Assembly (NCBI RefSeq): GCF_053078305.1 | Contig: NZ_CP166879.1 | DNA: 64,000 nucleotides | Strand: one strand, 5' to 3' | Shown: one piece after another, positions 1 to 64,000 of the stretch | Layout of the letters: each line of letters opens with the position of its first letter | How positions within the stretch are numbered: position 1 is the first letter of the stretch | Program-made: the position numbers and the translations under genes | Notes under the pieces: model-generated | Seen by the model: the letters and a program-made list of their open reading frames with translations, nothing else | Database searches by the model: none | Told to the model about the DNA's origin: nothing

Positions 1-389
1 AAATGGGGATCCGTCTTGAGAATGCCCGAGGGAAAGATCTGTATCAATTCTGGGGAGATATCATCACCAACAAGCTGAACGAGGCGCTCGCAGCACAAGG
101 CGATAATGTGGTGATTAATCTGGCGTCAGATGAGTATTTTAAATCGGTGAAGCCGAAGAAATTGAATGCCGAGATTATCAAGCCGGTGTTCCTCGATGAG
201 AAGAACGGCAAATTTAAGATAATCAGCTTCTACGCTAAGAAAGCACGCGGTCTGATGAGTCGTTTCATTATTGAAAATCGGCTGACCAAACCAGAGCAAC
301 TGACTGGTTTTAATAGCGAAGGTTACTTCTTTGATGAAGCTTCCTCCAGCAATGACGAACTGGTGTTTAAACGCTACGAGCAGCGTTAA
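1..389 (+). CDS. yaaA: YaaA peroxide stress resistance protein (DUF328), 3' portion only; 5' end is outside the window
   Basis: ORF 3..389 is open from the window edge and its translation matches the YaaA C-terminus; stop at 387-389. Confidence 0.9.
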
Positions 390-399
390 GTTTGTAGTC

Positions 400-528
400 A
401 ATGCCGGATGCGGCGTGAACGCCTTATCCGGCCTACAAAAGCATGCAGATTCAATATATTGCAGAATTCACGTAGGCCTGATAAGACGCGCCAGCGTCGC
501 ATCAGGCGCTGAATGCCGGATTGTTACC
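400..528. repeat. REP/BIME-type palindromic repeats (GCCGGATGCGGCGTGAACGCCTTATCCGGCCTAC-like units)
   Basis: Imperfect palindromic units typical of enterobacterial REP elements, in the yaaA-yaaX intergenic region. Confidence 0.8.
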
Positions 529-541
529 CGGCATTTGTCAT

Positions 542-838
542 TTAGCGGTGATGTTTGCCTGGACCATGACCGCCGTGATGATCATGATGAGCTTTCTTAT
601 GGTGACGCGGCGGTGGCAGCGGTCCGTGTGGGTGCCAGCGATTGCCTCGCCATTCATAATGTTGTTTCCACCAGCCGTGGTCGCGCCAGTGACCGCCATC
701 CCAGTAATAACCGCGATTATCACGATCGCCTATCTGTAATTTTACTGACGGGACTAACGTAATTTCCGCAGCCTGCGCTGCCATGGGAGCGACCAGAACC
801 AGGGAAAGTGCGAGTACGATAGATTGCATCTTTTTCAC
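542..838 (-). CDS. yaaX: YaaX, DUF2502 family secreted His/Trp-rich protein
   Basis: 98-aa ORF with N-terminal signal peptide and HGW-rich repeats; recognised as YaaX; synteny next to thrC. Confidence 0.85.
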
Positions 839-1051
839 AGGTTACTCCTTTTATCATTGCCCGTTATGGGTCGATATCCGGAGATTACGCGATGAGAACG
901 GCGGTTGTTATTCTCCGCAATCCTAATCTCTAAGTTACCGCATTTATTGAGAATTTCTCCTTTTTCCCTGTCGTTTCTCTCCATATTTTCTTCACAAAAA
1001 AGCCGGGCTGCATAAAAGCAAATCCGGCCTGATTGAGATAATGAATAGATG

Positions 1052-2338
1052 TTACTGATGATTCATCATCAATTTACGCAACGCAGCAAAATCGGCGGGC
1101 AGATTATGCGAAAGCAAGGGTAAATCGGCACGTTCTGCCAGCTCTTTTGGCAGATCCAACGTTTCACCGAGAATCGCTTCCACGCTCTCTTTAAATTTCG
1201 CCGGATGCGCGGTGCCGAGGAACAAGCCATATTCGCCTGGATTCAACTGGTCACGCAGCGCACGATACGCTACGGCAGCGTGCGGCTCCGAGGTGTAGCC
1301 CAGTTCTTTTAACTCACGCATTGTCTGTTGCGTGGTTTCATCATCCACGGCTGCATAACCCAGCTCTTTCAGTTGCCAGATTTTGCGGCGGAACAACTCT
1401 TCCACACGCGGCCAGTTGTTCGGCTGACTCACGTCCATCGCGTTGGATAACGTCGCCTGAGTCGCTTTGGGTGACCACTGACCGTCGTGCAGGAAACGTG
1501 GCACGGTATCGTTCACGTTGGTCGCAGCAATAAAACGTTTCACCGGCAGACCGAGTGACTTCGCCAGCAGACCCGCCGTCAAATCGCCGAAGTTTCCGCT
1601 TGGCACCGAGACAACCAGCTGGTTGCGCGCTTCCTGCGGCAGCTGCGCAACTGCTTCAAAGTAGTAGCAAATCTGCGCCAGCAACCGGCTGATGTTAATC
1701 GAGTTAGCTGAGTTTAACCCCAGCGCCACTTTCAGCTCTTCATCATCAAACGCCTGCTTCACCAGCGCCTGACAGGCATCGAAATCGCCGTCGATGGCAA
1801 CAGTTTCGATATTGCCGCCCAATGTACAGAACAGTTTTTCTTGCAGTGGACTGATTTTGCCTCGTGGATAGAGGATAACCACTTTCACATTCGGTAAACC
1901 GTAGAAAGCATGAGCCACTGCCGCTCCGGTATCACCGGAGGTCGCGGTCAGAATGGTCACTGGCTTATCGCCCGCAATATGGGTCAGCATTTGTGCCATA
2001 AAGCGACCGCCGAAATCTTTAAATGCCAGCGTTGGCCCGTGGAACAATTCCAGACAACCGACATCGCTTTCAACATTGGCGACCGGAGCCGGGAAGGCAA
2101 ACGCCGCGCGCACGCGCTCTTCCAGGATTTCCTGCGGGATTTCATCACCAATAAACGCCGAGAGGATCTTCGCACTGCGGGTGACAAAATCCAGCTTCAG
2201 CATCTCATCAATTTCAGTCAGGCTGAATTCCGGCAGGTCGTGCGGAAAAAACAGCCCCTGATTTTTGCCCAACCCCTGGGTTACGGCTTGCGCAAAGCTG
2301 ACCTGCTCATTGTGATCTTTCAGATTGTAGAGTTTCAT
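1052..2338 (-). CDS. thrC: Threonine synthase
   Basis: 428-aa ORF recognised as ThrC (MKLYNLKDHNEQVSFAQAV...); operon synteny. Confidence 0.97.
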   Translation of the reverse strand: MKLYNLKDHNEQVSFAQAVTQGLGKNQGLFFPHDLPEFSLTEIDEMLKLDFVTRSAKILSAFIGDEIPQEILEERVRAAFAFPAPVANVESDVGCLELFHGPTLAFKDFGGRFMAQMLTHIAGDKPVTILTATSGDTGAAVAHAFYGLPNVKVVILYPRGKISPLQEKLFCTLGGNIETVAIDGDFDACQALVKQAFDDEELKVALGLNSANSINISRLLAQICYYFEAVAQLPQEARNQLVVSVPSGNFGDLTAGLLAKSLGLPVKRFIAATNVNDTVPRFLHDGQWSPKATQATLSNAMDVSQPNNWPRVEELFRRKIWQLKELGYAAVDDETTQQTMRELKELGYTSEPHAAVAYRALRDQLNPGEYGLFLGTAHPAKFKESVEAILGETLDLPKELAERADLPLLSHNLPADFAALRKLMMNHQ

Positions 2339-3271
2339 TTAGTTTTCCAGTACTCGTGCGCCCGCCGTATCCAGCCGGCAAATATGAACAAAACCTTCCT
2401 GATTTTGCAGGTAGTTCTTACCCAACCAGTCGGCAACGCGCTGGGCGGTATCCGGCTTGTCACACAGAGCGAACAAGGTCGGGCCGGAGCCGGAGATACC
2501 GCTCGCTACCGCGCCGATTTCCGCGACCGCCTGCCGCGCCTGCCGGAAGCCAGGCAGTAACCGTTCACGGTAGGGTTCTGCGATAACATCTTTCATCAGC
2601 TTCGCGGCAAGCTCAGGCTGACGGGAATAGCAGGCGTGAATGAAGCCTGCCAGATGTCGCCCGTGCGCAATGCAATCCTGGCGGCGATACTGCGCCGGTA
2701 AAATAGCCCGGGCTTCTGCCGTCGAGACTTTAATCCCCGGATACGCCAGCACCCACAGCCACTCATCAAACCCTGGCACTTGCTGGCTGATGATGTCGTT
2801 TTCTTCGATCATCAACTGCATACCACCAAGAAAACACGGTGCCACGTTGTCGTAATGAATGCTGCCGGAGATTCGTCCTTCCAGCTCGCCCATCAAAGCC
2901 AGCAAACGAGTGTCATTAAGCGGCTTGCCACAGTGTTCATTCATCGCCATCAGCGCCGCGACCACCGAACAGGCGCTGGAGCCTAAGCCCGAACCGATCG
3001 GCATATTCTTTTCCAGAGTCATCGCCACTGGAATTTGCTTCCCAAGCTCCTGGCAAAAACGCTCCCAGCACTGATAAACGATATTTTCCCGTGGTTCTGA
3101 CGGCAGCTTATCGGCAAAGCGTCCGAGGTTGTTGAGACTGAATGTCTCTGCCGCCTCAACCGTTACTACATCTCCGAGCAATGCACCATCAACGGGTGTC
3201 ACCGCCGCCCCGAGCACATCAAACCCGACGCTCATATTGGCACTGGAAGCCGGGGCATAAACTTTAACCAT
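2339..3271 (-). CDS. thrB: Homoserine kinase
   Basis: 310-aa ORF recognised as ThrB ([21 protein letters not shown]...); directly follows thrA. Confidence 0.97.
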
Positions 3272-3272
3272 G

Positions 3273-5735
3273 TCAGACTCCTAACTTCCATGAGAGGGTA
3301 CGCAGCAGATCGGCAAAGACACCGGCAGCTGTAACGTCATTGCCCGCACCATATCCGCGCAGCACCAACGGCAGCGGCTGATAATAGTGGCTATAAAAGG
3401 CCAGGGCGTTTTCGCCATTTTTCACTTTGAACAGCGGATCATTACCATCCACTTCGGCAATCTTCACGCGGCAGACACCATCTTCATCAATATTGCCAAC
3501 ATAGCGCAAAACTTTTCCTTCATCACGGGCCTTCGCCACGCGCGCGGCAAAGAGATCGTCGAGCTGTGACAGATTCGCCATAAAAGCGGCAACATCACCC
3601 TCGGCGTTAAACTCTGCGGGCAGCACAGGTTCAATTTCAATATCCGCCAGCTCCAGTTCACGTCCCGTTTCACGAGCGAGGATCAATAGTTTACGCGCCA
3701 CATCCATACCAGAAAGATCATCTCGCGGGTCCGGTTCGGTATAACCCATTTCCCGCGCCAGCGTAGTCGCCTCGGAGAAACTCATGCCTTCGTCTAACTT
3801 GCCGAAGATATAAGAAAGCGAACCTGAAAGAATGCCGGAGAACTTCATCAATTCATCACCTGCATTGAGCAGATTTTGCAGGTTCTCAATAACCGGTAAT
3901 CCAGCCCCAACGTTGGTGTCATAGAGGAATTTACGTCGCGATTTTTCCGCCGCATAACGCAACTGATGGTAGTAATCCATCGACGAGGTGTTGGCCTTTT
4001 TATTCGGCGTGACAACGTGGAAACCTTCGCGCAGGAAGTCGGCATATTGATCCGCCACTGCCTGGCTGGAGGTGCAGTCAACAATGACCGGGTTCAGCAG
4101 ATGATATTCTTTCACGAGGCGAATTAAGCGCCCGAGATTAAACGGCTCTTTGGCTTGTGCAAGTTCTTCCTGCCAGTTTTCCAGGTTTAGGCCATGCACA
4201 TTGGTGAGCAGAGCCTTCGAGTTGGCAACGCCGCAGACACGTAAGTCGATATGTTTATTCTTCAACCAGCTTTGCTGACGCTTCAGTTGCTCCAGCAGCG
4301 CACCGCCAACGCCACCGACGCCAATCACAAACACTTCGATAACCTGATCGGTATTGAACAGCATCTGATGAGTAACGCGCACGCCAGTGGTCGCATCATC
4401 GTTATTTACCACGACAGAGATTGAGCGTTCAGAAGATCCCTGAGCAATGGCGACAATGTTGATATTGGCGCGGGCCAGCGCGGCAAAGAATTTCGCCGAG
4501 ATCCCACGCAAGGTGCGCATACCATCACCTACCACCGAGATAATGGCCAGCCGTTCCGTCACCGCCAGCGGCTCCAGTAAGCCTTCTTTCAGTTCCAGGT
4601 AGAACTCTTCCTGCATTGCCCGTTCAGCTCGCACACAGTCGCTTTGCGGAACGCAGAAACTGATACTGTATTCGGAAGATGATTGCGTAATCAGCACCAC
4701 GGAAATACGGGCGCGTGACATTGCAGCAAAGACGCGCGCCGCCATGCCGACCATTCCTTTCATCCCCGGGCCGGAAACGCTGAACATTGCCATGTTATTC
4801 AGATTGGAAATGCCCTTGACCGGTAATTCGTCTTCATCACGGCTGGCACCAATGAGCGTACCTGGAGCTTGAGGATTTCCGGTATTTTTAATCAGGCAAG
4901 GGATCTGGAACTGGGCGATGGGGGTAATGGTGCGGGGGTGAAGAACTTTAGCGCCGAAGTAGGAAAGCTCCATCGCTTCCTGGTAGGACATCGACTTCAA
5001 CAACCTCGCATCGGGCACCTGACGCGGGTCGCAGGTATAAACCCCGTCAACGTCCGTCCAAATCTCGCAACAATCGGCGCGTAAACAGGCAGCCAGAACC
5101 GCCGCGGAGTAGTCGGAACCGTTGCGTCCAAGCACCACCAGTTCGCCTTTTTCATTACCGGCGGTGAAACCTGCCATCAGCACCATGTGATCAGCCGGAA
5201 TACGACTTGCCGCAATACGGCGGGTGGACTCAGCAATATCGACGGTAGATTCGAGGTAATGCCCCACTGCCAGTAGTTTTTCGACCGGATCGATAACGGT
5301 AACGTTGTGACCACGCGCTTCTAACACGCCGGCCATAATGGCGATCGACATTTTCTCGCCACGGCAAATCAGCGCAGCGTTAATGCTATCCGGGCACTGC
5401 CCTAACAAACTAATGCCATGCAGGACATGTTTTATTTGGGCAAATTCCTGGTCGACGAAAGTTTTCAATTGCGCCAGCGGGAATCCCGGCTGGGCGGCGG
5501 CGAGTCCCGTCAGAAGTTCGGCAAAAATACGTTCGGCATCGCTGATATTGGGTAAAGCATCCTGGCCGCTAATGGTTTTTTCAATCATCGCCACCAGGTG
5601 GTTGGTTATTTTGGCGGGGGCAGAGAGGACGGTGGCCACCTGCCCCTGCCTGGCATTGCTTTCCAGAATATCGGCAACCCGCAGAAAACGTTCTGCATTT
5701 GCCACTGATGTACCGCCGAACTTCAACACTCGCAT
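3273..5735 (-). CDS. thrA: Bifunctional aspartokinase I / homoserine dehydrogenase I
   Basis: ORF 3273..5777; start placed at the internal Met giving [17 protein letters not shown] (820 aa). Confidence 0.96.
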
Positions 5736-5761
5736 GGTTGTTACCTCGTTACCTTTGGTCG

Positions 5762-5800
5762 AAAAAAAAGCCCGCACTGTCAGGTGCGGGCTTTTTTCTG
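5762..5800 (-). terminator. thr operon attenuator (rho-independent terminator hairpin with U-tract)
   Basis: On the minus strand AAGCCCGCACCTGACAGTGCGGGCTTTTTTTT lies between thrL and thrA. Confidence 0.85.
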
Positions 5801-5815
5801 TGTTTCCTGTACGCG

Positions 5816-5884
<69 letters not shown>

Positions 5885-5919
5885 TGTTGTGTACTCTGTA
5901 ATTTTTATCTGTCTGTGCG

Positions 5920-5962
5920 CTATGCCTATATTGGTTAAAGTATTTAGTGACCTAAGTCAATA
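5920..5962 (-). promoter_or_regulatory. Probable thr operon promoter
   Basis: Minus-strand TTGACT hexamer (complement of 5955-5960) with an AT-rich -10 region upstream of thrL; exact -10 not resolved. Confidence 0.45.
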
Positions 5963-6094
5963 AAATTTTAATTTACTCACGGCAGGTAACCAGTTCAGAA
6001 GCTGCTGTCAGAGACTCTTTTTTTAATCCACACAGAGACATATTGCCCGTTGCAGTCAGAATGAAAAGCTGAAAAATACTTACTAAGGCGTTTT

Positions 6095-6781
6095 TTATTT
6101 GGTGATATTTTTTTCAATATCATGCAGCAAACGGTGCAACATTGCCGTGTCTCGTTGCTCTAAAAGCCCCAGGCGTTGTTGTAACCAGTCGACCAGTTTT
6201 ATGTCATCTGCCACTGCCAGAGTCGTCAGCAATGCCATGGCTCGTTCGCGTAAAGCTTGCAGTTGATGTTGGTCTGCCGTTGTGTCACTTTTCGTCGGTT
6301 GTTGTATTAATGTTGCTAATTGATAGCAATAGACCATCACCGCCTGCCCAAGATTGAGCGAAGGATAATCCGCCACCATCGGCACACCAGTAAGAACGTC
6401 AGCCAACGCTAACTCTTCGTTAGTCAGCCCGGAATCTTCGCGACCAAACACCAGCGCGGCATGGCTCATCCATGAAGATTTTTCCTCTAACAGCGGCACC
6501 AGTTCTACTGGCGTGGCGTAGTAATGATATTTCGCCCGACTGCGTGCAGTGGTGGCGACAGTGAAATCGACATCGTGTAACGATTCAGCCAGCGTCGGGA
6601 AAACTTTAATATTATCAATAATATCACCAGATCCATGTGCGACCCAGCGAGTGGCTGGCTCCAGATGTGCCTGACTATCGACAATCCGCAGTTCGCTAAA
6701 CCCCATCGTTTTCATTGCCCGCGCCGCTGCCCCAATATTTTCTGCTCTGGCGGGTGCGACCAGAATAATCGTTATACGCAT
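6095..6781 (-). CDS. lasT: SpoU-family tRNA/rRNA methyltransferase
   Basis: ORF 6095..6802; start placed at the internal Met giving MRITIILVAPARAENIGAAARAMKTMGF (228 aa). Confidence 0.9.
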   Translation of the reverse strand: MRITIILVAPARAENIGAAARAMKTMGFSELRIVDSQAHLEPATRWVAHGSGDIIDNIKVFPTLAESLHDVDFTVATTARSRAKYHYYATPVELVPLLEEKSSWMSHAALVFGREDSGLTNEELALADVLTGVPMVADYPSLNLGQAVMVYCYQLATLIQQPTKSDTTADQHQLQALRERAMALLTTLAVADDIKLVDWLQQRLGLLEQRDTAMLHRLLHDIEKNITK

Positions 6782-7180
6782 ATTGCCACTCTTCTTGACC
6801 AAATGACCGCGAACAGGGTGATCACTGTCAACTTATTACGCGGTGCGAATTTACAAATCCTTAACGTAAGTCGCAGAAAAAGCCCTTTACTTAGCTTAAA
6901 AAAGGCTAAACTATTTCCTGACTGTACTAACGGTTGAATTGTTAAAAAATGCTACATATCCTTCTGTTTACTTAGGATAATTTTATAAAAAATAAATCTC
7001 GACAATTGGATTCACCACGTTTATTAGTTGTATGATGCAACTAGTTGGATTATTAAAATAATGTGACGAAAGCTAGCATTTAGATACGATGATTTCATCA
7101 AACTGTTAACGTGCTACAATTGAACTTGATATATGTCAACGAAGCGTAGTTTTATTGGGTGTCCGGCCCCTCTTAGCCTG

Positions 7181-7321
7181 TTATGTTGCTGTTAAAATGG
7201 TTAGGATGACAGCCGTTTTTGACACTGTCGGGTCCTGAGGGAAAGTACCCACGACCAAGCTAATGATGTTGTTGACGTTGATGGAAAGTGCATCAAGAAC
7301 GCAATTACGTACTTTAGTCAT
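7181..7321 (-). CDS. yjjY: Small protein YjjY (46 aa)
   Basis: Hand translation of the minus strand: MTKVRNCVLDALSINVNNIISLVVGTFPQDPTVSKTAVILTILTAT; below the 60-aa ORF-track cutoff; sits between arcA and lasT. Confidence 0.7.
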   Translation of the reverse strand: MTKVRNCVLDALSINVNNIISLVVGTFPQDPTVSKTAVILTILTAT

Positions 7322-7416
7322 GTTACGCCGATCATGTTAATTTGCAGCATGCATCAGGCAGGTCAGGGACTTTTGTACTTCCTGTTTCGATTTAGTTGGC
7401 AATTTAGGTAGCAAAC

Positions 7417-8133
7417 ATGCAGACCCCGCACATTCTTATCGTTGAAGACGAGTTGGTAACACGCAACACGTTGAAAAGTATTTTCGAAGCGGAAGGCTAT
7501 GATGTTTTCGAAGCGACAGATGGCGCGGAAATGCATCAGATCCTCTCTGAATATGACATCAACCTGGTGATCATGGATATCAATCTGCCGGGTAAGAACG
7601 GTCTTCTGTTAGCGCGTGAACTGCGCGAGCAGGCGAATGTTGCGTTGATGTTCCTGACTGGCCGTGACAACGAAGTCGATAAAATTCTCGGCCTCGAAAT
7701 CGGTGCAGATGACTACATCACCAAACCGTTCAACCCGCGTGAACTGACGATTCGTGCACGCAACCTGCTGTCCCGTACCATGAATCTGGGTACTGTCAGC
7801 GAAGAACGTCGTAGCGTTGAAAGCTACAAGTTCAATGGTTGGGAACTGGACATCAACAGCCGTTCGTTGATCGGCCCTGATGGCGAGCAGTACAAGCTGC
7901 CGCGCAGCGAGTTCCGCGCCATGCTTCACTTCTGTGAAAACCCAGGCAAAATTCAGTCCCGTGCTGAACTGCTGAAGAAAATGACCGGCCGTGAGCTGAA
8001 ACCACACGACCGTACTGTAGACGTGACGATCCGCCGTATTCGTAAACATTTCGAATCTACGCCGGATACGCCGGAAATCATCGCCACCATTCACGGTGAA
8101 GGTTATCGCTTCTGCGGTGATCTGGAAGATTAA
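7417..8133 (+). CDS. arcA: Aerobic respiration control response regulator ArcA
   Basis: 238-aa ORF recognised as ArcA ([41 protein letters not shown]...). Confidence 0.97.
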
Positions 8134-8149
8134 TCGGCTTTACCACCGT

Positions 8150-8188
8150 CAAAAAAAACGGCGCTTTTTAGCGCCGTTTTTATTTTTC
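8150..8188. terminator. Bidirectional rho-independent terminator between convergent arcA and creD
   Basis: Hairpin AACGGCGC-TTTTTA-GCGCCGTT flanked by an A-tract upstream and a T-tract downstream. Confidence 0.75.
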
Positions 8189-8192
8189 AAAC

Positions 8193-9545
8193 TTATTTCC
8201 AGATACGTAATTCATCGTCCGTTGTAACGTCTTTACTGGCTTTCATTTTCGGCAGTGAAAACGCATACCAGTCGATATTACGAGTCACAAACATCATGCC
8301 GGCCAGCGCCACCACCAGCACACTGGTTCCCAACAACAGCGCGCTATCGGCAGAGTTGAGCAGTCCCCACATCACACCATCCAGCAACAACAGCGCGAGG
8401 GTAAACAACATGCTGTTGCGCCAGCCTTTCAATACCGCCTGCAAATAAATACCGTTCATTAACGCCCCAATCAGACTGGCGATTATCCATGCCACGGTAA
8501 AACCGGTATGTTCAGAAAGCGCCAGCAAGAGCAAATAAAACATCACCAATGAAAGCCCCACCAGCAAATATTGCATTGGGTGTAAACGTTGCGCGGTGAG
8601 CGTTTCAAAAACAAAGAACGCCATAAAAGTCAGCGCAATCAGCAGAATGGCATACTTAGTCGCCCGGTCAGTTAATTGGTATTGATCGGCTGGCGTCGTC
8701 ACTGCGACGCTAAACGCGGGGAAGTTTTCCCAGCCGGTATCATTGCCTGAAGCAAAACGCTCACCGAGATTATTAGCAAACCAGCTGCTTTGCCATTGCG
8801 CCTGAAAACCTGACTCACTAACTTCCCGTTTGGCTGGTAGAAAATCACCTAAAAAACTGGGATGCGACCAGTTGCTGGTTAAGGTCATTTCGCTATTACG
8901 CCCCGCAGGCACCACAGAAAGATCGCCGGTACCGCTTAAATTCAGGGCCATATTCAGCTTCAGGTTCTGCTTGCGCCAGTCCCCTTCGGGTAAAGGGATA
9001 TGCACGCCCTGCCCGCCTTGCTCTAACCCGGTGCCGGGTTCAATGGTCAGCGCCGTTCCGTTAACTTCAGGCGCTTTCACCACACCAATACCACGCGCAT
9101 CCCCGACGCTAATCACAATAAATGGCTTGCCTAAGGTGATATTTGGCGCGTCGAGTTCGCTAAGACGCGAAACATCGAAATCGGCTTTTAGCGTTAAATC
9201 ACTGTGCCAGACCTGACCGGTATAAATCCCTATCTTGCGTTCTTCCACGTTCTGATTGCCATCAACCATCAATGACTCAGGTAACCAAAAATGGATAAAA
9301 CTTCGTTTCCGCTCCACGGTTTTATCCTCTTCCTGCACCGTATAAAGCTCGGTCACAGGAATAGCGATAAGCGGCCCAACGAGTTTTTGCGGCCCGCTGG
9401 TACTTTGGCGAATCGCATCTTCCACATCGCTACGGTAATCGGCACGTTCGACAATCACCTGCCGAATCAGCATTATCGGAATCAACAACAGCAATACTGC
9501 ACCAAACAGGGTGGTCATTTTCCAGAACAGGGGGGATTTCAACAT
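8193..9545 (-). CDS. creD: Inner membrane protein CreD
   Basis: 450-aa ORF; multi-pass membrane protein; synteny creABCD. Confidence 0.93.
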   Translation of the reverse strand: MLKSPLFWKMTTLFGAVLLLLIPIMLIRQVIVERADYRSDVEDAIRQSTSGPQKLVGPLIAIPVTELYTVQEEDKTVERKRSFIHFWLPESLMVDGNQNVEERKIGIYTGQVWHSDLTLKADFDVSRLSELDAPNITLGKPFIVISVGDARGIGVVKAPEVNGTALTIEPGTGLEQGGQGVHIPLPEGDWRKQNLKLNMALNLSGTGDLSVVPAGRNSEMTLTSNWSHPSFLGDFLPAKREVSESGFQAQWQSSWFANNLGERFASGNDTGWENFPAFSVAVTTPADQYQLTDRATKYAILLIALTFMAFFVFETLTAQRLHPMQYLLVGLSLVMFYLLLLALSEHTGFTVAWIIASLIGALMNGIYLQAVLKGWRNSMLFTLALLLLDGVMWGLLNSADSALLLGTSVLVVALAGMMFVTRNIDWYAFSLPKMKASKDVTTDDELRIWK

Positions 9546-9602
9546 AGTCTTCTCCTTTGCAATGGCAGCAGGATACGAAGGCTATGTGGTAAGAATTTGA
9601 AG

Positions 9603-11027
9603 CTATGTGAAGTGACGGTGAAGTCGAAGCGAGGCCAGCACGCCACCTTCCTGCACGTTGCGCAGAGTGACTTCGCCGTTAAACAAACGGGCGACCTCAC
9701 TGACAAACGCCAACCCCAGACCGCTGCTTTTTTGCCCATTAGCACGCGGCAAAGAGTAAAAGCGTTCAAAAATACGTGACAGCGCGTAGTCAGGAATACC
9801 ACTACCGGTATCCAGCACCTTAAGCGTGACGTGTTCATGATCCACTTCGGCGCTTAGCGTTATGCGACCGCTCTCAGGGGTAAAATCGATGGCGTTATCC
9901 AGTAAATTCCCCAGCGCCTGCTCCAGTAACGCCGGTTCAGCAGCAACGTTAACCTCAGTAGGCATAACATGCAAAGTGATGTTTTTTTCTGCCAACTGCA
10001 CGGTGCGCGCTTCGCTGACGCGGCGAAATAATGCCGCCACATCAACAGCAGTCAGAACTACTTCCTGACGATTCTCCAGTCTTGCCTGGCGTAGTAACGT
10101 TTCTACCAATGCCTGCATACGCGCATTTTGGGTCAGAATGTTGTTGGTAAAACGAGCCACCACTTCCGGTGGCGGACCTTCGCGTAAAATTTCCGCCGCG
10201 CCACGAATCGCCGCCAGTGGGCTTTTTAGCTCATGGGTTAACGCATAAACATACTGCTCAATATAGTTTTTCCCTTCCAGCTTCACGCGCATACTTTCCA
10301 GCGCCTGCGCAAGCTTACGCAACTCGCTACTGCCGAGTTCAGGAAGAGGAACGGGCTTATTGTCAGTGACGGAATCGGCATAGCGAGTGAGCCGGGCAAT
10401 GGAGCGGTTGATCCACCAAACCATGCCTGCGCCAATCACCAGTGCAATCCCCAGCAAAATGGCGCTGGCCCATAAAATTCGCCGCTCGCTGCGCTTAATG
10501 ACCGGAGCCATCGCCGCGTTCGGTTTGCCTACGCTCAAAACGCCAATAAGCCGCGAGCCGTCCATAATCGGCGCGGCAACATACATCACCGAACTTTCGG
10601 GATCGGCAGGATTTTGCAACGTGCTGCGCGCACCATACTGACCACGCAACGTTAGCCAGACGTCATTCCAGCGCGAATAATCCTGTCCAACGGCTTTATT
10701 TGCCGAATCGAACAATACTTTGCCCTGCGCATCGGTCATATAGACATGATATTCATTGCGCACTTTGTTAATGCCACCGATATTGGCGCGAAACGGGCGA
10801 TATTGTAGCTGATTAAACGCCTGCGCCAGTTGCCCATGCGTTGGGTCCCCAGAGAGCAAATCGGGACGCGCCAGCTCCGCCAGCAACGTTGCGGTATCGA
10901 TTAACGTCCCCTCCGTTGCTCTTCGCACGCCCGGTTTAACTTCTTTGACAAAAATAGCCAGTACGAACCAGGCCGCCACCGCCACCAGTAAAAAATAGCC
11001 CAGCAGCAACCGCATGCCGATACGCAT
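9603..11027 (-). CDS. creC: Sensor histidine kinase CreC
   Basis: 474-aa ORF with HisKA/HATPase features; overlaps the creB stop. Confidence 0.95.
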   Translation of the reverse strand: MRIGMRLLLGYFLLVAVAAWFVLAIFVKEVKPGVRRATEGTLIDTATLLAELARPDLLSGDPTHGQLAQAFNQLQYRPFRANIGGINKVRNEYHVYMTDAQGKVLFDSANKAVGQDYSRWNDVWLTLRGQYGARSTLQNPADPESSVMYVAAPIMDGSRLIGVLSVGKPNAAMAPVIKRSERRILWASAILLGIALVIGAGMVWWINRSIARLTRYADSVTDNKPVPLPELGSSELRKLAQALESMRVKLEGKNYIEQYVYALTHELKSPLAAIRGAAEILREGPPPEVVARFTNNILTQNARMQALVETLLRQARLENRQEVVLTAVDVAALFRRVSEARTVQLAEKNITLHVMPTEVNVAAEPALLEQALGNLLDNAIDFTPESGRITLSAEVDHEHVTLKVLDTGSGIPDYALSRIFERFYSLPRANGQKSSGLGLAFVSEVARLFNGEVTLRNVQEGGVLASLRLHRHFT

Positions 11028-11716
11028 TACAGGCCCCTCAGGCTATATCCCATGCCGCGATGAGTATTAATCGGAGAAAGATCGGGGTTGATGGCGCGCA
11101 GCTTGGCACGCAACGTTTTAATGTGGGTATCGACGGTGCGATCGTAGGTGTCCTGCGCATCTTCCCACACGCTATCCATTAGTTGCTGGCGGGACCAGAC
11201 GCGGCCTGGCGACTTGAGTAACGTCTTCAGCAATAAAAACTCATACCGCGTCAGCGTTAATGGCGTGTCAAACCAGCTGATCTGCGCCGCGGGTTCATTC
11301 AATTCAAAATGACCAATACGGATGACGGGAGACGGCGACGAGAACTTCTTCACCCGACGCAGTAAGGTGCGCACCCTGGCGCACACTTCGCGGGGTGAAA
11401 ACGGTTTAGCCACATAGTCGTCAGCGCCAATTTCCAGCCCAAGCAGGCGATCGACCTCTTCACTTCGGGCCGTCAGGAACAGTACAGGTAACGCCGGATG
11501 GAGCGCCAGTAACTGGCGGCACAATTCAAAGCCGCTGATATCAGGCAAACCAACATCGAGAATCATGACGTCGGGAACCTGCTGGCGAGCTTTATCCAGC
11601 ACCGGCAAGCCTCGCTCAAAGACCTCGACGGCAAAACCTTCCTGCTGCAACATGTAGACCAGCGTGTCGGCTATCCCTTGCTCATCTTCCACTAACCAGA
11701 CCGTTTCCCGTTGCAT
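11027..11716 (-). CDS. creB: Response regulator CreB
   Basis: 229-aa OmpR-family ORF (MQRETVWLVEDEQGIADTLVYMLQQEGF...). Confidence 0.95.
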   Translation of the reverse strand: MQRETVWLVEDEQGIADTLVYMLQQEGFAVEVFERGLPVLDKARQQVPDVMILDVGLPDISGFELCRQLLALHPALPVLFLTARSEEVDRLLGLEIGADDYVAKPFSPREVCARVRTLLRRVKKFSSPSPVIRIGHFELNEPAAQISWFDTPLTLTRYEFLLLKTLLKSPGRVWSRQQLMDSVWEDAQDTYDRTVDTHIKTLRAKLRAINPDLSPINTHRGMGYSLRGL

Positions 11717-11728
11717 AAATCGCCTCTG

Positions 11729-12202
11729 TTATTGCCGCCACGGCATGACAGGAACCGCGCTAATCGCGTTTTTCGGCGAACCTTCTACAACTTTGTCGGA
11801 GTAAGCCAGATAAGCGAGCGCGTTGCGTTTGGCGTCATAAAAGCGCACGACCTGTAACGACTTAAAGACCAGGGACGTGCGTTTTTTGAATACTACCTCG
11901 CCCTGAGCTTTGCCGTTTTTAATACGATCCGACAGTTCAATCGGCCCGACTTGCTGACAAGAAATAGCCGCATCGGAGGTATCTTCCGCCAGACCCAATC
12001 CCCCTTTAATACCACCTGTTTTCGCCCGGCTCACATAACAGGTGACATTTTTCACATCGGGATCGTCAAAGGCTTCCACAACAATTTTGTGATCCGGGCC
12101 GATCATTTTAAATACGGTGTCGACCGAACCAATCTCTTCTGCATGAGCCAATGGCCCCAGCATTATCAGGCTTAAAGACAGGATCAAATGCTTGTATTTC
12201 AT
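11729..12202 (-). CDS. creA: CreA periplasmic protein
   Basis: 157-aa ORF with signal peptide ([21 protein letters not shown]...). Confidence 0.93.
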
Positions 12203-12412
12203 ATTGTTACCATTTTTATCTATTACACGAGCAATTAGTTCGTCACGGTAAATAACATATTGATTAAGAACAAAATCTCAATACTTTTATTTCCGTCAAG
12301 ACCTAAAACATACTCTACTAAGAAAAAAACACTGAATGCTAAAACAGCAAAAAATGCTATTATCCAATTACCTGATGTCAGGTGCTCGTTGTTGAAAGGA
12401 TGAGGATATTTT

Positions 12413-13282
12413 ATGGATCAGGCCGGCATTATTCGCGACCTTTTAATCTGGCTGGAAGGTCATCTGGATCAGCCCCTGTCGCTCGACAATGTAGCGGCGA
12501 AAGCAGGTTATTCCAAGTGGCACTTACAGAGAATGTTTAAAGATGTCACTGGCCATGCTATTGGCGCGTATATTCGTGCTCGTCGTTTGTCGAAATCGGC
12601 GGTCGCACTACGCCTGACTGCGCGTCCGATTCTGGACATCGCGCTGCAATACCGCTTCGACTCTCAACAGACATTTACCCGCGCATTCAAGAAGCAGTTT
12701 GCCCAGACTCCTGCACTTTACCGCCGTTCTCCTGAATGGAGCGCCTTTGGTATTCGCCCGCCGCTGCGTCTGGGTGAATTCACCATGCCAGAGCATAAAT
12801 TTGTCACCCTGGAAGATACGCCGCTGATTGGTGTTACCCAGAGCTACTCCTGTTCGCTGGAGCAAATCTCTGATTTCCGCCATGAAATGCGTTATCAGTT
12901 CTGGCACGATTTTCTCGGCAACGCGCCGACCATTCCGCCAGTGCTCTACGGCCTGAATGAAACGCGTCCGAGTCAGGATAAAGACGACGAACAAGAGGTA
13001 TTCTATACCACCGCGTTAGCCCAGGATCAGGCAGATGGCTATGTACTGACGGGGCATCCGGTGATGCTGCAGGGCGGCGAATATGTGATGTTTACCTATG
13101 AAGGTCTGGGAACCGGCGTGCAGGAGTTTATCCTGACGGTATACGGAACGTGCATGCCAATGCTCAACCTGACGCGCCGTAAAGGTCAGGATATTGAGCG
13201 ATACTACCCGGCAGAAGACGCCAAAGCGGGAGATCGCCCAATTAATCTGCGCTGTGAACTGCTGATTCCGATCCGTCGTTAA
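12413..13282 (+). CDS. rob: AraC/XylS-family right-origin-binding protein Rob
   Basis: 289-aa ORF recognised as Rob (MDQAGIIRDLLIWLEGHLDQPLSLDNVAAKAGYSKWHLQRMFK...). Confidence 0.96.
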   Translation: MDQAGIIRDLLIWLEGHLDQPLSLDNVAAKAGYSKWHLQRMFKDVTGHAIGAYIRARRLSKSAVALRLTARPILDIALQYRFDSQQTFTRAFKKQFAQTPALYRRSPEWSAFGIRPPLRLGEFTMPEHKFVTLEDTPLIGVTQSYSCSLEQISDFRHEMRYQFWHDFLGNAPTIPPVLYGLNETRPSQDKDDEQEVFYTTALAQDQADGYVLTGHPVMLQGGEYVMFTYEGLGTGVQEFILTVYGTCMPMLNLTRRKGQDIERYYPAEDAKAGDRPINLRCELLIPIRR

Positions 13283-13926
13283 CGCTGCAGCTCATCTAAT
13301 GCAGGGGCGTCCAGATGCGAGATGTCCCCTGCGGTTTCAACGACCCAGCCAGACGCCAGCCACAGGCTTTCCTGATAATCCACGCGCGAAATAGAACAGT
13401 TACGCAGACGTAAGCGGCGCTCTGCCCATGCTGGTAATCCGAGAATCGTACTCACCAGGCATCCCAGTGCAATACCATGGCTCACCAGCAGCGGTCGGCT
13501 TCCCTGCGGTAAGTCCCGGCAAGATTCCAGAGCCGCATTGACGCGATCGCTGAGCTCCTGCATTGACTCGCCTTCAGGAATACGCCCGTCAACGGTGCCA
13601 TTGACCAGCTGCCGACGCCAGTTCTCTTCTTCTTCGGTCAGAGAATCGATATGTCTTTTTTCCAGCACACCCATGTTTAATTCACGCAGGCGAGAATCAA
13701 AGATGATGTCACAGCCGCAGGCCTGGGCGATGATTTCCGCCGTACGCCGGGTGCGTCCTAAATCGCTACTGATGATATGCGTAATGCCAAGCTCTTTGGC
13801 ACGGGTTGCCACCTGCATCGCCTGTTGCTCACCTTTGGCGGTCAGCGGGCTGTCAGACTGGCCCTGAATACGTCGCTCGGCGTTCCACTGCGTTTCACCG
13901 TGGCGGACAAGGTATACCTGTAACAT
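13279..13926 (-). CDS. gpmB: Probable phosphoglycerate mutase GpmB
   Basis: 215-aa ORF (MLQVYLVRHGETQWNAERRIQGQSDSPLT...), histidine phosphatase motif RHGE; its stop overlaps the rob stop on the opposite strand. Confidence 0.95.
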   Translation of the reverse strand: MLQVYLVRHGETQWNAERRIQGQSDSPLTAKGEQQAMQVATRAKELGITHIISSDLGRTRRTAEIIAQACGCDIIFDSRLRELNMGVLEKRHIDSLTEEEENWRRQLVNGTVDGRIPEGESMQELSDRVNAALESCRDLPQGSRPLLVSHGIALGCLVSTILGLPAWAERRLRLRNCSISRVDYQESLWLASGWVVETAGDISHLDAPALDELQR

Positions 13927-13965
13927 GCTTTTTTTCCGTATACTGCTGTAACGTTAATTTTCTGA

Positions 13966-14490
<525 letters not shown>

Positions 14491-14494
14491 GCGC

Positions 14495-14978
<484 letters not shown>

Positions 14979-15052
14979 TTAGCGGGGGAAGCAAAATGCC
15001 TCCCCCGGTTGTACTCGCTAAAGAGTACGATAGCATATCATAAACGTGCGGA

Positions 15053-16990
15053 TCAGTAACGACGTCCCCATTCCGTGGCACTCATCAACGTCGGTTTATC
15101 CCCCATGAAATAGCGGTAGTAAGCGTCATAAGCCAGCACGTTCTTCACATAACCGCGCGTCTCGGAGAATGGAATACTCTCGACAAATGCCACTGCGTCG
15201 ATACGCCCGGCGCTGTTGCCAAGCCAGGTTCGCACCCGCCCTGGTCCGGCGTTATAAGCTGCTGAGGAGAAAATACGATTATTGCCAAACTGCTGATAAA
15301 CATATTGCAGGTAACTGGTGCCAATGTTGATATTCGTTTCCGGATCCAGCAATTGCCCAAGACTGCTATAACCGGGAATAGAGAACATCTTCACCGTATG
15401 GGTCGCTGTACCAGGCATAATCTGCATCAGGCCGCTGGCCCCTACCGGTGATTTCACTTTCGGATTCCAGGCGCTCTCCTGACGAGCAATCGCCATCGCA
15501 TAGCTTTGCGGGATCTCCTTACCGCTGGTGTAGCGTTTGAAAAGATCGTTGTAAGCCAGCGGGAATCGCTCTTCCAGATGATCCCACAGCTTCCCGGCGA
15601 TCGTTGCCTGAACGCTAAGATCCCACCATTGGTTGTTGAAAGCATACCGCGCCAGTTGAGCTTGCTCTGTTTTTGACTTGCTCTTCACCAGATTGGCCCA
15701 CTCGCTACGCGCGGTGTTATCGAGATTCCAGTACATCAACTCGCGCACGCGCGCCATCTCCGGCCCCTCAGTCAGGGCGCTGTCAACATTCTGCGGCGCT
15801 TTATCAATCTTCAGCTCATACTCTTCGCCGATGCGTTGTGCTGCAACCATCGGGTAGAAACCACGCTGTTGCATGAGTTGATGCAAAATCTCTTTCGCTT
15901 CAGCTTCACGTCCGCGTTCCAGCAATAAATCCGCCTGCCAGTAACGCCATTCATCTTTCTCTTTCGCCTCCATCGGCAAACGCGCCAGCCAGGTATTCAG
16001 GCCGCGACGATCACCGGTGCCAAGCGCCATTCGCACACGGCGTTCAATCAACGACGTGGATTGCGAGCGCATAATGGCGTCATCGCGCCATTTCGCCTGC
16101 TCGTCGGTGACATCGTTGCCCATCAAACGCCAGGCGACGATATCGCGCAGCTCCTGAATCTGATCTTCATTAAGCTGCTGCGCCTGGGCAAGCGATGGGA
16201 TCATCAGCCGTGCACTCTCAGCATCCTGCCGCGCCACACTGGCAAACGCCACCGCCGCCATTTGACGGGTAAAATCGGTCGCTCCGGTTGTACGCGCGAA
16301 GGTCAGTACCGTATTAGGGTTGTTCGCCAGTGAAATGATTGCCGAGGCGATAGTCTGGTAATCGGCAGGCATCTGCCCTGCCAGCACTGTTACCAGGCCA
16401 GTGTTACCCGCTTTCATCGCCAGACGGATACGCTCTAAATACGCCAGCGGATCTTGTTTACCTGACGCACGCCAGACACTAAATAACTTGTCACAGGCGT
16501 TAGGCTGGCTCTTGCCGGTTAGCCACAGCTCTTTCGCCCCTTGCCAGGCTTCTTCACTCTGCCCGGTGTTCCATTTCGCATAGTAGTAATTACATTGTGC
16601 TTCGGTAGCTCCGGGCTTTTCCGGGCTAAAGGCTAACAGGCCACGCCAGTCTTCACGCCGCGCCAGTTCATTGACGAAACGAGATTGCAGCGTGCGAGCG
16701 GGAGGAAGCGTGGGGTTAGCGCGAACAAAGTTAGTGACCGTCACCGCCGGTTGATTCATCAGGTCATCGGTGATCTGGCGGTATTCCAGGTAGGGATAAA
16801 GCGGATAATCCTTCAGTCCAGGCATCATTTGTTCGACCACATCCATTTGTCGATTATCCCAGGCCTGCTTGATTTGCGCGTAACGACTACGCTGCTCATC
16901 CAGTGAGTCGGCTCGCGCCACGCTGCTGACCGTCAGCAGACAGACACCGGCAGCCAACAGCCGCCAGGTAACTTGTTTGGCTTTTTCCAC
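15053..16990 (-). CDS. slt: Soluble lytic murein transglycosylase Slt70
   Basis: ORF 15053..17020; start placed at the in-frame GTG giving MEKAKQVTWRLLAAGVCLLTVSSVARA (645 aa). Confidence 0.95.
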   Translation of the reverse strand: MEKAKQVTWRLLAAGVCLLTVSSVARADSLDEQRSRYAQIKQAWDNRQMDVVEQMMPGLKDYPLYPYLEYRQITDDLMNQPAVTVTNFVRANPTLPPARTLQSRFVNELARREDWRGLLAFSPEKPGATEAQCNYYYAKWNTGQSEEAWQGAKELWLTGKSQPNACDKLFSVWRASGKQDPLAYLERIRLAMKAGNTGLVTVLAGQMPADYQTIASAIISLANNPNTVLTFARTTGATDFTRQMAAVAFASVARQDAESARLMIPSLAQAQQLNEDQIQELRDIVAWRLMGNDVTDEQAKWRDDAIMRSQSTSLIERRVRMALGTGDRRGLNTWLARLPMEAKEKDEWRYWQADLLLERGREAEAKEILHQLMQQRGFYPMVAAQRIGEEYELKIDKAPQNVDSALTEGPEMARVRELMYWNLDNTARSEWANLVKSKSKTEQAQLARYAFNNQWWDLSVQATIAGKLWDHLEERFPLAYNDLFKRYTSGKEIPQSYAMAIARQESAWNPKVKSPVGASGLMQIMPGTATHTVKMFSIPGYSSLGQLLDPETNINIGTSYLQYVYQQFGNNRIFSSAAYNAGPGRVRTWLGNSAGRIDAVAFVESIPFSETRGYVKNVLAYDAYYRYFMGDKPTLMSATEWGRRY

Positions 16991-17200
16991 AAGCGCATCC
17001 TCTAAGTGTAAATACATCAATGCAGCGTCATGCCGCGTAATAGATTTATGCTAACCAGTCATTGCCGTTTACGCCACGTTACGGACACTTTTTTACTTTT
17101 ACTGCGAAGGTGATCGACCAACTGGGATTAGGCGGGGAAAAAGGCTACACTTCGCCTTTGAAAACTCATCATCACGATAAACATAGAGGCGAAGTCCAAC

Positions 17201-18868
17201 GTGGCTCAATTCGTTTATACCATGCATCGTGTCGGCAAAGTTGTTCCGCCGAAACGTCATATTTTGAAAAACATCTCTCTGAGTTTCTTCCCTGGGGCAA
17301 AAATTGGTGTCCTGGGTCTGAATGGCGCGGGTAAGTCCACCCTGCTGCGCATTATGGCGGGCATTGATAAAGACATCGAAGGTGAAGCGCGTCCGCAGCC
17401 AGACATCAAGATTGGTTATCTGCCGCAGGAACCGCAGCTGAACCCGGAACACACCGTGCGTGAGTCCATTGAAGAAGCGGTTTCAGAAGTGGTTAACGCC
17501 CTGAAACGCCTGGATGAAGTGTATGCGCTGTACGCCGATCCGGATGCCGATTTTGACAAGCTGGCCGCTGAACAAGGCCGTCTGGAAGAGATCATTCAGG
17601 CTCACGACGGTCATAATCTGAACGTACAGCTGGAGCGTGCGGCGGATGCGCTACGTCTGCCGGACTGGGACGCGAAAATCGCTAACCTCTCCGGTGGTGA
17701 GCGTCGTCGCGTGGCGTTGTGCCGCCTGCTGCTGGAAAAACCAGACATGCTGCTGCTCGACGAACCGACCAACCACCTGGATGCCGAATCCGTGGCCTGG
17801 CTGGAACGCTTCCTGCACGACTTCGAAGGCACCGTGGTGGCGATTACCCACGACCGTTACTTCCTCGATAACGTTGCGGGCTGGATCCTCGAACTTGACC
17901 GCGGTGAAGGTATTCCGTGGGAAGGTAACTACTCCTCCTGGCTGGAGCAGAAAGATCAGCGTCTGGCGCAGGAAGCTTCACAAGAAGCGGCGCGTCGTAA
18001 GTCGATCGAGAAAGAGCTGGAGTGGGTACGTCAGGGAACTAAAGGCCGCCAGTCGAAAGGTAAAGCACGTCTGGCACGCTTTGAAGAGCTGAACAGCACC
18101 GAATACCAGAAACGTAACGAAACCAACGAACTGTTTATTCCACCTGGACCGCGTCTGGGCGATAAAGTGCTGGAAGTCAGCAACCTGCGTAAATCCTACG
18201 GCGATCGCCTGCTGATTGATGACCTGAGCTTCTCGATCCCGAAAGGGGCGATCGTCGGGATCATCGGTCCGAACGGCGCGGGTAAATCGACCCTGTTCCG
18301 TATGATCTCCGGTCAGGAACAGCCGGACAGCGGCACCATCACTTTGGGTGAAACGGTGAAACTGGCATCGGTTGATCAGTTCCGTGACTCAATGGATAAC
18401 AGCAAAACCGTTTGGGAAGAAGTTTCAGGCGGGCTGGATATTATGAAGATCGGCAACACCGAGATGCCAAGCCGCGCCTACGTTGGCCGCTTTAACTTTA
18501 AAGGGGTTGATCAGGGTAAACGCGTTGGTGAACTCTCCGGTGGTGAGCGCGGTCGTCTGCATCTGGCGAAGCTGCTGCAGGTTGGCGGCAACATGCTGCT
18601 GCTAGACGAACCAACCAACGACCTGGATATCGAAACCCTGCGCGCGCTGGAAAACGCCCTGCTGGAGTTCCCGGGCTGTGCGATGGTTATCTCGCACGAC
18701 CGTTGGTTCCTCGACCGTATCGCCACGCACATTCTGGATTACCAGGATGAAGGTAAAGTTGAGTTCTTCGAAGGTAACTTTACCGAGTACGAAGAGTACA
18801 AGAAACGCACGCTGGGCGCAGACGCGCTGGAGCCGAAGCGTATCAAGTACAAGCGTATTGCGAAGTAA
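17201..18868 (+). CDS. ettA: Energy-dependent translational throttle ABC-F ATPase EttA
   Basis: 555-aa ORF with two ABC cassettes (Walker A GLNGAGKST and GPNGAGKST; signature LSGGERRR and LSGGERGR). Confidence 0.97.
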   Translation: MAQFVYTMHRVGKVVPPKRHILKNISLSFFPGAKIGVLGLNGAGKSTLLRIMAGIDKDIEGEARPQPDIKIGYLPQEPQLNPEHTVRESIEEAVSEVVNALKRLDEVYALYADPDADFDKLAAEQGRLEEIIQAHDGHNLNVQLERAADALRLPDWDAKIANLSGGERRRVALCRLLLEKPDMLLLDEPTNHLDAESVAWLERFLHDFEGTVVAITHDRYFLDNVAGWILELDRGEGIPWEGNYSSWLEQKDQRLAQEASQEAARRKSIEKELEWVRQGTKGRQSKGKARLARFEELNSTEYQKRNETNELFIPPGPRLGDKVLEVSNLRKSYGDRLLIDDLSFSIPKGAIVGIIGPNGAGKSTLFRMISGQEQPDSGTITLGETVKLASVDQFRDSMDNSKTVWEEVSGGLDIMKIGNTEMPSRAYVGRFNFKGVDQGKRVGELSGGERGRLHLAKLLQVGGNMLLLDEPTNDLDIETLRALENALLEFPGCAMVISHDRWFLDRIATHILDYQDEGKVEFFEGNFTEYEEYKKRTLGADALEPKRIKYKRIAK

Positions 18869-18877
18869 TGCGTAAAA

Positions 18878-18915
18878 TGCCGGATGCGGCGCGCCAGCAC
18901 CGCATCCGGTATTAG
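18878..18915. repeat. REP-like palindrome, probable ettA terminator
   Basis: GCCGGATGCGGCG...CCGCATCCGGT hairpin 10 bp after the ettA stop. Confidence 0.7.
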
Positions 18916-19023
18916 TTAAATGATTAGTCCCCGGAAAAAGGCAGAATTTTCTTTTAGTGTATTAGCTCAGATGCGGACTGACATCTCAAATCAAGCGGGA
19001 ACTCATGATTCCCGCTTAACGTT

Positions 19024-19911
19024 CTATTCACCGCGCAGAATCTGGCGGAAATGGGAAACCAACGGACGTTGGTTGGCTTTATGCCAGGCTGCCCATAATT
19101 GCGTTGAATAATTCATCCACGGCAATTCACGTAATACCACCCCTTCCGGCGCATTATGACGCAGACTATGTTGAATTAAGGCCAGACCTAATCCCGCAGC
19201 GACCAGACCTAATGCCGTGAGGGGTTCACCCGCTTCCAGGCGAATATCAGGATTAAACCCGGCGTTAACACAGGCGGCGACAAAATGATCGCGAGAATGC
19301 GCATCGTCGTTATGAATCACCGCAATCCACTGCTCATCGCCAAGTTGTGACGCGACAAGGTTTTCCTCCTGCGCCAGAGGATGATTTTGCGGTAAGGCCA
19401 ACAACATTCGATCATCCAGAACCTGAATATATTCCAGATCCTGCTCGCTGTCGGTGGGCGGCGTATCGACCAGAGAAAAATCGAGACTGCGCTGGCGCAG
19501 GCCTTCAATCTGGGTAGCCGGTGGTTGGCTGTAAAGTGCGATATGCACATTCGGACGCGATACACGTAACGTACGTAGCGCCGTAGAAAGCACACCGGAA
19601 TGCATGGCGTTTTCGATATAGCCAATACACAAGCCACCATCTTCCCCCCGTCCCAGGCGTTTGCCTAACGACTCCAGGCGGTTGGCGTGTGTCAGCAACG
19701 AACGTGTTTCGGCAAGGAATGTCTGTCCATCAGCGGTCAGGCGAATGCGCTGCTGATTACGCTCAAACAGCGTCAGCCCCAGTCGTTCTTCCAGTTGTGC
19801 AATCTGGCGGCTCAGCGGCGATTGCGAGATATGTAATCGCTCGGCTGCGCGTCCCACGTGCTCTTCTTCTGCGACCACCACGAAGTACTTCAGTTGGCGT
19901 AAATCAATCAT
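19024..19911 (-). CDS. LysR-family transcriptional regulator (accessory island)
   Basis: ORF 19024..20004; start placed at the Met giving MIDLRQLKYFVVVAEEEHVGRAAERLHISQSPLSRQIAQLEE (LysR HTH); divergent from the AKR-SDR-SRPBCC operon. Confidence 0.85.
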   Translation of the reverse strand: MIDLRQLKYFVVVAEEEHVGRAAERLHISQSPLSRQIAQLEERLGLTLFERNQQRIRLTADGQTFLAETRSLLTHANRLESLGKRLGRGEDGGLCIGYIENAMHSGVLSTALRTLRVSRPNVHIALYSQPPATQIEGLRQRSLDFSLVDTPPTDSEQDLEYIQVLDDRMLLALPQNHPLAQEENLVASQLGDEQWIAVIHNDDAHSRDHFVAACVNAGFNPDIRLEAGEPLTALGLVAAGLGLALIQHSLRHNAPEGVVLRELPWMNYSTQLWAAWHKANQRPLVSHFRQILRGE

Positions 19912-19976
19912 GTTAGACCTCAAAGGACTTAAGTCAGACGAATTATGTCCTATCAAGTCACAACCTCGCAAGGTAT

Positions 19977-19992
19977 TGTGATCCACGTCACA
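19977..19992. promoter_or_regulatory. Perfect TGTGA-N6-TCACA palindrome (CRP-like core or regulator operator) in the divergent promoter region
   Basis: TGTGATCCACGTCACA read directly from the sequence between the LysR start (19911) and the AKR start (20045). Confidence 0.35.
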
Positions 19993-20044
19993 GGGCGATA
20001 GCAAAAAAACGCCCTAACCCAAACCGAATAATTGAGGACATCTT

Positions 20045-21055
20045 ATGAGCATTAAAAATTTACTCCCCGGCAAAATTGGCTTAGGCGGCGCACCACTTGG
20101 CAACATGTTCCGTGCCATTCCGGAAGAAGAGGCCCACGCCACCGTGAGCGAAGCCTGGAACCTGGGTGTGCGTTACTTTGATACCGCGCCGCTGTACGGC
20201 TCTGGCCTTTCTGAAATCCGCATGGGTGAAGCGCTGTCTCAGTATCCACGCGATGAATACGTTCTGAGTAGCAAAGTCGGTCGCATCATGCTGGACGAAA
20301 TGGAAGATCCGGCAAAACGGGATTTCGGTGAAAAAGGTGGCCTGTTCGAACACGGCCTGAAAAACAAAATTCTGAATGACTACTCTGCTGACGCCACTCT
20401 GCGCTCGATTGAAGACAGCCTGAAACGCCTGAAAACAGACCGTCTGGATATTGTCTGGATCCACGACCCGGCGCAGGACTTCTACGGTGACAGCTGGCTG
20501 GAGCAGTTCAACATTGCCCGTACCGGTGCATTTCGTGCGCTGACGCGTTTGCGTGACGAAGGTGTGATTAAAGCCTGGGGACTGGGTGTGAACCGCGTCG
20601 AACCTTGCGAACTGACGCTGGCGCTGGACGAACCGAAGCCGGATGCGTTCCTGCTGGCGGGGCGTTATTCCCTGCTGGATCACGAACGTGCGCTGCAACG
20701 CCTGATGCCAGAAGCACTGGAACAGAACGTGGATATCGTTGTGGGCGGTCCATACAGCTCTGGCGTACTGGCAGGCGGCGAGCACTTTGAATATCAGAAA
20801 GCCTCTGCGGCCATCCAGCAGAAAGTGGCGCAAATTAACGCCATTGCCACACGTTTCAATGTGAACGTTAAAGCGGCTGCGCTGCAGTTCGCGCTGGCAA
20901 ACCCGGCCGTTGCAGCGGTTATTCCTGGCTCCAGCCGTCCTGGTCGTATGGCAGAAGATCTGGCTGCACTGAATGCGCCTGTTCCGGCTGAATTCTGGGC
21001 AGAAATGCGCCGTCAAAATCTGGTTGCGGAAAACGCTCCGCTGCCGACCCGTTAA
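20045..21055 (+). CDS. Aldo-keto reductase family oxidoreductase (accessory island)
   Basis: 336-aa ORF with AKR-like N-terminus (GLGGAPLGNMF...YFDTAPLYGSG...); RBS GAGGA upstream. Confidence 0.85.
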   Translation: MSIKNLLPGKIGLGGAPLGNMFRAIPEEEAHATVSEAWNLGVRYFDTAPLYGSGLSEIRMGEALSQYPRDEYVLSSKVGRIMLDEMEDPAKRDFGEKGGLFEHGLKNKILNDYSADATLRSIEDSLKRLKTDRLDIVWIHDPAQDFYGDSWLEQFNIARTGAFRALTRLRDEGVIKAWGLGVNRVEPCELTLALDEPKPDAFLLAGRYSLLDHERALQRLMPEALEQNVDIVVGGPYSSGVLAGGEHFEYQKASAAIQQKVAQINAIATRFNVNVKAAALQFALANPAVAAVIPGSSRPGRMAEDLAALNAPVPAEFWAEMRRQNLVAENAPLPTR

Positions 21056-21074
21056 TCAACCAGGTGAGAAAACG

Positions 21075-21872
21075 ATGAAACTGGATCTGACAGGTAAAGT
21101 CGCGGTGGTCAGCGGCTCAACCTCCGGCATTGGGCAGGGTATCGCCGCCGGACTGGCAAAAGCAGGCGCAACGGTGGTTGTCGTCGGCCGTAAACAGAGC
21201 GGCGTTGATGACGCCATGGCTGCGATTGCGGCACAAACTCCCACAGCGTCACTGCGCGGCGTGGTGGCCGATCTCAGCACCGAAGACGGCGTGGCTGCGC
21301 TGATCGCTGCAGTCCCAACGGCTGATGTGCTGGTCAATAATCTGGGCATTTTTAACGATAAAGATTTCTTTAGCGTTCCGGATGATGAGTGGATGCACTT
21401 CTATAACGTCAACGTCCTCTCCGGCGTTCGTCTGGCGCGTCACTATGCGCCAGGCATGACGGAACAGGGCTGGGGGCGGATTATCTTTGTCTCGTCCGAA
21501 TCCGGCGTGGCAATCCCTGGCGACATGATCAACTACGGCGTCACCAAAGCCGCGAATCTGGCGGTTTCTCATGGTCTGGCGAAACGACTGGCGGGGACCG
21601 GTGTGACCGTCAACGCCATTCTGCCAGGGCCAACCTTTACCGATGGCCTGAAAGAGATGCTGGCGGATGCCGCTGCACAATCGGGACGCAGTGCGCGTGA
21701 ACAGGCCGATGAATTTGTTAAAACCTCGCGTCCGAGCTCCATCATCCAGCGTGCGGCAGATGTGGAAGAAGTGGCGAATCTGGCGGTTTATCTCGCGTCA
21801 CCGCTTTCCTCGGCAACCACAGGGGCAGCCCTGCGCGTCGATGGCGGCGTCGTCGACACCCTGACAATGTAA
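21075..21872 (+). CDS. Short-chain dehydrogenase/reductase (accessory island)
   Basis: ORF 20973..21872; start at MKLDLTGKVAVVSGSTSGIGQGIA (Rossmann TGxxxGIG) with a YxxxK catalytic motif (YGVTK); 19 bp after the AKR gene. Confidence 0.85.
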   Translation: MKLDLTGKVAVVSGSTSGIGQGIAAGLAKAGATVVVVGRKQSGVDDAMAAIAAQTPTASLRGVVADLSTEDGVAALIAAVPTADVLVNNLGIFNDKDFFSVPDDEWMHFYNVNVLSGVRLARHYAPGMTEQGWGRIIFVSSESGVAIPGDMINYGVTKAANLAVSHGLAKRLAGTGVTVNAILPGPTFTDGLKEMLADAAAQSGRSAREQADEFVKTSRPSSIIQRAADVEEVANLAVYLASPLSSATTGAALRVDGGVVDTLTM

Positions 21873-21897
21873 CCCTATAAATTAAGAGAAAATTATC

Positions 21898-22314
21898 ATG
21901 GCTAAAACAACTGTATCGATCGAAATTCCGGCTTCTGGCGACGCCGTATGGCAATTGATGGGCGGCTTTGATGCGCTGCCAGACTGGCTACCATTCATCC
22001 CGAAAAGCGTGGTGACAGAAGGCGGTCGCGTTCGTTCGCTGACAACCTCTGACGGCGGCACTGTGGTTGAACGTCTGGAAGCGTTTGATAACCGTCAACG
22101 CAGTTATACCTATTCCATTATTCAGGCACCGTTCCCGGTGGTGGATTACCTCTCCACCATTACCGTTCATGAAACCGCCGACAGCCAGGTTTCCCGTGTG
22201 GAATGGTTCGGTGAATTCACCCCGGTGAATGTGACGAACGAAGAGGCCGAGGCGCTGTTTACCGGCATCTATCGGGATGGACTCAAGGCGCTTAAGGACA
22301 ACTTTGTTGCCTGA
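21898..22314 (+). CDS. SRPBCC / Bet v1-like (polyketide cyclase-type) small protein
   Basis: 138-aa ORF 25 bp after the SDR gene; size and composition fit SRPBCC ligand-binding proteins; assignment is by resemblance only. Confidence 0.6.
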   Translation: MAKTTVSIEIPASGDAVWQLMGGFDALPDWLPFIPKSVVTEGGRVRSLTTSDGGTVVERLEAFDNRQRSYTYSIIQAPFPVVDYLSTITVHETADSQVSRVEWFGEFTPVNVTNEEAEALFTGIYRDGLKALKDNFVA

Positions 22315-22471
22315 TGCGATCGACAGGCGTCGGCACGTCCGGCGTCTGATTATTAACAAAAACAGAATAGTCTATTGTCATTTGTATCATTTATGTTATC
22401 AGACAGCAGGCGTATTCTCTCCCCATCGCGTTAATAAACGCCAAACAATTAAGACACTCTGGAATATAAAC

Positions 22472-22684
22472 ATGAAAACGATCATCGCAATTTTTACCGC
22501 TTCTCTTTTCTCTGTCGCGGCGTTTAACGCATCGGCGCAAAGCGTGACAGCAACCGGTACAACACTGGATTCCGCTGAAGCGGTTATTGCGCAGAAAGCG
22601 AAAGAGATGAACGCCTCTGAATACAAAATTACCAGCGCTCGCATGGGCAATACCGTCACCATGAGTGCCGAACTGTATAAATAA
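22472..22684 (+). CDS. DUF1471 (YhcN/YdgH-like) small periplasmic stress protein
   Basis: 70-aa ORF with signal peptide MKTIIAIFTASLFSVAAFNASA and the conserved C-terminal motif of the family (...KITSARMGNTVTMSAELYK). Confidence 0.75.
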   Translation: MKTIIAIFTASLFSVAAFNASAQSVTATGTTLDSAEAVIAQKAKEMNASEYKITSARMGNTVTMSAELYK

Positions 22685-22708
22685 TCGCGCGAGGAACCCA
22701 TTACGTAA

Positions 22709-23039
22709 TTTGCTAAATATGCGCTGAATGCGTTGCCATTAATAAACCGTATTGTACTGCCACCGATGACGCGTTCCCGCGCCGGTGCGGGTGACGTTGC
22801 GATTGGCATGATGGCGGAGTATTACGCGCAGCGCGCCAGTGCTGGACTTATCATCAGCGAAGGTACGCAAATCAGCAGAATCGCTGCGCATAATTTTCCA
22901 CGGCACGCTGATTTACTCCGGTAAATACACCAAAGCGCGCGCCGAACAGGCGCTGGCTAACGGCTGGTCGGATCTGATTGGTTTTGGTCGTCCGTATAGT
23001 GCCAGGAGCGGAAGTTGTCGAAGGGTCATAAAGAGCTAA
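22709..23039 (+). pseudogene. Decayed Old Yellow Enzyme (NemA-like) flavin oxidoreductase: N- and C-terminal fragments with an internal deletion and frameshift
   Basis: Frame A reads ...NRIVLPPMTRSRAGAGDVAIGMMAEYYAQRASAGLIISEGTQIS (like the NemA N-terminus); frame B reads ...HGTLIYSGKYTKARAEQALANGWSDLIGFGRPY (like the NemA C-terminal region); no ATG start; the middle two-thirds of the protein is missing. Confidence 0.7.
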
Positions 23040-23355
23040 ACCCCGGCATTGCTTCTCAGCTGTTTATAGCCGTTCCTGGGTACAAGTGAGCACTAAGGCG
23101 AGCATTGTTATAATCACCAACCAATCACTAGTTGTGTACAAATTCTGACCGCAAAGCGAACTCTCCGGCATGCAGGTTGGAGAAAGCACAGTTGACCTAA
23201 AATGCTCCTCCAGCCAGAAACAAAAGGTGGCCGATAATTCGAAAGCAAAAAAAGATAAAGCAGGGAATGTGCCCGCAAATTCTTAATCATATAGCCAAAC
23301 CGAGCAGCGTATGATATCCAGCCCTGATACGGGCTGGATATTAAATTTTCGCCGG

Positions 23356-23823
23356 TCAGTTATCGCAATGACCTGGCACTGCTAACTTAACTTCAGGTTT
23401 AGAAACGACGCGGATACCTTCGCTTTCGGATACCTGTTCAAGTCCAGCCCCACCAACAAAAACGCCCATTTTGATGTACTGGCGAACAAAGTAGTTTTTC
23501 CCGGACGTGACATTGAGTGTCAGATTATTAGGTGAAAACTCGGATTCAGTTCCCAGCGTATGTGGTTGGCTGGTCGATATTTGCTGATAGAAAAAGACTC
23601 TGTCAGCCGTTTCACCAAGACAACGGCCGTCAAGATAAACATCCTTTTTTAACGCTTTACCAACAAAGCTGTCTCTGTAAACGTATAGACCGGCTTTGCC
23701 ATTTTCCGGGACCGGGAAAGACTTAGCTGTCTCGTTTTCAGCATTACTGCCCAGAGGAACCGACGCACACCCCCCCAGAAGCACTGAGGAAATAATGACT
23801 GCGCCAAATAAAATTTTATTCAT
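23356..23823 (-). CDS. Lipoprotein (DUF2846-like)
   Basis: 155-aa ORF with lipobox (MNKILFGAVIISSVLLGGC-ASVP). Confidence 0.8.
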   Translation of the reverse strand: MNKILFGAVIISSVLLGGCASVPLGSNAENETAKSFPVPENGKAGLYVYRDSFVGKALKKDVYLDGRCLGETADRVFFYQQISTSQPHTLGTESEFSPNNLTLNVTSGKNYFVRQYIKMGVFVGGAGLEQVSESEGIRVVSKPEVKLAVPGHCDN

Positions 23824-23949
23824 TGAATTCTCATGGAGTTAAGAAAATCGCCAAATGAGAATAAACTTATTTTACACTTATGTCATTAAAGGAGGCATTG
23901 CTTCACAACAACATCAATGTTCATCCCGGAACCGTCCACTTCCGCTTCT

Positions 23950-24128
23950 CGCTCAAAACGGACTGTCATATTTGATTGCATTCTGGCTACGCAACCGGTC
24001 GGTTGGAGTATGAAGTTGCTCACGAATAGCCTTAGCATCCGCAATTTCGTAGCGGGTCACCCGTACAGGTTCTTTCTAATCTCGACAGCCTCTTCCAGAG
24101 AGGTTTTCAACTCATCAAAAAAACTCAT
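23950..24128 (-). pseudogene. Remnant of a small XRE-family antitoxin-like gene (N-terminal fragment, frameshifted)
   Basis: Minus-strand ATG at 24128 gives MSFFDELKTSLEEAVEIRKNLYG then a stop; a shifted frame continues RVTRYEIADAKAIREQL...; resembles the N-terminal region of COG2944-type HTH antitoxins; it sits 33 bp from the nadR stop. Confidence 0.4.
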
Positions 24129-24161
24129 TTTATACCTCGCCTTTGAGCAGTTTCATCACGG

Positions 24162-25394
24162 TTATCTCTGCTCCCCCATCATCTCCCGCACCAGCTCCAC
24201 GCAGCGCAGGAAACGGCTGTCGTAATCTTCCTCTTCAACCCGCACAAATTCGATATTGTTCTCTTCCAGCATCTCCACCAGCAGATTCTGGAACTCTTTA
24301 CGATCCACCGAACTGCCGAGGCTGCGTAAACCATCCGCCACCCACGGCGTGTTGTTCTCCAGCAGGATCACCAGATCGAAACGGTATTCATCAATCAGCG
24401 CCTGCACGAACGGATGTTCCCGCCCTTCGTACTTTTTGCAGAACGCCTGAGTGGTGACAAAATCGGTATCGATAAATGCCACTTTATTGGCATATTTCAC
24501 CGCAAAATCAATGTATTGAGCGTGGCCCAGCGCGATTTTATCGTAGTCAGAATACTGCAATGCGATCTCATCACCGCCGAGGTGTGAAAAGACATAATCG
24601 CGGCCATATTCCCACGCACTGGTGGTGTTGAAGATATTGGCAAGTTTGTTTACCAGGGTGGATTTACCGCTCGACTCGCCGCCAAGGATCGCCACGGTAC
24701 GCACAAAAAACGGCTTCACTTCGGTAGGAATATATTCCCAGTAGCGGAACGGGTTTTCGCGGATCTGCGCACCGCTGATACTCATAAAGGTACGTTTCGG
24801 ATCGACCAGCACCGTCTCGATCCCCAGATGTTCCATATACTGTGGCGCATCGGCTTCTTCCGAGGTGTAGATCAGATCCGGCTGGATCCCTTTTTCAGCC
24901 ATAAACTTTTTGATACCGTTGCTCCACACATCCCAGCCGTGCGGATACGGCTCCATGCCCTCTTCGTTGAAAGCATGAATGCGAATATTTTTCTGATATT
25001 TAAAAGTTTGCAATAACCAGCGCAGACGATCCGGCACGGTCGGCTGCTGCGACATGGCACTGTCTTCGAACAACGCGCGGTCACGGGTATCGTCAAAACC
25101 CATAATGATATGCAGCTCGTCAACCTGGCTACAGGCGCGCTGGATAAGGTAGATATGTCCGGTATGCAGTGGGTAGAACTTACCGAATACGACACCGATC
25201 GTTTTCTTCTGCCGGGGAAACTCAAGCCCCAAAAAACGGTGCAACGCCTCCAGCTTTTGCGCGCTGGGGCTTTTAATTTTGGCATTCAGTAACTGGCTTA
25301 AATACCCTTTGGTCATACCGCTGGCATCAGCTACCTGCTGTAGCGTGCAGCCCTGTTGCTTGATGGCAGTTTTCAGGTAATCAAATGACGACAT
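24162..25394 (-). CDS. nadR: Trifunctional NAD biosynthesis regulator NadR (NMN adenylyltransferase / ribosylnicotinamide kinase / repressor)
   Basis: ORF 24162..25415; start placed at MSSFDYLKTAIKQQGCTLQQVADASGMTKGYLSQLLN (410 aa). Confidence 0.96.
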   Translation of the reverse strand: MSSFDYLKTAIKQQGCTLQQVADASGMTKGYLSQLLNAKIKSPSAQKLEALHRFLGLEFPRQKKTIGVVFGKFYPLHTGHIYLIQRACSQVDELHIIMGFDDTRDRALFEDSAMSQQPTVPDRLRWLLQTFKYQKNIRIHAFNEEGMEPYPHGWDVWSNGIKKFMAEKGIQPDLIYTSEEADAPQYMEHLGIETVLVDPKRTFMSISGAQIRENPFRYWEYIPTEVKPFFVRTVAILGGESSGKSTLVNKLANIFNTTSAWEYGRDYVFSHLGGDEIALQYSDYDKIALGHAQYIDFAVKYANKVAFIDTDFVTTQAFCKKYEGREHPFVQALIDEYRFDLVILLENNTPWVADGLRSLGSSVDRKEFQNLLVEMLEENNIEFVRVEEEDYDSRFLRCVELVREMMGEQR

Positions 25395-25414
25395 ATCTCC
25401 CTCCGTATTTCTCA

Positions 25415-26797
25415 TTATAAGTCGTCGAACACGCTAAGCGCGTCGGAGAGTTTTTTAACGCCAAAAATCTGCATCCCTTCCGGCGCTTTTTTCGGTACGT
25501 TAGCCGCCGGAACAATCGCCCGACGAAAACCGTGTTTCGCCGCTTCAGAGATTCGTTCCTGACCGCTGGGCACCGGGCGGATCTCCCCTGCCAGCCCGAC
25601 TTCACCAAACACCACCAGATCCTGCGGTAGCGGTCTGTCACGCAGGCTGGAAACCATCGCCAGCAGTAACGCTAAGTCGGCGCTGGTTTCGGTTACCTTC
25701 ACGCCGCCGACCACGTTCACAAACACATCCTGATCGGCCATTTGCAGACCACCGTGACGGTGCAAGACAGCCAGCAGGATTGCCAGACGGTTTTGTTCCA
25801 GCCCCACTGCCACGCGGCGCGGATTCGCCATCATCGAGTGATCGACCAGCGCCTGGATCTCCACCAGCAGTGGACGCGTTCCTTCCCATACCACCATCAC
25901 TGAACTACCAGAGGTCACTTCATCGCCACGGCTTAAAAAGATTGCCGAAGGATTGCTGACTTCACGCAGCCCCTGTTCGGTCATCGCGAAGACGCCCAGC
26001 TCATTCACCGCGCCGAAGCGGTTTTTATGGCTGCGCAAGGTGCGAAAACGGGAGTCGGCATCGCCATCCAAAAGCACCGAACAGTCGATACAGTGTTCCA
26101 GCACTTTCGGGCCAGCCAGCGAACCATCTTTGGTTACGTGCCCCACCATGACAATCGCCACACCGCGCGTTTTGGCGAAGCGTGTCAAATAAGCCGCCGT
26201 TTCACGCACCTGCGCCACGCTACCAGGCGATGACTGTACATCCGCCATATGCATCACCTGGATCGAGTCAATTACCATCAGCTTCGGTTGCTCTTCTTCG
26301 GCAATCAGGCAGATCTGCTCGATGCTGGTTTCCGACAACATATTGAGATTGTCAGTCGGCAGGCCAAGGCGATGAGCGCGCATTGCCACCTGTTGCAGCG
26401 ACTCTTCGCCGGTGACATACAGCGTTTTCATCTGCTGCGCCAGTTTGCACAGCGTTTGCAGCAACAGCGTGGATTTCCCCGCACCAGGGTTACCGCCAAT
26501 CAGAATGGCACTTCCTGGCACCACGCCGCCGCCTAGTACGCGGTCGAACTCTTTAAATCCGGTGGAAAAACGCGGCAGCTCTTCAAGGCTGATATCGGAG
26601 AGTTTCTGGACTTTTGCCACCCCGGCGCTACCGGCATAGCCGCTGAGACGCTCGTTACGCGCCACCGTTGGCGACGCAGCAAGACGCACCTCGGTGATGG
26701 TGTTCCAGGCATGACAGGCACTGCACTGCCCCTGCCAGCGCGGATAATCGGCCCCGCATTCATTACAAACAAAGGCGCGTTTTGGAGCTTTTGCCAC
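25415..26797 (-). CDS. radA: DNA repair protein RadA/Sms
   Basis: ORF 25415..26845; start placed at the in-frame GTG giving (M)AKAPKRAFVCNECGADYPRWQGQC (zinc finger), with Walker A GNPGAGKST. Confidence 0.95.
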   Translation of the reverse strand: MAKAPKRAFVCNECGADYPRWQGQCSACHAWNTITEVRLAASPTVARNERLSGYAGSAGVAKVQKLSDISLEELPRFSTGFKEFDRVLGGGVVPGSAILIGGNPGAGKSTLLLQTLCKLAQQMKTLYVTGEESLQQVAMRAHRLGLPTDNLNMLSETSIEQICLIAEEEQPKLMVIDSIQVMHMADVQSSPGSVAQVRETAAYLTRFAKTRGVAIVMVGHVTKDGSLAGPKVLEHCIDCSVLLDGDADSRFRTLRSHKNRFGAVNELGVFAMTEQGLREVSNPSAIFLSRGDEVTSGSSVMVVWEGTRPLLVEIQALVDHSMMANPRRVAVGLEQNRLAILLAVLHRHGGLQMADQDVFVNVVGGVKVTETSADLALLLAMVSSLRDRPLPQDLVVFGEVGLAGEIRPVPSGQERISEAAKHGFRRAIVPAANVPKKAPEGMQIFGVKKLSDALSVFDDL

Positions 26798-26845
26798 GGT
26801 GTACCTCGTTAATGCTGTGCCGCCCGCAGGATGGCGGGCGAGCAA

Positions 26846-27814
26846 TTACTTCTGATTCAGGCTGCCTGAGAGGATGCAGAATACCCCCATCAGGTCAGCG
26901 TGACGGATGGTGACTTCCGCCTTTTCATTCACTTTTGGCTTGGCATGGTAGGCAATCCCCAGCCCTGCCGCTTTGATCATCGGCAGGTCATTGGCTCCAT
27001 CGCCAATCGCCACGGTCTGCGCCAGCGGGATTTCATACTCCTGCGCGAGGCGAGTCAGAGTTTTCGCTTTGTACTGCGCGTCTACGATGTCGCCGATCAC
27101 ATTGCCGGTAAATTTACCGTCCATGATCTCCAGTTCATTGGCTACCACGGCTGTCAGGCGCAGCTTCTCGCGCAGGTATTCAGCAAAGAAAGTAAAGCCG
27201 CCGGAGGCAATCGCCACTTTCCAGCCCAGCGTTTCCAGCTTGAGCACCAGTTGCGTTAAGCCTGGCATCAGCGGCAGATTTTCACGCACCTGTTGCAGAA
27301 TATTGGCGTCAGCGCCTTTCAGCGTCGCCACGCGGCTGCGCAGGCTGGCGGTAAAATCGAGTTCGCCGCGCATCGCCCGTTCGGTTACTTCCGCCACCAT
27401 CTCGCCCGTTCCGGCCAGTTTGGCAATTTCATCAATACATTCAATCTGGATGGCGGTGGAATCCATGTCCATCACCAGCAAACCCGGCGTGCGCAGGTGC
27501 GGGATTTTCCCCAGCGGGGCGACATCCAGCTGCGCTTCGTGGGCCAGGCGTGTAGCCCGTGCGGTGAGTGAACCTGCCAGACGAATCACCTGATAATCTT
27601 CCACGCACCAGGCGGCAACAATCACCATCGCCGCACCCAGTTTGCTCTGGTATTGGGTCAGACGTTGTTTATCCAGCCCACGACCATACAGCAGCCAGCC
27701 GCTACGACCTGCGTGGTAATCCAGTGGCATCACTTCATCACCACTTAATGAAAGAGGCAGACCCGGCCATAAAGAGACATCTTCAGGCAGGTCGCACCAG
27801 GTAATGTTAGGCAT
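26846..27814 (-). CDS. serB: Phosphoserine phosphatase
   Basis: ORF 26846..27901; start placed at MPNITWCDLPEDVSLWPGLPLSL (322 aa); HAD motif DMDST. Confidence 0.96.
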   Translation of the reverse strand: MPNITWCDLPEDVSLWPGLPLSLSGDEVMPLDYHAGRSGWLLYGRGLDKQRLTQYQSKLGAAMVIVAAWCVEDYQVIRLAGSLTARATRLAHEAQLDVAPLGKIPHLRTPGLLVMDMDSTAIQIECIDEIAKLAGTGEMVAEVTERAMRGELDFTASLRSRVATLKGADANILQQVRENLPLMPGLTQLVLKLETLGWKVAIASGGFTFFAEYLREKLRLTAVVANELEIMDGKFTGNVIGDIVDAQYKAKTLTRLAQEYEIPLAQTVAIGDGANDLPMIKAAGLGIAYHAKPKVNEKAEVTIRHADLMGVFCILSGSLNQK

Positions 27815-27919
27815 TAAGGCTCCTGTAAAATCGTTCGAAGCAGGGAAAATAACGCATGAGGCTACCTTGTATCCATTGCTTCTGGCAACATTAAGTCTCA
27901 AATTTTCAAAGGGTGGAAG

Positions 27920-28564
27920 ATGGCTCGCACAAAACTGAAATTCCGGCTACATCGGGCAGTGATTGTCCTGTTCTGTCTTGCCTTGTTAGTGGCACTGATG
28001 CAGGGGGCGTCATGGTTTAGTCAAAACCACCAGCGACAGCGTAATCCACAGCTGGAAGAACTGGCCCGCACCCTGGCGCGTCAGGTGACGCTGAACGTTG
28101 CACCGCTGATGCGTACCGACTCACCGGATGAAAAACGCATTCAGGCGATCCTCGATCAGTTAACGGATGAAAGCCGTATCCTCGACGCGGGTGTGTATGA
28201 CGAACAAGGCGATCTTATCGCACGTTCTGGCGAAAGCGTCGAAGTGCGCGATCGGCTGGCGCTCGACGGTAAAAAAGCAGGCGGCTATTTTAACCAGCAG
28301 ATTGTCGAGCCAATTGCGGGTAAAAACGGACCGCTCGGCTATCTGCGCCTGACGCTCGACACCCATACGCTCGCCACCGAAGCCCAACAGGTGGATAACA
28401 CCACTAACATTTTACGCCTGATGTTGCTGCTCTCACTGGCAATCGGCGTAGTGCTGACCCGCACGCTGCTACAGGGTAAACGCACCCGCTGGCAGCAATC
28501 GCCCTTCCTGTTAACCGCCAGCAAACCGGTGCCGGAAGAGGAAGAAAGCGAGAAAAAAGAGTGA
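27920..28564 (+). CDS. ytjB: Inner membrane protein YtjB (Smp)
   Basis: 214-aa ORF; divergent from serB as in K-12. Confidence 0.9.
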   Translation: MARTKLKFRLHRAVIVLFCLALLVALMQGASWFSQNHQRQRNPQLEELARTLARQVTLNVAPLMRTDSPDEKRIQAILDQLTDESRILDAGVYDEQGDLIARSGESVEVRDRLALDGKKAGGYFNQQIVEPIAGKNGPLGYLRLTLDTHTLATEAQQVDNTTNILRLMLLLSLAIGVVLTRTLLQGKRTRWQQSPFLLTASKPVPEEEESEKKE

Positions 28565-28591
28565 CCCATTACTACAAGAAAGGAAATCGTT

Positions 28592-29608
28592 ATGTCCACA
28601 TTACGCCTGCTCATCTCTGACTCTTACGACCCGTGGTTTAACCTGGCGGTGGAAGAGTGTATTTTTCGCCAAATGCCCGCCACGCAGCGCGTTCTGTTTC
28701 TCTGGCGCAATGCCGACACGGTAGTAATTGGTCGCGCGCAGAACCCGTGGAAAGAGTGTAATACCCGGCGGATGGAAGAAGATAACGTCCGCCTGGCGCG
28801 GCGCAGTAGCGGTGGCGGCGCGGTGTTCCACGATCTCGGCAATACCTGCTTTACCTTTATGGCTGGCAAGCCGGAGTACGATAAAACCATCTCCACGTCG
28901 ATTGTGCTCAATGCGCTGAACGCGCTTGGCGTCAGCGCCGAAGCGTCTGGACGTAACGATCTGGTGGTGAAAACCGCCGAAGGCGACCGCAAAGTCTCAG
29001 GCTCAGCCTATCGCGAAACCAAAGATCGCGGCTTCCACCACGGCACCTTGCTGCTCAATGCCGACCTCAGCCGCCTGGCAAACTATCTCAATCCGGATAA
29101 AAAGAAACTGGCGGCGAAAGGCATTACGTCGGTACGTTCCCGCGTGACCAACCTCACCGAGCTGTTGCCGGGGATCACCCATGAGCAGGTTTGCGAGGCC
29201 ATAACCGAGGCCTTTTTCGCCCATTATGGCGAGCGCGTGGAAGCGGAAATCATCTCCCCGGACAAAACGCCAGACTTGCCAAACTTCGCCGAAACCTTTG
29301 CCCGCCAGAGTAGCTGGGAGTGGAACTTCGGTCAGGCTCCGGCATTCTCGCATCTGCTGGATGAACGCTTTAGCTGGGGCGGCGTGGAACTGCATTTCGA
29401 CGTTGAAAAAGGCCATATCACCCGCGCCCAGGTGTTTACCGACAGCCTCAACCCCGCGCCGCTGGAAGCCCTCGCCGGGCGACTGCAAGGCTGCCTGTAC
29501 CGCGCGGATATGCTGCAACAAGAGTGCGAAGCGCTGTTGGTTGACTTCCCGGACCAGGAAAAAGAGCTACGGGAGTTGTCGGCATGGATGGCAGGGGCGG
29601 TACGGTAA
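28592..29608 (+). CDS. lplA: Lipoate-protein ligase A
   Basis: 338-aa ORF recognised as LplA ([57 protein letters not shown]...). Confidence 0.97.
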
Positions 29609-29639
29609 CTCGCTGATTAAAATATCCAGGGAAGGAAAT

Positions 29640-29903
29640 ATGATCGATCTGGAAAACCAGGAACGGGAGATTATCAATTTAATGTTCAGCCAGCGTATTT
29701 CCTGGCTAGCCGCCGTGCGTATCAGGCATAAATTATCGCTTGCTGAAGTAAGTAAAATGTTAGGTATCTCCATTAATTCTCTAAAACAGATCGAAAAGAC
29801 GGAACGGCTTAGCTCAAACATCAAAAGCAAAATGGCAGAAATTTATGGTTGTCCACCAGAGTTGCTGATATGCCCTTCCTGGATGACGGCTGAACATAAA
29901 TGA
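29640..29903 (+). CDS. Small XRE-family helix-turn-helix protein (87 aa), low GC
   Basis: ATG at 29640 with RBS GGAAGGA 5-11 nt upstream; HTH-like segment LSLAEVSKMLGISINSLKQIEKTER; occupies the lplA-deoD gap. Confidence 0.6.
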   Translation: MIDLENQEREIINLMFSQRISWLAAVRIRHKLSLAEVSKMLGISINSLKQIEKTERLSSNIKSKMAEIYGCPPELLICPSWMTAEHK

Positions 29904-29998
29904 ATAGATTCGTGAATAGATACTTGAATGGATTTTATTATCTATCCATATGAAAAATAATAGTAAATCTATAAATCAGTTGCTATTGATGAATAGAT
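29901..29998. repeat. Iterated 9-mer TGAATAGAT (three exact direct copies, one variant TGAATGGAT, one inverted ATCTATCCA) in an AT-rich spacer
   Basis: Copies read directly at 29901-29909, 29913-29921, 29926-29934 (variant), 29940-29948 (inverted) and 29990-29998. Confidence 0.7.
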
Positions 29999-30000
29999 AC

Positions 30001-30030
30001 TAAAAAGCCGGAGCAGTCTCCCGCTCCGGC
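30001..30030 (-). terminator. Rho-independent terminator downstream of deoD
   Basis: Hairpin GCCGGAGC-N8-GCTCCGGC followed on the minus strand by TTTTTA. Confidence 0.8.
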
Positions 30031-30063
30031 TTAACACAACAATCGCCTTTCAGCGAAACGCAA

Positions 30064-30783
30064 TTACTCTTTATCGCCCAGCAGAACGGATTCCAGTGCG
30101 ATTTTAATCATGTCGTTGAAGGTGGTCTGACGTTCAGCGGCAGTGGTCTGCTCGTGAGTGCGGATGTGGTCAGACACGGTGCAGATGGTCAGGGCTTTCG
30201 CGCCAAATTCTGCAGCGACGCCGTAGATACCAGCCGCTTCCATTTCCACGCCGAGGATGCCGTATTTTTCCATCACGTCGAACATTTCGCCGTCTGGAGA
30301 GTAGAACAGGTCAGCGGAGAACAGGTTACCCACGCGAGCATCAACGCCCAGTGCTTTAGCTGCATCTACTGCGTTACGCACCATGTCAAAGTCAGCGATA
30401 GCGGCAAAGTCATGGTCTTTAAAACGGATGCGGTTAACTTTGGAATCGGTGCAGGCACCCATACCGATAACGACGTCGCGCAGTTTTACGTGCGGCAGAA
30501 CTGCGCCACAGGAACCCACGCGGATAATTTTCTTCACGCCGAAATCGGTGATCAGTTCTTTGGTGTAGATGGAGCAGGACGGGATACCCATACCGTGACC
30601 CATTACGGAAATTTTGCGGCCTTTGTAAGTACCGGTGAAGCCCAGCATACCGCGAACGTTGTTCACTTCACGGGCATCTTCAAGGAAAGTTTCAGCAATA
30701 TACTTCGCACGCAGCGGGTCGCCTGGCATCAAAACTACGTCAGCGAAATCGCCCATTTCTGCATTAATGTGTGGGGTAGCCAT
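30064..30783 (-). CDS. deoD: Purine nucleoside phosphorylase DeoD
   Basis: ORF 30064..30840; start placed at [33 protein letters not shown] (239 aa). Confidence 0.97.
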
Positions 30784-30839
30784 TGTTTTATCCTTTTTGT
30801 GACATAACAAAGGCGGAGTCAACGCTCCGCCCAAATCCA

Positions 30840-32084
<1,245 letters not shown>

Positions 32085-32114
32085 TCAAATTTAAATGATC
32101 AGATCAGTATACCG

Positions 32115-33437
32115 TTATTCGCTGATACGGCGATAGACAGTTGGTGTGCTTTCCGGTGCTTTATCGGCAAGTTTAATTGCCGCTTTCACCGCTTTCGCTG
32201 CTTCCTGCCAGCTGTTTTCGTCTTTCGCGTGGATAACCGCCAGCGGACGCTGACCGTCTACCTGGTCGCCCAGACGCGCCATATCAGTAAAGCCGACGCT
32301 GTAATCGATGGTGTCAGATGCCTGACGGCGACCGCCGCCCATTGCAACCACTGCCATCCCCAGCGCGCGGGTATCCATTTCACTGACAAAACCTTCGGTA
32401 TCAGCATAGACTGCTTTCGTCAGCATCGCTGTCGGCAGATACTTCGCGTAGTTCTCAACGAAGTCGGTCGGGCCTTTTTGTGCCGCTACCATACGACCAA
32501 AGACTTCTGCCGCTTTACCGTTGTCCAGCACCGCCTGCAGTTTAGCGCGCGCTTCGGCGTCATCTTGCGCCAGTTTGCCGGAAATCAGCATCTCCACACA
32601 CAGCGCCATCGTGACATCAAACAGACGCGGGTTACGATACTCACCCGTCAGGAACTGCACCGCTTCACGAACTTCAACCGCGTTACCTGCACTGGAGGCC
32701 AGTACCTGATTCATGTCGGTGAGCAGCGCGGTGGTGCGCACGCCAGCGCCGTTAGCCACGCCAACAATCGCTTCGGCAAGGGCTTCAGAGAGTTCGTAGG
32801 TCGGCATAAACGCGCCGCTACCCACTTTCACGTCCATCACCAGCGCATCCAGACCTTCCGCCAGTTTCTTCGCCAGAATAGAGGCGGTGATCAGCGGGAT
32901 GGAGTCCACGGTTGCGGTAATATCGCGGGTCGCGTAGAAACGTTTATCCGCCGGAGCCAGTGAGCTGGTCTGGCCGATAATTGCCACGCCGACGTCTTTA
33001 ATAATTTCGCGGAAACGGTTGTCATCCGGGAAAATGTCGAAGCCAGGGATGGATTCCAGTTTGTCGAGCGTACCGCCAGTATGACCGAGGCCACGACCGG
33101 AGATCATCGGAATATAGCCGCCGCAGGCTGCGACCATCGGCCCCAACATCAGCGAAGTCACATCGCCGACACCGCCGGTGGAGTGTTTATCAACAATCGG
33201 GCCATTCAGATGCAGGCTTTTCCAGTCGAGAACGGTTCCTGAATCTCGCATCGCCATGGTCAGCGAGACACGCTCAGGCATTGTCATATCGTGGAAGAAA
33301 ATGGTCATCGCGAGGGCGGCAATCTGCCCTTCGGAGATAGTGTTGTCGCGAATACCGTTGATAAAGAAACGAATTTCTTCATCGCTCAGCGCATGACCAT
33401 CACGTTTTTTACGAATAATTTCTTGTGCGAGAAACAA
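32115..33437 (-). CDS. deoA: Thymidine phosphorylase DeoA
   Basis: 440-aa ORF recognised as DeoA ([44 protein letters not shown]...). Confidence 0.97.
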
Positions 33438-33471
33438 GGTAACCTCCCGTGGAAAAGAGTATGAGGCGGCT

Positions 33472-33550
33472 TTTGCCGGATGCGTCTACGCCTTATCCGG
33501 CCTACGGGTAGATACGTCTCGTAGGCCTGATAAGCGCAGCGCATCAGGCG
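33472..33550. repeat. REP palindromic repeat pair
   Basis: GCCGGATGCG...CTTATCCGGCCTAC and TAGGCCTGATAAGCG...GCATCAGGCG units between deoC and deoA. Confidence 0.75.
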
Positions 33551-33563
33551 TAAAGCATCTTAC

Positions 33564-34343
33564 TTAGTAGCTGCTGGCGCTCTTACCGTCGCCGTGACCC
33601 AGCGCTTTCAGCAGGCTTGCCAGCAGGCTGGAAGCACCAAAGCGGTAGTGACGCGCATCAGCCCAGTCAGCACCGAACAGTTCATCTGCGATGGCGAGAT
33701 ATTTCTGCGCATCTTCCGCAGTACGCACGCCGCCCGCCGGTTTGAAACCAACGGTTTTTTCTACGCCCATATCACGGATCACTTCCATCATGATGCGCGC
33801 GCTTTCCGGCGTCGCGTTCACAGCCACTTTACCGGTAGAGGTTTTGATGAAGTCCGCACCCGCTTTGATGGAGATTTCAGACGCTTTACGGATCAGCGCT
33901 TCGTCTTTCAGTTCGCCGGTTTCGATGATCACTTTCAGCAGTACATTCGCTGCCGCGCAAGCCTCTTTACAGGCTTTCACAAGGTCAAAACCAACCTGCT
34001 CGTTACCCGCCATCAGCGCGCGGTACGGGAACACAACGTCAACTTCATCAGCACCGTAGGCGATTGCCGCACGGGTTTCTGCCAGCGCGATTTCGATGTC
34101 GTCGTTACCGTGTGGGAAGTTGGTTACCGTAGCAATACGGATTTCCGGGGTGCCCTGCTCTTTCAGTGTTTTGCGAGCAATCGGGATAAAGCGAGGATAG
34201 ATACAGATAGCGGCGGTATTGCCGACCGGGGTTTTGGCCTGATGACACAGAGCAATTACTTTCTCGTCGGTGTCGTCGTCATTCAGGGTGGTCAGGTCCA
34301 TCAATTTCAGTGCACGCAGGCTGCTTGCTTTCAGATCAGTCAT
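33564..34343 (-). CDS. deoC: Deoxyribose-phosphate aldolase DeoC
   Basis: ORF 33564..34367; start placed at [29 protein letters not shown] (259 aa). Confidence 0.97.
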
Positions 34344-34387
34344 TTCATTCTCCTGGCTTGTCGCCAATAAAATTCACCTTGCGAGTT

Positions 34388-34403
34388 TGTTAGTATTCTA
34401 ACA
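34388..34403. promoter_or_regulatory. DeoR operator, promoter-proximal (O2-like, at deoP2)
   Basis: Palindrome TGTTAGTATTCTAACA about 45 bp upstream of the deoC start; one position off the exact TGTTAGAATTCTAACA palindrome. Confidence 0.7.
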
Positions 34404-34600
34404 TCTACTCCGCAACACACTTCGATATACATCACAATTAAGGAAATCTACTTACAAGTTTGCATCACTGTAATGCGATCTGGTTCAAATAATTCACTTT
34501 CAAATGAATGCGTCAGTGGTGGCAAACGCATCAGGATCAAAGTGAACATCACGAAACTTCTTACAATGGCGCATCACCTTCGGCATAAAAGGAAAAGAAG

Positions 34601-36151
34601 ATGCCCACTTCTCATGAAAATGCACTGCAACAACGTTGCCAGCAAATTGTCACCAGCCCAGTGCTTAGCCCGGAGCAGAAGCGCCATTTTCTGGCACTGG
34701 AAGCAGAAAACAATCTGCCTTACCCACAGCTTCCTGCCGAAGCCCGCCGCGCGCTGGATGAAGGTGTAATCTGCGATATGTTTGAAGGTCATGCGCCGTA
34801 CAAACCGCGCTATGTCTTACCCGATTACGCCCGTTTTCTGGCGAACGGTTCCGAATGGCTGGAGCTGGAAGGCGCGAAAGATCTTGATGACGCACTCTCT
34901 CTGCTGACCATTCTTTACCACCACGTACCGTCGGTCACATCGATGCCGGTCTACCTGGGGCAACTGGATGCGTTGTTGCAACCGTATGTTAGAATTCTAA
35001 CACAAGACGAGATCGATGTTCGAATAAAACGTTTCTGGCGTTACCTCGACAGAACCCTGCCAGACGCCTTTATGCACGCCAATATCGGCCCGTCTGATTC
35101 GCCCATTACCCGCGCGATCTTACGTGCAGACGCAGAGTTGAAGCAGGTTTCACCGAACCTGACTTTTATCTACGATCCTGAAATCACCCCTGATGACCTG
35201 CTGCTGGAAGTGGCGAAGAACATCTGTGAATGTAGCAAACCGCACATCGCCAACGGTCCGGTGCATGATAAAATTTTCACAAAAGGGGGCTACGGGATTG
35301 TGAGCTGTTACAACTCACTGCCGCTGGCGGGTGGTGGCAGCACGCTGGTACGCCTTAACCTGAAAGCCATTGTCGAGCGCAGCGAATCGCTGGATGACTT
35401 CTTTACGCGCACTCTACCGCACTACTGCCAGCAGCAGATCGCCATCATCGATGCGCGGTGTGAATTCCTCTATCAACAATCACACTTCTTTGAGAATAGC
35501 TTCCTGGTGAAAGAAGGGCTGATTAACCCTGAACGTTTTGTGCCAATGTTTGGCATGTATGGGCTGGCGGAAGCGGTTAACTTGCTGTGTGAGAAAGAAG
35601 GGATTGCCGCGCGCTACGGTAAAGAAGCCGCCGCAAATGAAGTGGGTTATCGCATCAGCGCGCAACTGGCGGAGTTTGTCGCCAATACCCCCGTGAAATA
35701 TGGCTGGCAAAAACGCGCCATGTTACACGCACAGTCGGGGATCAGTTCCGATATCGGCACCACGCCGGGCGCGCGTTTGCCGTATGGCGATGAGCCAGAT
35801 CCGATCACCCATCTGCAAACTGTCGCCCCGCATCATGCTTATTATTATTCCGGCATCAGCGACATTCTGACGCTCGACGAAACCATCAAACGTAACCCGC
35901 AGGCACTGGTACAGCTTTGCCTCGGTGCCTTTAAAGCCGGAATGCGTGAATTTACCGCCAATGTCAGCGGTAACGATCTGGTTCGCGTTACCGGTTATAT
36001 GGTGCGTTTGTCGGATTTAGAAAAATATCGCGCCGAAGGTTCACGCACCAACACCACCTGGCTGGGCGAAGAAGCCGCACGCAACACTCGTATTCTGGAA
36101 CGCCAGCCGCGCGTGATAAGCCATGAACAGCAGATGCGCTTTAGTCAGTAA
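34601..36151 (+). CDS. yjjI: YjjI, predicted glycyl-radical enzyme-like protein (DUF3029)
   Basis: 516-aa ORF with a C-terminal RVTGY glycyl-radical-type motif; divergent from deoC; followed by an activase gene. Confidence 0.9.
34987..35002. promoter_or_regulatory. DeoR operator, distal (O1-like, at deoP1), lying inside the yjjI coding sequence
   Basis: Exact palindrome TGTTAGAATTCTAACA; centre is 599 bp from the centre of the 34388-34403 site. Confidence 0.75.
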
Positions 36152-36986
36152 GATTATCCCCTTCTCCTGCGTTGACGGGCCAGGCAGTCGTCTGGCTCTG
36201 TTTTTGCAGGGCTGCAATCTGCGCTGCAAAAACTGTCACAATCCGTGGACGATGGGACGTTGCAATGACTGTGGGGAGTGCGTGCCACAGTGTCCGCATC
36301 AGGCGTTGCAGATTGTTGACGGCAAAGTGGTGTGGAACGCTGTGGTCTGCGAGCAATGTGATACCTGCCTGAAGAGGTGTCCGCAACATGCCACGCCAAT
36401 GGCGCAATCCATGAGCGTGGATGAGGTGCTTAGCCATATCCGCAAAGCGGTGCTGTTTATTGAAGGGATAACGGTAAGCGGCGGCGAAGCCACGACCCAA
36501 CTGCCGTTTGTAGTGGCGCTGTTTACTGCCATCAAAAACGATCCGCAACTGTGCCATCTCACCTGCCTCGTGGACAGTAACGGTATGTTGAGCGAAACCG
36601 GCTGGGAAAAATTGCTCCCGGTGTGCGACGGCGCAATGCTCGATCTCAAAGCGTGGGGGAGCGAATGTCATCAACAATTAACCGGACGCGATAATCAGCA
36701 GATTAAGCGCAGCATCTGTTTGCTGGCAGAGCGCGGCAAGCTGGCGGAACTGCGTTTGCTGGTAATCCCTGGCCAGGTGGATTATTTGCAACACATCGAA
36801 GAACTGGCGGTGTTTATCAAGGGACTTGGCGATGTTCCGGTACGCCTGAACGCGTTTCATGCCCACGGCGTGTATGGCGAGGCGCAAAGCTGGGCGAGCG
36901 CCACGCCGGAAGACGTTGAGCCGTTGGCTGATGCGTTACGGGAGCGCGGGGTGAGCCGGTTAATATTTCCGGCGCTGTATTTGTGA
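36123..36986 (+). CDS. yjjW: YjjW, glycyl-radical enzyme activating protein (radical SAM)
   Basis: 287-aa ORF with CNLRCKNC radical-SAM cysteine triad and additional Cys clusters; overlaps the yjjI 3' end by 29 bp. Confidence 0.9.
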
Positions 36987-36989
36987 CAT

Positions 36990-37195
36990 GCCGGATACGG
37001 CCTACGGTTCGGCACAGACTTGTAGGCCTGATAAGACGCGTCAAGCGTCGCATCAGGCATTGTGCGCCAACTGCCGGATGCGGCGTGAACGCCTTATCCG
37101 GCCTACGGTTCGGCACAAACCTGTAGGCATGATAAGACGCGTTAAGCGTCGCATCAGGCATTATGCGCCGACTGCCGGATGCTGCCTACGAAGGG
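36990..37195. repeat. BIME/REP array (two near-identical ~100-bp units each containing paired REPs)
   Basis: GCCGGATACGGCCTACGGTTCGGCAC...TGTAGGCCTGATAAGACGCG...CGCATCAGGC repeated twice between yjjW and yjjV. Confidence 0.85.
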
Positions 37196-37199
37196 CAAA

Positions 37200-37982
37200 C
37201 TACCCACTAACGCTAAACACCGCATACGTATTATTAAGCAACACTTCGGCAATCTCATCTTCTGGTTCCGGGCGCAACTCGCAAAGCACGTCAAACACCC
37301 GCGCAGCCTGTTCCGGGCGGTTAGGCTGCCCCTGAAAGCCGTTGAGCGGCATATCCGGCGCGTCGGTTTCCAGCAACAACGATGCCAGCGGTAATTTTGC
37401 GATGACATCGCGGGTTTTACTGGCGCGTGGATAGGTGATAGTACCGCCTACGCCGATTTTGTAGCCCAGCTGTACAAACCGTTCAGCCTGTTGCTGGCTG
37501 CCAGAAAATCCGTGGACAACACCAGCACGCGGCAAATCGTGGCGTTTAAGATGCATCGCCAGTTTGTCGTGTGTGCGCCGTGAATGCAGGATCACCGGCA
37601 GATCGTAGCGTTTCGCCAGTTTCAGTTGTTCGTCGAGCAACCACTGCTGCCTCTCAAATTGCGGATCGTCGCCGAAGAGATCCAGACCGATCTCCCCCAC
37701 CGCCACCACCTTCGCCGGACGCCTTTCCAGCGCCTGCTGTAGCTGCTCAAGAGACACATCGCTATGTTTTTCCAACATACCAGGATGCAAGCCCAATGCG
37801 GCATACAGCGGCTGAAAATTTTCCGCTAACGCCTGCACGCGGGCAAAATTTGCCGCCTCGGTTGCCGGAACAATGATCTTGCCTACGCCCGCTTGTGCCG
37901 CGCGTTGCAGGCTAGCCTCTTCATCACCGCTAAACGGCGGAAAATCAAAATGGCAGTGGGTGTCGATAAAACGGCAAATCAA
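37200..37982 (-). CDS. yjjV: TatD-family metal-dependent DNase YjjV
   Basis: 260-aa ORF (MICRFIDTHCHFDFPPF...), TatD-type HxH motif; the start codon appears to be TTG. Confidence 0.9.
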   Translation of the reverse strand: MICRFIDTHCHFDFPPFSGDEEASLQRAAQAGVGKIIVPATEAANFARVQALAENFQPLYAALGLHPGMLEKHSDVSLEQLQQALERRPAKVVAVGEIGLDLFGDDPQFERQQWLLDEQLKLAKRYDLPVILHSRRTHDKLAMHLKRHDLPRAGVVHGFSGSQQQAERFVQLGYKIGVGGTITYPRASKTRDVIAKLPLASLLLETDAPDMPLNGFQGQPNRPEQAARVFDVLCELRPEPEDEIAEVLLNNTYAVFSVSG

Positions 37983-39052
37983 GCCAGATCCTCATTGTTA
38001 AATGTCGGGTCGTTCGCCTGCGGAGCGTCGCTCACTTCGGCAACCAGCGTATCGTTGGCGACTGGCGCAGGCGGAATAACGATCGATTCCGGCGTCACCA
38101 CCGGCACCAGATGGCGGGTAAGCGGCGCTTTTTCAGTTAATAGCTTACCAACCGTTGCCAGAAAATAACGACCGCATAAACGTCCAAGTTTATAGTCTTC
38201 ACGCAGCGCCGGAAGCCGACTGCCGAGCGCGATACTATGCAACGGCTTCGGCGGATAAATTTCGAATATCCGCAGCTTGCCCGGTGGTTTCTCAATAAAT
38301 TGCTGAATGTCACGATAGCTGGTTTCATGATGCTGTACCAGATTGACCAGCGGTTGCAGGCTACTGTCGCCCAGCCAGCGTTCCATGCGTTTAAACCACT
38401 GCGGCGTATAGTACATTTGCGACGGCACAGTGCGGATGACGACCAACGTTTTTGCTCCCTGCCTTGCCGCCTCTTTAACCGGAATCGCATCACTGATCCC
38501 ACCATCCAGGTAGTTAATGCCTTCCAGCGACACTCCGCTACGATAAAAACCAGGTATCGCACTGGAGGCGCGAATCACATCCAGCCAGTTTTGTTTGGTC
38601 GGTAAAAAGTAATTCGGCGCGTAGTCATCCTGACGACAGGCGCACATATAAAACGATTTGCCGCTGTCAAACAACCGCGCGGCGGTATCCATTTGCAACG
38701 GCATCTGGCTTGCGGTGGCCTCCACCAGCCAGTCGAGATCGATAAGATTTCCTCCACGGACAAAGCGCAATGGATCGAAAAATTCGCGTTTTGTGGTATA
38801 GCGCATGATGACTTTGCGCGCGTAACCGGGCTGATTGCAGATAAACGCCGAGAGGTTCTGCGCCCCGGCAGATGTGCCGAGATAAAGATCGAAAGGATTA
38901 AACTGCGCGCGCATAAACTCATCCAGCACGCCAGCCGTGAAAATTCCACGCTGCCCGCCGCCTTCGCACACCAGAGCTATTCGTCCAGGCTGGAACGGCC
39001 TTAGCGACAACGGCGCAATATTACCAAGCGTTACAGGTATTCGCTGCCCCAC
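37979..39052 (-). CDS. yjjU: Patatin-like phospholipase YjjU
   Basis: ORF 37979..39088; start placed at the in-frame GTG giving (M)GQRIPVTLGNIAPLSL...GGGQRG...GTSAG (patatin motifs); 357 aa. Confidence 0.9.
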   Translation of the reverse strand: MGQRIPVTLGNIAPLSLRPFQPGRIALVCEGGGQRGIFTAGVLDEFMRAQFNPFDLYLGTSAGAQNLSAFICNQPGYARKVIMRYTTKREFFDPLRFVRGGNLIDLDWLVEATASQMPLQMDTAARLFDSGKSFYMCACRQDDYAPNYFLPTKQNWLDVIRASSAIPGFYRSGVSLEGINYLDGGISDAIPVKEAARQGAKTLVVIRTVPSQMYYTPQWFKRMERWLGDSSLQPLVNLVQHHETSYRDIQQFIEKPPGKLRIFEIYPPKPLHSIALGSRLPALREDYKLGRLCGRYFLATVGKLLTEKAPLTRHLVPVVTPESIVIPPAPVANDTLVAEVSDAPQANDPTFNNEDLA

Positions 39053-39173
39053 CTCTGCCTTCCTGTTTTTGTTGTGAAAGAATGACAAAGTAACGCAATT
39101 TATTATTCGCTAAAACCGCAAAAGCCAGTCCGCTGGACTGGCTTTGGATAAAATTTTCTTAATGGTCTGAAAT

Positions 39174-39335
39174 CTAGGGTCGTTTTCGGCCCATGAACAA
39201 ACTCACCAGGAACAGAATAATCCCGACGACAAAGACAATTTTAGCTGCGCCTGCAGCGGTACCGGCCAGACCACCAAACCCAAGTGCGGCGGCGATTAAC
39301 GCGATAACCAGAAATATGATGCCCCAACGAAACAT
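39174..39335 (-). CDS. ytjA: Small membrane protein YtjA (53 aa)
   Basis: ORF 39174..39365; start placed at [53 protein letters not shown]. Confidence 0.8.
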
Positions 39336-39461
39336 AAGCGTCTCCTTTACCATAGTTAATGTCACCGCTTGATATGAGCGTGAAAATCACTCAATGCGAT
39401 ATTTTTAGTGTGGTGCACATCGCGCCTCCCGACAAAGTTCGGGAGGACGAATTACGACGAA

Positions 39462-40067
39462 TTACTTAGTTTTCAGATCATTTTTAACGCTTTTCACACC
39501 ATCTACCGCTTTGGCGATACTTTCAGCACGGTCACTTTGTGCCTGAGAATCGACGGTACCGGAGAGCTGAACCACGCCGTCGGTGGTTTCAACTTTCACA
39601 TGACGGGAAGGGACGATATCGTCCGCCAGCAGTTTGGCTTTGATTTCACTGGTGGTGGCGGTGTCACCCGCGTAGCCCTTCACCGAGCCTTCTTTAGCGT
39701 CGCGAACGTGCAGTTTGTCGCTGACAGAGGTCACCCCTTCAACGCCTTTCGCCACTTTCACTGCCTCTTCGGCCTGAGCCTGGCTTTCAACGAAACCGCT
39801 CAGGGTCACGACTTTTTGATCGGTTTTGACAGAGATATCGGTGCTCTTGATGTTGTCATGATCCACCAGCGCCGCCTTCACTTTCGCGGTGATGGCGCTG
39901 TCATCCATGAAATTACCGACTTTATTCATAGAGCTATCGACTTTTTGCCCTGCGCTTTCATTGGTAGTTTGTGCGTTGTTTTCCGCGTAGGCAGAGCCGG
40001 TCGCGACGGCAGAGGTCAACATTACAGCCAGCAGAGTTTTCGAAATCTTCAGTCTTGTCATAGTCAT
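39462..40067 (-). CDS. osmY: Osmotically inducible periplasmic protein OsmY (two BON domains)
   Basis: ORF 39462..40145; start placed at [28 protein letters not shown] (201 aa). Confidence 0.95.
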
Positions 40068-40459
40068 CGATTTATTCCTGTATGTTTGCTCGTAATTTGA
40101 GCCTGGCAACACGAGGTTGCATTGCTGAATAGGGAGAGACTTCACCCTCTACAGAAGTCAATGGTCGCCATCACAAAAGCGATGAGTGATGAATAACGAC
40201 CATTACAGCCTCTGAATCAGTTATTAATATCGGTAGAATGACAATCGACGGCTTTAGATACTGATATCTACGCATTGAACGGTATTTAACGCCGTCAGAA
40301 ATGTCATCACTTTGTTAAATATAGATCACAATTTTGAAACCGCTCGGGATATCAGCGAAAACATAAGCAAAAGTGAATGTTTTAAGAACATTCCGTAAGC
40401 GGCTAATAAGGAAGGGAAATTGACAGGGCGCAGCGGCTACCGCGCCCTGGAGGCAAGAA

Positions 40460-42049
40460 TTAATGCTCGCGGGTCTGGTGGAACTGAACGTCCGGATAAC
40501 GTTCCTGTGCCAGGCGCAGGTTGACCATGCTGGTAGCGATGTAAGCGAGGTTATCGCCGCCATCAAGCGCCAGTTGGCTTTCGTTCTTACGCTTGAACTC
40601 TTCGAATTTCTTCGCGTCTGCACATTCTACCCAGCGGGCAGTGGCAACGTTGACTGACTCATACACTGCTTCAACGTTGTATTCGCTCTTCAGGCGCGCT
40701 ACCACCACATCAAACTGCAGCACACCAACTGCACCAACGATCAGATCGTTGTTGGAGATTGGACGGAACACCTGCACCGCGCCCTCTTCGGAAAGCTGTA
40801 CCAGCCCTTTGAGCAGCTGTTTTTGCTTCAGCGGATCTTTCAGGCGGATACGACGGAACAGTTCTGGTGCGAAGTTCGGAATACCGGTGAACTTCATCAT
40901 CTCACCCTGGGTAAAGGTGTCGCCGATCTGAATGGTGCCGTGGTTGTGCAGGCCGAGGATATCGCCCGGATACGCTTCTTCAACGTGCGAACGGTCACCC
41001 GCCATAAAGGTCAGCGCGTCGGAGATCACCACATCTTTCGCAGTGCGCACCTGGCGCAGTTTCATGCCTTTTTCATATTTACCGGACACCACACGCATAA
41101 ACGCCACGCGGTCGCGGTGTTTCGGGTCCATGTTGGCCTGAATTTTAAATACGAAGCCGGTAAATTTATCTTCGCTCGCTTCTACGGTACGGGTATCGGT
41201 CTGACGCGGCATCGGCGCAGGCGCCCACTCCACCAGGCCATCCAGCATATGATCAACGCCGAAGTTACCCAGCGCAGTACCGAAGAATACCGGAGTGATT
41301 TCGCCCGCAAGGAACAGCTCTTTGTCGAACTCGTTAGACGCGCCTTTAACCAGTTCCAGTTCGTCACGCAGCTGCTGTGCCAGATCTTCACCAACCGCAG
41401 CATCGAGATCCGGGTTATTCAGCCCTTTAACAATGCGGACTTCCTGAATGGTGTGCCCTTTACCGCTCTGATAGAGATAGGTTTCATCTTTATAAAGATG
41501 GTAAACGCCTTTAAACAGCTTGCCGCAGCCAATCGGCCAGGTGATCGGCGCACAGCCGATTTTCAGCTCGTTCTCAACTTCATCGAGCAGCTCCATCGGG
41601 TCGCGGATATCACGGTCAAGTTTGTTCATAAAGGTGAGGATCGGCGTGTCGCGCAGACGGGTAACTTCCATCAGCTTGCGGGTACGATCTTCAACACCTT
41701 TTGCGGCGTCGATAACCATCAGGCAGCAGTCCACCGCCGTCAGGGTACGATAGGTATCTTCCGAGAAGTCTTCGTGCCCCGGGGTGTCGAGCAGGTTAAC
41801 CAGGCAATCGTGATACGGAAACTGCATCACAGACGTAGTAATGGAGATCCCACGCTGCTTTTCCATCTCCATCCAGTCCGACTTAGCGTGCTGGTTGGAA
41901 CCACGGCCTTTTACTGTACCGGCGGTCTGAATGGCCTGTCCGAACAGCAGCACCTTCTCGGTGATGGTAGTCTTACCGGCGTCCGGGTGAGAAATAATGG
42001 CAAAAGTGCGGCGCTTCGCCACCTCTTGCAAATAAGGAGACAACGTCAT
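40460..42049 (-). CDS. prfC: Peptide chain release factor 3 (RF3)
   Basis: ORF 40460..42076; start placed at [28 protein letters not shown] (GTPase P-loop); 529 aa. Confidence 0.96.
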
Positions 42050-42139
42050 AATTCTTTCTTCTTGAGTAAGCGGCATCGCGCCGCGCTTGTTGAAAACGAA
42101 AAATTGCGGCTATTTTACCCATCAACGGGGGGGAGGCAA

Positions 42140-42817
42140 TCAGTGTTTACACAGGAGCTGCTCCAGTTCGTGCAACGAAGAAACGGTCCAGGTGGGCGCG
42201 ATGCCTTCTGGTTGCTCGCGATGGTGTGCATTCAGCCAGCAGGTCGCAAGCCCGGCGTTGATGCCACCGAGAATATCGGACTCGGCAGTGTCGCCAACCA
42301 TCAGCACGCGTGAACGGTCAGGATTGCCCGCCTGTTCCAGCGCATAATCGAAAATTTTCTTATTTGGTTTGGCAACGCCAACTTCTTCGGAAATCACCAG
42401 CAAATCGAAGTAATCACGCAGGCCCGTGCGTTCCAGACGCACCTGTTGCAAGGCACTAAAGCCGTTGGTGATGATGCCGATTTTGGCGTTGCCACGAATG
42501 GCGTTAAGCAGAGAAACCGCGCCCGGCAGCGGCGTGCAGATTTCCGCCATCGCATTAATAAAGGCTTCGTTGAGTTTACCCGGCTCGACGTTCAGCCGTT
42601 CGGCCCAGCTCTCAAACCGCCCGTGCTGAAGCTGTAATGAAGTGATCGCGCCGTTTTGATAATCCACCCACAGTGGCTTGTTAACGGCCTGATAGTCCTG
42701 AAAATCTTCAGCGGTAAAGGTGACGCTGTAATCAAGAAACATCCGCTGCAGGCCGGTGAATGAGTCAAAGGTAAACAGCGTTTCATCGGCATCAAAGAAA
42801 ATCCAGTCCCACTTCAT
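42140..42817 (-). CDS. yjjG: Pyrimidine 5'-nucleotidase YjjG (HAD family)
   Basis: 225-aa ORF ([17 protein letters not shown]...) with HAD motif I. Confidence 0.93.
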
Positions 42818-42831
42818 TATTCCACCTTGTC

Positions 42832-43278
42832 TTACATACTGATTGGCAACGCCATGATGATGGCGTCTTCGCGACCGTCCGTGGTGGGGTAGTAATTGCG
42901 GCGAATCGTCGCCTCGTTAAAGCCTAAACTTTCGTACAGGGCAATGGCGGCAGCGTTTGAAGCACGGACTTCCAGCCATAGTGTCGCCACGCCGCGTTTT
43001 TCCAGTTCGTCGATCAGATGTTCCAGCAGCGCCCTTCCCAATCCCTGACGCTGATATTCAGGATCGACCGCAATATTGAACAATGTAGCTTCATCCAGCA
43101 CCACTTGCGTAATCGCAAACGCCGCCATTTTGCCGTTTTGCGTTAACTGAAAGTTGAGATAACGCTCGCCCTGGTTGCTGGCAAAGGTTTTTTCACTCCA
43201 CGGAAAGGCGTGGGCGCGTTGTTCAATGTGGTAAGCCGCTGGTAAATCAGTCGTTTCGAGGGAAGAAATCGTGTTCAT
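42832..43278 (-). CDS. rimI: Ribosomal protein S18 alanine N-acetyltransferase RimI
   Basis: 148-aa GNAT-family ORF; synteny holD-rimI-yjjG. Confidence 0.93.
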
Positions 43279-43660
43279 ATGTGCAAATTTGTTGCCATAA
43301 CGCGGCGCGTGCCGTTGGGTTTGCCCGTAATTCGGTGAGCGCCGGTGATGCCACCTGAGCGCCTTCCAGTGATAGCGGTTCGTCAGTACCCAACCGCCAG
43401 CTGTTGCAGCGACTGCCTTGCGGCAGCATCGCGATTTTTTCTGGCGTCAGTTGCAGCACTTGATCGGGGCTGACGGTTAATGCACGCAGAACATCGCTCA
43501 CTAAAGGATCAGTCAGGGCGGGAAGATCGTTTGCCACCATCACCAGACGGACGTGTGCCGGGATCGCAATGGCAATCTCCCCCTGCAACGCGCCAGGGCG
43601 ACGCAGCGACCACTGGGTAATGCCCAGTTGCTGTAACTGCCAGTCTCGTCGGGATGTCAT
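43247..43660 (-). CDS. holD: DNA polymerase III psi subunit
   Basis: 137-aa ORF (MTSRRDWQLQQLGITQWSLRRPGALQGEIAIAIP...); overlaps the rimI start. Confidence 0.93.
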   Translation of the reverse strand: MTSRRDWQLQQLGITQWSLRRPGALQGEIAIAIPAHVRLVMVANDLPALTDPLVSDVLRALTVSPDQVLQLTPEKIAMLPQGSRCNSWRLGTDEPLSLEGAQVASPALTELRANPTARAALWQQICTYEHDFFPRND

Positions 43661-43762
43661 AGCGAATCGCTCCTGTTGTCAGGGGCGCAAATATAGCAAA
43701 TTCGTCGATACCGCGCCAACATATGGCTATAATCGCCGCCAGTATCAATTGAGGAGCATTCC

Positions 43763-44794
43763 ATGTCTGCATTTACCCCGGCAAGTGAAGTCTTGCTGCG
43801 TCACAGTGATGATTTCGAACAAAGCCGTATTCTGTTTGCCGGAGACTTACAGGATGACCTGCCCGCGCGTTTAGATACCGCGACCAGCCGTGCTCATACC
43901 CAGCAATTCCATCACTGGCAGGTGTTAAGCCGCCAGATGGGTGATAACGCCCGTTTTAGTCTGGTCGCCACGGCGGATGACGTCGCAGATTGCGATACGC
44001 TGATTTACTACTGGCCGAAGAACAAACCGGAAGCCCAGTTCCAGTTGATGAATTTACTTTCTCTGCTGCCGGTGGGCACGGATATTTTTGTCGTTGGCGA
44101 GAACCGCAGCGGCGTGCGCAGCGCAGAGCAGATACTGGCAGATTATGCGCCGTTGAATAAAGTCGACAGCGCCCGTCGCTGTGGCCTCTATTTTGGTCGT
44201 CTGGAAAAGCAGCCGGTGTTTGATGCCGATAAATTCTGGGGCGAATACAGCGTCGATGGCCTGACGGTCAAAACGCTGCCGGGCGTGTTTAGCCGCGACG
44301 GTCTGGATGTCGGTAGCCAGTTGCTGCTCTCGACGTTAACTCCGCACACGAAAGGTAAAGTGCTGGATGTCGGCTGTGGCGCGGGTGTGCTTTCAGTTGC
44401 CTTTGCGCGCCATTCGCCGAAAATTCGTCTCACCTTGTGCGATGTCTCTGCCCCGGCGGTAGAAGCCAGCCGCGCAACACTTGCGGCCAACGGTGTTGAA
44501 GGTGAAGTCTTTGCCAGCAACGTCTTTTCCGAGGTGAAAGGTCGTTTTGATATGATCATCTCCAACCCGCCGTTCCACGATGGGATGCAAACCAGCCTGG
44601 ATGCGGCGCAAACGCTGATTCGCGGCGCGGTGCGTCATCTTAATAGCGGCGGCGAGCTGCGAATTGTAGCGAACGCCTTCCTGCCTTACCCGGACGTGCT
44701 GGATGAGACATTTGGCTTCCATGAAGTTATCGCGCAAACCGGGCGCTTCAAGGTGTATCGCGCCATTATGACCCGCCAGGCGAAGAAAGGTTAA
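43763..44794 (+). CDS. rsmC: 16S rRNA m2G1207 methyltransferase RsmC
   Basis: 343-aa ORF with SAM-binding motif ([11 protein letters not shown]) and NPPFH motif. Confidence 0.95.
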
Positions 44795-44804
44795 TTATCT
44801 CGCC

Positions 44805-44940
<136 letters not shown>

Positions 44941-44992
44941 GTTTCCTGATGGACATTTTTCCAGCAATTACACCTCCGGCGATAATTAACTA

Positions 44993-45020
44993 TTGACGAA
45001 AAGCTGAAAACCACTAGAAT
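44993..45020 (+). promoter_or_regulatory. Probable sigma70 promoter of the leuQPV tRNA operon
   Basis: TTGACG (-35) - 16 bp - TAGAAT (-10), followed by a GC-rich discriminator GCGCCTCC; about 40 bp upstream of the first tRNA. Confidence 0.6.
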
Positions 45021-45061
45021 GCGCCTCCGTGGTAGCAATTCTTTTTAAGAATTGATGGTAT

Positions 45062-45148
45062 GCGAAGGTGGCGGAATTGGTAGACGCGCTAGCTTCAGGT
45101 GTTAGTGTCCTTACGGACGTGGGGGTTCAAGTCCCCCCCCTCGCACCA
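45062..45148 (+). tRNA. leuQ: tRNA-Leu (anticodon CAG)
   Basis: 87-nt sequence GCGAAGGTGGCGGAATTGGTAGACGCGCTAGCTTCAGGTG...CTCGCACCA; anticodon loop CTTCAGGTG; long variable arm; encoded CCA. Confidence 0.95.
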
Positions 45149-45176
45149 AAAACCACGTTGATATTGCTCGCACTGG

Positions 45177-45263
45177 GCGAAGGTGGCGGAATTGGTAGAC
45201 GCGCTAGCTTCAGGTGTTAGTGTTCTTACGGACGTGGGGGTTCAAGTCCCCCCCCTCGCACCA
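45177..45263 (+). tRNA. leuP: tRNA-Leu (anticodon CAG), one-base variant in the variable arm
   Basis: Same 87-nt tRNA except TGTTCTT where the other copies have TGTCCTT. Confidence 0.95.
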
Positions 45264-45297
45264 AACGAGGCGATATCAAAAAAAGTAAGATGACTGT

Positions 45298-45384
45298 GCG
45301 AAGGTGGCGGAATTGGTAGACGCGCTAGCTTCAGGTGTTAGTGTCCTTACGGACGTGGGGGTTCAAGTCCCCCCCCTCGCACCA
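45298..45384 (+). tRNA. leuV: tRNA-Leu (anticodon CAG)
   Basis: Third tandem copy, identical to the first. Confidence 0.95.
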
Positions 45385-45422
45385 ATTATCTTTACTTCCT
45401 TTCTTGTTTCTTCCCTGTTTTA

Positions 45423-45659
45423 TCATCCCTGATTCAAATTCATTATCATCAGCATGATGCCAGCAATAAGCGCCAGGCACGATGGTAGCAAAACGTAATG
45501 CCGCAACTGTTTGTGATACAGCATCATCGGCGTCAATACTAATCCCATCAGAATGATAATCCGCCATTGATCCGGCGATAAATCCGCATACATCAGCCCT
45601 GCAATCAGCAATCCCGGTAGCAACACTCCCCAGCCACTGCCCAGCGTACGTTGCAACAT
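45423..45659 (-). CDS. yjjZ: Small inner membrane protein YjjZ (78 aa)
   Basis: ORF 45423..45770; start placed at MLQRTLGSGWGVLLPGLLIAGLMYADLSPDQWRIIILMGLV...; the upstream in-frame extension is judged non-coding. Confidence 0.7.
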   Translation of the reverse strand: MLQRTLGSGWGVLLPGLLIAGLMYADLSPDQWRIIILMGLVLTPMMLYHKQLRHYVLLPSCLALIAGIMLMIMNLNQG

Positions 45660-45675
45660 GGTTTCATCTCTTTCA

Positions 45676-45716
45676 TTGATAATGATAACCAATATCATAT
45701 GATAATTTTTATCATT
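45676..45716. promoter_or_regulatory. Fur-box-like sequences (GATAATGATAACC... and GATAATTTTTATCATT)
   Basis: Matches to the Fur consensus GATAATGATAATCATTATC in the yjjZ-fhuF divergent region. Confidence 0.55.
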
Positions 45717-45765
45717 TGCAAGCCAGAGAAATCCCTTGCTATCGGGTAAACCTATCGCTAGGATT

Positions 45766-45786
45766 AGCAATCATTATCATTTAGAT
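45766..45786. promoter_or_regulatory. Fur-box-like sequence immediately upstream of fhuF (AATCATTATCATT)
   Basis: Fur-consensus-like 13-mer about 20 bp upstream of the fhuF start; fhuF is a known Fur-regulated gene. Confidence 0.55.
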
Positions 45787-45799
45787 TACTATCCCGATT

Positions 45800-46588
45800 A
45801 TGGCCTATCGTTCCGCACCGCTCTATGAAGATGTTATCTGGCGAACACATCTCCAGCCGCAGGATGCTGGGCTTGCACAAGCCGTACGGGCGATGATCGC
45901 CAAACATCGTGAACATTTGCTGGAGTTTATCCGCCTGGATGAACCCGCTCCGCTTAACGCCATGACGCTGGCGCAATGGTCATCACCGAATGCGCTAAGT
46001 TCTCTACTCGCGGTCTATTCCGATCATATCTACCGCAACCAACCAACGATGATCCGCGAGAACAAACCGCTGATCTCACTGTGGGCGCAGTGGTATATCG
46101 GCCTGATGGTGCCACCATTAATGCTGGCGCTACTGACGCAGGAAAAGGCATTAGATGTGTCGCCGGAACATTTCCATGCTGAGTTTCACGAAACCGGACG
46201 CGTCGCCTGTTTCTGGGTCGATGTGTGTGAAGATAAAAACGCAACACCACATTCGCCGCAGCATCGAATGGAAACGTTAATCAGCCAGGCGCTGGTTCCG
46301 GTTGTGCAAGCACTAGAAGCGACCGGAGAGATCAACGGCAAACTTATCTGGAGTAATACCGGTTATTTGATCAACTGGTATCTCACTGAGATGAAGCAAC
46401 TGCTCGGCGAGGCTACTGTTGAATCGCTGCGTCATGCCCTCTTTTTTGAGAAAACGCTCACGAACGGTGAAGATAATCCACTCTGGCGTACCGTGGTGCT
46501 ACGCGACGGCCTGCTGGTGCGCCGCACTTGCTGCCAGCGTTATCGCTTACCAGATGTGCAGCAATGTGGCGATTGTACGCTGAAATGA
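45800..46588 (+). CDS. fhuF: Ferric-siderophore reductase FhuF (2Fe-2S)
   Basis: 262-aa ORF ending with the C-C-x10-C-x2-C cluster motif (CCQRYRLPDVQQCGDC). Confidence 0.95.
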   Translation: MAYRSAPLYEDVIWRTHLQPQDAGLAQAVRAMIAKHREHLLEFIRLDEPAPLNAMTLAQWSSPNALSSLLAVYSDHIYRNQPTMIRENKPLISLWAQWYIGLMVPPLMLALLTQEKALDVSPEHFHAEFHETGRVACFWVDVCEDKNATPHSPQHRMETLISQALVPVVQALEATGEINGKLIWSNTGYLINWYLTEMKQLLGEATVESLRHALFFEKTLTNGEDNPLWRTVVLRDGLLVRRTCCQRYRLPDVQQCGDCTLK

Positions 46589-46625
46589 AAGCACTGCCGG
46601 GGAAGTAAACCCGGCATCATGCGGA

Positions 46626-47303
46626 TTAATAGGGATGCAACACATTACTTGTTTCGCAATGCCGCATACATAACAGAATATCTGCGGCCTCCAACAACCC
46701 TGCGTCAGAACTGACGCCCAGTTTCGACATCACATTAAATTTATGTGCACGGATCGTTTTGATATTGCGTTTAAGCTGCTCGGCAATTTGTGTCATTGAG
46801 TAGCCACGCGACATAAAGCGCAATATTTCTCTCTCCGTCGGGCTTAACGTCCGGCTTTGGTTAATGTACCACTGATTGTTCAGTCGGTCGGTCGCCTGAC
46901 GTACACCATTTAATGACAAAAAGAGTTCCTGATGAAAAATCTCCAGCGTTGACGCTTTACTTAATACACCGTCCAGCGGTGATGGCGACAATGAACCAAT
47001 CAGCCGAGCTTCAATATCATCATCCGCAATAACTAAACGCCGGGTACGCGGAAACTTAATCGCCAGTTCAGTCAGGCAAGATAATCCCTCTCTGCGCTCA
47101 CTTCTCATGGCAGAAAAAGAAAAAATGACCGCCGCAAACGAGATCCGCGACATGGCATCCTGAAATGACTCCTGACTGGTATAGGTATGGAGCTTATAAG
47201 GGTTGCCCGCAAACTTTCTGAATAAACTCTCAATACCGATACTACTCATGACGCATTTTTCTATGAGTGCGACATTTCTCTTCTTAATTCGGCTGTGTTC
47301 CAT
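46626..47303 (-). CDS. bglJ: LuxR-family transcriptional activator BglJ
   Basis: 225-aa ORF with C-terminal LuxR-type HTH; overlaps the yjjQ 3' end. Confidence 0.93.
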
Positions 47304-47986
47304 TCTGCGGCATCTCCATAAACAGAAGGCAAGTTAAGTTCTCTTGCACCCTGCGCGCTATTTATCCATGCATACATTTCAGCGTTGCTGTGAATTGCCA
47401 GTCGACGCATCGCACTGTTTTTTTGGGCGCTGATAGTTTTATTACTTTTCTTAAGCAATGAAGCTATCTGGTTGATGCCCCATCCTTTACCTAATAGCCG
47501 CAGTACCTTGCGCTCTGAAAGAGTGAGAATGACGGAGCGATAGCTAAAATCATGAGTTTCAGTCATTGCCGGGGAGGTCAGCATGGCGCTGATACGCTCT
47601 GCGTGCGTATTGCCGGAACGTACGGTCTTAACCAGATTCTCAATGGGTTCAACATCAGACAATAACGTCGCCGTAGGGCACATGAGTAATTCTACTGCCT
47701 GGGAATACCAGGAGCGTGACACCATGAAAACCCAGTGAATTTCCCGATATTGTGAGATTAAAGAATAATAATGTTCACAAACAGAACGTGGATCTTCACT
47801 TTCACCGGCTAAATCAGCAATGACTAATCCGGAACGACGTAATTGTAATAAGGTAAGGTCCTCCGCAGAGGCGCTGGATATTATTTCATATTCAGGGAAG
47901 TGAGTCCTCATGACCTCTTTTAACCCTGCTTGCATAACAGGTATTTTACTGATAACAATTCCATTTTTGCAGCATCCTGGCAACAT
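47261..47986 (-). CDS. yjjQ: LuxR-family regulator YjjQ
   Basis: 241-aa ORF ([26 protein letters not shown]...), C-terminal LuxR-type HTH. Confidence 0.92.
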
Positions 47987-48606
47987 ATTTCCTCCACATC
48001 CACTGTCTAAAAATTATGATGGTTTATTCAGGATATTCATTCCTTAAATGTTTCCAGCAAATTAATAGATTAAGCGAATAAATTATCCTTAGCATTCACT
48101 TTCATATCAGCATACTCCTGCTGCACAACAACTCCACTGCATGTGTCAGAAGGTTAGCATCAAATGATAACCTGGTGAAATAGCCTGGAGACATTTAAAA
48201 TATCTACATTAAGTTGTTAGAAATACTTAATGAAAAACAGAAATCTCATTCATTTAATTTATAATTAAATGATATCTCTTCCCGCAGAATGCGGGAATCA
48301 CACAATCAATATTTATTCAATAAAATCTGATGATTTTAACTTGTTAACACTAAAAAACGCGCCCAGCTATCTATTATCCTGACCCGTAAAGGCTAAAACA
48401 ATAAATTCATTATAGTGATAATATTCATGTGATAGTTTGTTTGCGGCGAGAGATAATTCGCTTTTTATCACCGAGCTTGTCCCGATAACCAGGATTAATC
48501 AGCGCAATTTTGATCTTAACCTACCGCAAAACAACCTTGCTTCATGATACAAATGGATTCTCATTATCTGAACAATACGCAGCACGTCTATGACAAAGGG
48601 CGAGTT

Positions 48607-49377
48607 ATGCAAACTGAGCAACAGCGAGCCGTAACACGGCTTTGTATCCAGTGTGGATTATTTCTTTTGCAACATGGTGCGGAAAGCGCGTTGGTTGATG
48701 AGCTTTCCTCACGACTGGGTCGGGCGCTGGGAATGGACAGCGTAGAAAGTTCTATCTCTTCGAACGCCATAGTGCTGACAACTATTAAAGATGGGCAATG
48801 CCTGACATCGACACGTAAAAATCACGATCGCGGCATTAATATGCATGTGGTGACTGAAGTCCAGCACATTGTGATTCTTGCGGAGCATCATCTGCTGGAT
48901 TACAAAGGCGTAGAGAAACGATTTAGCCAAATTCAGCCATTACGTTACCCAAGATGGCTGGTAGCCTTAATGGTTGGCCTTTCTTGCGCCTGTTTCTGTA
49001 AACTCAATAACGGTGGCTGGGATGGTGCCGTCATCACCTTCTTTGCCAGTACGGCCGCGATGTATATCCGCCAGCTGCTGGCACAACGTCATCTTCATCC
49101 ACAAATCAACTTTTGCCTCACCGCTTTCGCCGCCACCACCATTTCCGGATTGCTTTTGCAACTCCCCACTTTCAGCAATACCCCCACCATTGCGATGGCC
49201 GCCAGCGTTCTGCTGCTGGTTCCGGGCTTTCCGTTGATTAATGCCGTCGCCGATATGTTTAAAGGCCACATCAATACCGGACTGGCACGCTGGGCGATCG
49301 CCAGTCTGCTGACACTGGCTACCTGCGTCGGCGTGGTGATGGCACTGACGATTTGGGGGCTACGCGGATGGGTGTGA
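48607..49377 (+). CDS. yjjP: Inner membrane protein YjjP (ThrE-family exporter subunit)
   Basis: ORF 48544..49377; start placed at [30 protein letters not shown] (256 aa). Confidence 0.9.
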
Positions 49378-49841
49378 TCGAATTTCTGTTTGCATTGGCG
49401 CAGGATATGATCCTCGCCGCCATTCCAGCGGTCGGCTTTGCGATGGTGTTCAACGTTCCCGTGCGGGCGTTACGCTGGTGTGCGCTGCTTGGCTCGATAG
49501 GTCATGGTTCCCGAATGATCTTGATGACCAGCGGGTTGAATATTGAGTGGTCAACCTTTATGGCTTCTATGCTGGTCGGCACCATTGGTATTCAATGGTC
49601 GCGCTGGTATCTGGCGCATCCGAAAGTGTTTACCGTGGCGGCCGTTATCCCTATGTTCCCGGGCATATCGGCTTATACCGCAATGATTTCGGCGGTAAAA
49701 ATCAGCCAGCTAGGTTACAGCGAACCGTTGATGATTACCCTGTTAACCAACTTTCTTACAGCTTCATCGATTGTTGGTGCGTTATCTATCGGTCTTTCCA
49801 TTCCTGGATTATGGTTGTACCGCAAGCGCCCTCGCGTATAA
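49368..49841 (+). CDS. yjjB: Inner membrane protein YjjB (partner of YjjP)
   Basis: ORF 49353..49841; start placed at [31 protein letters not shown] (157 aa); overlaps the yjjP stop. Confidence 0.9.
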
Positions 49842-49948
49842 AATTGCCTCGCTTAAAGCACGCGGATGAGAGACAGCCTCCTCTCCTCCGTGTGTTACTA
49901 TAAAAGTTATCTCCCTTCTCGTTCATCGTTCCATATTTGAGAAACAGT

Positions 49949-50488
49949 ATGTCTTCCAGAGTTTTGACCCCGGACGTCGTTGGTATTGACGCCCTGGTAC
50001 ACGATCACCAAACCGTTCTGGCAAAAGCTGAAGGCGGTGTGGTTGCCGTATTTGCTAACAATGCCCCGGCGTTTTATGCCGTCACGCCTGCACGCCTGGC
50101 TGAACTGCTGGCGCTGGAAGAAAAGCTGGCGCGTCCGGGAAGCGATGTCGCTCTGGACGATCAACTCTATCAGGAACCGCAAGCCGCTCCCGTTGCTGTA
50201 CCCATGGGGAAATTCGCCATGTATCCGGACTGGCAACCCGATGCCGATTTTATCCGCCTGGCGGCGCTATGGGGCGTGGCGCTAAGAGAGCCGGTAACCA
50301 CCGAAGAACTGGCCTCATTCATTGCCTACTGGCAGGCGGAAGGTAAAGTCTTTCACCATGTGCAGTGGCAACAAAAACTGGCGCGCAGCCTGCAAATCGG
50401 TCGTGCCAGCAACGGCGGACTGCCGAAACGAGATGTGAATACGGTCAGTGAACCTGACAGCCAAATTCCACCAGGATTCAGAGGGTAA
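49949..50488 (+). CDS. dnaT: Primosomal protein DnaT
   Basis: ORF 49937..50488; start placed at [30 protein letters not shown] (179 aa). Confidence 0.95.
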
Positions 50489-50490
50489 CG

Positions 50491-51228
50491 ATGAAAAACG
50501 TTGGCGACCTGATGCAACGCCTGCAAAAAATGATGCCTGCCCATATCAAACCTGCATTCAAAACGGGTGAAGAGCTACTGGCCTGGCAGAAAGAACAAGG
50601 GGCGATCCGCTCCGCCGCTCTCGAACGTGAAAATCGGGCGATGAAAATGCAGCGCACCTTTAACCGCTCCGGTATTCGTCCACTGCATCAGAACTGCTCC
50701 TTTGAGAACTATCGCGTTGAGTGTGAAGGGCAGATGAATGCGTTAAGCAAAGCGCGCCAGTATGTCGAAGAGTTTGACGGCAACATCGCCAGCTTCATCT
50801 TTTCTGGTAAGCCAGGAACCGGCAAAAACCATCTGGCGGCGGCAATCTGCAACGAGCTGCTGCTACGCGGTAAATCCGTATTGATCATCACCGTGGCCGA
50901 TATTATGTCGGCGATGAAAGATACCTTCAGGAATAGCGGTACCAGCGAAGAACAACTGCTTAACGATCTGAGCAACGTTGATCTGCTGGTGATCGATGAG
51001 ATCGGCGTGCAGACCGAATCGAAATACGAAAAAGTGATCATCAACCAGATCGTCGATCGCCGCTCTTCTTCCAAACGCCCAACCGGGATGCTGACCAACA
51101 GTAATATGGAAGAGATGACCAAGTTGCTGGGCGAACGCGTGATGGACCGTATGCGCCTGGGTAACAGTTTGTGGGTGATCTTCAACTGGGATAGCTACCG
51201 TAGCCGTGTAACAGGTAAAGAGTATTAA
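50491..51228 (+). CDS. dnaC: Helicase loader DnaC
   Basis: 245-aa ORF with Walker A GKPGTGKNHLAAAI; immediately after dnaT. Confidence 0.96.
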   Translation: MKNVGDLMQRLQKMMPAHIKPAFKTGEELLAWQKEQGAIRSAALERENRAMKMQRTFNRSGIRPLHQNCSFENYRVECEGQMNALSKARQYVEEFDGNIASFIFSGKPGTGKNHLAAAICNELLLRGKSVLIITVADIMSAMKDTFRNSGTSEEQLLNDLSNVDLLVIDEIGVQTESKYEKVIINQIVDRRSSSKRPTGMLTNSNMEEMTKLLGERVMDRMRLGNSLWVIFNWDSYRSRVTGKEY

Positions 51229-51273
51229 TCCCCGTTTCTGGCGGTATACTGCGACACAATTCCACCTTGAGTA

Positions 51274-51771
51274 ATGATGATGAAAACTGTTAAACATCTT
51301 CTGTGCTGTGCCATTGCCGCCAGCGCATTAATTTCCACCGGGGTGCATGCTGCGTCCTGGAAAGATGCGCTCTCCAGCGCCGCCAGCGAACTTGGCAACC
51401 AAAACAGCACGACACAGGAAGGCGGTTGGTCGCTCGCGTCATTAACTAACTTGCTTAGCAGCGGGAACCAGGCCTTAAGCGCAGATAACATGAACAATGC
51501 CGCAGGCATTCTGCAATACTGCGCGAAGCAAAAGCTGGCGTCGGTAACCGATGCCGAAAACATCAAGAATCAGGTGCTGGAAAAGCTGGGCCTGAACAGT
51601 GAAGAGCAAAAAGAAGACACCAACTATCTGGACGGTATTCAGGGTTTGCTGAAAACCAAAGATGGTCAGCAACTCAATCTGGATAACATCGGAACGACTC
51701 CGCTGGCAGAAAAGGTTAAAACCAAAGCCTGCGATCTGGTGTTAAAGCAGGGGCTGAACTTCATTTCCTGA
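51274..51771 (+). CDS. yjjA: YjjA, DUF2501 secreted protein
   Basis: 165-aa ORF with signal peptide (MMKTVKHLLCCAIAASALISTGVHA). Confidence 0.88.
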   Translation: MMMKTVKHLLCCAIAASALISTGVHAASWKDALSSAASELGNQNSTTQEGGWSLASLTNLLSSGNQALSADNMNNAAGILQYCAKQKLASVTDAENIKNQVLEKLGLNSEEQKEDTNYLDGIQGLLKTKDGQQLNLDNIGTTPLAEKVKTKACDLVLKQGLNFIS

Positions 51772-52024
51772 ACCGCGAAACGCCGCGTTTTAGCTGTTAC
51801 CCGGCTGACGCGGCTCTCTCCTGCCCTTTTCCCTGCTCCTGGACAGTTTTCCCCCTGTTACACGGGAAGCGACCGCGATCAAAAAAGTCTGTTTATAAAC
51901 TAATTCCTAACAACATCGCATTTTTTTGACACTAGAATTGCAGCAATATGGCGACGCCATTACATTGTGCTTCTCAAAAAGCTTAAACGTTGGCTAAACG
52001 GCCCGGTTTAGTGAGGATCGCCCG

Positions 52025-54316
52025 TTGTCAGAACTACTCTCTTTCGCCCTTTTTCTCGCCTCTGTGCTGATTTACGCATGGAAAGCGGGACGTAACACCT
52101 GGTGGTTTGCAGCCACGTTAACGGTGCTGGGGCTATTTGTCGTTTTAAATATCACCCTGTTTGCCAGCGACTATTTTACTGGCGATGGTATTAACGACGC
52201 GGTTCTCTATACCTTAACCAACAGCCTGACCGGTGCTGGCGTCAGCAAATACATTTTGCCGGGTATCGGCATTGTGCTGGGGCTGACGGCGGTGTTCGGT
52301 GCGCTGGGCTGGATCCTGCGCCGTCGTCGCCATCATCCGCACCATTTTGGTTACAGCCTGCTGGCGCTCTTACTGGCGCTGGGTTCGGTGGACGCCAGCC
52401 CGGCATTTCGTCAGATAACGGAACTGGTGAAATCCCAGTCACGCGATGGCGACCCGGACTTTGCGGCTTATTATAAAGAGCCGTCGAAAACTATCCCTGA
52501 CCCGAAACTCAACCTGGTTTATATCTACGGCGAAAGTCTCGAGCGGACCTATTTTGATAACGAAGCTTTCCCGGATCTCACGCCTGAACTGGGCGCGTTG
52601 AAAAATGAAGGCCTGGATTTCAGCCACACGCAGCAGCTGCCAGGAACGGATTACACGATTGCGGGCATGGTGGCTTCTCAGTGCGGCATACCGCTGTTTG
52701 CCCCCTTTGAAGGCAACGCCTCCGCTTCTGTTTCCAGCTTCTTCCCGCAGAACATCTGTCTGGGCGATATCCTGAAAAACTCGGGTTATCAGAACTATTT
52801 CGTGCAGGGCGCGAATCTGCGTTTTGCCGGTAAAGATGTGTTCCTGAAGTCGCATGGCTTCGACCACTTATACGGCTCAGAAGAGCTGAAAAGCGTGGTA
52901 GCCGACCCGCACTATCGCAACGACTGGGGATTCTACGACGATACCGTTCTCGATGAAGCGTGGAAAAAGTTTGAAGAGCTTTCCCGTTCTGGTCAGCGAT
53001 TCTCACTGTTTACCCTGACAGTCGATACCCATCACCCGGATGGTTTTATCTCGCGCACCTGTAACCGCAAAAAATATGATTTTGACGGTAAGCCGAATCA
53101 GTCATTCAGCGCGGTAAGTTGCAGCCAGGAGAACATCGCGACGTTTATCAACAAAATCAAAGCGTCACCGTGGTTTAAAGATACTGTCATCGTCGTCTCT
53201 TCTGACCATTTAGCGATGAACAACACGGCGTGGAAATACCTCAATAAGCAGGATCGCAATAACCTGTTTTTTGTCATTCGTGGCGACAAGCCGCAGCAAG
53301 AGACGCTGGCAGTGAAGCGTAACACGATGGATAACGGCGCGACGGTGCTGGACATTCTCGGTGGCGATAACTATCTCGGACTTGGTCGTAGCAGTTTATC
53401 CGGGCAGTCGATGTCGGAAATCTTCCTCAATATCAAAGAGAAAACATTGGCGTGGAAGCCAGATATCATCCGCCTGTGGAAATTCCCTAAAGAGATGAAA
53501 GAGTTCACCATCGACCAGCAGAAAAACATGATTGCCTTCTCGGGTAGCCATTTCCGTTTGCCGCTGCTGTTGCGGGTTTCAGACAAACGCGTGGAACCGC
53601 TGCCGGAAAGCGAATACTCAGCACCGCTGCGTTTCCAGCTGGCCGATTTCGCTCCACGCGACAATTTCGTCTGGGTTGACCGTTGCTACAAGATGGCACA
53701 ACTCTGGGCTCCGGAACTGGCACTTTCCACCGACTGGTGTGTCTCGCAGGGGCAACTTGGCGGTCAGCAAATTGTTCAGCATGTTGACAAAACAACATGG
53801 AAGAGCAAGACGGCATTTAAAGATACGGTCATCGACATGGCGCGTTACAAAGGCAATGTCGATACGCTGAAGATTGTTGATAACGATATTCGCTACAAAG
53901 CCGACAGTTTCATCTTTAACGTCGCCGGTGCGCCAGAAGAGGTGAAACAGTTTAGCGGGATTTCCCGTCCGGAGTCGTGGGGCCGCTGGTCCAACGCGCA
54001 GCTGGGCGATGAAGTAAAAATCGAGTACAAGCATCCGCTGCCGAAGAAATTTGACCTGGTGATTACCGCCAAAGCATACGGCAATAACGCCAGCCGTCCT
54101 ATTCCGGTACGCGTAGGCAATGAAGAACAAACTCTTGTGCTGGGCAATGAAGTGACCACCACCACACTGCATTTCGATAACCCAACCGATGCCGACACAC
54201 TGGTAATTGTGCCGCCGGAACCTGTCTCAACCAACGAAGGGAATATCCTCGGACACTCGCCGCGTAAGCTCGGGATCGGCATGGTAGAAATTAAAGTGGT
54301 AGAACGTGAAGGGTAA
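52025..54316 (+). CDS. opgB: Phosphoglycerol transferase I (OPG biosynthesis)
   Basis: 763-aa ORF with N-terminal TM segments and a sulfatase-like domain; the start codon appears to be TTG. Confidence 0.93.
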
Positions 54317-54328
54317 TTCCTGACTGAT

Positions 54329-54357
54329 GTGTAGGTCGCATAAGGTGCGACCTACAC
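54329..54357. terminator. Palindromic hairpin between convergent opgB and lgoD (likely bidirectional terminator)
   Basis: GTAGGTCGCA-TAAGGT-GCGACCTAC perfect stem. Confidence 0.6.
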
Positions 54358-54453
54358 GCCTTCTACGGCTTACAACACATTATTAAGAAACAAAAAAAAC
54401 AGCGCCCAACACTTCCCCGGACGCTGCATGGCAACTTTAATAATCTCGCCTTA

Positions 54454-55476
54454 TCAGAAAGTAATTACGCCTTTAATTAACTCACGATTGTTAATCACAT
54501 CGCGCTCGTAGGTTTCTGCCAGCGTGGCGAACGGGTAGCGATGGGTTAACATCATGTCGGCAGTGATTTTTCCTTCCGCCATCAGTCGACCGACTTTAGC
54601 GAAATCTTCCGGCGTGGCGTTGCGGCTGCCCATCATCGTCGTTTCTTTTTTATGGAATTCAGGATCGGAGAACTGCAACTCTCCTTTAAACAGGCCGACA
54701 AATACCACCGTGCCGCCGTGACGAATCAGATTCACGGTGTTATTCATCGCATGTTGATTGCCTGTCGCGTCGATCACTTTCTGCGCCAGCGAACCACCAA
54801 ACTGCGCCCGCAGCTGCGCGTCAAAATCTTCGGCTGACGGGTCCAGCACGGGCAACTCCAGACGCGTTGCCACATGTTCACGGCGCGCCGGACTGGTATC
54901 CGCCACCACCACCTGTGCGCCATCGGCTTTAGCGATTGCCGCCGCGCCCAGACCGATTGGCCCCGCCCCGACCACCAGCACCTGCTCGCCGGGAGCAATG
55001 GCTGCGCGACGCACCGCATGAGCGCTAATAGCGAAAGGTTCAATCAATGCGGCCGCCTGCGGGTCAATACCGTCTGCGGGCAAAATGTTCGCCACCGGCA
55101 CGCTCAAATACTCACTAAAACCGCCATCCTGATGCACGCCAATGACTGAAATTTTTTCACAGCAATTGGTACGCCCGCTTTTACACGCCGGGCATTGCTG
55201 ACAGGCAACATAAGGGATCACAGCAACTTGCTGACCATTTTTAAGATCAGCAATATTTTTACCCAGCCCAACAATCTCCCCACATATTTCATGGCCTAAA
55301 ACCCGTGGATAACTAAAAAATGGTTGATTACCACCCCAGGCATGAATATCGGTACCGCAAATCCCGACAGACTTAATTTTTATTAATGCTTCATTGTCAC
55401 CCGGAATAGGTATCTCACGTTGTTTCCAGACTAATGCTTTCGGCTGCTGGCAAATTAAAACATTCATCGTAGACAT
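54454..55476 (-). CDS. lgoD: L-galactonate oxidoreductase (Zn-dependent alcohol dehydrogenase family)
   Basis: ORF 54454..55491; start placed at MSTMNVLICQQPK...; GHE and Cys-x2-Cys-x2-Cys zinc motifs. Confidence 0.93.
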   Translation of the reverse strand: MSTMNVLICQQPKALVWKQREIPIPGDNEALIKIKSVGICGTDIHAWGGNQPFFSYPRVLGHEICGEIVGLGKNIADLKNGQQVAVIPYVACQQCPACKSGRTNCCEKISVIGVHQDGGFSEYLSVPVANILPADGIDPQAAALIEPFAISAHAVRRAAIAPGEQVLVVGAGPIGLGAAAIAKADGAQVVVADTSPARREHVATRLELPVLDPSAEDFDAQLRAQFGGSLAQKVIDATGNQHAMNNTVNLIRHGGTVVFVGLFKGELQFSDPEFHKKETTMMGSRNATPEDFAKVGRLMAEGKITADMMLTHRYPFATLAETYERDVINNRELIKGVITF

Positions 55477-55614
55477 GATTCGGCTCTCCATTTTTTGTTG
55501 CCTTAGATATCAATGAAAATGAAAAATGGCAGCGGAACGGAAAATCTGTTTTGTGAAAACACACGCATAAAAATGTTTTAAATCGGGTTTTAATGGACTC
55601 ACAAGGAGGAAAAT

Positions 55615-56529
55615 ATGAGTCGTTCACAAAATTTACGCCACAATGTGATTAACCAGGTCATTGATGATATGGCGCGGGGTCATATCCCTTCCCCACTTCC
55701 ATCGCAAAGTGCGCTGGCGGAAATGTACAACATCAGCCGCACTACAGTGCGTCATATTCTCAGCCACTTACGCGAATGCGGCGTCTTAACGCAGGTTGGA
55801 AACGACTATGTTATTGCGCGTAAACCTGACCATGATGACGGTTTCGCCTGTACTACCGCTTCAATGAGTGAACAAAACAAAGTGTTTGAGCAGGCTTTTT
55901 TCACGATGATAAACCAGCGTCAGTTACGCCCTGGGGAAACTTTTTCTGAACTGCAACTGGCTCGGGCCGCGGGTGTCAGCCCGGTAGTTGTAAGAGAATA
56001 TCTTTTAAAATTCGGCCGTTATAATCTTATTCAAAGCGAAAAGCGCGGCCAGTGGAGCATGAAGCAATTCGATCAATCCTACGCTGAGCAGCTGTTTGAG
56101 CTACGCGAAATGCTCGAAACACATTCACTTCAGCACTTTCTCAACCTGCCTGATCATGATCCCCGCTGGCTGCAGGCGAAAACCATGCTAGAACGTCATC
56201 GGCTACTGCGTGACAACATCGGCAATAGCTTTCGCATGTTCTCGCAACTTGACAGAGATTTTCACTCCTTACTGCTTTCAGCTGCCGACAATATCTTTTT
56301 TGATCAATCGCTTGAGATCATCTCAGTCATCTTTCATTTTCACTATCAATGGGACGAAAGCGATCTTAAACAGCGCAATATCATTGCCGTCGATGAGCAT
56401 ATGACCATTCTCAGCGCTCTGATTTGCCGCAGTGACCTTGATGCCACCCTTGCGCTCCGTAACCATTTGAATTCAGCGAAACAATCAATGATTCGATCCA
56501 TTAATGAGAACACGCGTTATGCTCATTAA
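55615..56529 (+). CDS. lgoR: GntR-family regulator of L-galactonate catabolism
   Basis: 304-aa ORF with N-terminal GntR HTH (LPSQSALAEMYNISRTTVRHIL). Confidence 0.92.
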   Translation: MSRSQNLRHNVINQVIDDMARGHIPSPLPSQSALAEMYNISRTTVRHILSHLRECGVLTQVGNDYVIARKPDHDDGFACTTASMSEQNKVFEQAFFTMINQRQLRPGETFSELQLARAAGVSPVVVREYLLKFGRYNLIQSEKRGQWSMKQFDQSYAEQLFELREMLETHSLQHFLNLPDHDPRWLQAKTMLERHRLLRDNIGNSFRMFSQLDRDFHSLLLSAADNIFFDQSLEIISVIFHFHYQWDESDLKQRNIIAVDEHMTILSALICRSDLDATLALRNHLNSAKQSMIRSINENTRYAH

Positions 56530-56743
56530 GTACGGATTAAAAACAGCAAACTATTAGCGGGTGCACGGTTTTATCAAAAGATAAATACCGGGAAATTCCC
56601 GCTTACCTATGCTCACAATCAGTCGACTAAAAATGTTTTTGTGAGCGGTAGTAAAGTCCTAAAACTTTAACCTGCCGTTAATGTCAACCTTGCGTAATGC
56701 ACAATTACGTAAACAATTAAAATTATAAATACAGGAGTCCGGC

Positions 56744-58105
56744 GTGGAAAAAGAAAATATCACCCTCGATCCGCGTTCTTCATTTACTCCATCTTCGTCG
56801 GCAGATATTCCCGTGCCACCAGATGGATTAGTTCAACGCAGTACCCGAATTAAACGCATTCAAACCACCGCCATGTTGTTATTATTTTTTGCGGCGGTAA
56901 TCAATTATCTCGACCGCAGTTCGCTGTCGGTAGCAAATTTGACGATTCGTGAAGAATTGGGCTTAAGTGCCACCGAAATCGGCGCTTTGCTCTCCGTGTT
57001 TTCACTCGCTTACGGCATTGCGCAACTTCCTTGCGGCCCACTATTGGATCGTAAAGGCCCACGCCTGATGCTGGGACTGGGGATGTTCTTCTGGTCACTG
57101 TTCCAGGCCATGTCTGGCATGGTGCACAGCTTTACGCAGTTCGTGTTGGTGCGTATCGGTATGGGGATTGGTGAAGCGCCGATGAACCCATGCGGTGTAA
57201 AAGTCATTAACGACTGGTTCAACATCAAAGAGCGCGGACGCCCGATGGGCTTCTTCAACGCAGCTTCTACCATTGGCGTTGCCGTAAGCCCACCGATTCT
57301 GGCGGCGATGATGCTGGTGATGGGCTGGCGCGGGATGTTTATTACCATTGGTGTACTGGGGATTTTTCTCGCCATCGGCTGGTATATGCTCTATCGCAAC
57401 CGCGAGCACGTAGAACTGACTGCCGTTGAACAAACTTATCTCAATGCAGGTAGCGTCAATGCCCGCCGAGATCCGCTCAGTTTTGCCGAATGGCGCAGCC
57501 TGTTCCGTAACCGCACAATGTGGGGAATGATGCTCGGATTCAGTGGCATCAACTACACTGCGTGGCTGTATCTGGCCTGGCTTCCTGGTTACCTGCAAAC
57601 AGCCTATAACCTGGATTTAAAAAGCACAGGGTTGATGGCGGCTATCCCTTTCCTGTTTGGGGCTGCCGGGATGCTGGTCAACGGTTACGTTACTGACTGG
57701 CTGGTCAAAGGGGGAATGGCTCCGATTAAAAGCCGTAAGATCTGCATTATTGCCGGGATGTTCTGTTCTGCCGCCTTTACGCTGATAGTACCACAAGCGA
57801 CAACATCCATGATGGCGGTTCTGCTGATTGGCATGGCACTGTTCTGTATTCACTTTGCCGGAACATCCTGCTGGGGCTTGATCCACGTCGCAGTTGCTTC
57901 TCGCATGACTGCGTCGGTGGGCAGTATCCAGAACTTTGCCAGCTTCATCTGCGCCTCTTTCGCGCCGATCATTACTGGTTTTATTGTTGATACAACCCAC
58001 TCATTCCGTCTGGCACTAATCATTTGCGGTTGCGTCACCGCAGCGGGAGCACTGGCGTACATCTTCCTGGTTCGTCAGCCGATCAACGACCCGCGTAAAG
58101 ATTAA
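56744..58105 (+). CDS. lgoT: L-galactonate:H+ symporter (MFS)
   Basis: 453-aa ORF, 12-TM MFS profile. Confidence 0.92.
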   Translation: MEKENITLDPRSSFTPSSSADIPVPPDGLVQRSTRIKRIQTTAMLLLFFAAVINYLDRSSLSVANLTIREELGLSATEIGALLSVFSLAYGIAQLPCGPLLDRKGPRLMLGLGMFFWSLFQAMSGMVHSFTQFVLVRIGMGIGEAPMNPCGVKVINDWFNIKERGRPMGFFNAASTIGVAVSPPILAAMMLVMGWRGMFITIGVLGIFLAIGWYMLYRNREHVELTAVEQTYLNAGSVNARRDPLSFAEWRSLFRNRTMWGMMLGFSGINYTAWLYLAWLPGYLQTAYNLDLKSTGLMAAIPFLFGAAGMLVNGYVTDWLVKGGMAPIKSRKICIIAGMFCSAAFTLIVPQATTSMMAVLLIGMALFCIHFAGTSCWGLIHVAVASRMTASVGSIQNFASFICASFAPIITGFIVDTTHSFRLALIICGCVTAAGALAYIFLVRQPINDPRKD

Positions 58106-58153
58106 ACTCCCTATGCCCGATAACATTTTGCTTATCGGGCATTTTTATGGCGA

Positions 58154-59818
58154 TTAAAACGTTTCCCAGTTCTCCCCGCTATCTGCCACTGCCATTTTAC
58201 GCGGCGTAGCTGGCGTCACGGTTTTTACCACAGCCGATGTTTCACGCTGCTGTTGCTGCTGTTGCTGAATCCGGAACACTGCCACAGCTTCGGTCAGGCG
58301 ACTGGCCTGCTCTTCCAGCGCGGCGGCGGCAGCGGCAGATTCTTCCACCAGCGCGGCGTTCTGTTGAGTTACCCGGTCCATCTCAGCAACCGCTAAGCCA
58401 ACCTGATCGATACCACGGCTCTGCTCATCAGAAGCAGAAGCTATTTCGCCCATAATGTCCGTCACGCGGGTCACAGCACTGACAATCTCCGCCATTGTTT
58501 CCCCGGCGCTTTCGACCAGCGTAGAGCCAACATCCACTTTCCCCACCGAGTCTTCAATCAGGCTTTTAATTTCACGAGCCGCCTGGGCGCTACGCTGGGC
58601 CAGATTACGCACTTCTCCCGCAACCACCGCAAAACCACGTCCTTGCTCACCCGCACGCGCTGCTTCAACCGCCGCGTTCAAAGCCAGAATATTGGTCTGG
58701 AAAGCAATGCCGTCAATTACGCTGATAATATCGGCGATTTTCTGCGAACTGGTGGAGATATCACGCATAGTCTGCACCACGTTATCTACCACTTTGCCGC
58801 CGCGTTGCGCCGTTTCAGAAGCACTTAACGCCAGGTGGCTGGCCTGGCGCGCATTCTCGGCGTTCTGTTTCACCGTTGCGGTCAGTTGCTCCATGCTGGC
58901 TGCCGTCTCTTCCAGCGAAGCGGCCTGTTGCTCGGTGCGCGAAGAGAGATCATTATTGCCGGTAGCGATTTCGCTGGCACCGCTATAGATGGCATTGGCC
59001 CCGTTGCGCACATCACCGACGGTACGCATCAGTTCTCCCTGCATATGGCGCAAACTCTCTGCCAGTTGCCCCATCTCATTAGAGCCATCCACCTCAATCG
59101 GTTTCACCAGATCGCCGCCTGCAATATGACGAATGCTGTCAATCAGGCGATTCATTGGCGCTACCAACGAGGCTTTAATACCGAACCAGACGGCGAAGAT
59201 GACCGCCAGTACGACGATCATCACGCCCAACAGAATCCACATCGCCTGGCTGTAGGAGGCATTGTTATCGCTGACGGCGATATCATAGAGCCGATCGTTT
59301 TGCTCCATGTAAGCCACATACTGCTTCTCGAAACCGTCCTGATATCCCTGGGTCGGCTGATCAAAGAACTCGTTGATTTTGCCTGCACCTAACAGTTGGA
59401 TCAGCTCCGCCAGCGCATTGTGATAAATATCGTAATTACGTTTGATCTCTGCCGCTGCGGCGGTGCTCTGACGCGGGTCACGCGGCAACGCTTCGTAATC
59501 CGCCCAGTTTTTTTCCGCCTGTTTCAGCGAAATACTGGCACTCTGCATCAGCTCAGCAACGGTTGAACCGCTACCAATATTATTCTGATCCATCATGTAG
59601 CGGATACCCGCGCGGTTGAGGGTGTTACGCGTCTGCAACAACGCGACCCAGCTGCCATTCAGCGTGGATTGCTGCTGACGAATGGTTTGTAAAACAGTGA
59701 AATTTTCTTTGTCATTCTTTAAGGCATTAAAGAACAGACCGCCTGATGTCAGTTGTAAAAGGCCAAAAACGGCCAAAACCAGCAGTAAGCTGGTCACGAT
59801 CTTGATACGTTTTAACAT
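58154..59818 (-). CDS. tsr: Methyl-accepting chemotaxis protein I (serine chemoreceptor)
   Basis: 554-aa ORF with two TM segments, HAMP, methylation sites, C-terminal NWETF pentapeptide; contains a 7-Gln tract. Confidence 0.96.
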
Positions 59819-59848
59819 GGTTTCTCTTTCCTGTGGACCGATGCAAGA

Positions 59849-59875
59849 TTTTCGGCCTGAAATGAGAAAACTTTA
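59849..59875 (-). promoter_or_regulatory. Sigma28 (FliA) class III flagellar promoter of tsr
   Basis: Minus strand reads TAAAGTTT - 11 bp - GCCGAAAA (consensus TAAAGTTT-N11-GCCGATAA) about 30-60 bp upstream of the tsr start. Confidence 0.65.
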
Positions 59876-60045
59876 TAGGTAGCGACTTGAAACTGGTTAA
59901 TTTTACCTCACTTTTTTAATTTTTGTTCAAAAATACAATAACCACTTATTGATACATTTTCTGTTCTTATTTTTTTCACACGAATTGTATCTATTTTGAA
60001 CGAAATATTTTATAGAGTGTGGAATTTTAAGAAAGGACATCTGAA

Positions 60046-60588
60046 ATGTTAAACCGTGACTTCGATCATCTCTCAACGCTATTACATCTCTTTTTTGAAC
60101 GTGAGGATATTTGCCAAAAGCTTAATATTATTGACCAAAACAATATCACCGGTTGGGAAGTGTGGTTCCAGGTAGAGTTTGCTAATATGCTCTGCTCAAC
60201 AGACCATGAATGGTGGCGTGAACAAGCACTTTCCTGTGATATGCGCAAAAAACCTGAGCGCCCGACACTACGCACAGATTTCTTACTACGTAAAAAAGGC
60301 TGGGCACAAGATAGCTATATCGCGCTTGAAATAAAACAAAACAGAGACGCGACCAGTTGTGTTAAAAATATGATCGCAGACTTAGAAAAAAGCGCAAAAA
60401 TAAAACGTTCCGAACTCGATTTACGCAGTTTCTGGACCTTGGGTATCACCCCTATGATAGACAGGGAAAGGCTGGACTCTCTCATCGATTGCTATTTAGA
60501 TGAGAAATTTTATCTTACTAAATCTCGTAAAAAACACGTTTTACTTAAAGAAATAAATAACACACCATATTGCTATATTGTTATTTAA
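60046..60588 (+). CDS. Hypothetical protein (180 aa), low GC, with PD-(D/E)xK nuclease-like motif
   Basis: ATG with RBS AAGGA 8 nt upstream; motif ...RTDFLL (D78) ... YIALEIK (E95, K97) with a preceding Glu-rich helix (E38/E44); AT-rich relative to its neighbours. Confidence 0.65.
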   Translation: MLNRDFDHLSTLLHLFFEREDICQKLNIIDQNNITGWEVWFQVEFANMLCSTDHEWWREQALSCDMRKKPERPTLRTDFLLRKKGWAQDSYIALEIKQNRDATSCVKNMIADLEKSAKIKRSELDLRSFWTLGITPMIDRERLDSLIDCYLDEKFYLTKSRKKHVLLKEINNTPYCYIVI

Positions 60589-60685
60589 TATTTATAGCAT
60601 GAATATAATTTTTAAATGAGTTACACAACCGAGGGCTAAAAATCGCTTCGGTTGTGATCATCATCACATAAATAACCTTCATAAA

Positions 60686-60713
60686 CCTTGCTCAAAACCG
60701 CTCAACCGCAAAA
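60686..60713 (+). promoter_or_regulatory. Probable BtsR (YehT) binding site in the btsT promoter
   Basis: Direct repeats ACCGCTCA ... ACCGCTTA (plus ACCGCAAA between them), resembling the ACC(G/A)CT(C/T)A repeat recognised by YehT; about 170-195 bp upstream of btsT. Confidence 0.45.
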
Positions 60714-60880
60714 CTGACCGCTTACGTCCCTAAAATAACCACTCAGTTATTTACCTTACTTTACGCGCGCGTAACTCTGGCAGCATCACTGCAGGATAGC
60801 GGTCAATTTACCTCCTCAAACGCAACGCAAACCTAGAACGGCTTCGGCCAACTATTAATCAATACATGCCAGGTTTTACT

Positions 60881-63031
60881 ATGGATACGAAAAAACTATT
60901 CAAGCACATACCCTGGGTGATTCTCGGAATCATCGGTGCATTCTGCCTCGCGGTAGTTGCATTACGTCGGGGGGAGCACGTCAGTGCCCTGTGGATCGTG
61001 GTCGCCTCTGTGTCGGTGTATCTGGTGGCGTATCGCTACTACAGTCTGTACATCGCCCAGAAGGTGATGAAACTCGACCCTACGCGCGCGACGCCTGCGG
61101 TTATTAACAACGACGGTCTGAACTATGTTCCGACCAACCGTTACGTGTTGTTTGGTCACCACTTCGCCGCTATCGCCGGTGCCGGTCCGCTGGTTGGTCC
61201 GGTGCTCGCCGCGCAGATGGGCTACCTGCCTGGCACGCTGTGGCTGCTGGCGGGGGTAGTGCTGGCCGGTGCGGTACAGGACTTTATGGTGCTGTTTATC
61301 TCCTCTCGCCGTAACGGCGCATCTCTCGGTGAGATGATCAAAGAAGAGATGGGGCCAGTACCGGGGACTATCGCGCTGTTTGGCTGTTTCTTAATCATGA
61401 TCATCATCCTAGCCGTCCTGGCGCTGATTGTGGTTAAAGCCCTGGCCGAAAGTCCGTGGGGTGTCTTCACCGTTTGCTCAACCGTACCGATTGCGCTGTT
61501 TATGGGTATCTACATGCGCTTTATCCGTCCGGGGCGTGTGGGTGAAGTCTCTGTTATTGGTATCGTGCTGCTGGTTGCCTCTATCTACTTCGGTGGCGTG
61601 ATTGCTCACGATCCGTACTGGGGTCCGGCACTGACCTTTAAAGACACCACCATTACCTTCGCGCTGATTGGCTATGCGTTTGTTTCCGCACTGCTGCCGG
61701 TGTGGCTGATCCTCGCACCGCGCGACTATCTGGCAACCTTCCTGAAAATCGGCGTTATCGTCGGCCTGGCGCTGGGTATCGTGGTGCTGAACCCGGAACT
61801 GAAAATGCCTGCGATGACCCAGTACATTGACGGTACTGGCCCGCTGTGGAAAGGCGCTCTGTTCCCGTTCCTGTTCATCACCATCGCCTGTGGTGCGGTA
61901 TCTGGCTTCCACGCGCTGATCTCTTCCGGTACGACGCCGAAACTGCTGGCTAACGAAACCGACGCGCGTTTCATCGGCTACGGCGCAATGCTGATGGAGT
62001 CCTTCGTGGCGATTATGGCGCTGGTTGCAGCGTCCATCATCGAACCGGGTCTTTACTTCGCGATGAACACTCCGCCTGCTGGCCTTGGCATCACCATGCC
62101 TAACCTGCATGAAATGGGTGGCGAGAACGCGCCGATCATCATGGCGCAGCTGAAAGACGTTACCGCACACGCGGCAGCGACCGTCAGCTCCTGGGGCTTC
62201 GTGATTTCGCCAGAGCAGATCCTGCAAACCGCGAAAGACATTGGTGAGCCTTCTGTCCTGAACCGTGCAGGTGGTGCGCCGACGCTGGCGGTAGGTATCG
62301 CTCATGTGTTCCACAAAGTGCTACCGATGGCTGACATGGGCTTCTGGTATCACTTCGGTATTCTGTTCGAAGCCCTGTTCATCCTGACCGCGCTGGATGC
62401 GGGTACCCGTTCTGGCCGCTTTATGCTGCAAGATCTGCTGGGTAACTTCATCCCGTTCCTGAAAAAAACCGACTCTCTGGTTGCCGGTATCATCGGTACT
62501 GCGGGCTGTGTGGGTCTGTGGGGCTACCTGCTGTATCAGGGCGTGGTCGATCCGCTGGGCGGCGTTAAGAGCCTGTGGCCGCTGTTCGGTATCTCCAACC
62601 AGATGCTGGCAGCCGTAGCGCTGGTACTGGGCACCGTTGTGCTGATTAAGATGAAGCGCACCCAATACATCTGGGTAACTGTTGTTCCGGCTGTATGGCT
62701 GCTTATCTGCACCACCTGGGCGCTGGGCCTGAAACTGTTCAGCACCAACCCGCAGATGGAAGGCTTCTTCTACATGGCAAGCCAGTACAAAGAGAAGATT
62801 GCTAACGGTACTGACCTGACGGCGCAGCAGATTGCCAACATGAACCACATCGTTGTGAACAACTACACCAACGCGGGCCTGAGTATTCTGTTCCTGATTG
62901 TGGTGTACAGCATCATCTTCTACGGTTTCAAAACCTGGCTTGCGGTGCGTAACAGCGACAAACGTACTGACAAAGAAACACCGTACGTTCCAATCCCGGA
63001 AGGCGGCGTGAAGATCTCTTCGCACCACTAA
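60881..63031 (+). CDS. btsT: Pyruvate/H+ symporter BtsT (CstA family)
   Basis: ORF 60866..63031; start placed at MDTKKLFKHIPWVILGIIGAFCLAVVALRRGEH (716 aa); polytopic membrane protein. Confidence 0.95.
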   Translation: MDTKKLFKHIPWVILGIIGAFCLAVVALRRGEHVSALWIVVASVSVYLVAYRYYSLYIAQKVMKLDPTRATPAVINNDGLNYVPTNRYVLFGHHFAAIAGAGPLVGPVLAAQMGYLPGTLWLLAGVVLAGAVQDFMVLFISSRRNGASLGEMIKEEMGPVPGTIALFGCFLIMIIILAVLALIVVKALAESPWGVFTVCSTVPIALFMGIYMRFIRPGRVGEVSVIGIVLLVASIYFGGVIAHDPYWGPALTFKDTTITFALIGYAFVSALLPVWLILAPRDYLATFLKIGVIVGLALGIVVLNPELKMPAMTQYIDGTGPLWKGALFPFLFITIACGAVSGFHALISSGTTPKLLANETDARFIGYGAMLMESFVAIMALVAASIIEPGLYFAMNTPPAGLGITMPNLHEMGGENAPIIMAQLKDVTAHAAATVSSWGFVISPEQILQTAKDIGEPSVLNRAGGAPTLAVGIAHVFHKVLPMADMGFWYHFGILFEALFILTALDAGTRSGRFMLQDLLGNFIPFLKKTDSLVAGIIGTAGCVGLWGYLLYQGVVDPLGGVKSLWPLFGISNQMLAAVALVLGTVVLIKMKRTQYIWVTVVPAVWLLICTTWALGLKLFSTNPQMEGFFYMASQYKEKIANGTDLTAQQIANMNHIVVNNYTNAGLSILFLIVVYSIIFYGFKTWLAVRNSDKRTDKETPYVPIPEGGVKISSHH

Positions 63032-63080
63032 CCGTGTTTAGCCCCGCTTCGGCGGGGCTTTGTTCTTATCAGAGTGAACT

Positions 63081-63284
63081 ATGTTTGGTAACTTAGGACA
63101 GGCAAAAAAATATCTCGGCCAGGCGGCGAAGATGTTGATTGGTATTCCAGACTACGACAACTACGTCGAGCATATGAAGACCAACCATCCCGACAAGCCG
63201 TACATGAGCTATGAAGAATTCTTCCGCGAACGCCAGAACGCGCGCTACGGCGGCGATGGTAAAGGCGGTATGCGCTGTTGTTAA
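63081..63284 (+). CDS. yjiX: YjiX, DUF466 small protein
   Basis: 67-aa ORF immediately downstream of btsT ([67 protein letters not shown]). Confidence 0.9.
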
Positions 63285-63294
63285 TGGAGAGAGC

Positions 63295-64000
63295 ATGAAC
63301 CCGATTGCAGTAACCCTACTCACCGGTTTTTTAGGCGCGGGAAAAACCACCCTGCTGCGCCATATTCTTAACGAACAACACGGCTACAAGATTGCCGTGA
63401 TTGAAAACGAATTCGGCGAAGTCTCCGTTGATGATCAATTGATTGGCGACCGCGCCACGCAGATCAAAACGCTGACCAACGGCTGCATCTGCTGTTCGCG
63501 CTCCAACGAGCTGGAGGACGCGCTACTCGACCTGCTGGATAATCTCGACAAGGGCAATATTCAGTTCGATCGTCTGGTCATTGAATGCACCGGCATGGCC
63601 GATCCCGGCCCGATTATTCAGACCTTTTTCTCCCATGAGATTTTATGCCAGCGTTACCTGCTGGACGGCGTGATTGCGCTGGTGGATGCGGTACATGCCG
63701 ATGAGCAGATGAACCAGTTCACCATCGCCCAGTCCCAGGTTGGCTACGCCGACCGTATTCTGCTGACCAAAACCGACGTCGCAGGCGAAGCAGAAAAACT
63801 GCGCGAACGCCTGGCGCGCATCAACGCCCGTGCACCGGTCTACACCGTTACCCACGGCGACATCGACCTGGGCCTGCTGTTCAACACCAACGGTTTTATG
63901 CTGGAAGAAAACGTCGTCAGCACCAAACCGCGTTTCCACTTTATCGCGGATAAACAAAACGATATTTCGTCGATTGTGGTAGAACTGGATTACCCGGTAG
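63295..64000 (+). CDS. yjiA: CobW/YjiA-family P-loop GTPase, 5' portion; continues beyond the window end
   Basis: ATG at 63295; translation MNPIAVTLLTGFLGAGKTTLLRHILNEQHGYKIAVIENEFGEV... with Walker A GFLGAGKTT and GCICCS motif. Confidence 0.9.
   Translation, partial: MNPIAVTLLTGFLGAGKTTLLRHILNEQHGYKIAVIENEFGEVSVDDQLIGDRATQIKTLTNGCICCSRSNELEDALLDLLDNLDKGNIQFDRLVIECTGMADPGPIIQTFFSHEILCQRYLLDGVIALVDAVHADEQMNQFTIAQSQVGYADRILLTKTDVAGEAEKLRERLARINARAPVYTVTHGDIDLGLLFNTNGFMLEENVVSTKPRFHFIADKQNDISSIVVELDYPV

Follow-up and report, generated by a model that had tools for sequence, protein, structure and literature searches.

[quoted passage not shown]

The chemoreceptors Tar and Tsr end in a flexible tail that carries the NWETF pentapeptide, and this motif binds CheR and CheB at the far tip of an unstructured linker of roughly 30 to 35 residues (PMC7390727, PMC10561060; the role of the pentapeptide is also described in PMC4692393). 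Linker length varies between receptors according to Bartelli & Hazelbauer 2011 and Li & Hazelbauer 2006, as these are cited in PMC7390727 and PMC10561060. In Tsr, the Parkinson laboratory defined I517 as the last conserved residue of the kinase-control domain, which in K-12 is followed by a tail of 34 residues including NWETF (PMC4692393). With Tar tethers of 22, 29, 34, and 46 residues, the position fitted for the CheR concentration peak moved linearly with length, at 0.128 +/- 0.048 nm per residue and for a methylation-site spacing of 1.05 nm, and tether length also altered the precision of adaptation (PMC10561060). In the same work, the shorter tether of Tsr compared to Tar (30 versus 34 residues) was argued to match the geometry of its methylation sites. 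The literature on this linker deals with variation between receptor types or species, whereas the glutamine tract that we describe here, placed in the same non-conserved tail between I517 and the pentapeptide, makes one receptor vary within one species.

Bacterial coding VNTRs, which change by slipped-strand mispairing and are exploited for MLVA typing, are the closest match to this tract as a DNA element. The tsr repeat shares with them a short unit in perfect head-to-tail arrangement, a copy number that changes in whole-unit steps, recurrence on unrelated backgrounds, and preservation of the reading frame, but its array is very short (one to four units), slow, and fixed inside clones. Eukaryotic CAG/polyglutamine repeats are stabilised by CAA interruptions, and the glutamine run of tsr likewise mixes CAG with CAA codons that interrupt the pure trinucleotide run. 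Unlike in the eukaryotic case, the tract is tiny, its instability lies at the level of a 9-bp super-unit, and it shows no sign of expansion bias, hairpin-driven expansion, or aggregation. A further likeness is to the contingency loci of Neisseria, Haemophilus, or Campylobacter, where repeats also mediate reversible length changes in genes for surface or membrane proteins that sense the environment. We nevertheless rejected classification as a phase-variable contingency locus: The unit is 9 bp long, all alleles that we read are in frame, and no variation was seen within clones; with a unit length that is a multiple of 3, copy-number changes do not switch the gene on or off. In the searchable literature, we found no report of a tandem repeat, a glutamine repeat, natural-isolate variation, or a 9-bp indel in tsr, and two matches from MLVA studies were false because “TSR” was the name of a primer or reagent there.

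The tract lies in a 64-kb window of DNA (hereafter “the window”) in an open reading frame of 554 codons plus stop on the minus strand. Its product is Tsr, as judged by a full-length match to the NCBIfam equivalog PRK15041 (score 1224 bits, threshold 947, residues 1-554 on a 554-position model), the Pfam domains TarH (PF02203, residues 1-176), HAMP (PF00672, 217-263), and MCPsignal (PF00015, 327-484), and the C-terminal NWETF. The NCBIfam Tar model scored 752 bits, and the Tar and other chemoreceptor models stayed below their own cut-offs. Over its 3' 187 bases, tract included, the gene matches the annotated tsr of E. coli M3 at 100% identity, and a translated alignment showed the same C-terminal tail for both proteins. 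Among the loci that we fetched, the flanks of tsr depend on the strain: The downstream neighbour is lgoT or a TRAP transporter, and the upstream one is hpaR, a MurR/RpiR regulator, or btsT. The features of gene and tail are:

58154..59818, minus strand: tsr coding sequence, 554 aa plus stop, serine chemoreceptor (methyl-accepting chemotaxis protein I), from the open reading frame and profile matches
58113..58142, no strand assigned: terminator-like hairpin in the intergenic region of the convergent lgoT and tsr genes, 11-pair stem followed by TTTTAT
58172..58267, minus strand: C-terminal linker, residues 518-549 (32 residues) from I517 to the pentapeptide, delimited by the boundary of PMC4692393, lack of conservation, and an AlphaFold2 (AF2) model
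58157..58171, minus strand: NWETF pentapeptide, residues 550-554, from the translation and conservation among orthologues

Across 30 orthologues, N550, E552, T553, and F554 never vary, and W551 hardly does. The linker sequence is not conserved, and the tail cannot be aligned beyond the closest Enterobacteriaceae. Residue numbering is common to K-12 and window Tsr through I517, so the tract forms the first residues of the tail:

58247..58267, minus strand: poly-Gln tract Q518-Q524, (CAGCAACAG)x2 + CAG, from Tandem Repeats Finder and allele alignment
58259..58267, minus strand: 9-bp repeat unit 1, codons 518-520, CAG CAA CAG, the unit gained or lost between alleles
58250..58258, minus strand: 9-bp repeat unit 2, codons 521-523, CAG CAA CAG, from sequence, Tandem Repeats Finder, and alignment
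58247..58249, minus strand: partial unit 3, codon 524, CAG, from sequence and alignment

On the gene strand, the glutamine codons read CAG CAA CAG CAG CAA CAG CAG, that is, 2.3 copies of the 9-bp unit CAGCAACAG (period 9, 2.4 copies, and 100% matches in Tandem Repeats Finder), and the partial third unit turns the array into a 12-bp direct repeat with an offset of 9 bp. This run is not a chance feature: Homopolymeric amino acid runs of at least five residues occur only three times in all open reading frames of at least 100 aa in the window, two of them within tsr. An initial annotation of the window had correctly noted seven glutamines in a 554-aa Tsr (their codons lie inside the interval 58240-58275 that it had given) and had placed them properly in the linker before NWETF, where they begin directly after I517 in the non-conserved tail. 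Its description of alternating CAG and CAA codons does not hold, since there is no strict alternation but a 9-bp tandem repeat. Its idea of a slippage site fits a tract that proved length-variable and recurrent, but with a 9-bp, three-codon unit instead of a CAG/CAA trinucleotide. Instability of the CAG trinucleotide itself was rejected as an explanation: The longest pure CAG stretch is 2 codons, variants differing by one codon number at most two among 5382 genomes, and the CAA codons prevent trinucleotide slippage.

We surveyed tract length in 5426 complete E. coli genomes, of which 5382 were matched at the 3' end of tsr by a 187-nt query. Aligned records of 187, 178, and 196 nt corresponded to length differences of 0, -9, and +9. 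Length classes were separated with a 53-nt query composed of the tract of seven glutamines (7Q) and 16 nt of flank on either side: 3352 of the 5382 genomes matched at 99% identity or more (including up to 3 partial matches of longer alleles), 707 had the same length with one or two SNPs, 39 fell into a band of 90-95% identity, and 1284 carried a 9-bp indel. The majority allele is therefore 7Q with around 4056 genomes (75%). A 4Q query found 1211 genomes (22.5%; 1137 exact and 74 with one SNP), though this share overstates the natural frequency of 4Q because laboratory derivatives of K-12 or B make up about a quarter of the sampled 4Q genomes. The 10Q allele was found in 72 genomes (1.3%), counted as 61 plus 12 matches of a 10Q query, one of the 61 being partial, and as a band of 72 with a 13Q query. 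Between one and three genomes (<0.1%) carry 13Q: In strain Z1323HEC0355, we directly read four units plus CAG, giving 13 glutamines and a Tsr of 560 aa, while the upper bound of three for 13Q or longer is the number of records with less than 80% coverage of the 53-nt query. A synthetic 71-nt 13Q query was uninformative for counting this class since 7Q alleles matched it as two joined pieces at 100% identity. An independent collection of 15 billion proteins contains exact copies of the 4Q, 7Q, and 10Q proteins, each on 434 to at least 1000 contigs, but no exact copy of the 13Q protein, so that the evidence for 13Q comes from complete-genome assemblies only.

One, two, three, and four units thus correspond to 4Q, 7Q, 10Q, and 13Q, and all length steps are whole 9-bp units. 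The 39 genomes of the 90-95% band had been candidates for one-codon variants. This was rejected because ranks 3 and 18 of the band (LR-58-1 and an O6:H16 strain, respectively) are ungapped alleles of the same length, with 51 bases aligned, five mismatches, and no gap, so that at most two genomes could carry a one-codon change. The tract of LR-58-1 reads CAG CAA GAG CAG CAA CGC CAG and encodes QQEQQRQ, an interrupted form with 7 codons that accounts for about 39 of the 5382 genomes (0.7%). Neither 1Q alleles nor alleles beyond 13Q were seen in the 5382 genomes, and every allele that we fetched and translated keeps the frame through NWETF. Variation of tract length across E. coli tsr alleles, the check that the initial annotation had proposed, is therefore real, and the refuting outcome that it had named, one identical length in every allele, does not hold. 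Its figure of 551 aa for K-12 Tsr was also accurate: K-12 encodes QQQQ from a single unit plus CAG, and alignment shows K-12-type 4Q alleles to be without one of the two units. The window allele is indeed three glutamines longer, as the annotation had supposed, but the unusual allele is that of K-12, while the window carries the majority form of ancestral length.

The case for this polarity comes from orthologues. Among the matches listed, Tsr of other Enterobacteriaceae and one divergent Escherichia is 553-559 aa long, and several closer orthologues show an interrupted glutamine-rich motif, Q-Q/H-x-Q-Q/K-K/R, at the position of the tract: QQEQQKAR in Enterobacter cloacae, QQDQQKAR in Leclercia, QHDQQRAR and QHDQKRAR in Citrobacter, and QQAQQRQ(H) in the divergent Escherichia, whose Tsr is 94% identical to that of the window. 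Together with the 554 positions of the NCBIfam Tsr model, these lengths and motifs point to seven codons as the ancestral length and to the 4Q allele of K-12 as a derived deletion; this ancestral state rests on Citrobacter, Enterobacter, Leclercia, other genera, and the one divergent Escherichia, as Salmonella, E. albertii, and E. fergusonii were not among the cross-species matches listed. The likely order of events begins with a loss of the interruptions at codons 3 and 6, which would have created two identical 9-bp units and hence the pure 7Q form, from which 4Q, 10Q, and 13Q would then derive. We saw no length variants of the interrupted form (QQEQQRQ or QQAQQRQ), and the pure 7Q form is the variable one.

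To place these alleles on their backgrounds, we fetched 23 E. coli tsr genes and one gene from the divergent Escherichia, aligned them with the window tsr, and compared 24 tsr alleles by haplotype table, tree, and pairwise distances. Outside the tract, tsr genes whose tracts differ in length can be as close as 3-9 nt. As examples, only 3-8 nt separate P393-F10 (4Q), S21 (7Q), and HS (10Q) once the tract is set aside (3 nt for HS versus S21, 7 nt for P393-F10 versus S21), ST80 or Q5 (10Q) and Z1323HEC0355 (13Q) share a local haplotype and are 5 nt apart over the whole gene, and M3 (7Q) equals PapRG-04-4 (10Q) at every one of the 47 sites that vary between -292 and +87 relative to the tract. Alleles of equal length, in contrast, can be up to 35-45 nt apart. 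At least three local haplotypes carry 10Q and can be told apart by their nearest flanking sites (-19, +33, +38, +52, +56, and +57), and at least three in our sample carry 4Q, with a fourth implied by the 74 one-SNP 4Q genomes that include the B2 strains BEN2908 and PMV-1. This contrast between closely related alleles of different length and distant alleles of equal length, seen in the gene sequences, indicates recurrent slippage and not the spread of a few old alleles. Tract length thus appears homoplasious on the 24 alleles, and recombination may have some share in it: The tsr gene of 2013C-4282 is a mosaic, most of it related to that of the divergent LR-58-1 but with a 3' end of the usual 4Q type, so recombination contributes to the allele distribution. 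We had also considered Z1323HEC0355 (13Q) and Z1323HEC0016 (10Q), two strains from the same study, as near-clones. This was rejected given their different restriction-modification islands and neighbouring protein accessions, and no recent step from 10Q to 13Q could be demonstrated from this pair.

In the explanation that we consider very probable, the tract is a near-neutral coding tandem-repeat polymorphism that recurrent slippage generates in a tolerant linker, a mechanism that we infer from the pattern of alleles. The coding repeat with its 9-bp unit sits at the junction between the C-terminal methylation helix and the flexible tail bearing NWETF. Because the two units are perfect copies, nascent and template strands could misalign by one unit during replication, and unequal recombination would have an equivalent outcome. 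Each such event would add or remove exactly three glutamine codons and keep the frame, and repeated events in E. coli would yield the series of 4, 7, 10, and 13 glutamines, with the K-12/B laboratory allele (4Q, 551 aa) as a one-unit loss from 7Q. That the length polymorphism is neutral or nearly so is our assumption of the most likely case, since the linker, with its non-conserved sequence and its variable length in the literature, tolerates length changes. Two points speak against it, namely that Tar tether length measurably moves tethered CheR (PMC10561060) and that selection on length could account for the missing 1Q and >13Q alleles. In other respects, the locus is an ordinary in-frame coding tandem repeat with copy-number polymorphism.

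The strongest competing explanation, which we regard as unlikely, is adaptive tuning, an idea of the initial annotation. Selection would then act on the number of glutamines through its effect on how far CheR and CheB can reach along the methylation sites, and lineages would have lengths fitted to their niches. The tract lies where the tether begins, the Tar series demonstrates that tether length shifts the CheR peak and alters the precision of adaptation (PMC10561060), only in-frame whole-unit alleles from 4Q to 13Q occur and the ancestral length strongly predominates, and the same lengths arise independently; restriction to in-frame changes would, however, be expected automatically from a 9-bp unit. 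In physical terms, 29 (4Q), 32 (7Q), 35 (10Q), or 38 (13Q) residues separate I517 from NWETF. With the Tar coefficient, each 3-residue step is predicted to shift the peak by around 0.4 nm, which is small at roughly a third of the 1.05-nm site spacing, and the full range from 4Q to 13Q by around 1.2 nm. An AF2 monomer model of Tsr, poor overall (mean pLDDT 67, pTM 0.39), continues the C-terminal helix with low confidence across the tract as far as residue 528, while pLDDT drops from 74 to 52, and gives residues 528-554 a pLDDT below 50. The continuing helix is a weak hint that the tract may extend the helix rather than form random coil.

Clonal stability and host spread also speak against tuning. 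All four HS assemblies and all three assemblies of strain 8178 are 10Q, and among the matches listed, K-12 and B derivatives are all 4Q and O157:H7 strains all 7Q. This constancy inside clones such as HS, K-12, and B identifies the tract as a slow tandem repeat and not a hypermutable switch, with no sign of fast switching. The 10Q genomes among the matches listed include commensal HS, adherent-invasive LF82, O104:H21, and isolates from mouse, dog, soil, and chicken, and no association of tract length with host or pathotype was apparent among these matches. A literature search found no functional measurement of any length allele other than that of K-12. If lineages had nonetheless been selected for settings of a natural, recurrent dial on tether length or helical extension, a doubtful proposition on this evidence, the sampling of the five methylation sites by CheR and CheB and the speed and precision of serine adaptation would be measurably changed, and K-12 Tsr as the basis of all quantitative chemotaxis models would be an atypical short-tether variant.

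Considerably less probable than tuning is an origin by recombination only, with three or four old length alleles of one origin each that were shuffled without recurrent slippage. Mosaicism as in 2013C-4282 versus LR-58-1 and the different tsr flanks between strains would fit such shuffling, but the 10Q alleles differ from each other at the nearest flanking sites while each closely matches some 7Q allele, which would require several conversion patches of less than ~60 bp centred on the tract, and 13Q has the local haplotype of the ST80/Q5 10Q alleles at a distance of 5 nt gene-wide. An artefact, with errors of sequencing or assembly in low-complexity DNA as the source of the length differences, can practically be dismissed: Repeats can be miscalled in long-read assemblies and the 10Q genome Q5 has a tsr annotated as frameshifted elsewhere in the gene, but the tract of 12-39 bp is far shorter than a read, thousands of independent complete genomes agree on four discrete whole-unit values only, independent assemblies of the same strain are concordant (four for HS, many for K-12), and the independent collection recovered the exact 4Q, 7Q, and 10Q proteins.

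K-12 Tsr is among the most intensively modelled sensory receptors, and our data show its 551-aa form to be a derived one-unit deletion found in about one-fifth of sequenced E. coli, a share that laboratory strains inflate. Most E. coli have 32 residues in this part of the tail compared to 29 in K-12, and some exceed K-12 by six or nine residues. The K-12 tail of all tether experiments (29-30 residues) is therefore the shorter, minority form. The argument from a Tsr tether shorter than that of Tar equally rests on a minority allele. The majority tether has 33 residues by the counting of PMC10561060 and almost reaches the length of that of Tar. For models of tether length, the natural series of 4, 7, 10, and 13 glutamines offers ready-made and evolutionarily validated constructs.

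Upstream of the glutamine tract, tsr contains a second repeat:

58319..58336, minus strand: hexa-Ala tract A495-A500 between the methylation sites E493 and E502, Tandem Repeats Finder period 6 at 58320-58338

This tract has four alanines in strain 74-2 and eight in P0006, whose protein is found on five contigs. Length variants of the alanine tract are rare, rarer than those of the glutamine tract, and their count is an upper bound only owing to cross-matches to tar. They alter the register of the helix from one methylation site to the next and may for this reason matter more for function than the glutamine tract.

Besides its poly-glutamine tract, tsr was found by strain comparison to contain a second length-variable repeat, a hexa-alanine run that lies within the methylation helix of Tsr and is flanked there by the methylation sites E493 and E502:

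58319-58336, minus strand: hexa-alanine run A495-A500 (Tandem Repeats Finder period 6 at 58320-58338)

Tsr of strain 74-2 (locus L097) has 4 alanines at this position and a protein length of 549 amino acids, and 8 are present in a Tsr of 556 amino acids from a large independent protein collection (P0006) that was found on 5 contigs. Such variants are rare, with at most around 40 among the 5382 E. coli genomes with a tsr match, a figure that is an upper bound from a count confounded by cross-hits to tar. Gain or loss of 2 residues in the alanine run would shift the helix register between E493 and E502.

The glutamine tract itself also varies by substitution. An interrupted tract of unchanged length, QQEQQRQ, occurs in about 39 E. 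coli genomes with a divergent tsr 3' end that carries many further substitutions nearby (REAS, TPSAPRKV), as in the following examples:

L005, 1801-1851: QQEQQRQ-type tsr 3' end, E. coli LR-58-1
H285: QQEQQRQ-type tsr 3' end, O6:H16 strain 2011EL-1370-2

This 3' end was either kept as an ancestral allele or acquired by import from a divergent Escherichia lineage. The tsr of strain 2013C-4282 shares most of the gene with the QQEQQRQ type and has a typical 3' end with four glutamines (4Q), and it is therefore mosaic. A single allele, that of E. coli MRY15-117 (L091), encodes QQQQQHQ through a CAG-to-CAT change in the second 9-bp unit, so that the two units are no longer identical. In E. coli Q5, a tsr with ten glutamines (10Q) is annotated as a frameshifted pseudogene, and its one additional base, at alignment column 1244, is located far upstream of the tract:

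L002, 122-1796: 10Q tsr, annotated frameshifted pseudogene, E. coli Q5

Across the window and loci L001-L005 and L081-L100 from other strains, the flanks of tsr vary by strain. Downstream of the gene there are two arrangements: lgoT and lgoR, which the window shares with K-12, and a TRAP transporter operon accompanied by a Na+/H+ antiporter. The upstream neighbour is hpaR, a MurR/RpiR regulator, or btsT. The relevant features of the window are:

56744-58105: lgoT-side flank of tsr
58113-58142: hairpin of 11 pairs followed by a T-run
60866-63031: CstA/BtsT-family gene

The lgoT and tsr genes converge, with 48 bp between their stop codons; the hairpin lies in this gap and is probably a terminator common to both genes. 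A 180-amino-acid open reading frame at 60046-60588 gave no family match.

Sequence searches detected no tsr match in 44 of 5426 E. coli genomes; one genome carries two copies, and 3 matches fall on plasmid-labelled records. Outside tsr, the sole homopolymeric run of at least 5 amino acids in the window is PPPPPP in a long plus-strand open reading frame at around 37693.

Follow-up and report, generated by a model that had tools for sequence, protein, structure and literature searches.

A solitary 180-residue protein with a predicted PD-(D/E)xK nuclease fold, encoded between tsr and btsT in Escherichia coli

What is a lone, AT-rich gene doing between tsr and btsT, and how long has it been there? 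The locus lies in a window of 64,000 nucleotides (contig NZ_CP166879.1 of assembly GCF_053078305.1), the whole stretch of DNA analysed here, in which the open reading frame (ORF) has lgoT, tsr, btsT, yjiX and yjiA as its neighbours. GC content is 27–43% over positions 59800–60700 compared with 50–60% in the flanks; it is 38.5% for the ORF, 35.0% for the variable segment that surrounds it and 51.9% for the entire window, in agreement with the low-GC stretch between tsr and btsT picked out in an earlier sequence-only reading of this DNA. From tsr to the annotated start of btsT there are 1062 bp in the window versus 377 bp in K-12, matching the approximate sizes (1.06 kb here, 0.4 kb in K-12) given in that reading. 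The features of the spacer are collected in Table 1.

Table 1. Features of the tsr–btsT spacer, numbered from the first nucleotide of the window.
Feature	Position	Strand	Details
tsr sigma-28-type promoter	59849..59875	-	-10 GCCGAAAA (59849-59856); -35 TAAAGTTT (59868-59875); 11-nt spacer
Variable AT-rich segment	59876..60697		822 bp, 35.0% GC, carries the ORF; defined by K-12 alignment, BL21 locus and composition
Shine-Dalgarno AAGGA	60033..60037	+	8 nt 5' of the ATG; read from the sequence
ORF	60046..60588	+	180-aa stand-alone PD-(D/E)xK-fold protein (predicted); identity to WP_000934391.1
Stem-loop 3' of the ORF	60624..60656	+	stem 9-11 bp, loop 11-15 nt, no U-tract
Palindrome TGTGATCATCATCACA	60653..60668		CRP-consensus core TGTGA-N6-TCACA; overlaps the hairpin's 3' arm
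Direct repeats ('btsT regulatory repeats')	60697..60724	+	ACCGCTCA (60697-60704), ACCGCTTA (60717-60724)

Alignment with K-12, which had been suggested as the way to define the endpoints, sets the limits of the variable segment: homology ends at 59875, at the outer edge of the −35 box of the tsr promoter, and restarts at 60698, at the first ACCGCTCA repeat. The promoter forms the left edge, and both of its boxes, which we take to be sigma-28-type from the consensus TAAAGTTT-N11-GCCGATAA, are kept in K-12, Citrobacter and Phytobacter. The right edge is formed by the btsT direct repeats, since high identity to K-12 restarts there; these are presumably the binding sites of BtsR/YehT. The K-12 counterpart of the 822-bp segment is 137 unrelated bp, and in B-type strains (BL21) the hpa operon is found at the same junction.

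Following the ORF is an inverted repeat (CACAACCGA at 60624–60632 and TCGGTTGTG at 60648–60656), reported earlier at 60625–60655 and indeed present, which is perfect over 9 bp, has a hairpin z-score of −3.5 and is followed by no T-run. Citrobacter keeps the stem with a different sequence, its outer six pairs being 100% paired and two of them carrying compensatory changes, and the stem-loop is probably the 3' end, or an insulating hairpin, of the ORF transcript. The K-12 spacer also has the CRP-like palindrome, as do those of BL21 (hpa-type), the cryptic clades, Citrobacter and Phytobacter; this distribution assigns it to the btsT control region and not to the cargo, and its consensus core makes it a putative CRP site.

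The ORF is called in the window as a 180-aa gene with an ATG start, and its coordinates and Shine–Dalgarno sequence bear out the description of a well-formed gene with a good ribosome-binding site. Retained at the Shine–Dalgarno position in Citrobacter and Phytobacter is a purine-rich block; inspection by eye found no LexA box 5' of the ORF. The product is identical to WP_000934391.1 of O157:H7 EDL933, annotated only as 'hypothetical protein', and the Sakai counterpart, assigned by position, is ECs5314. Literature searches by protein accession or locus tag found no mention of the gene, the relevant matches being confined to ECs5315 (tsr). Between two E. coli alleles separated by a dS of 0.68 the dN/dS of the ORF is 0.03, the same value is obtained among Citrobacter species, and comparison of the window with the cryptic Escherichia clades gives a dN of 0.026–0.028 at a dS of 0.39. 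Conservation over 321 protein clusters, combined with a dN/dS of about 0.03, places the gene beyond chance; judged by these evolutionary measures, it is a real, strongly constrained gene.

The AlphaFold2 model of the protein (pLDDT of 85.5, pTM of 0.84) comprises a helix (residues 38–50), three strands (54–62, 75–83 and 91–98), a second helix (102–117) and a fourth strand (126–136), and contains the α-β-β-β-α-β core of the PD-(D/E)xK superfamily, which structure prediction had been proposed to look for. The three-part signature described in the sequence-only reading is exact in its numbering: E38 and E44, the motif RTDFLL with D78 and, with E95 lying 17 residues past D78, the motif YIALEIK with E95 and K97. 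In the model, the first core helix carries E44, strand 2 (residues 75–83) carries D78, and strand 3 (residues 91–98) carries E95 and K97. Family-wide conservation backs the assignment, as among 107 members of 22–46% identity E38 is conserved in 98%, E44 in 100%, D78 in 99%, E95 in 98%, K97 in 99% and D112 in 99%; W40, Q42, E59 and K115 are likewise conserved, beside E38 and D112. Residues E44, D78, E95 and K97 are predicted to be catalytic. The modelled hairpin of strands 2 and 3, with register i + j = 174, would have D78 facing I96, between E95 and K97.

Foldseek searches against the PDB give weak matches at about 10% identity, every one of them within the PD-(D/E)xK superfamily and Hjc-type resolvases among them. 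By sequence, or with profiles of 23 or 87 sequences, no PDB relatives were found except for a chance match to transthyretin. No model in Pfam, NCBIfam or PHROGs scores above threshold; below it, Pfam yields TnsA-like N and PDDEXK_9, plus a stray Herpes_U44 in a single member. The protein is very probably a PD-(D/E)xK metal-dependent phosphodiesterase, although it fits no defined family inside that superfamily.

The family comprises 321 clusters of single-domain proteins of about 180 residues and is uncharacterised. A broader profile search, word-indexed and aimed at distant relatives that are fused or named, returned the same protein set again, and one Pseudomonas homologue is named TnsA-like in UniRef. 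Three longer members (P0066, P0131 and P0174), considered as possible domain fusions, are apparently artefacts of gene calling; in P0066 the family gene is joined to a truncated fragment of an IS200/REP-type transposase. The ORF is not a conserved core gene: it is absent from K-12 and about 93% of E. coli, and is carried, at full length, by 362 of 5426 complete E. coli genomes (6.7%), O157:H7 and O55:H7 included. Elsewhere it occurs in scattered species. It is a single-copy, strictly chromosomal gene, with zero copies of the family found by tblastn in 50,697 phage records and 72,556 plasmid records. About 8 of 51 sampled copies (~16%) are disrupted, and the GC content of the family gene is below that of its flanks in 43 of 47 loci.

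The sequence-only reading took the additional length for an insertion of roughly 0.6 kb, and here it is not borne out. The ORF occupies the same tsr–btsT site in O157:H7 and O55:H7, in the cryptic Escherichia clades, in four Citrobacter genomes and in Phytobacter, and its divergence from the cryptic clades is like that of tsr (dS of 0.39 for the ORF, and 0.54–0.6 for tsr and lgoT). The window locus has no target-site duplication, terminal repeats, integrase or attC relic, only short chance repeats, and the K-12 spacer has no remnant of the ORF, the CRP-like palindrome being the sole shared element. As 822 bp stand opposite 137 unrelated bp, the two spacers differ by replacement and not by a clean insertion. 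In Escherichia, Citrobacter and Phytobacter the ORF has long occupied the spacer; its absence from K-12 is most likely a loss, and loss or replacement in K-12-type lineages is a simpler history than insertion. Exchange confined to the spacer does occur, as shown by E. coli strain 18KM2445, in which a divergent ORF allele (dS of 0.68) is placed amid near flanks (dS of 0.04–0.09). A recent foreign islet, gained horizontally by the lineage at a defence-gene hotspot, would accord with this exchange, with the low GC content, with the absence of the gene from K-12 and 93% of E. coli and with the other cargo (the hpa operon) held at the junction in B-type strains. Such an origin is nevertheless very improbable given the same site in the cryptic clades, the four Citrobacter genomes and Phytobacter, an ORF dS not above that of tsr and lgoT, a locus without direct repeats, terminal inverted repeats, integrase or attC, and a K-12 site that is not empty.

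The ORF had been described as having no recognisable partner, and this solitary status extends to the family: among 51 loci no partner is conserved, and no neighbour family is shared past genus-level synteny. In none of the 51 loci does a cognate DNA methyltransferase adjoin the family gene, and no adjacent small antitoxin gene is conserved. The noncoding flanks are unconserved across Escherichia, Citrobacter and Phytobacter save for the tsr promoter and the btsT control sites, and Rfam, searched at permissive settings, finds zero known RNAs in the tsr–btsT spacer. Annotated neighbours are mostly housekeeping genes, the Acinetobacter copy lying directly 3' of acnD, and some copies adjoin an integrase with type I hsdR, an OLD-like ATPase, a UvrD-like helicase, a retron-like reverse transcriptase or IS630. 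The neighbours of the representatives P0040, P0043 and P0050 are small unannotated genes. PADLOC-DB v2.0.0 holds no defence model that matches the family reproducibly. A marginal match to the oMTase model (E-value of 9e-4 for the query and 9e-5 for an 80%-identical Citrobacter protein) was rejected as local and due to chance, being seen in 0 of 8 more distant members; nine other members gave one oMTase match together with a weak PDC-S58 match (E-value of 0.012), one weak Csx16 match (E-value of 0.012) and, in the remaining seven, none.

In Vibrio and other marine bacteria the family gene is a single-gene integron cassette, the family ORF being all that the cassette contains. Directly before or after the gene is an attC site in four Vibrio loci (L036, L037, L038 and L040) and in those of Colwellia (L029), an Alteromonadaceae metagenome-assembled genome (L030) and Moritella (L044). 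These were found with a relaxed scan for AAC...GTT-bounded hairpins of 45–145 nt, which recovers the marine cassettes; the strict RYYYAAC/GTTRRRY pattern misses positive controls. The relaxed scan detects no attC relic 3' of the E. coli, Citrobacter or Acinetobacter gene. The stem-loop at 60624–60656 was rejected as an attC site, as at 33 nt it is too short and its AAC/GTT is not kept in Citrobacter. Occurrence as a one-gene cassette indicates that the family gene can work, and be mobilised, on its own. Anti-phage protection has been described for many integron cassettes of one gene, several of which carry nuclease domains (bioRxiv 10.1101/2024.07.02.601686, 10.1101/2024.07.02.601719).

The marine relatives are similar to the anti-phage cassettes Epona, Divona and Damona of the Vibrio cholerae superintegron and to the BRiCs of mobile integrons in being small, attC-bounded, one-gene units with a nuclease fold. 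The domain make-up of Epona/Divona/Damona-type systems (Mrr_cat and holin, DUF4365 and RecB-like, or DUF6602) differs from that of the present family, and the E. coli copy, unlike these cassettes, lies outside an integron and has no attC. Type IIP enzymes such as BamHI, BglII, OkrAI and BstYI differ in that the family gene adjoins no methyltransferase (51 loci) and that the 180-aa gene has been long fixed at one chromosomal site; the motif of the BamHI/BglII group is ExE/ExQ, whereas the 180-aa protein has ExK. TnsA-like N (PF08722) is the only recurrent Pfam match, spanning D78 and E95-x-K97 within residues 56–108, with an independent E-value of 0.11 for the query and a best value of 0.02 among 23 members, none of which reaches 0.001; compared with TnsA, the protein is without the C-terminal domain, and there is no tnsB, tnsC, tnsD or Tn7-like element at the locus. 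NucC depends on a CBASS or CRISPR partner for its cyclic-oligonucleotide signal, whereas CinB, of the CinB/CidB group, is a Wolbachia toxin of two domains that pairs with CinA; partners of these kinds are absent beside the 180-aa gene, and identity to the NucC and CinB/CidB nuclease domains is 4–11%.

On balance, we favour a self-sufficient, metal-dependent PD-(D/E)xK endonuclease that is free of partners, is an old resident of its site and has a possible role in defence. The enzyme is predicted to bind Mg2+ through D78 and E95, with E44, and would cleave nucleic acid, with DNA the likeliest substrate, probably in homodimeric form like the small type II enzymes that it resembles. With no methyltransferase or antitoxin alongside, self-damage must be averted otherwise, which could be through substrate choice (DNA that is modified, foreign or structured) or, alternatively, through low, silenced expression from the AT-rich promoter region. 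A role in defence is plausible, and the most likely role, which we propose tentatively, is that of a one-gene barrier against foreign DNA (phages and other incoming elements). An accessory or foreign character is suggested by the occurrence in 362 of 5426 E. coli genomes, the low GC content in 43 of 47 loci, the disruption of about 8 of 51 copies and, for some copies, neighbours such as an integrase with hsdR or IS630. Counting against defence are a tightly constrained persistence at one chromosomal site for tens of millions of years, which is atypical of defence genes, the zero phage and plasmid copies, the absence of a reproducible PADLOC match and the mostly housekeeping neighbours. It is doubtful that the family constitutes a new minimal, methylase-independent and partner-free one-protein barrier to phages and incoming DNA, and its E. 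coli member an unrecognised O157:H7 defence gene.

Very strong purifying selection, long vertical residence at one chromosomal site, a strictly chromosomal single copy, frequent housekeeping neighbours such as acnD in Acinetobacter and the Hjc-type resolvases among the fold matches are all consistent with an accessory nuclease that processes cellular DNA, for example a structure-specific or a repair or recombination enzyme like Hjc, RecU or Vsr, and that acts on the cell's own DNA only, in particular circumstances. We consider this unlikely, as a patchy distribution (6.7% of E. coli and scattered species), the disruption of about 16% of sampled copies, a GC content persistently below that of the host, spread as integron cassettes and the lack of a repair-operon link are better explained by a dispensable, exchangeable gene than by one for repair. 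A toxin or addiction-type nuclease, checked by something unannotated (a small RNA, a product of internal translation or a factor encoded elsewhere, for example), could either stabilise its own locus or cassette array or kill the cell upon infection. The solitary Rpn (YhgA-like) PD-(D/E)xK toxins of E. coli, which have a built-in antitoxin, are a precedent, and a solitary nuclease without an immunity gene, integron arrays rich in toxin–antitoxin cassettes and a Met109 conserved in 86% of family members point the same way. Both variants taken together are still improbable: the unconserved flanks in Escherichia, Citrobacter and Phytobacter reveal no conserved small ORF or RNA partner, Rfam is blank, Met109 has no Shine–Dalgarno sequence, the cassettes hold a single ORF, and clean loss from most E. 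coli argues against addiction. The bare annotation as a hypothetical protein and, as weak evidence, the fact that ECs5314 is not among the entries listed as detected proteins or regulated genes in the available portion of one Sakai omics study, would suit a non-functional leftover, either a decaying ORF or a catalytically dead protein of nuclease fold. This is close to refuted by the selection data, with a dN/dS of about 0.03, full length in 362 E. coli genomes and catalytic residues 98–100% conserved in 107 distant relatives all speaking against it.

Should the favoured endonuclease prove to be a repair-type enzyme of the ordinary sort, or else an inert passenger, it would be merely another uncharacterised member of a very large superfamily. 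If active, it would be among the smallest stand-alone nucleases in an important pathogen lineage, O157:H7/O55:H7, and one with no known safeguard. The tolerance of a lone nuclease for millions of years would then present a testable puzzle, for which substrate choice, silencing and a hidden inhibitor are the candidate explanations, and K-12, being without the gene, offers a natural clean background for experiments. The family provides a one-gene test case joining integron cassettes of unassigned function to fixed chromosomal accessory genes.

Occupying the tsr–btsT spacer is an ORF for a 180-residue protein. The good ribosome-binding site and low-GC setting assigned to it by the sequence-only reading are both confirmed: GC is 27–43% over 59800–60700, against 50–60% in both flanks, and 38.5% in the ORF, against 51.9% for the window. 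Scanning for the sigma-70 consensus turned up no strong promoter that would serve the ORF. The longest btsT reading frame starts at 60866 (721 residues, the length given for Sakai ECs5313), and the RefSeq start yields 716 residues.

Features of the tsr–btsT region in the window, and attC/VCR-like sites beside family genes at three other loci (own coordinates)
Feature	Position	Strand	Remarks
ORF	60046–60588	+	180 aa, ATG start
AAGGA	8 nt 5' of ORF ATG	+	read from sequence
tsr	58154–59818	-	left of ORF; lgoT beyond, further left
btsT	RefSeq-annotated start 60881		right of ORF; yjiX and yjiA further right
Inverted repeat CACAACCGA/TCGGTTGTG	60624–60632/60648–60656		3' of ORF
CRP-consensus palindrome TGTGATCATCATCACA	60653–60668		perfect TGTGA-N6-TCACA, upstream of btsT
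attC/VCR-like site, L036	~905–1000		beside family gene
attC/VCR-like site, L037	~1150–1290		beside family gene
attC/VCR-like site, L040	~1510–1542		beside family gene

A profile run exhaustively against 1.84 billion representative proteins places the ORF protein in a family of 321 clusters (194 with E ≤ 1e-10), nearly all with members of 170–200 residues. Three longer members were inspected and rejected as true fusions, being apparent gene-calling artefacts. One of the three, a metagenomic protein (P0066; locus L061, 354–1241), joins a truncated IS200/REP-associated tyrosine-transposase-like N terminus to a family member, probably an artefact of gene calling at a disrupted transposase gene. 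Two E. coli alleles of the ORF differ with dS 0.68 and dN 0.019 (dN/dS 0.03), a ratio also obtained among Citrobacter species, and dN to the cryptic Escherichia clades is 0.026–0.028 at dS 0.39. These selection data contradict a dead or decaying gene, an explanation that is close to excluded; judged by its sequence, the ORF is a real, working gene.

The ORF protein matches no NCBIfam family and no meaningful PHROGs family, has no relative in the PDB by sequence or profile search, and gives only sub-threshold Pfam matches; these are to two PD-(D/E)xK families, the TnsA-like N domain and PDDEXK_9, the latter in a single family member. The AlphaFold2 model (23-sequence alignment; pLDDT 85.5, pTM 0.84) comprises two N-terminal helices followed by helix 38–50, strands 54–62, 75–83 and 91–98, helix 102–117, strand 126–136 and a small C-terminal part. 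Foldseek matches to the PDB are weak, every one from the PD-(D/E)xK superfamily; those in AFDB50 are all uncharacterised proteins of about 180 residues, a few labelled automatically as PD-(D/E)XK, TnsA-N, NERD or restriction endonuclease. D78 is on strand 2 of the model and E95 and K97 on strand 3, with D78 apparently opposite residue 96 in the strand 2–strand 3 hairpin, the canonical arrangement. Among 107 relatives (22–46% identity), E44 is conserved in 100%, D78 and K97 in 99%, and E95 and E38 in 98%; W40, D112, E59, Q42 and K115 are conserved in 90–99%. The fold call of the sequence-only reading was thus right in the light of the element order, the Foldseek matches and this conservation, and its numbering of E38, E44, D78 and E95-x-K97 is exact. 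From sequence and model we assign the protein to an uncharacterised family within the PD-(D/E)xK superfamily, its predicted active site intact.

The spacer lengths given in the sequence-only reading, about 1.06 kb here and 0.4 kb in K-12, agree with the measured 1,062 and 377 bp. Near-identity with K-12 ends at 59875, the outer edge of the tsr TAAAGTTT-N11-GCCGAAAA promoter, and returns at 60698, with the first of the ACCGCTCA repeats that precede btsT; between these boundaries, 822 bp of the window and 137 bp of K-12 have no significant similarity. BL21-type strains carry the hpa operon in the same gap, ending at the same right-hand region, and the junction therefore has at least three alternative contents. 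The B-type hpa (4-hydroxyphenylacetate) operon is closed by a terminator of its own, immediately ahead of the shared palindrome (BL21 locus L003, 1–1500; window equivalent 60653–60698). A roughly 125-bp ERIC-like repeat (…GTGAATCCCCGGGAGCTTACAACAGTAAGTGAC…) lies in the btsT 5' leader of BL21 (L003, ~1664–1793) and cryptic Escherichia clades (L066, ~4830–4950), and is absent from the window (~60862–60880) and K-12.

The order lgoT–tsr–ORF–btsT–yjiX–yjiA is found in Citrobacter portucalensis, C. braakii, two other Citrobacter genomes, Phytobacter and cryptic Escherichia (sequences named E. marmotae and E. ruysiae), and in ‘Enterobacter’ pulveris the family gene again adjoins a tsr-like gene. Between the window and the cryptic clades, dS is 0.39 for the ORF, 0.54–0.61 for tsr, 0.54–0.55 for lgoT and 0.085–0.10 for btsT; protein identity to Citrobacter is 80% for the ORF and 86% for tsr. 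The ORF segment shows neither target-site duplications nor terminal repeats, and no recombinase gene. A recent insertion would look different, and the simplest history is an old spacer occupant, lost or replaced in most E. coli lineages; the inserted islet of the sequence-only reading probably has its history reversed, given the same site in these genera and the lack of mobile-element ends. Two observations complicate this history. In 43 of 47 loci, long-resident ones among them, the gene has a GC content 4–20 points lower than that of its flanks, and E. coli 18KM2445 (L060, 2501–3043) has a third allele, of 89.8% nucleotide identity and dS 0.68 to that of the window, between ordinary E. coli flanks (dS 0.09 for tsr, 0.04 for btsT), so that spacer-confined exchange, or old polymorphism, also occurs.

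Following the ORF is the inverted repeat that had been claimed there. Citrobacter keeps the stem-loop with a different stem (CACGGCAT/ATGCCGTG); its outer six pairs are 100% paired, two of them with compensatory A-U/G-C changes. No U-tract follows it, and Rfam has no known RNA in the spacer. The CRP-consensus palindrome is kept in all three spacer types (K-12, hpa and ORF), Citrobacter and Phytobacter, and is therefore part of btsT control rather than cargo. As the 3' arm of the hairpin overlaps it, ORF transcription and btsT activation could interact.

The full ORF-bearing spacer is present in 362 of 5,426 complete E. coli genomes (6.7%; megablast with the spacer), always chromosomal and in single copy; sampled carriers are mainly O157:H7 and O55:H7, EDL933 included, with a few other strains. 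The identical EDL933 protein is WP_000934391.1, and the Sakai gene is by position ECs5314, since ECs5313 is the carbon-starvation protein gene (btsT) and ECs5315 is tsr. All public sources label it hypothetical, and no mention of the ORF or its accession was found in the literature text searched. The superfamily is very well known; this new, uncharacterised member of it already stands in databases as an O157:H7 hypothetical protein.

Elsewhere, relatives reside in integrons. In Vibrio hepatarius (L038, 606–8690) the family gene lies in an array of ~120-nt attC/VCR-like repeats at cassette spacing, beginning 24 nt past an attC ending GCGTTAG; in V. tasmaniensis, V. genomosp. F10 and V. harveyi the same attC type starts at most about 10 nt from the stop codon, and in Colwellia, an Alteromonadaceae MAG and Moritella (L029, L030, L044) a AACTAACAAG...GTTA hairpin of 92–102 nt starts 3 nt past it. 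Such a site adjoins the gene on one side or the other, which makes at least seven loci single-gene cassettes and shows that the gene can be mobilised and function on its own. No attC was found for the E. coli, Citrobacter and Acinetobacter copies.

Neighbourhoods were compared at 51 loci, one genome per species, from Gamma- and Betaproteobacteria and Campylobacterota. Clustering of all neighbouring ORFs found no family common to the loci beyond genus-level synteny and no conserved methyltransferase, antitoxin, ATPase or sensor, bearing out the claimed absence of a partner. About 12 of 30 annotated immediate neighbours are housekeeping (for example PrpC/AcnD in Acinetobacter, TamA/TamB, QueG, Gnd, IspD, FucU and FdhD) and about one-third have no family. 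A small number have a mobile or defence-like character, among them IS630, an OLD/Gabija-like ATPase, a retron-like RT, a LexA/CI-like repressor and a UvrD-like helicase. A Serratia copy lies in an integrase island, adjoining type I hsdR. At five Acinetobacter loci (L046, L050, L052, L053, L054) the gene is 50–180 bp after acnD of the methylcitrate prpC–acnD cluster, on the same strand, and in three further genomes it follows prpC. Copies are split or truncated at about 8 of the 51 loci. Searches of 50,697 phage and 72,556 plasmid records found no copy, and PADLOC gave no reproducible model match. Just beyond yjiA, content varies by genome (L004, 10368–10944; L066 and L068; L073, 8398–8543), with a BrnT/BrnA toxin–antitoxin pair in Citrobacter and some cryptic Escherichia and a GmrSD-type enzyme in another cryptic Escherichia, as expected if the variable restriction region begins here, a few kilobases from the ORF.

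Sequence comparison and the model show a single-domain protein that needs no neighbour and has a strongly constrained, predicted intact active site of the PD-(D/E)xK type. Together with E44, residues D78, E95 and K97 would catalyse Mg2+-dependent cleavage, the likeliest substrate being DNA; the protein probably acts as a dimer, by likeness to the small type II enzymes that it resembles. With neither a methyltransferase nor an antitoxin present, the cell would have to be spared in one of two ways: the enzyme recognises only certain DNA (modified, foreign or structured), or it is expressed at a low level. The role that we propose, tentatively, is that of a one-gene barrier against foreign DNA. 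Two preprints report phage protection by many integron cassettes whose function was unknown, several of them encoding nuclease domains (10.1101/2024.07.02.601686; 10.1101/2024.07.02.601719); because none of the systems in either preprint corresponds to this family, these reports are context, not evidence. An accessory repair or recombination nuclease of the cell seems unlikely, and a toxin or addiction function unlikelier still. None of these findings would yet surprise a specialist; to see a lone nuclease, prolonged residence at a single site and mobility as a cassette together is uncommon enough to merit a simple test in K-12.
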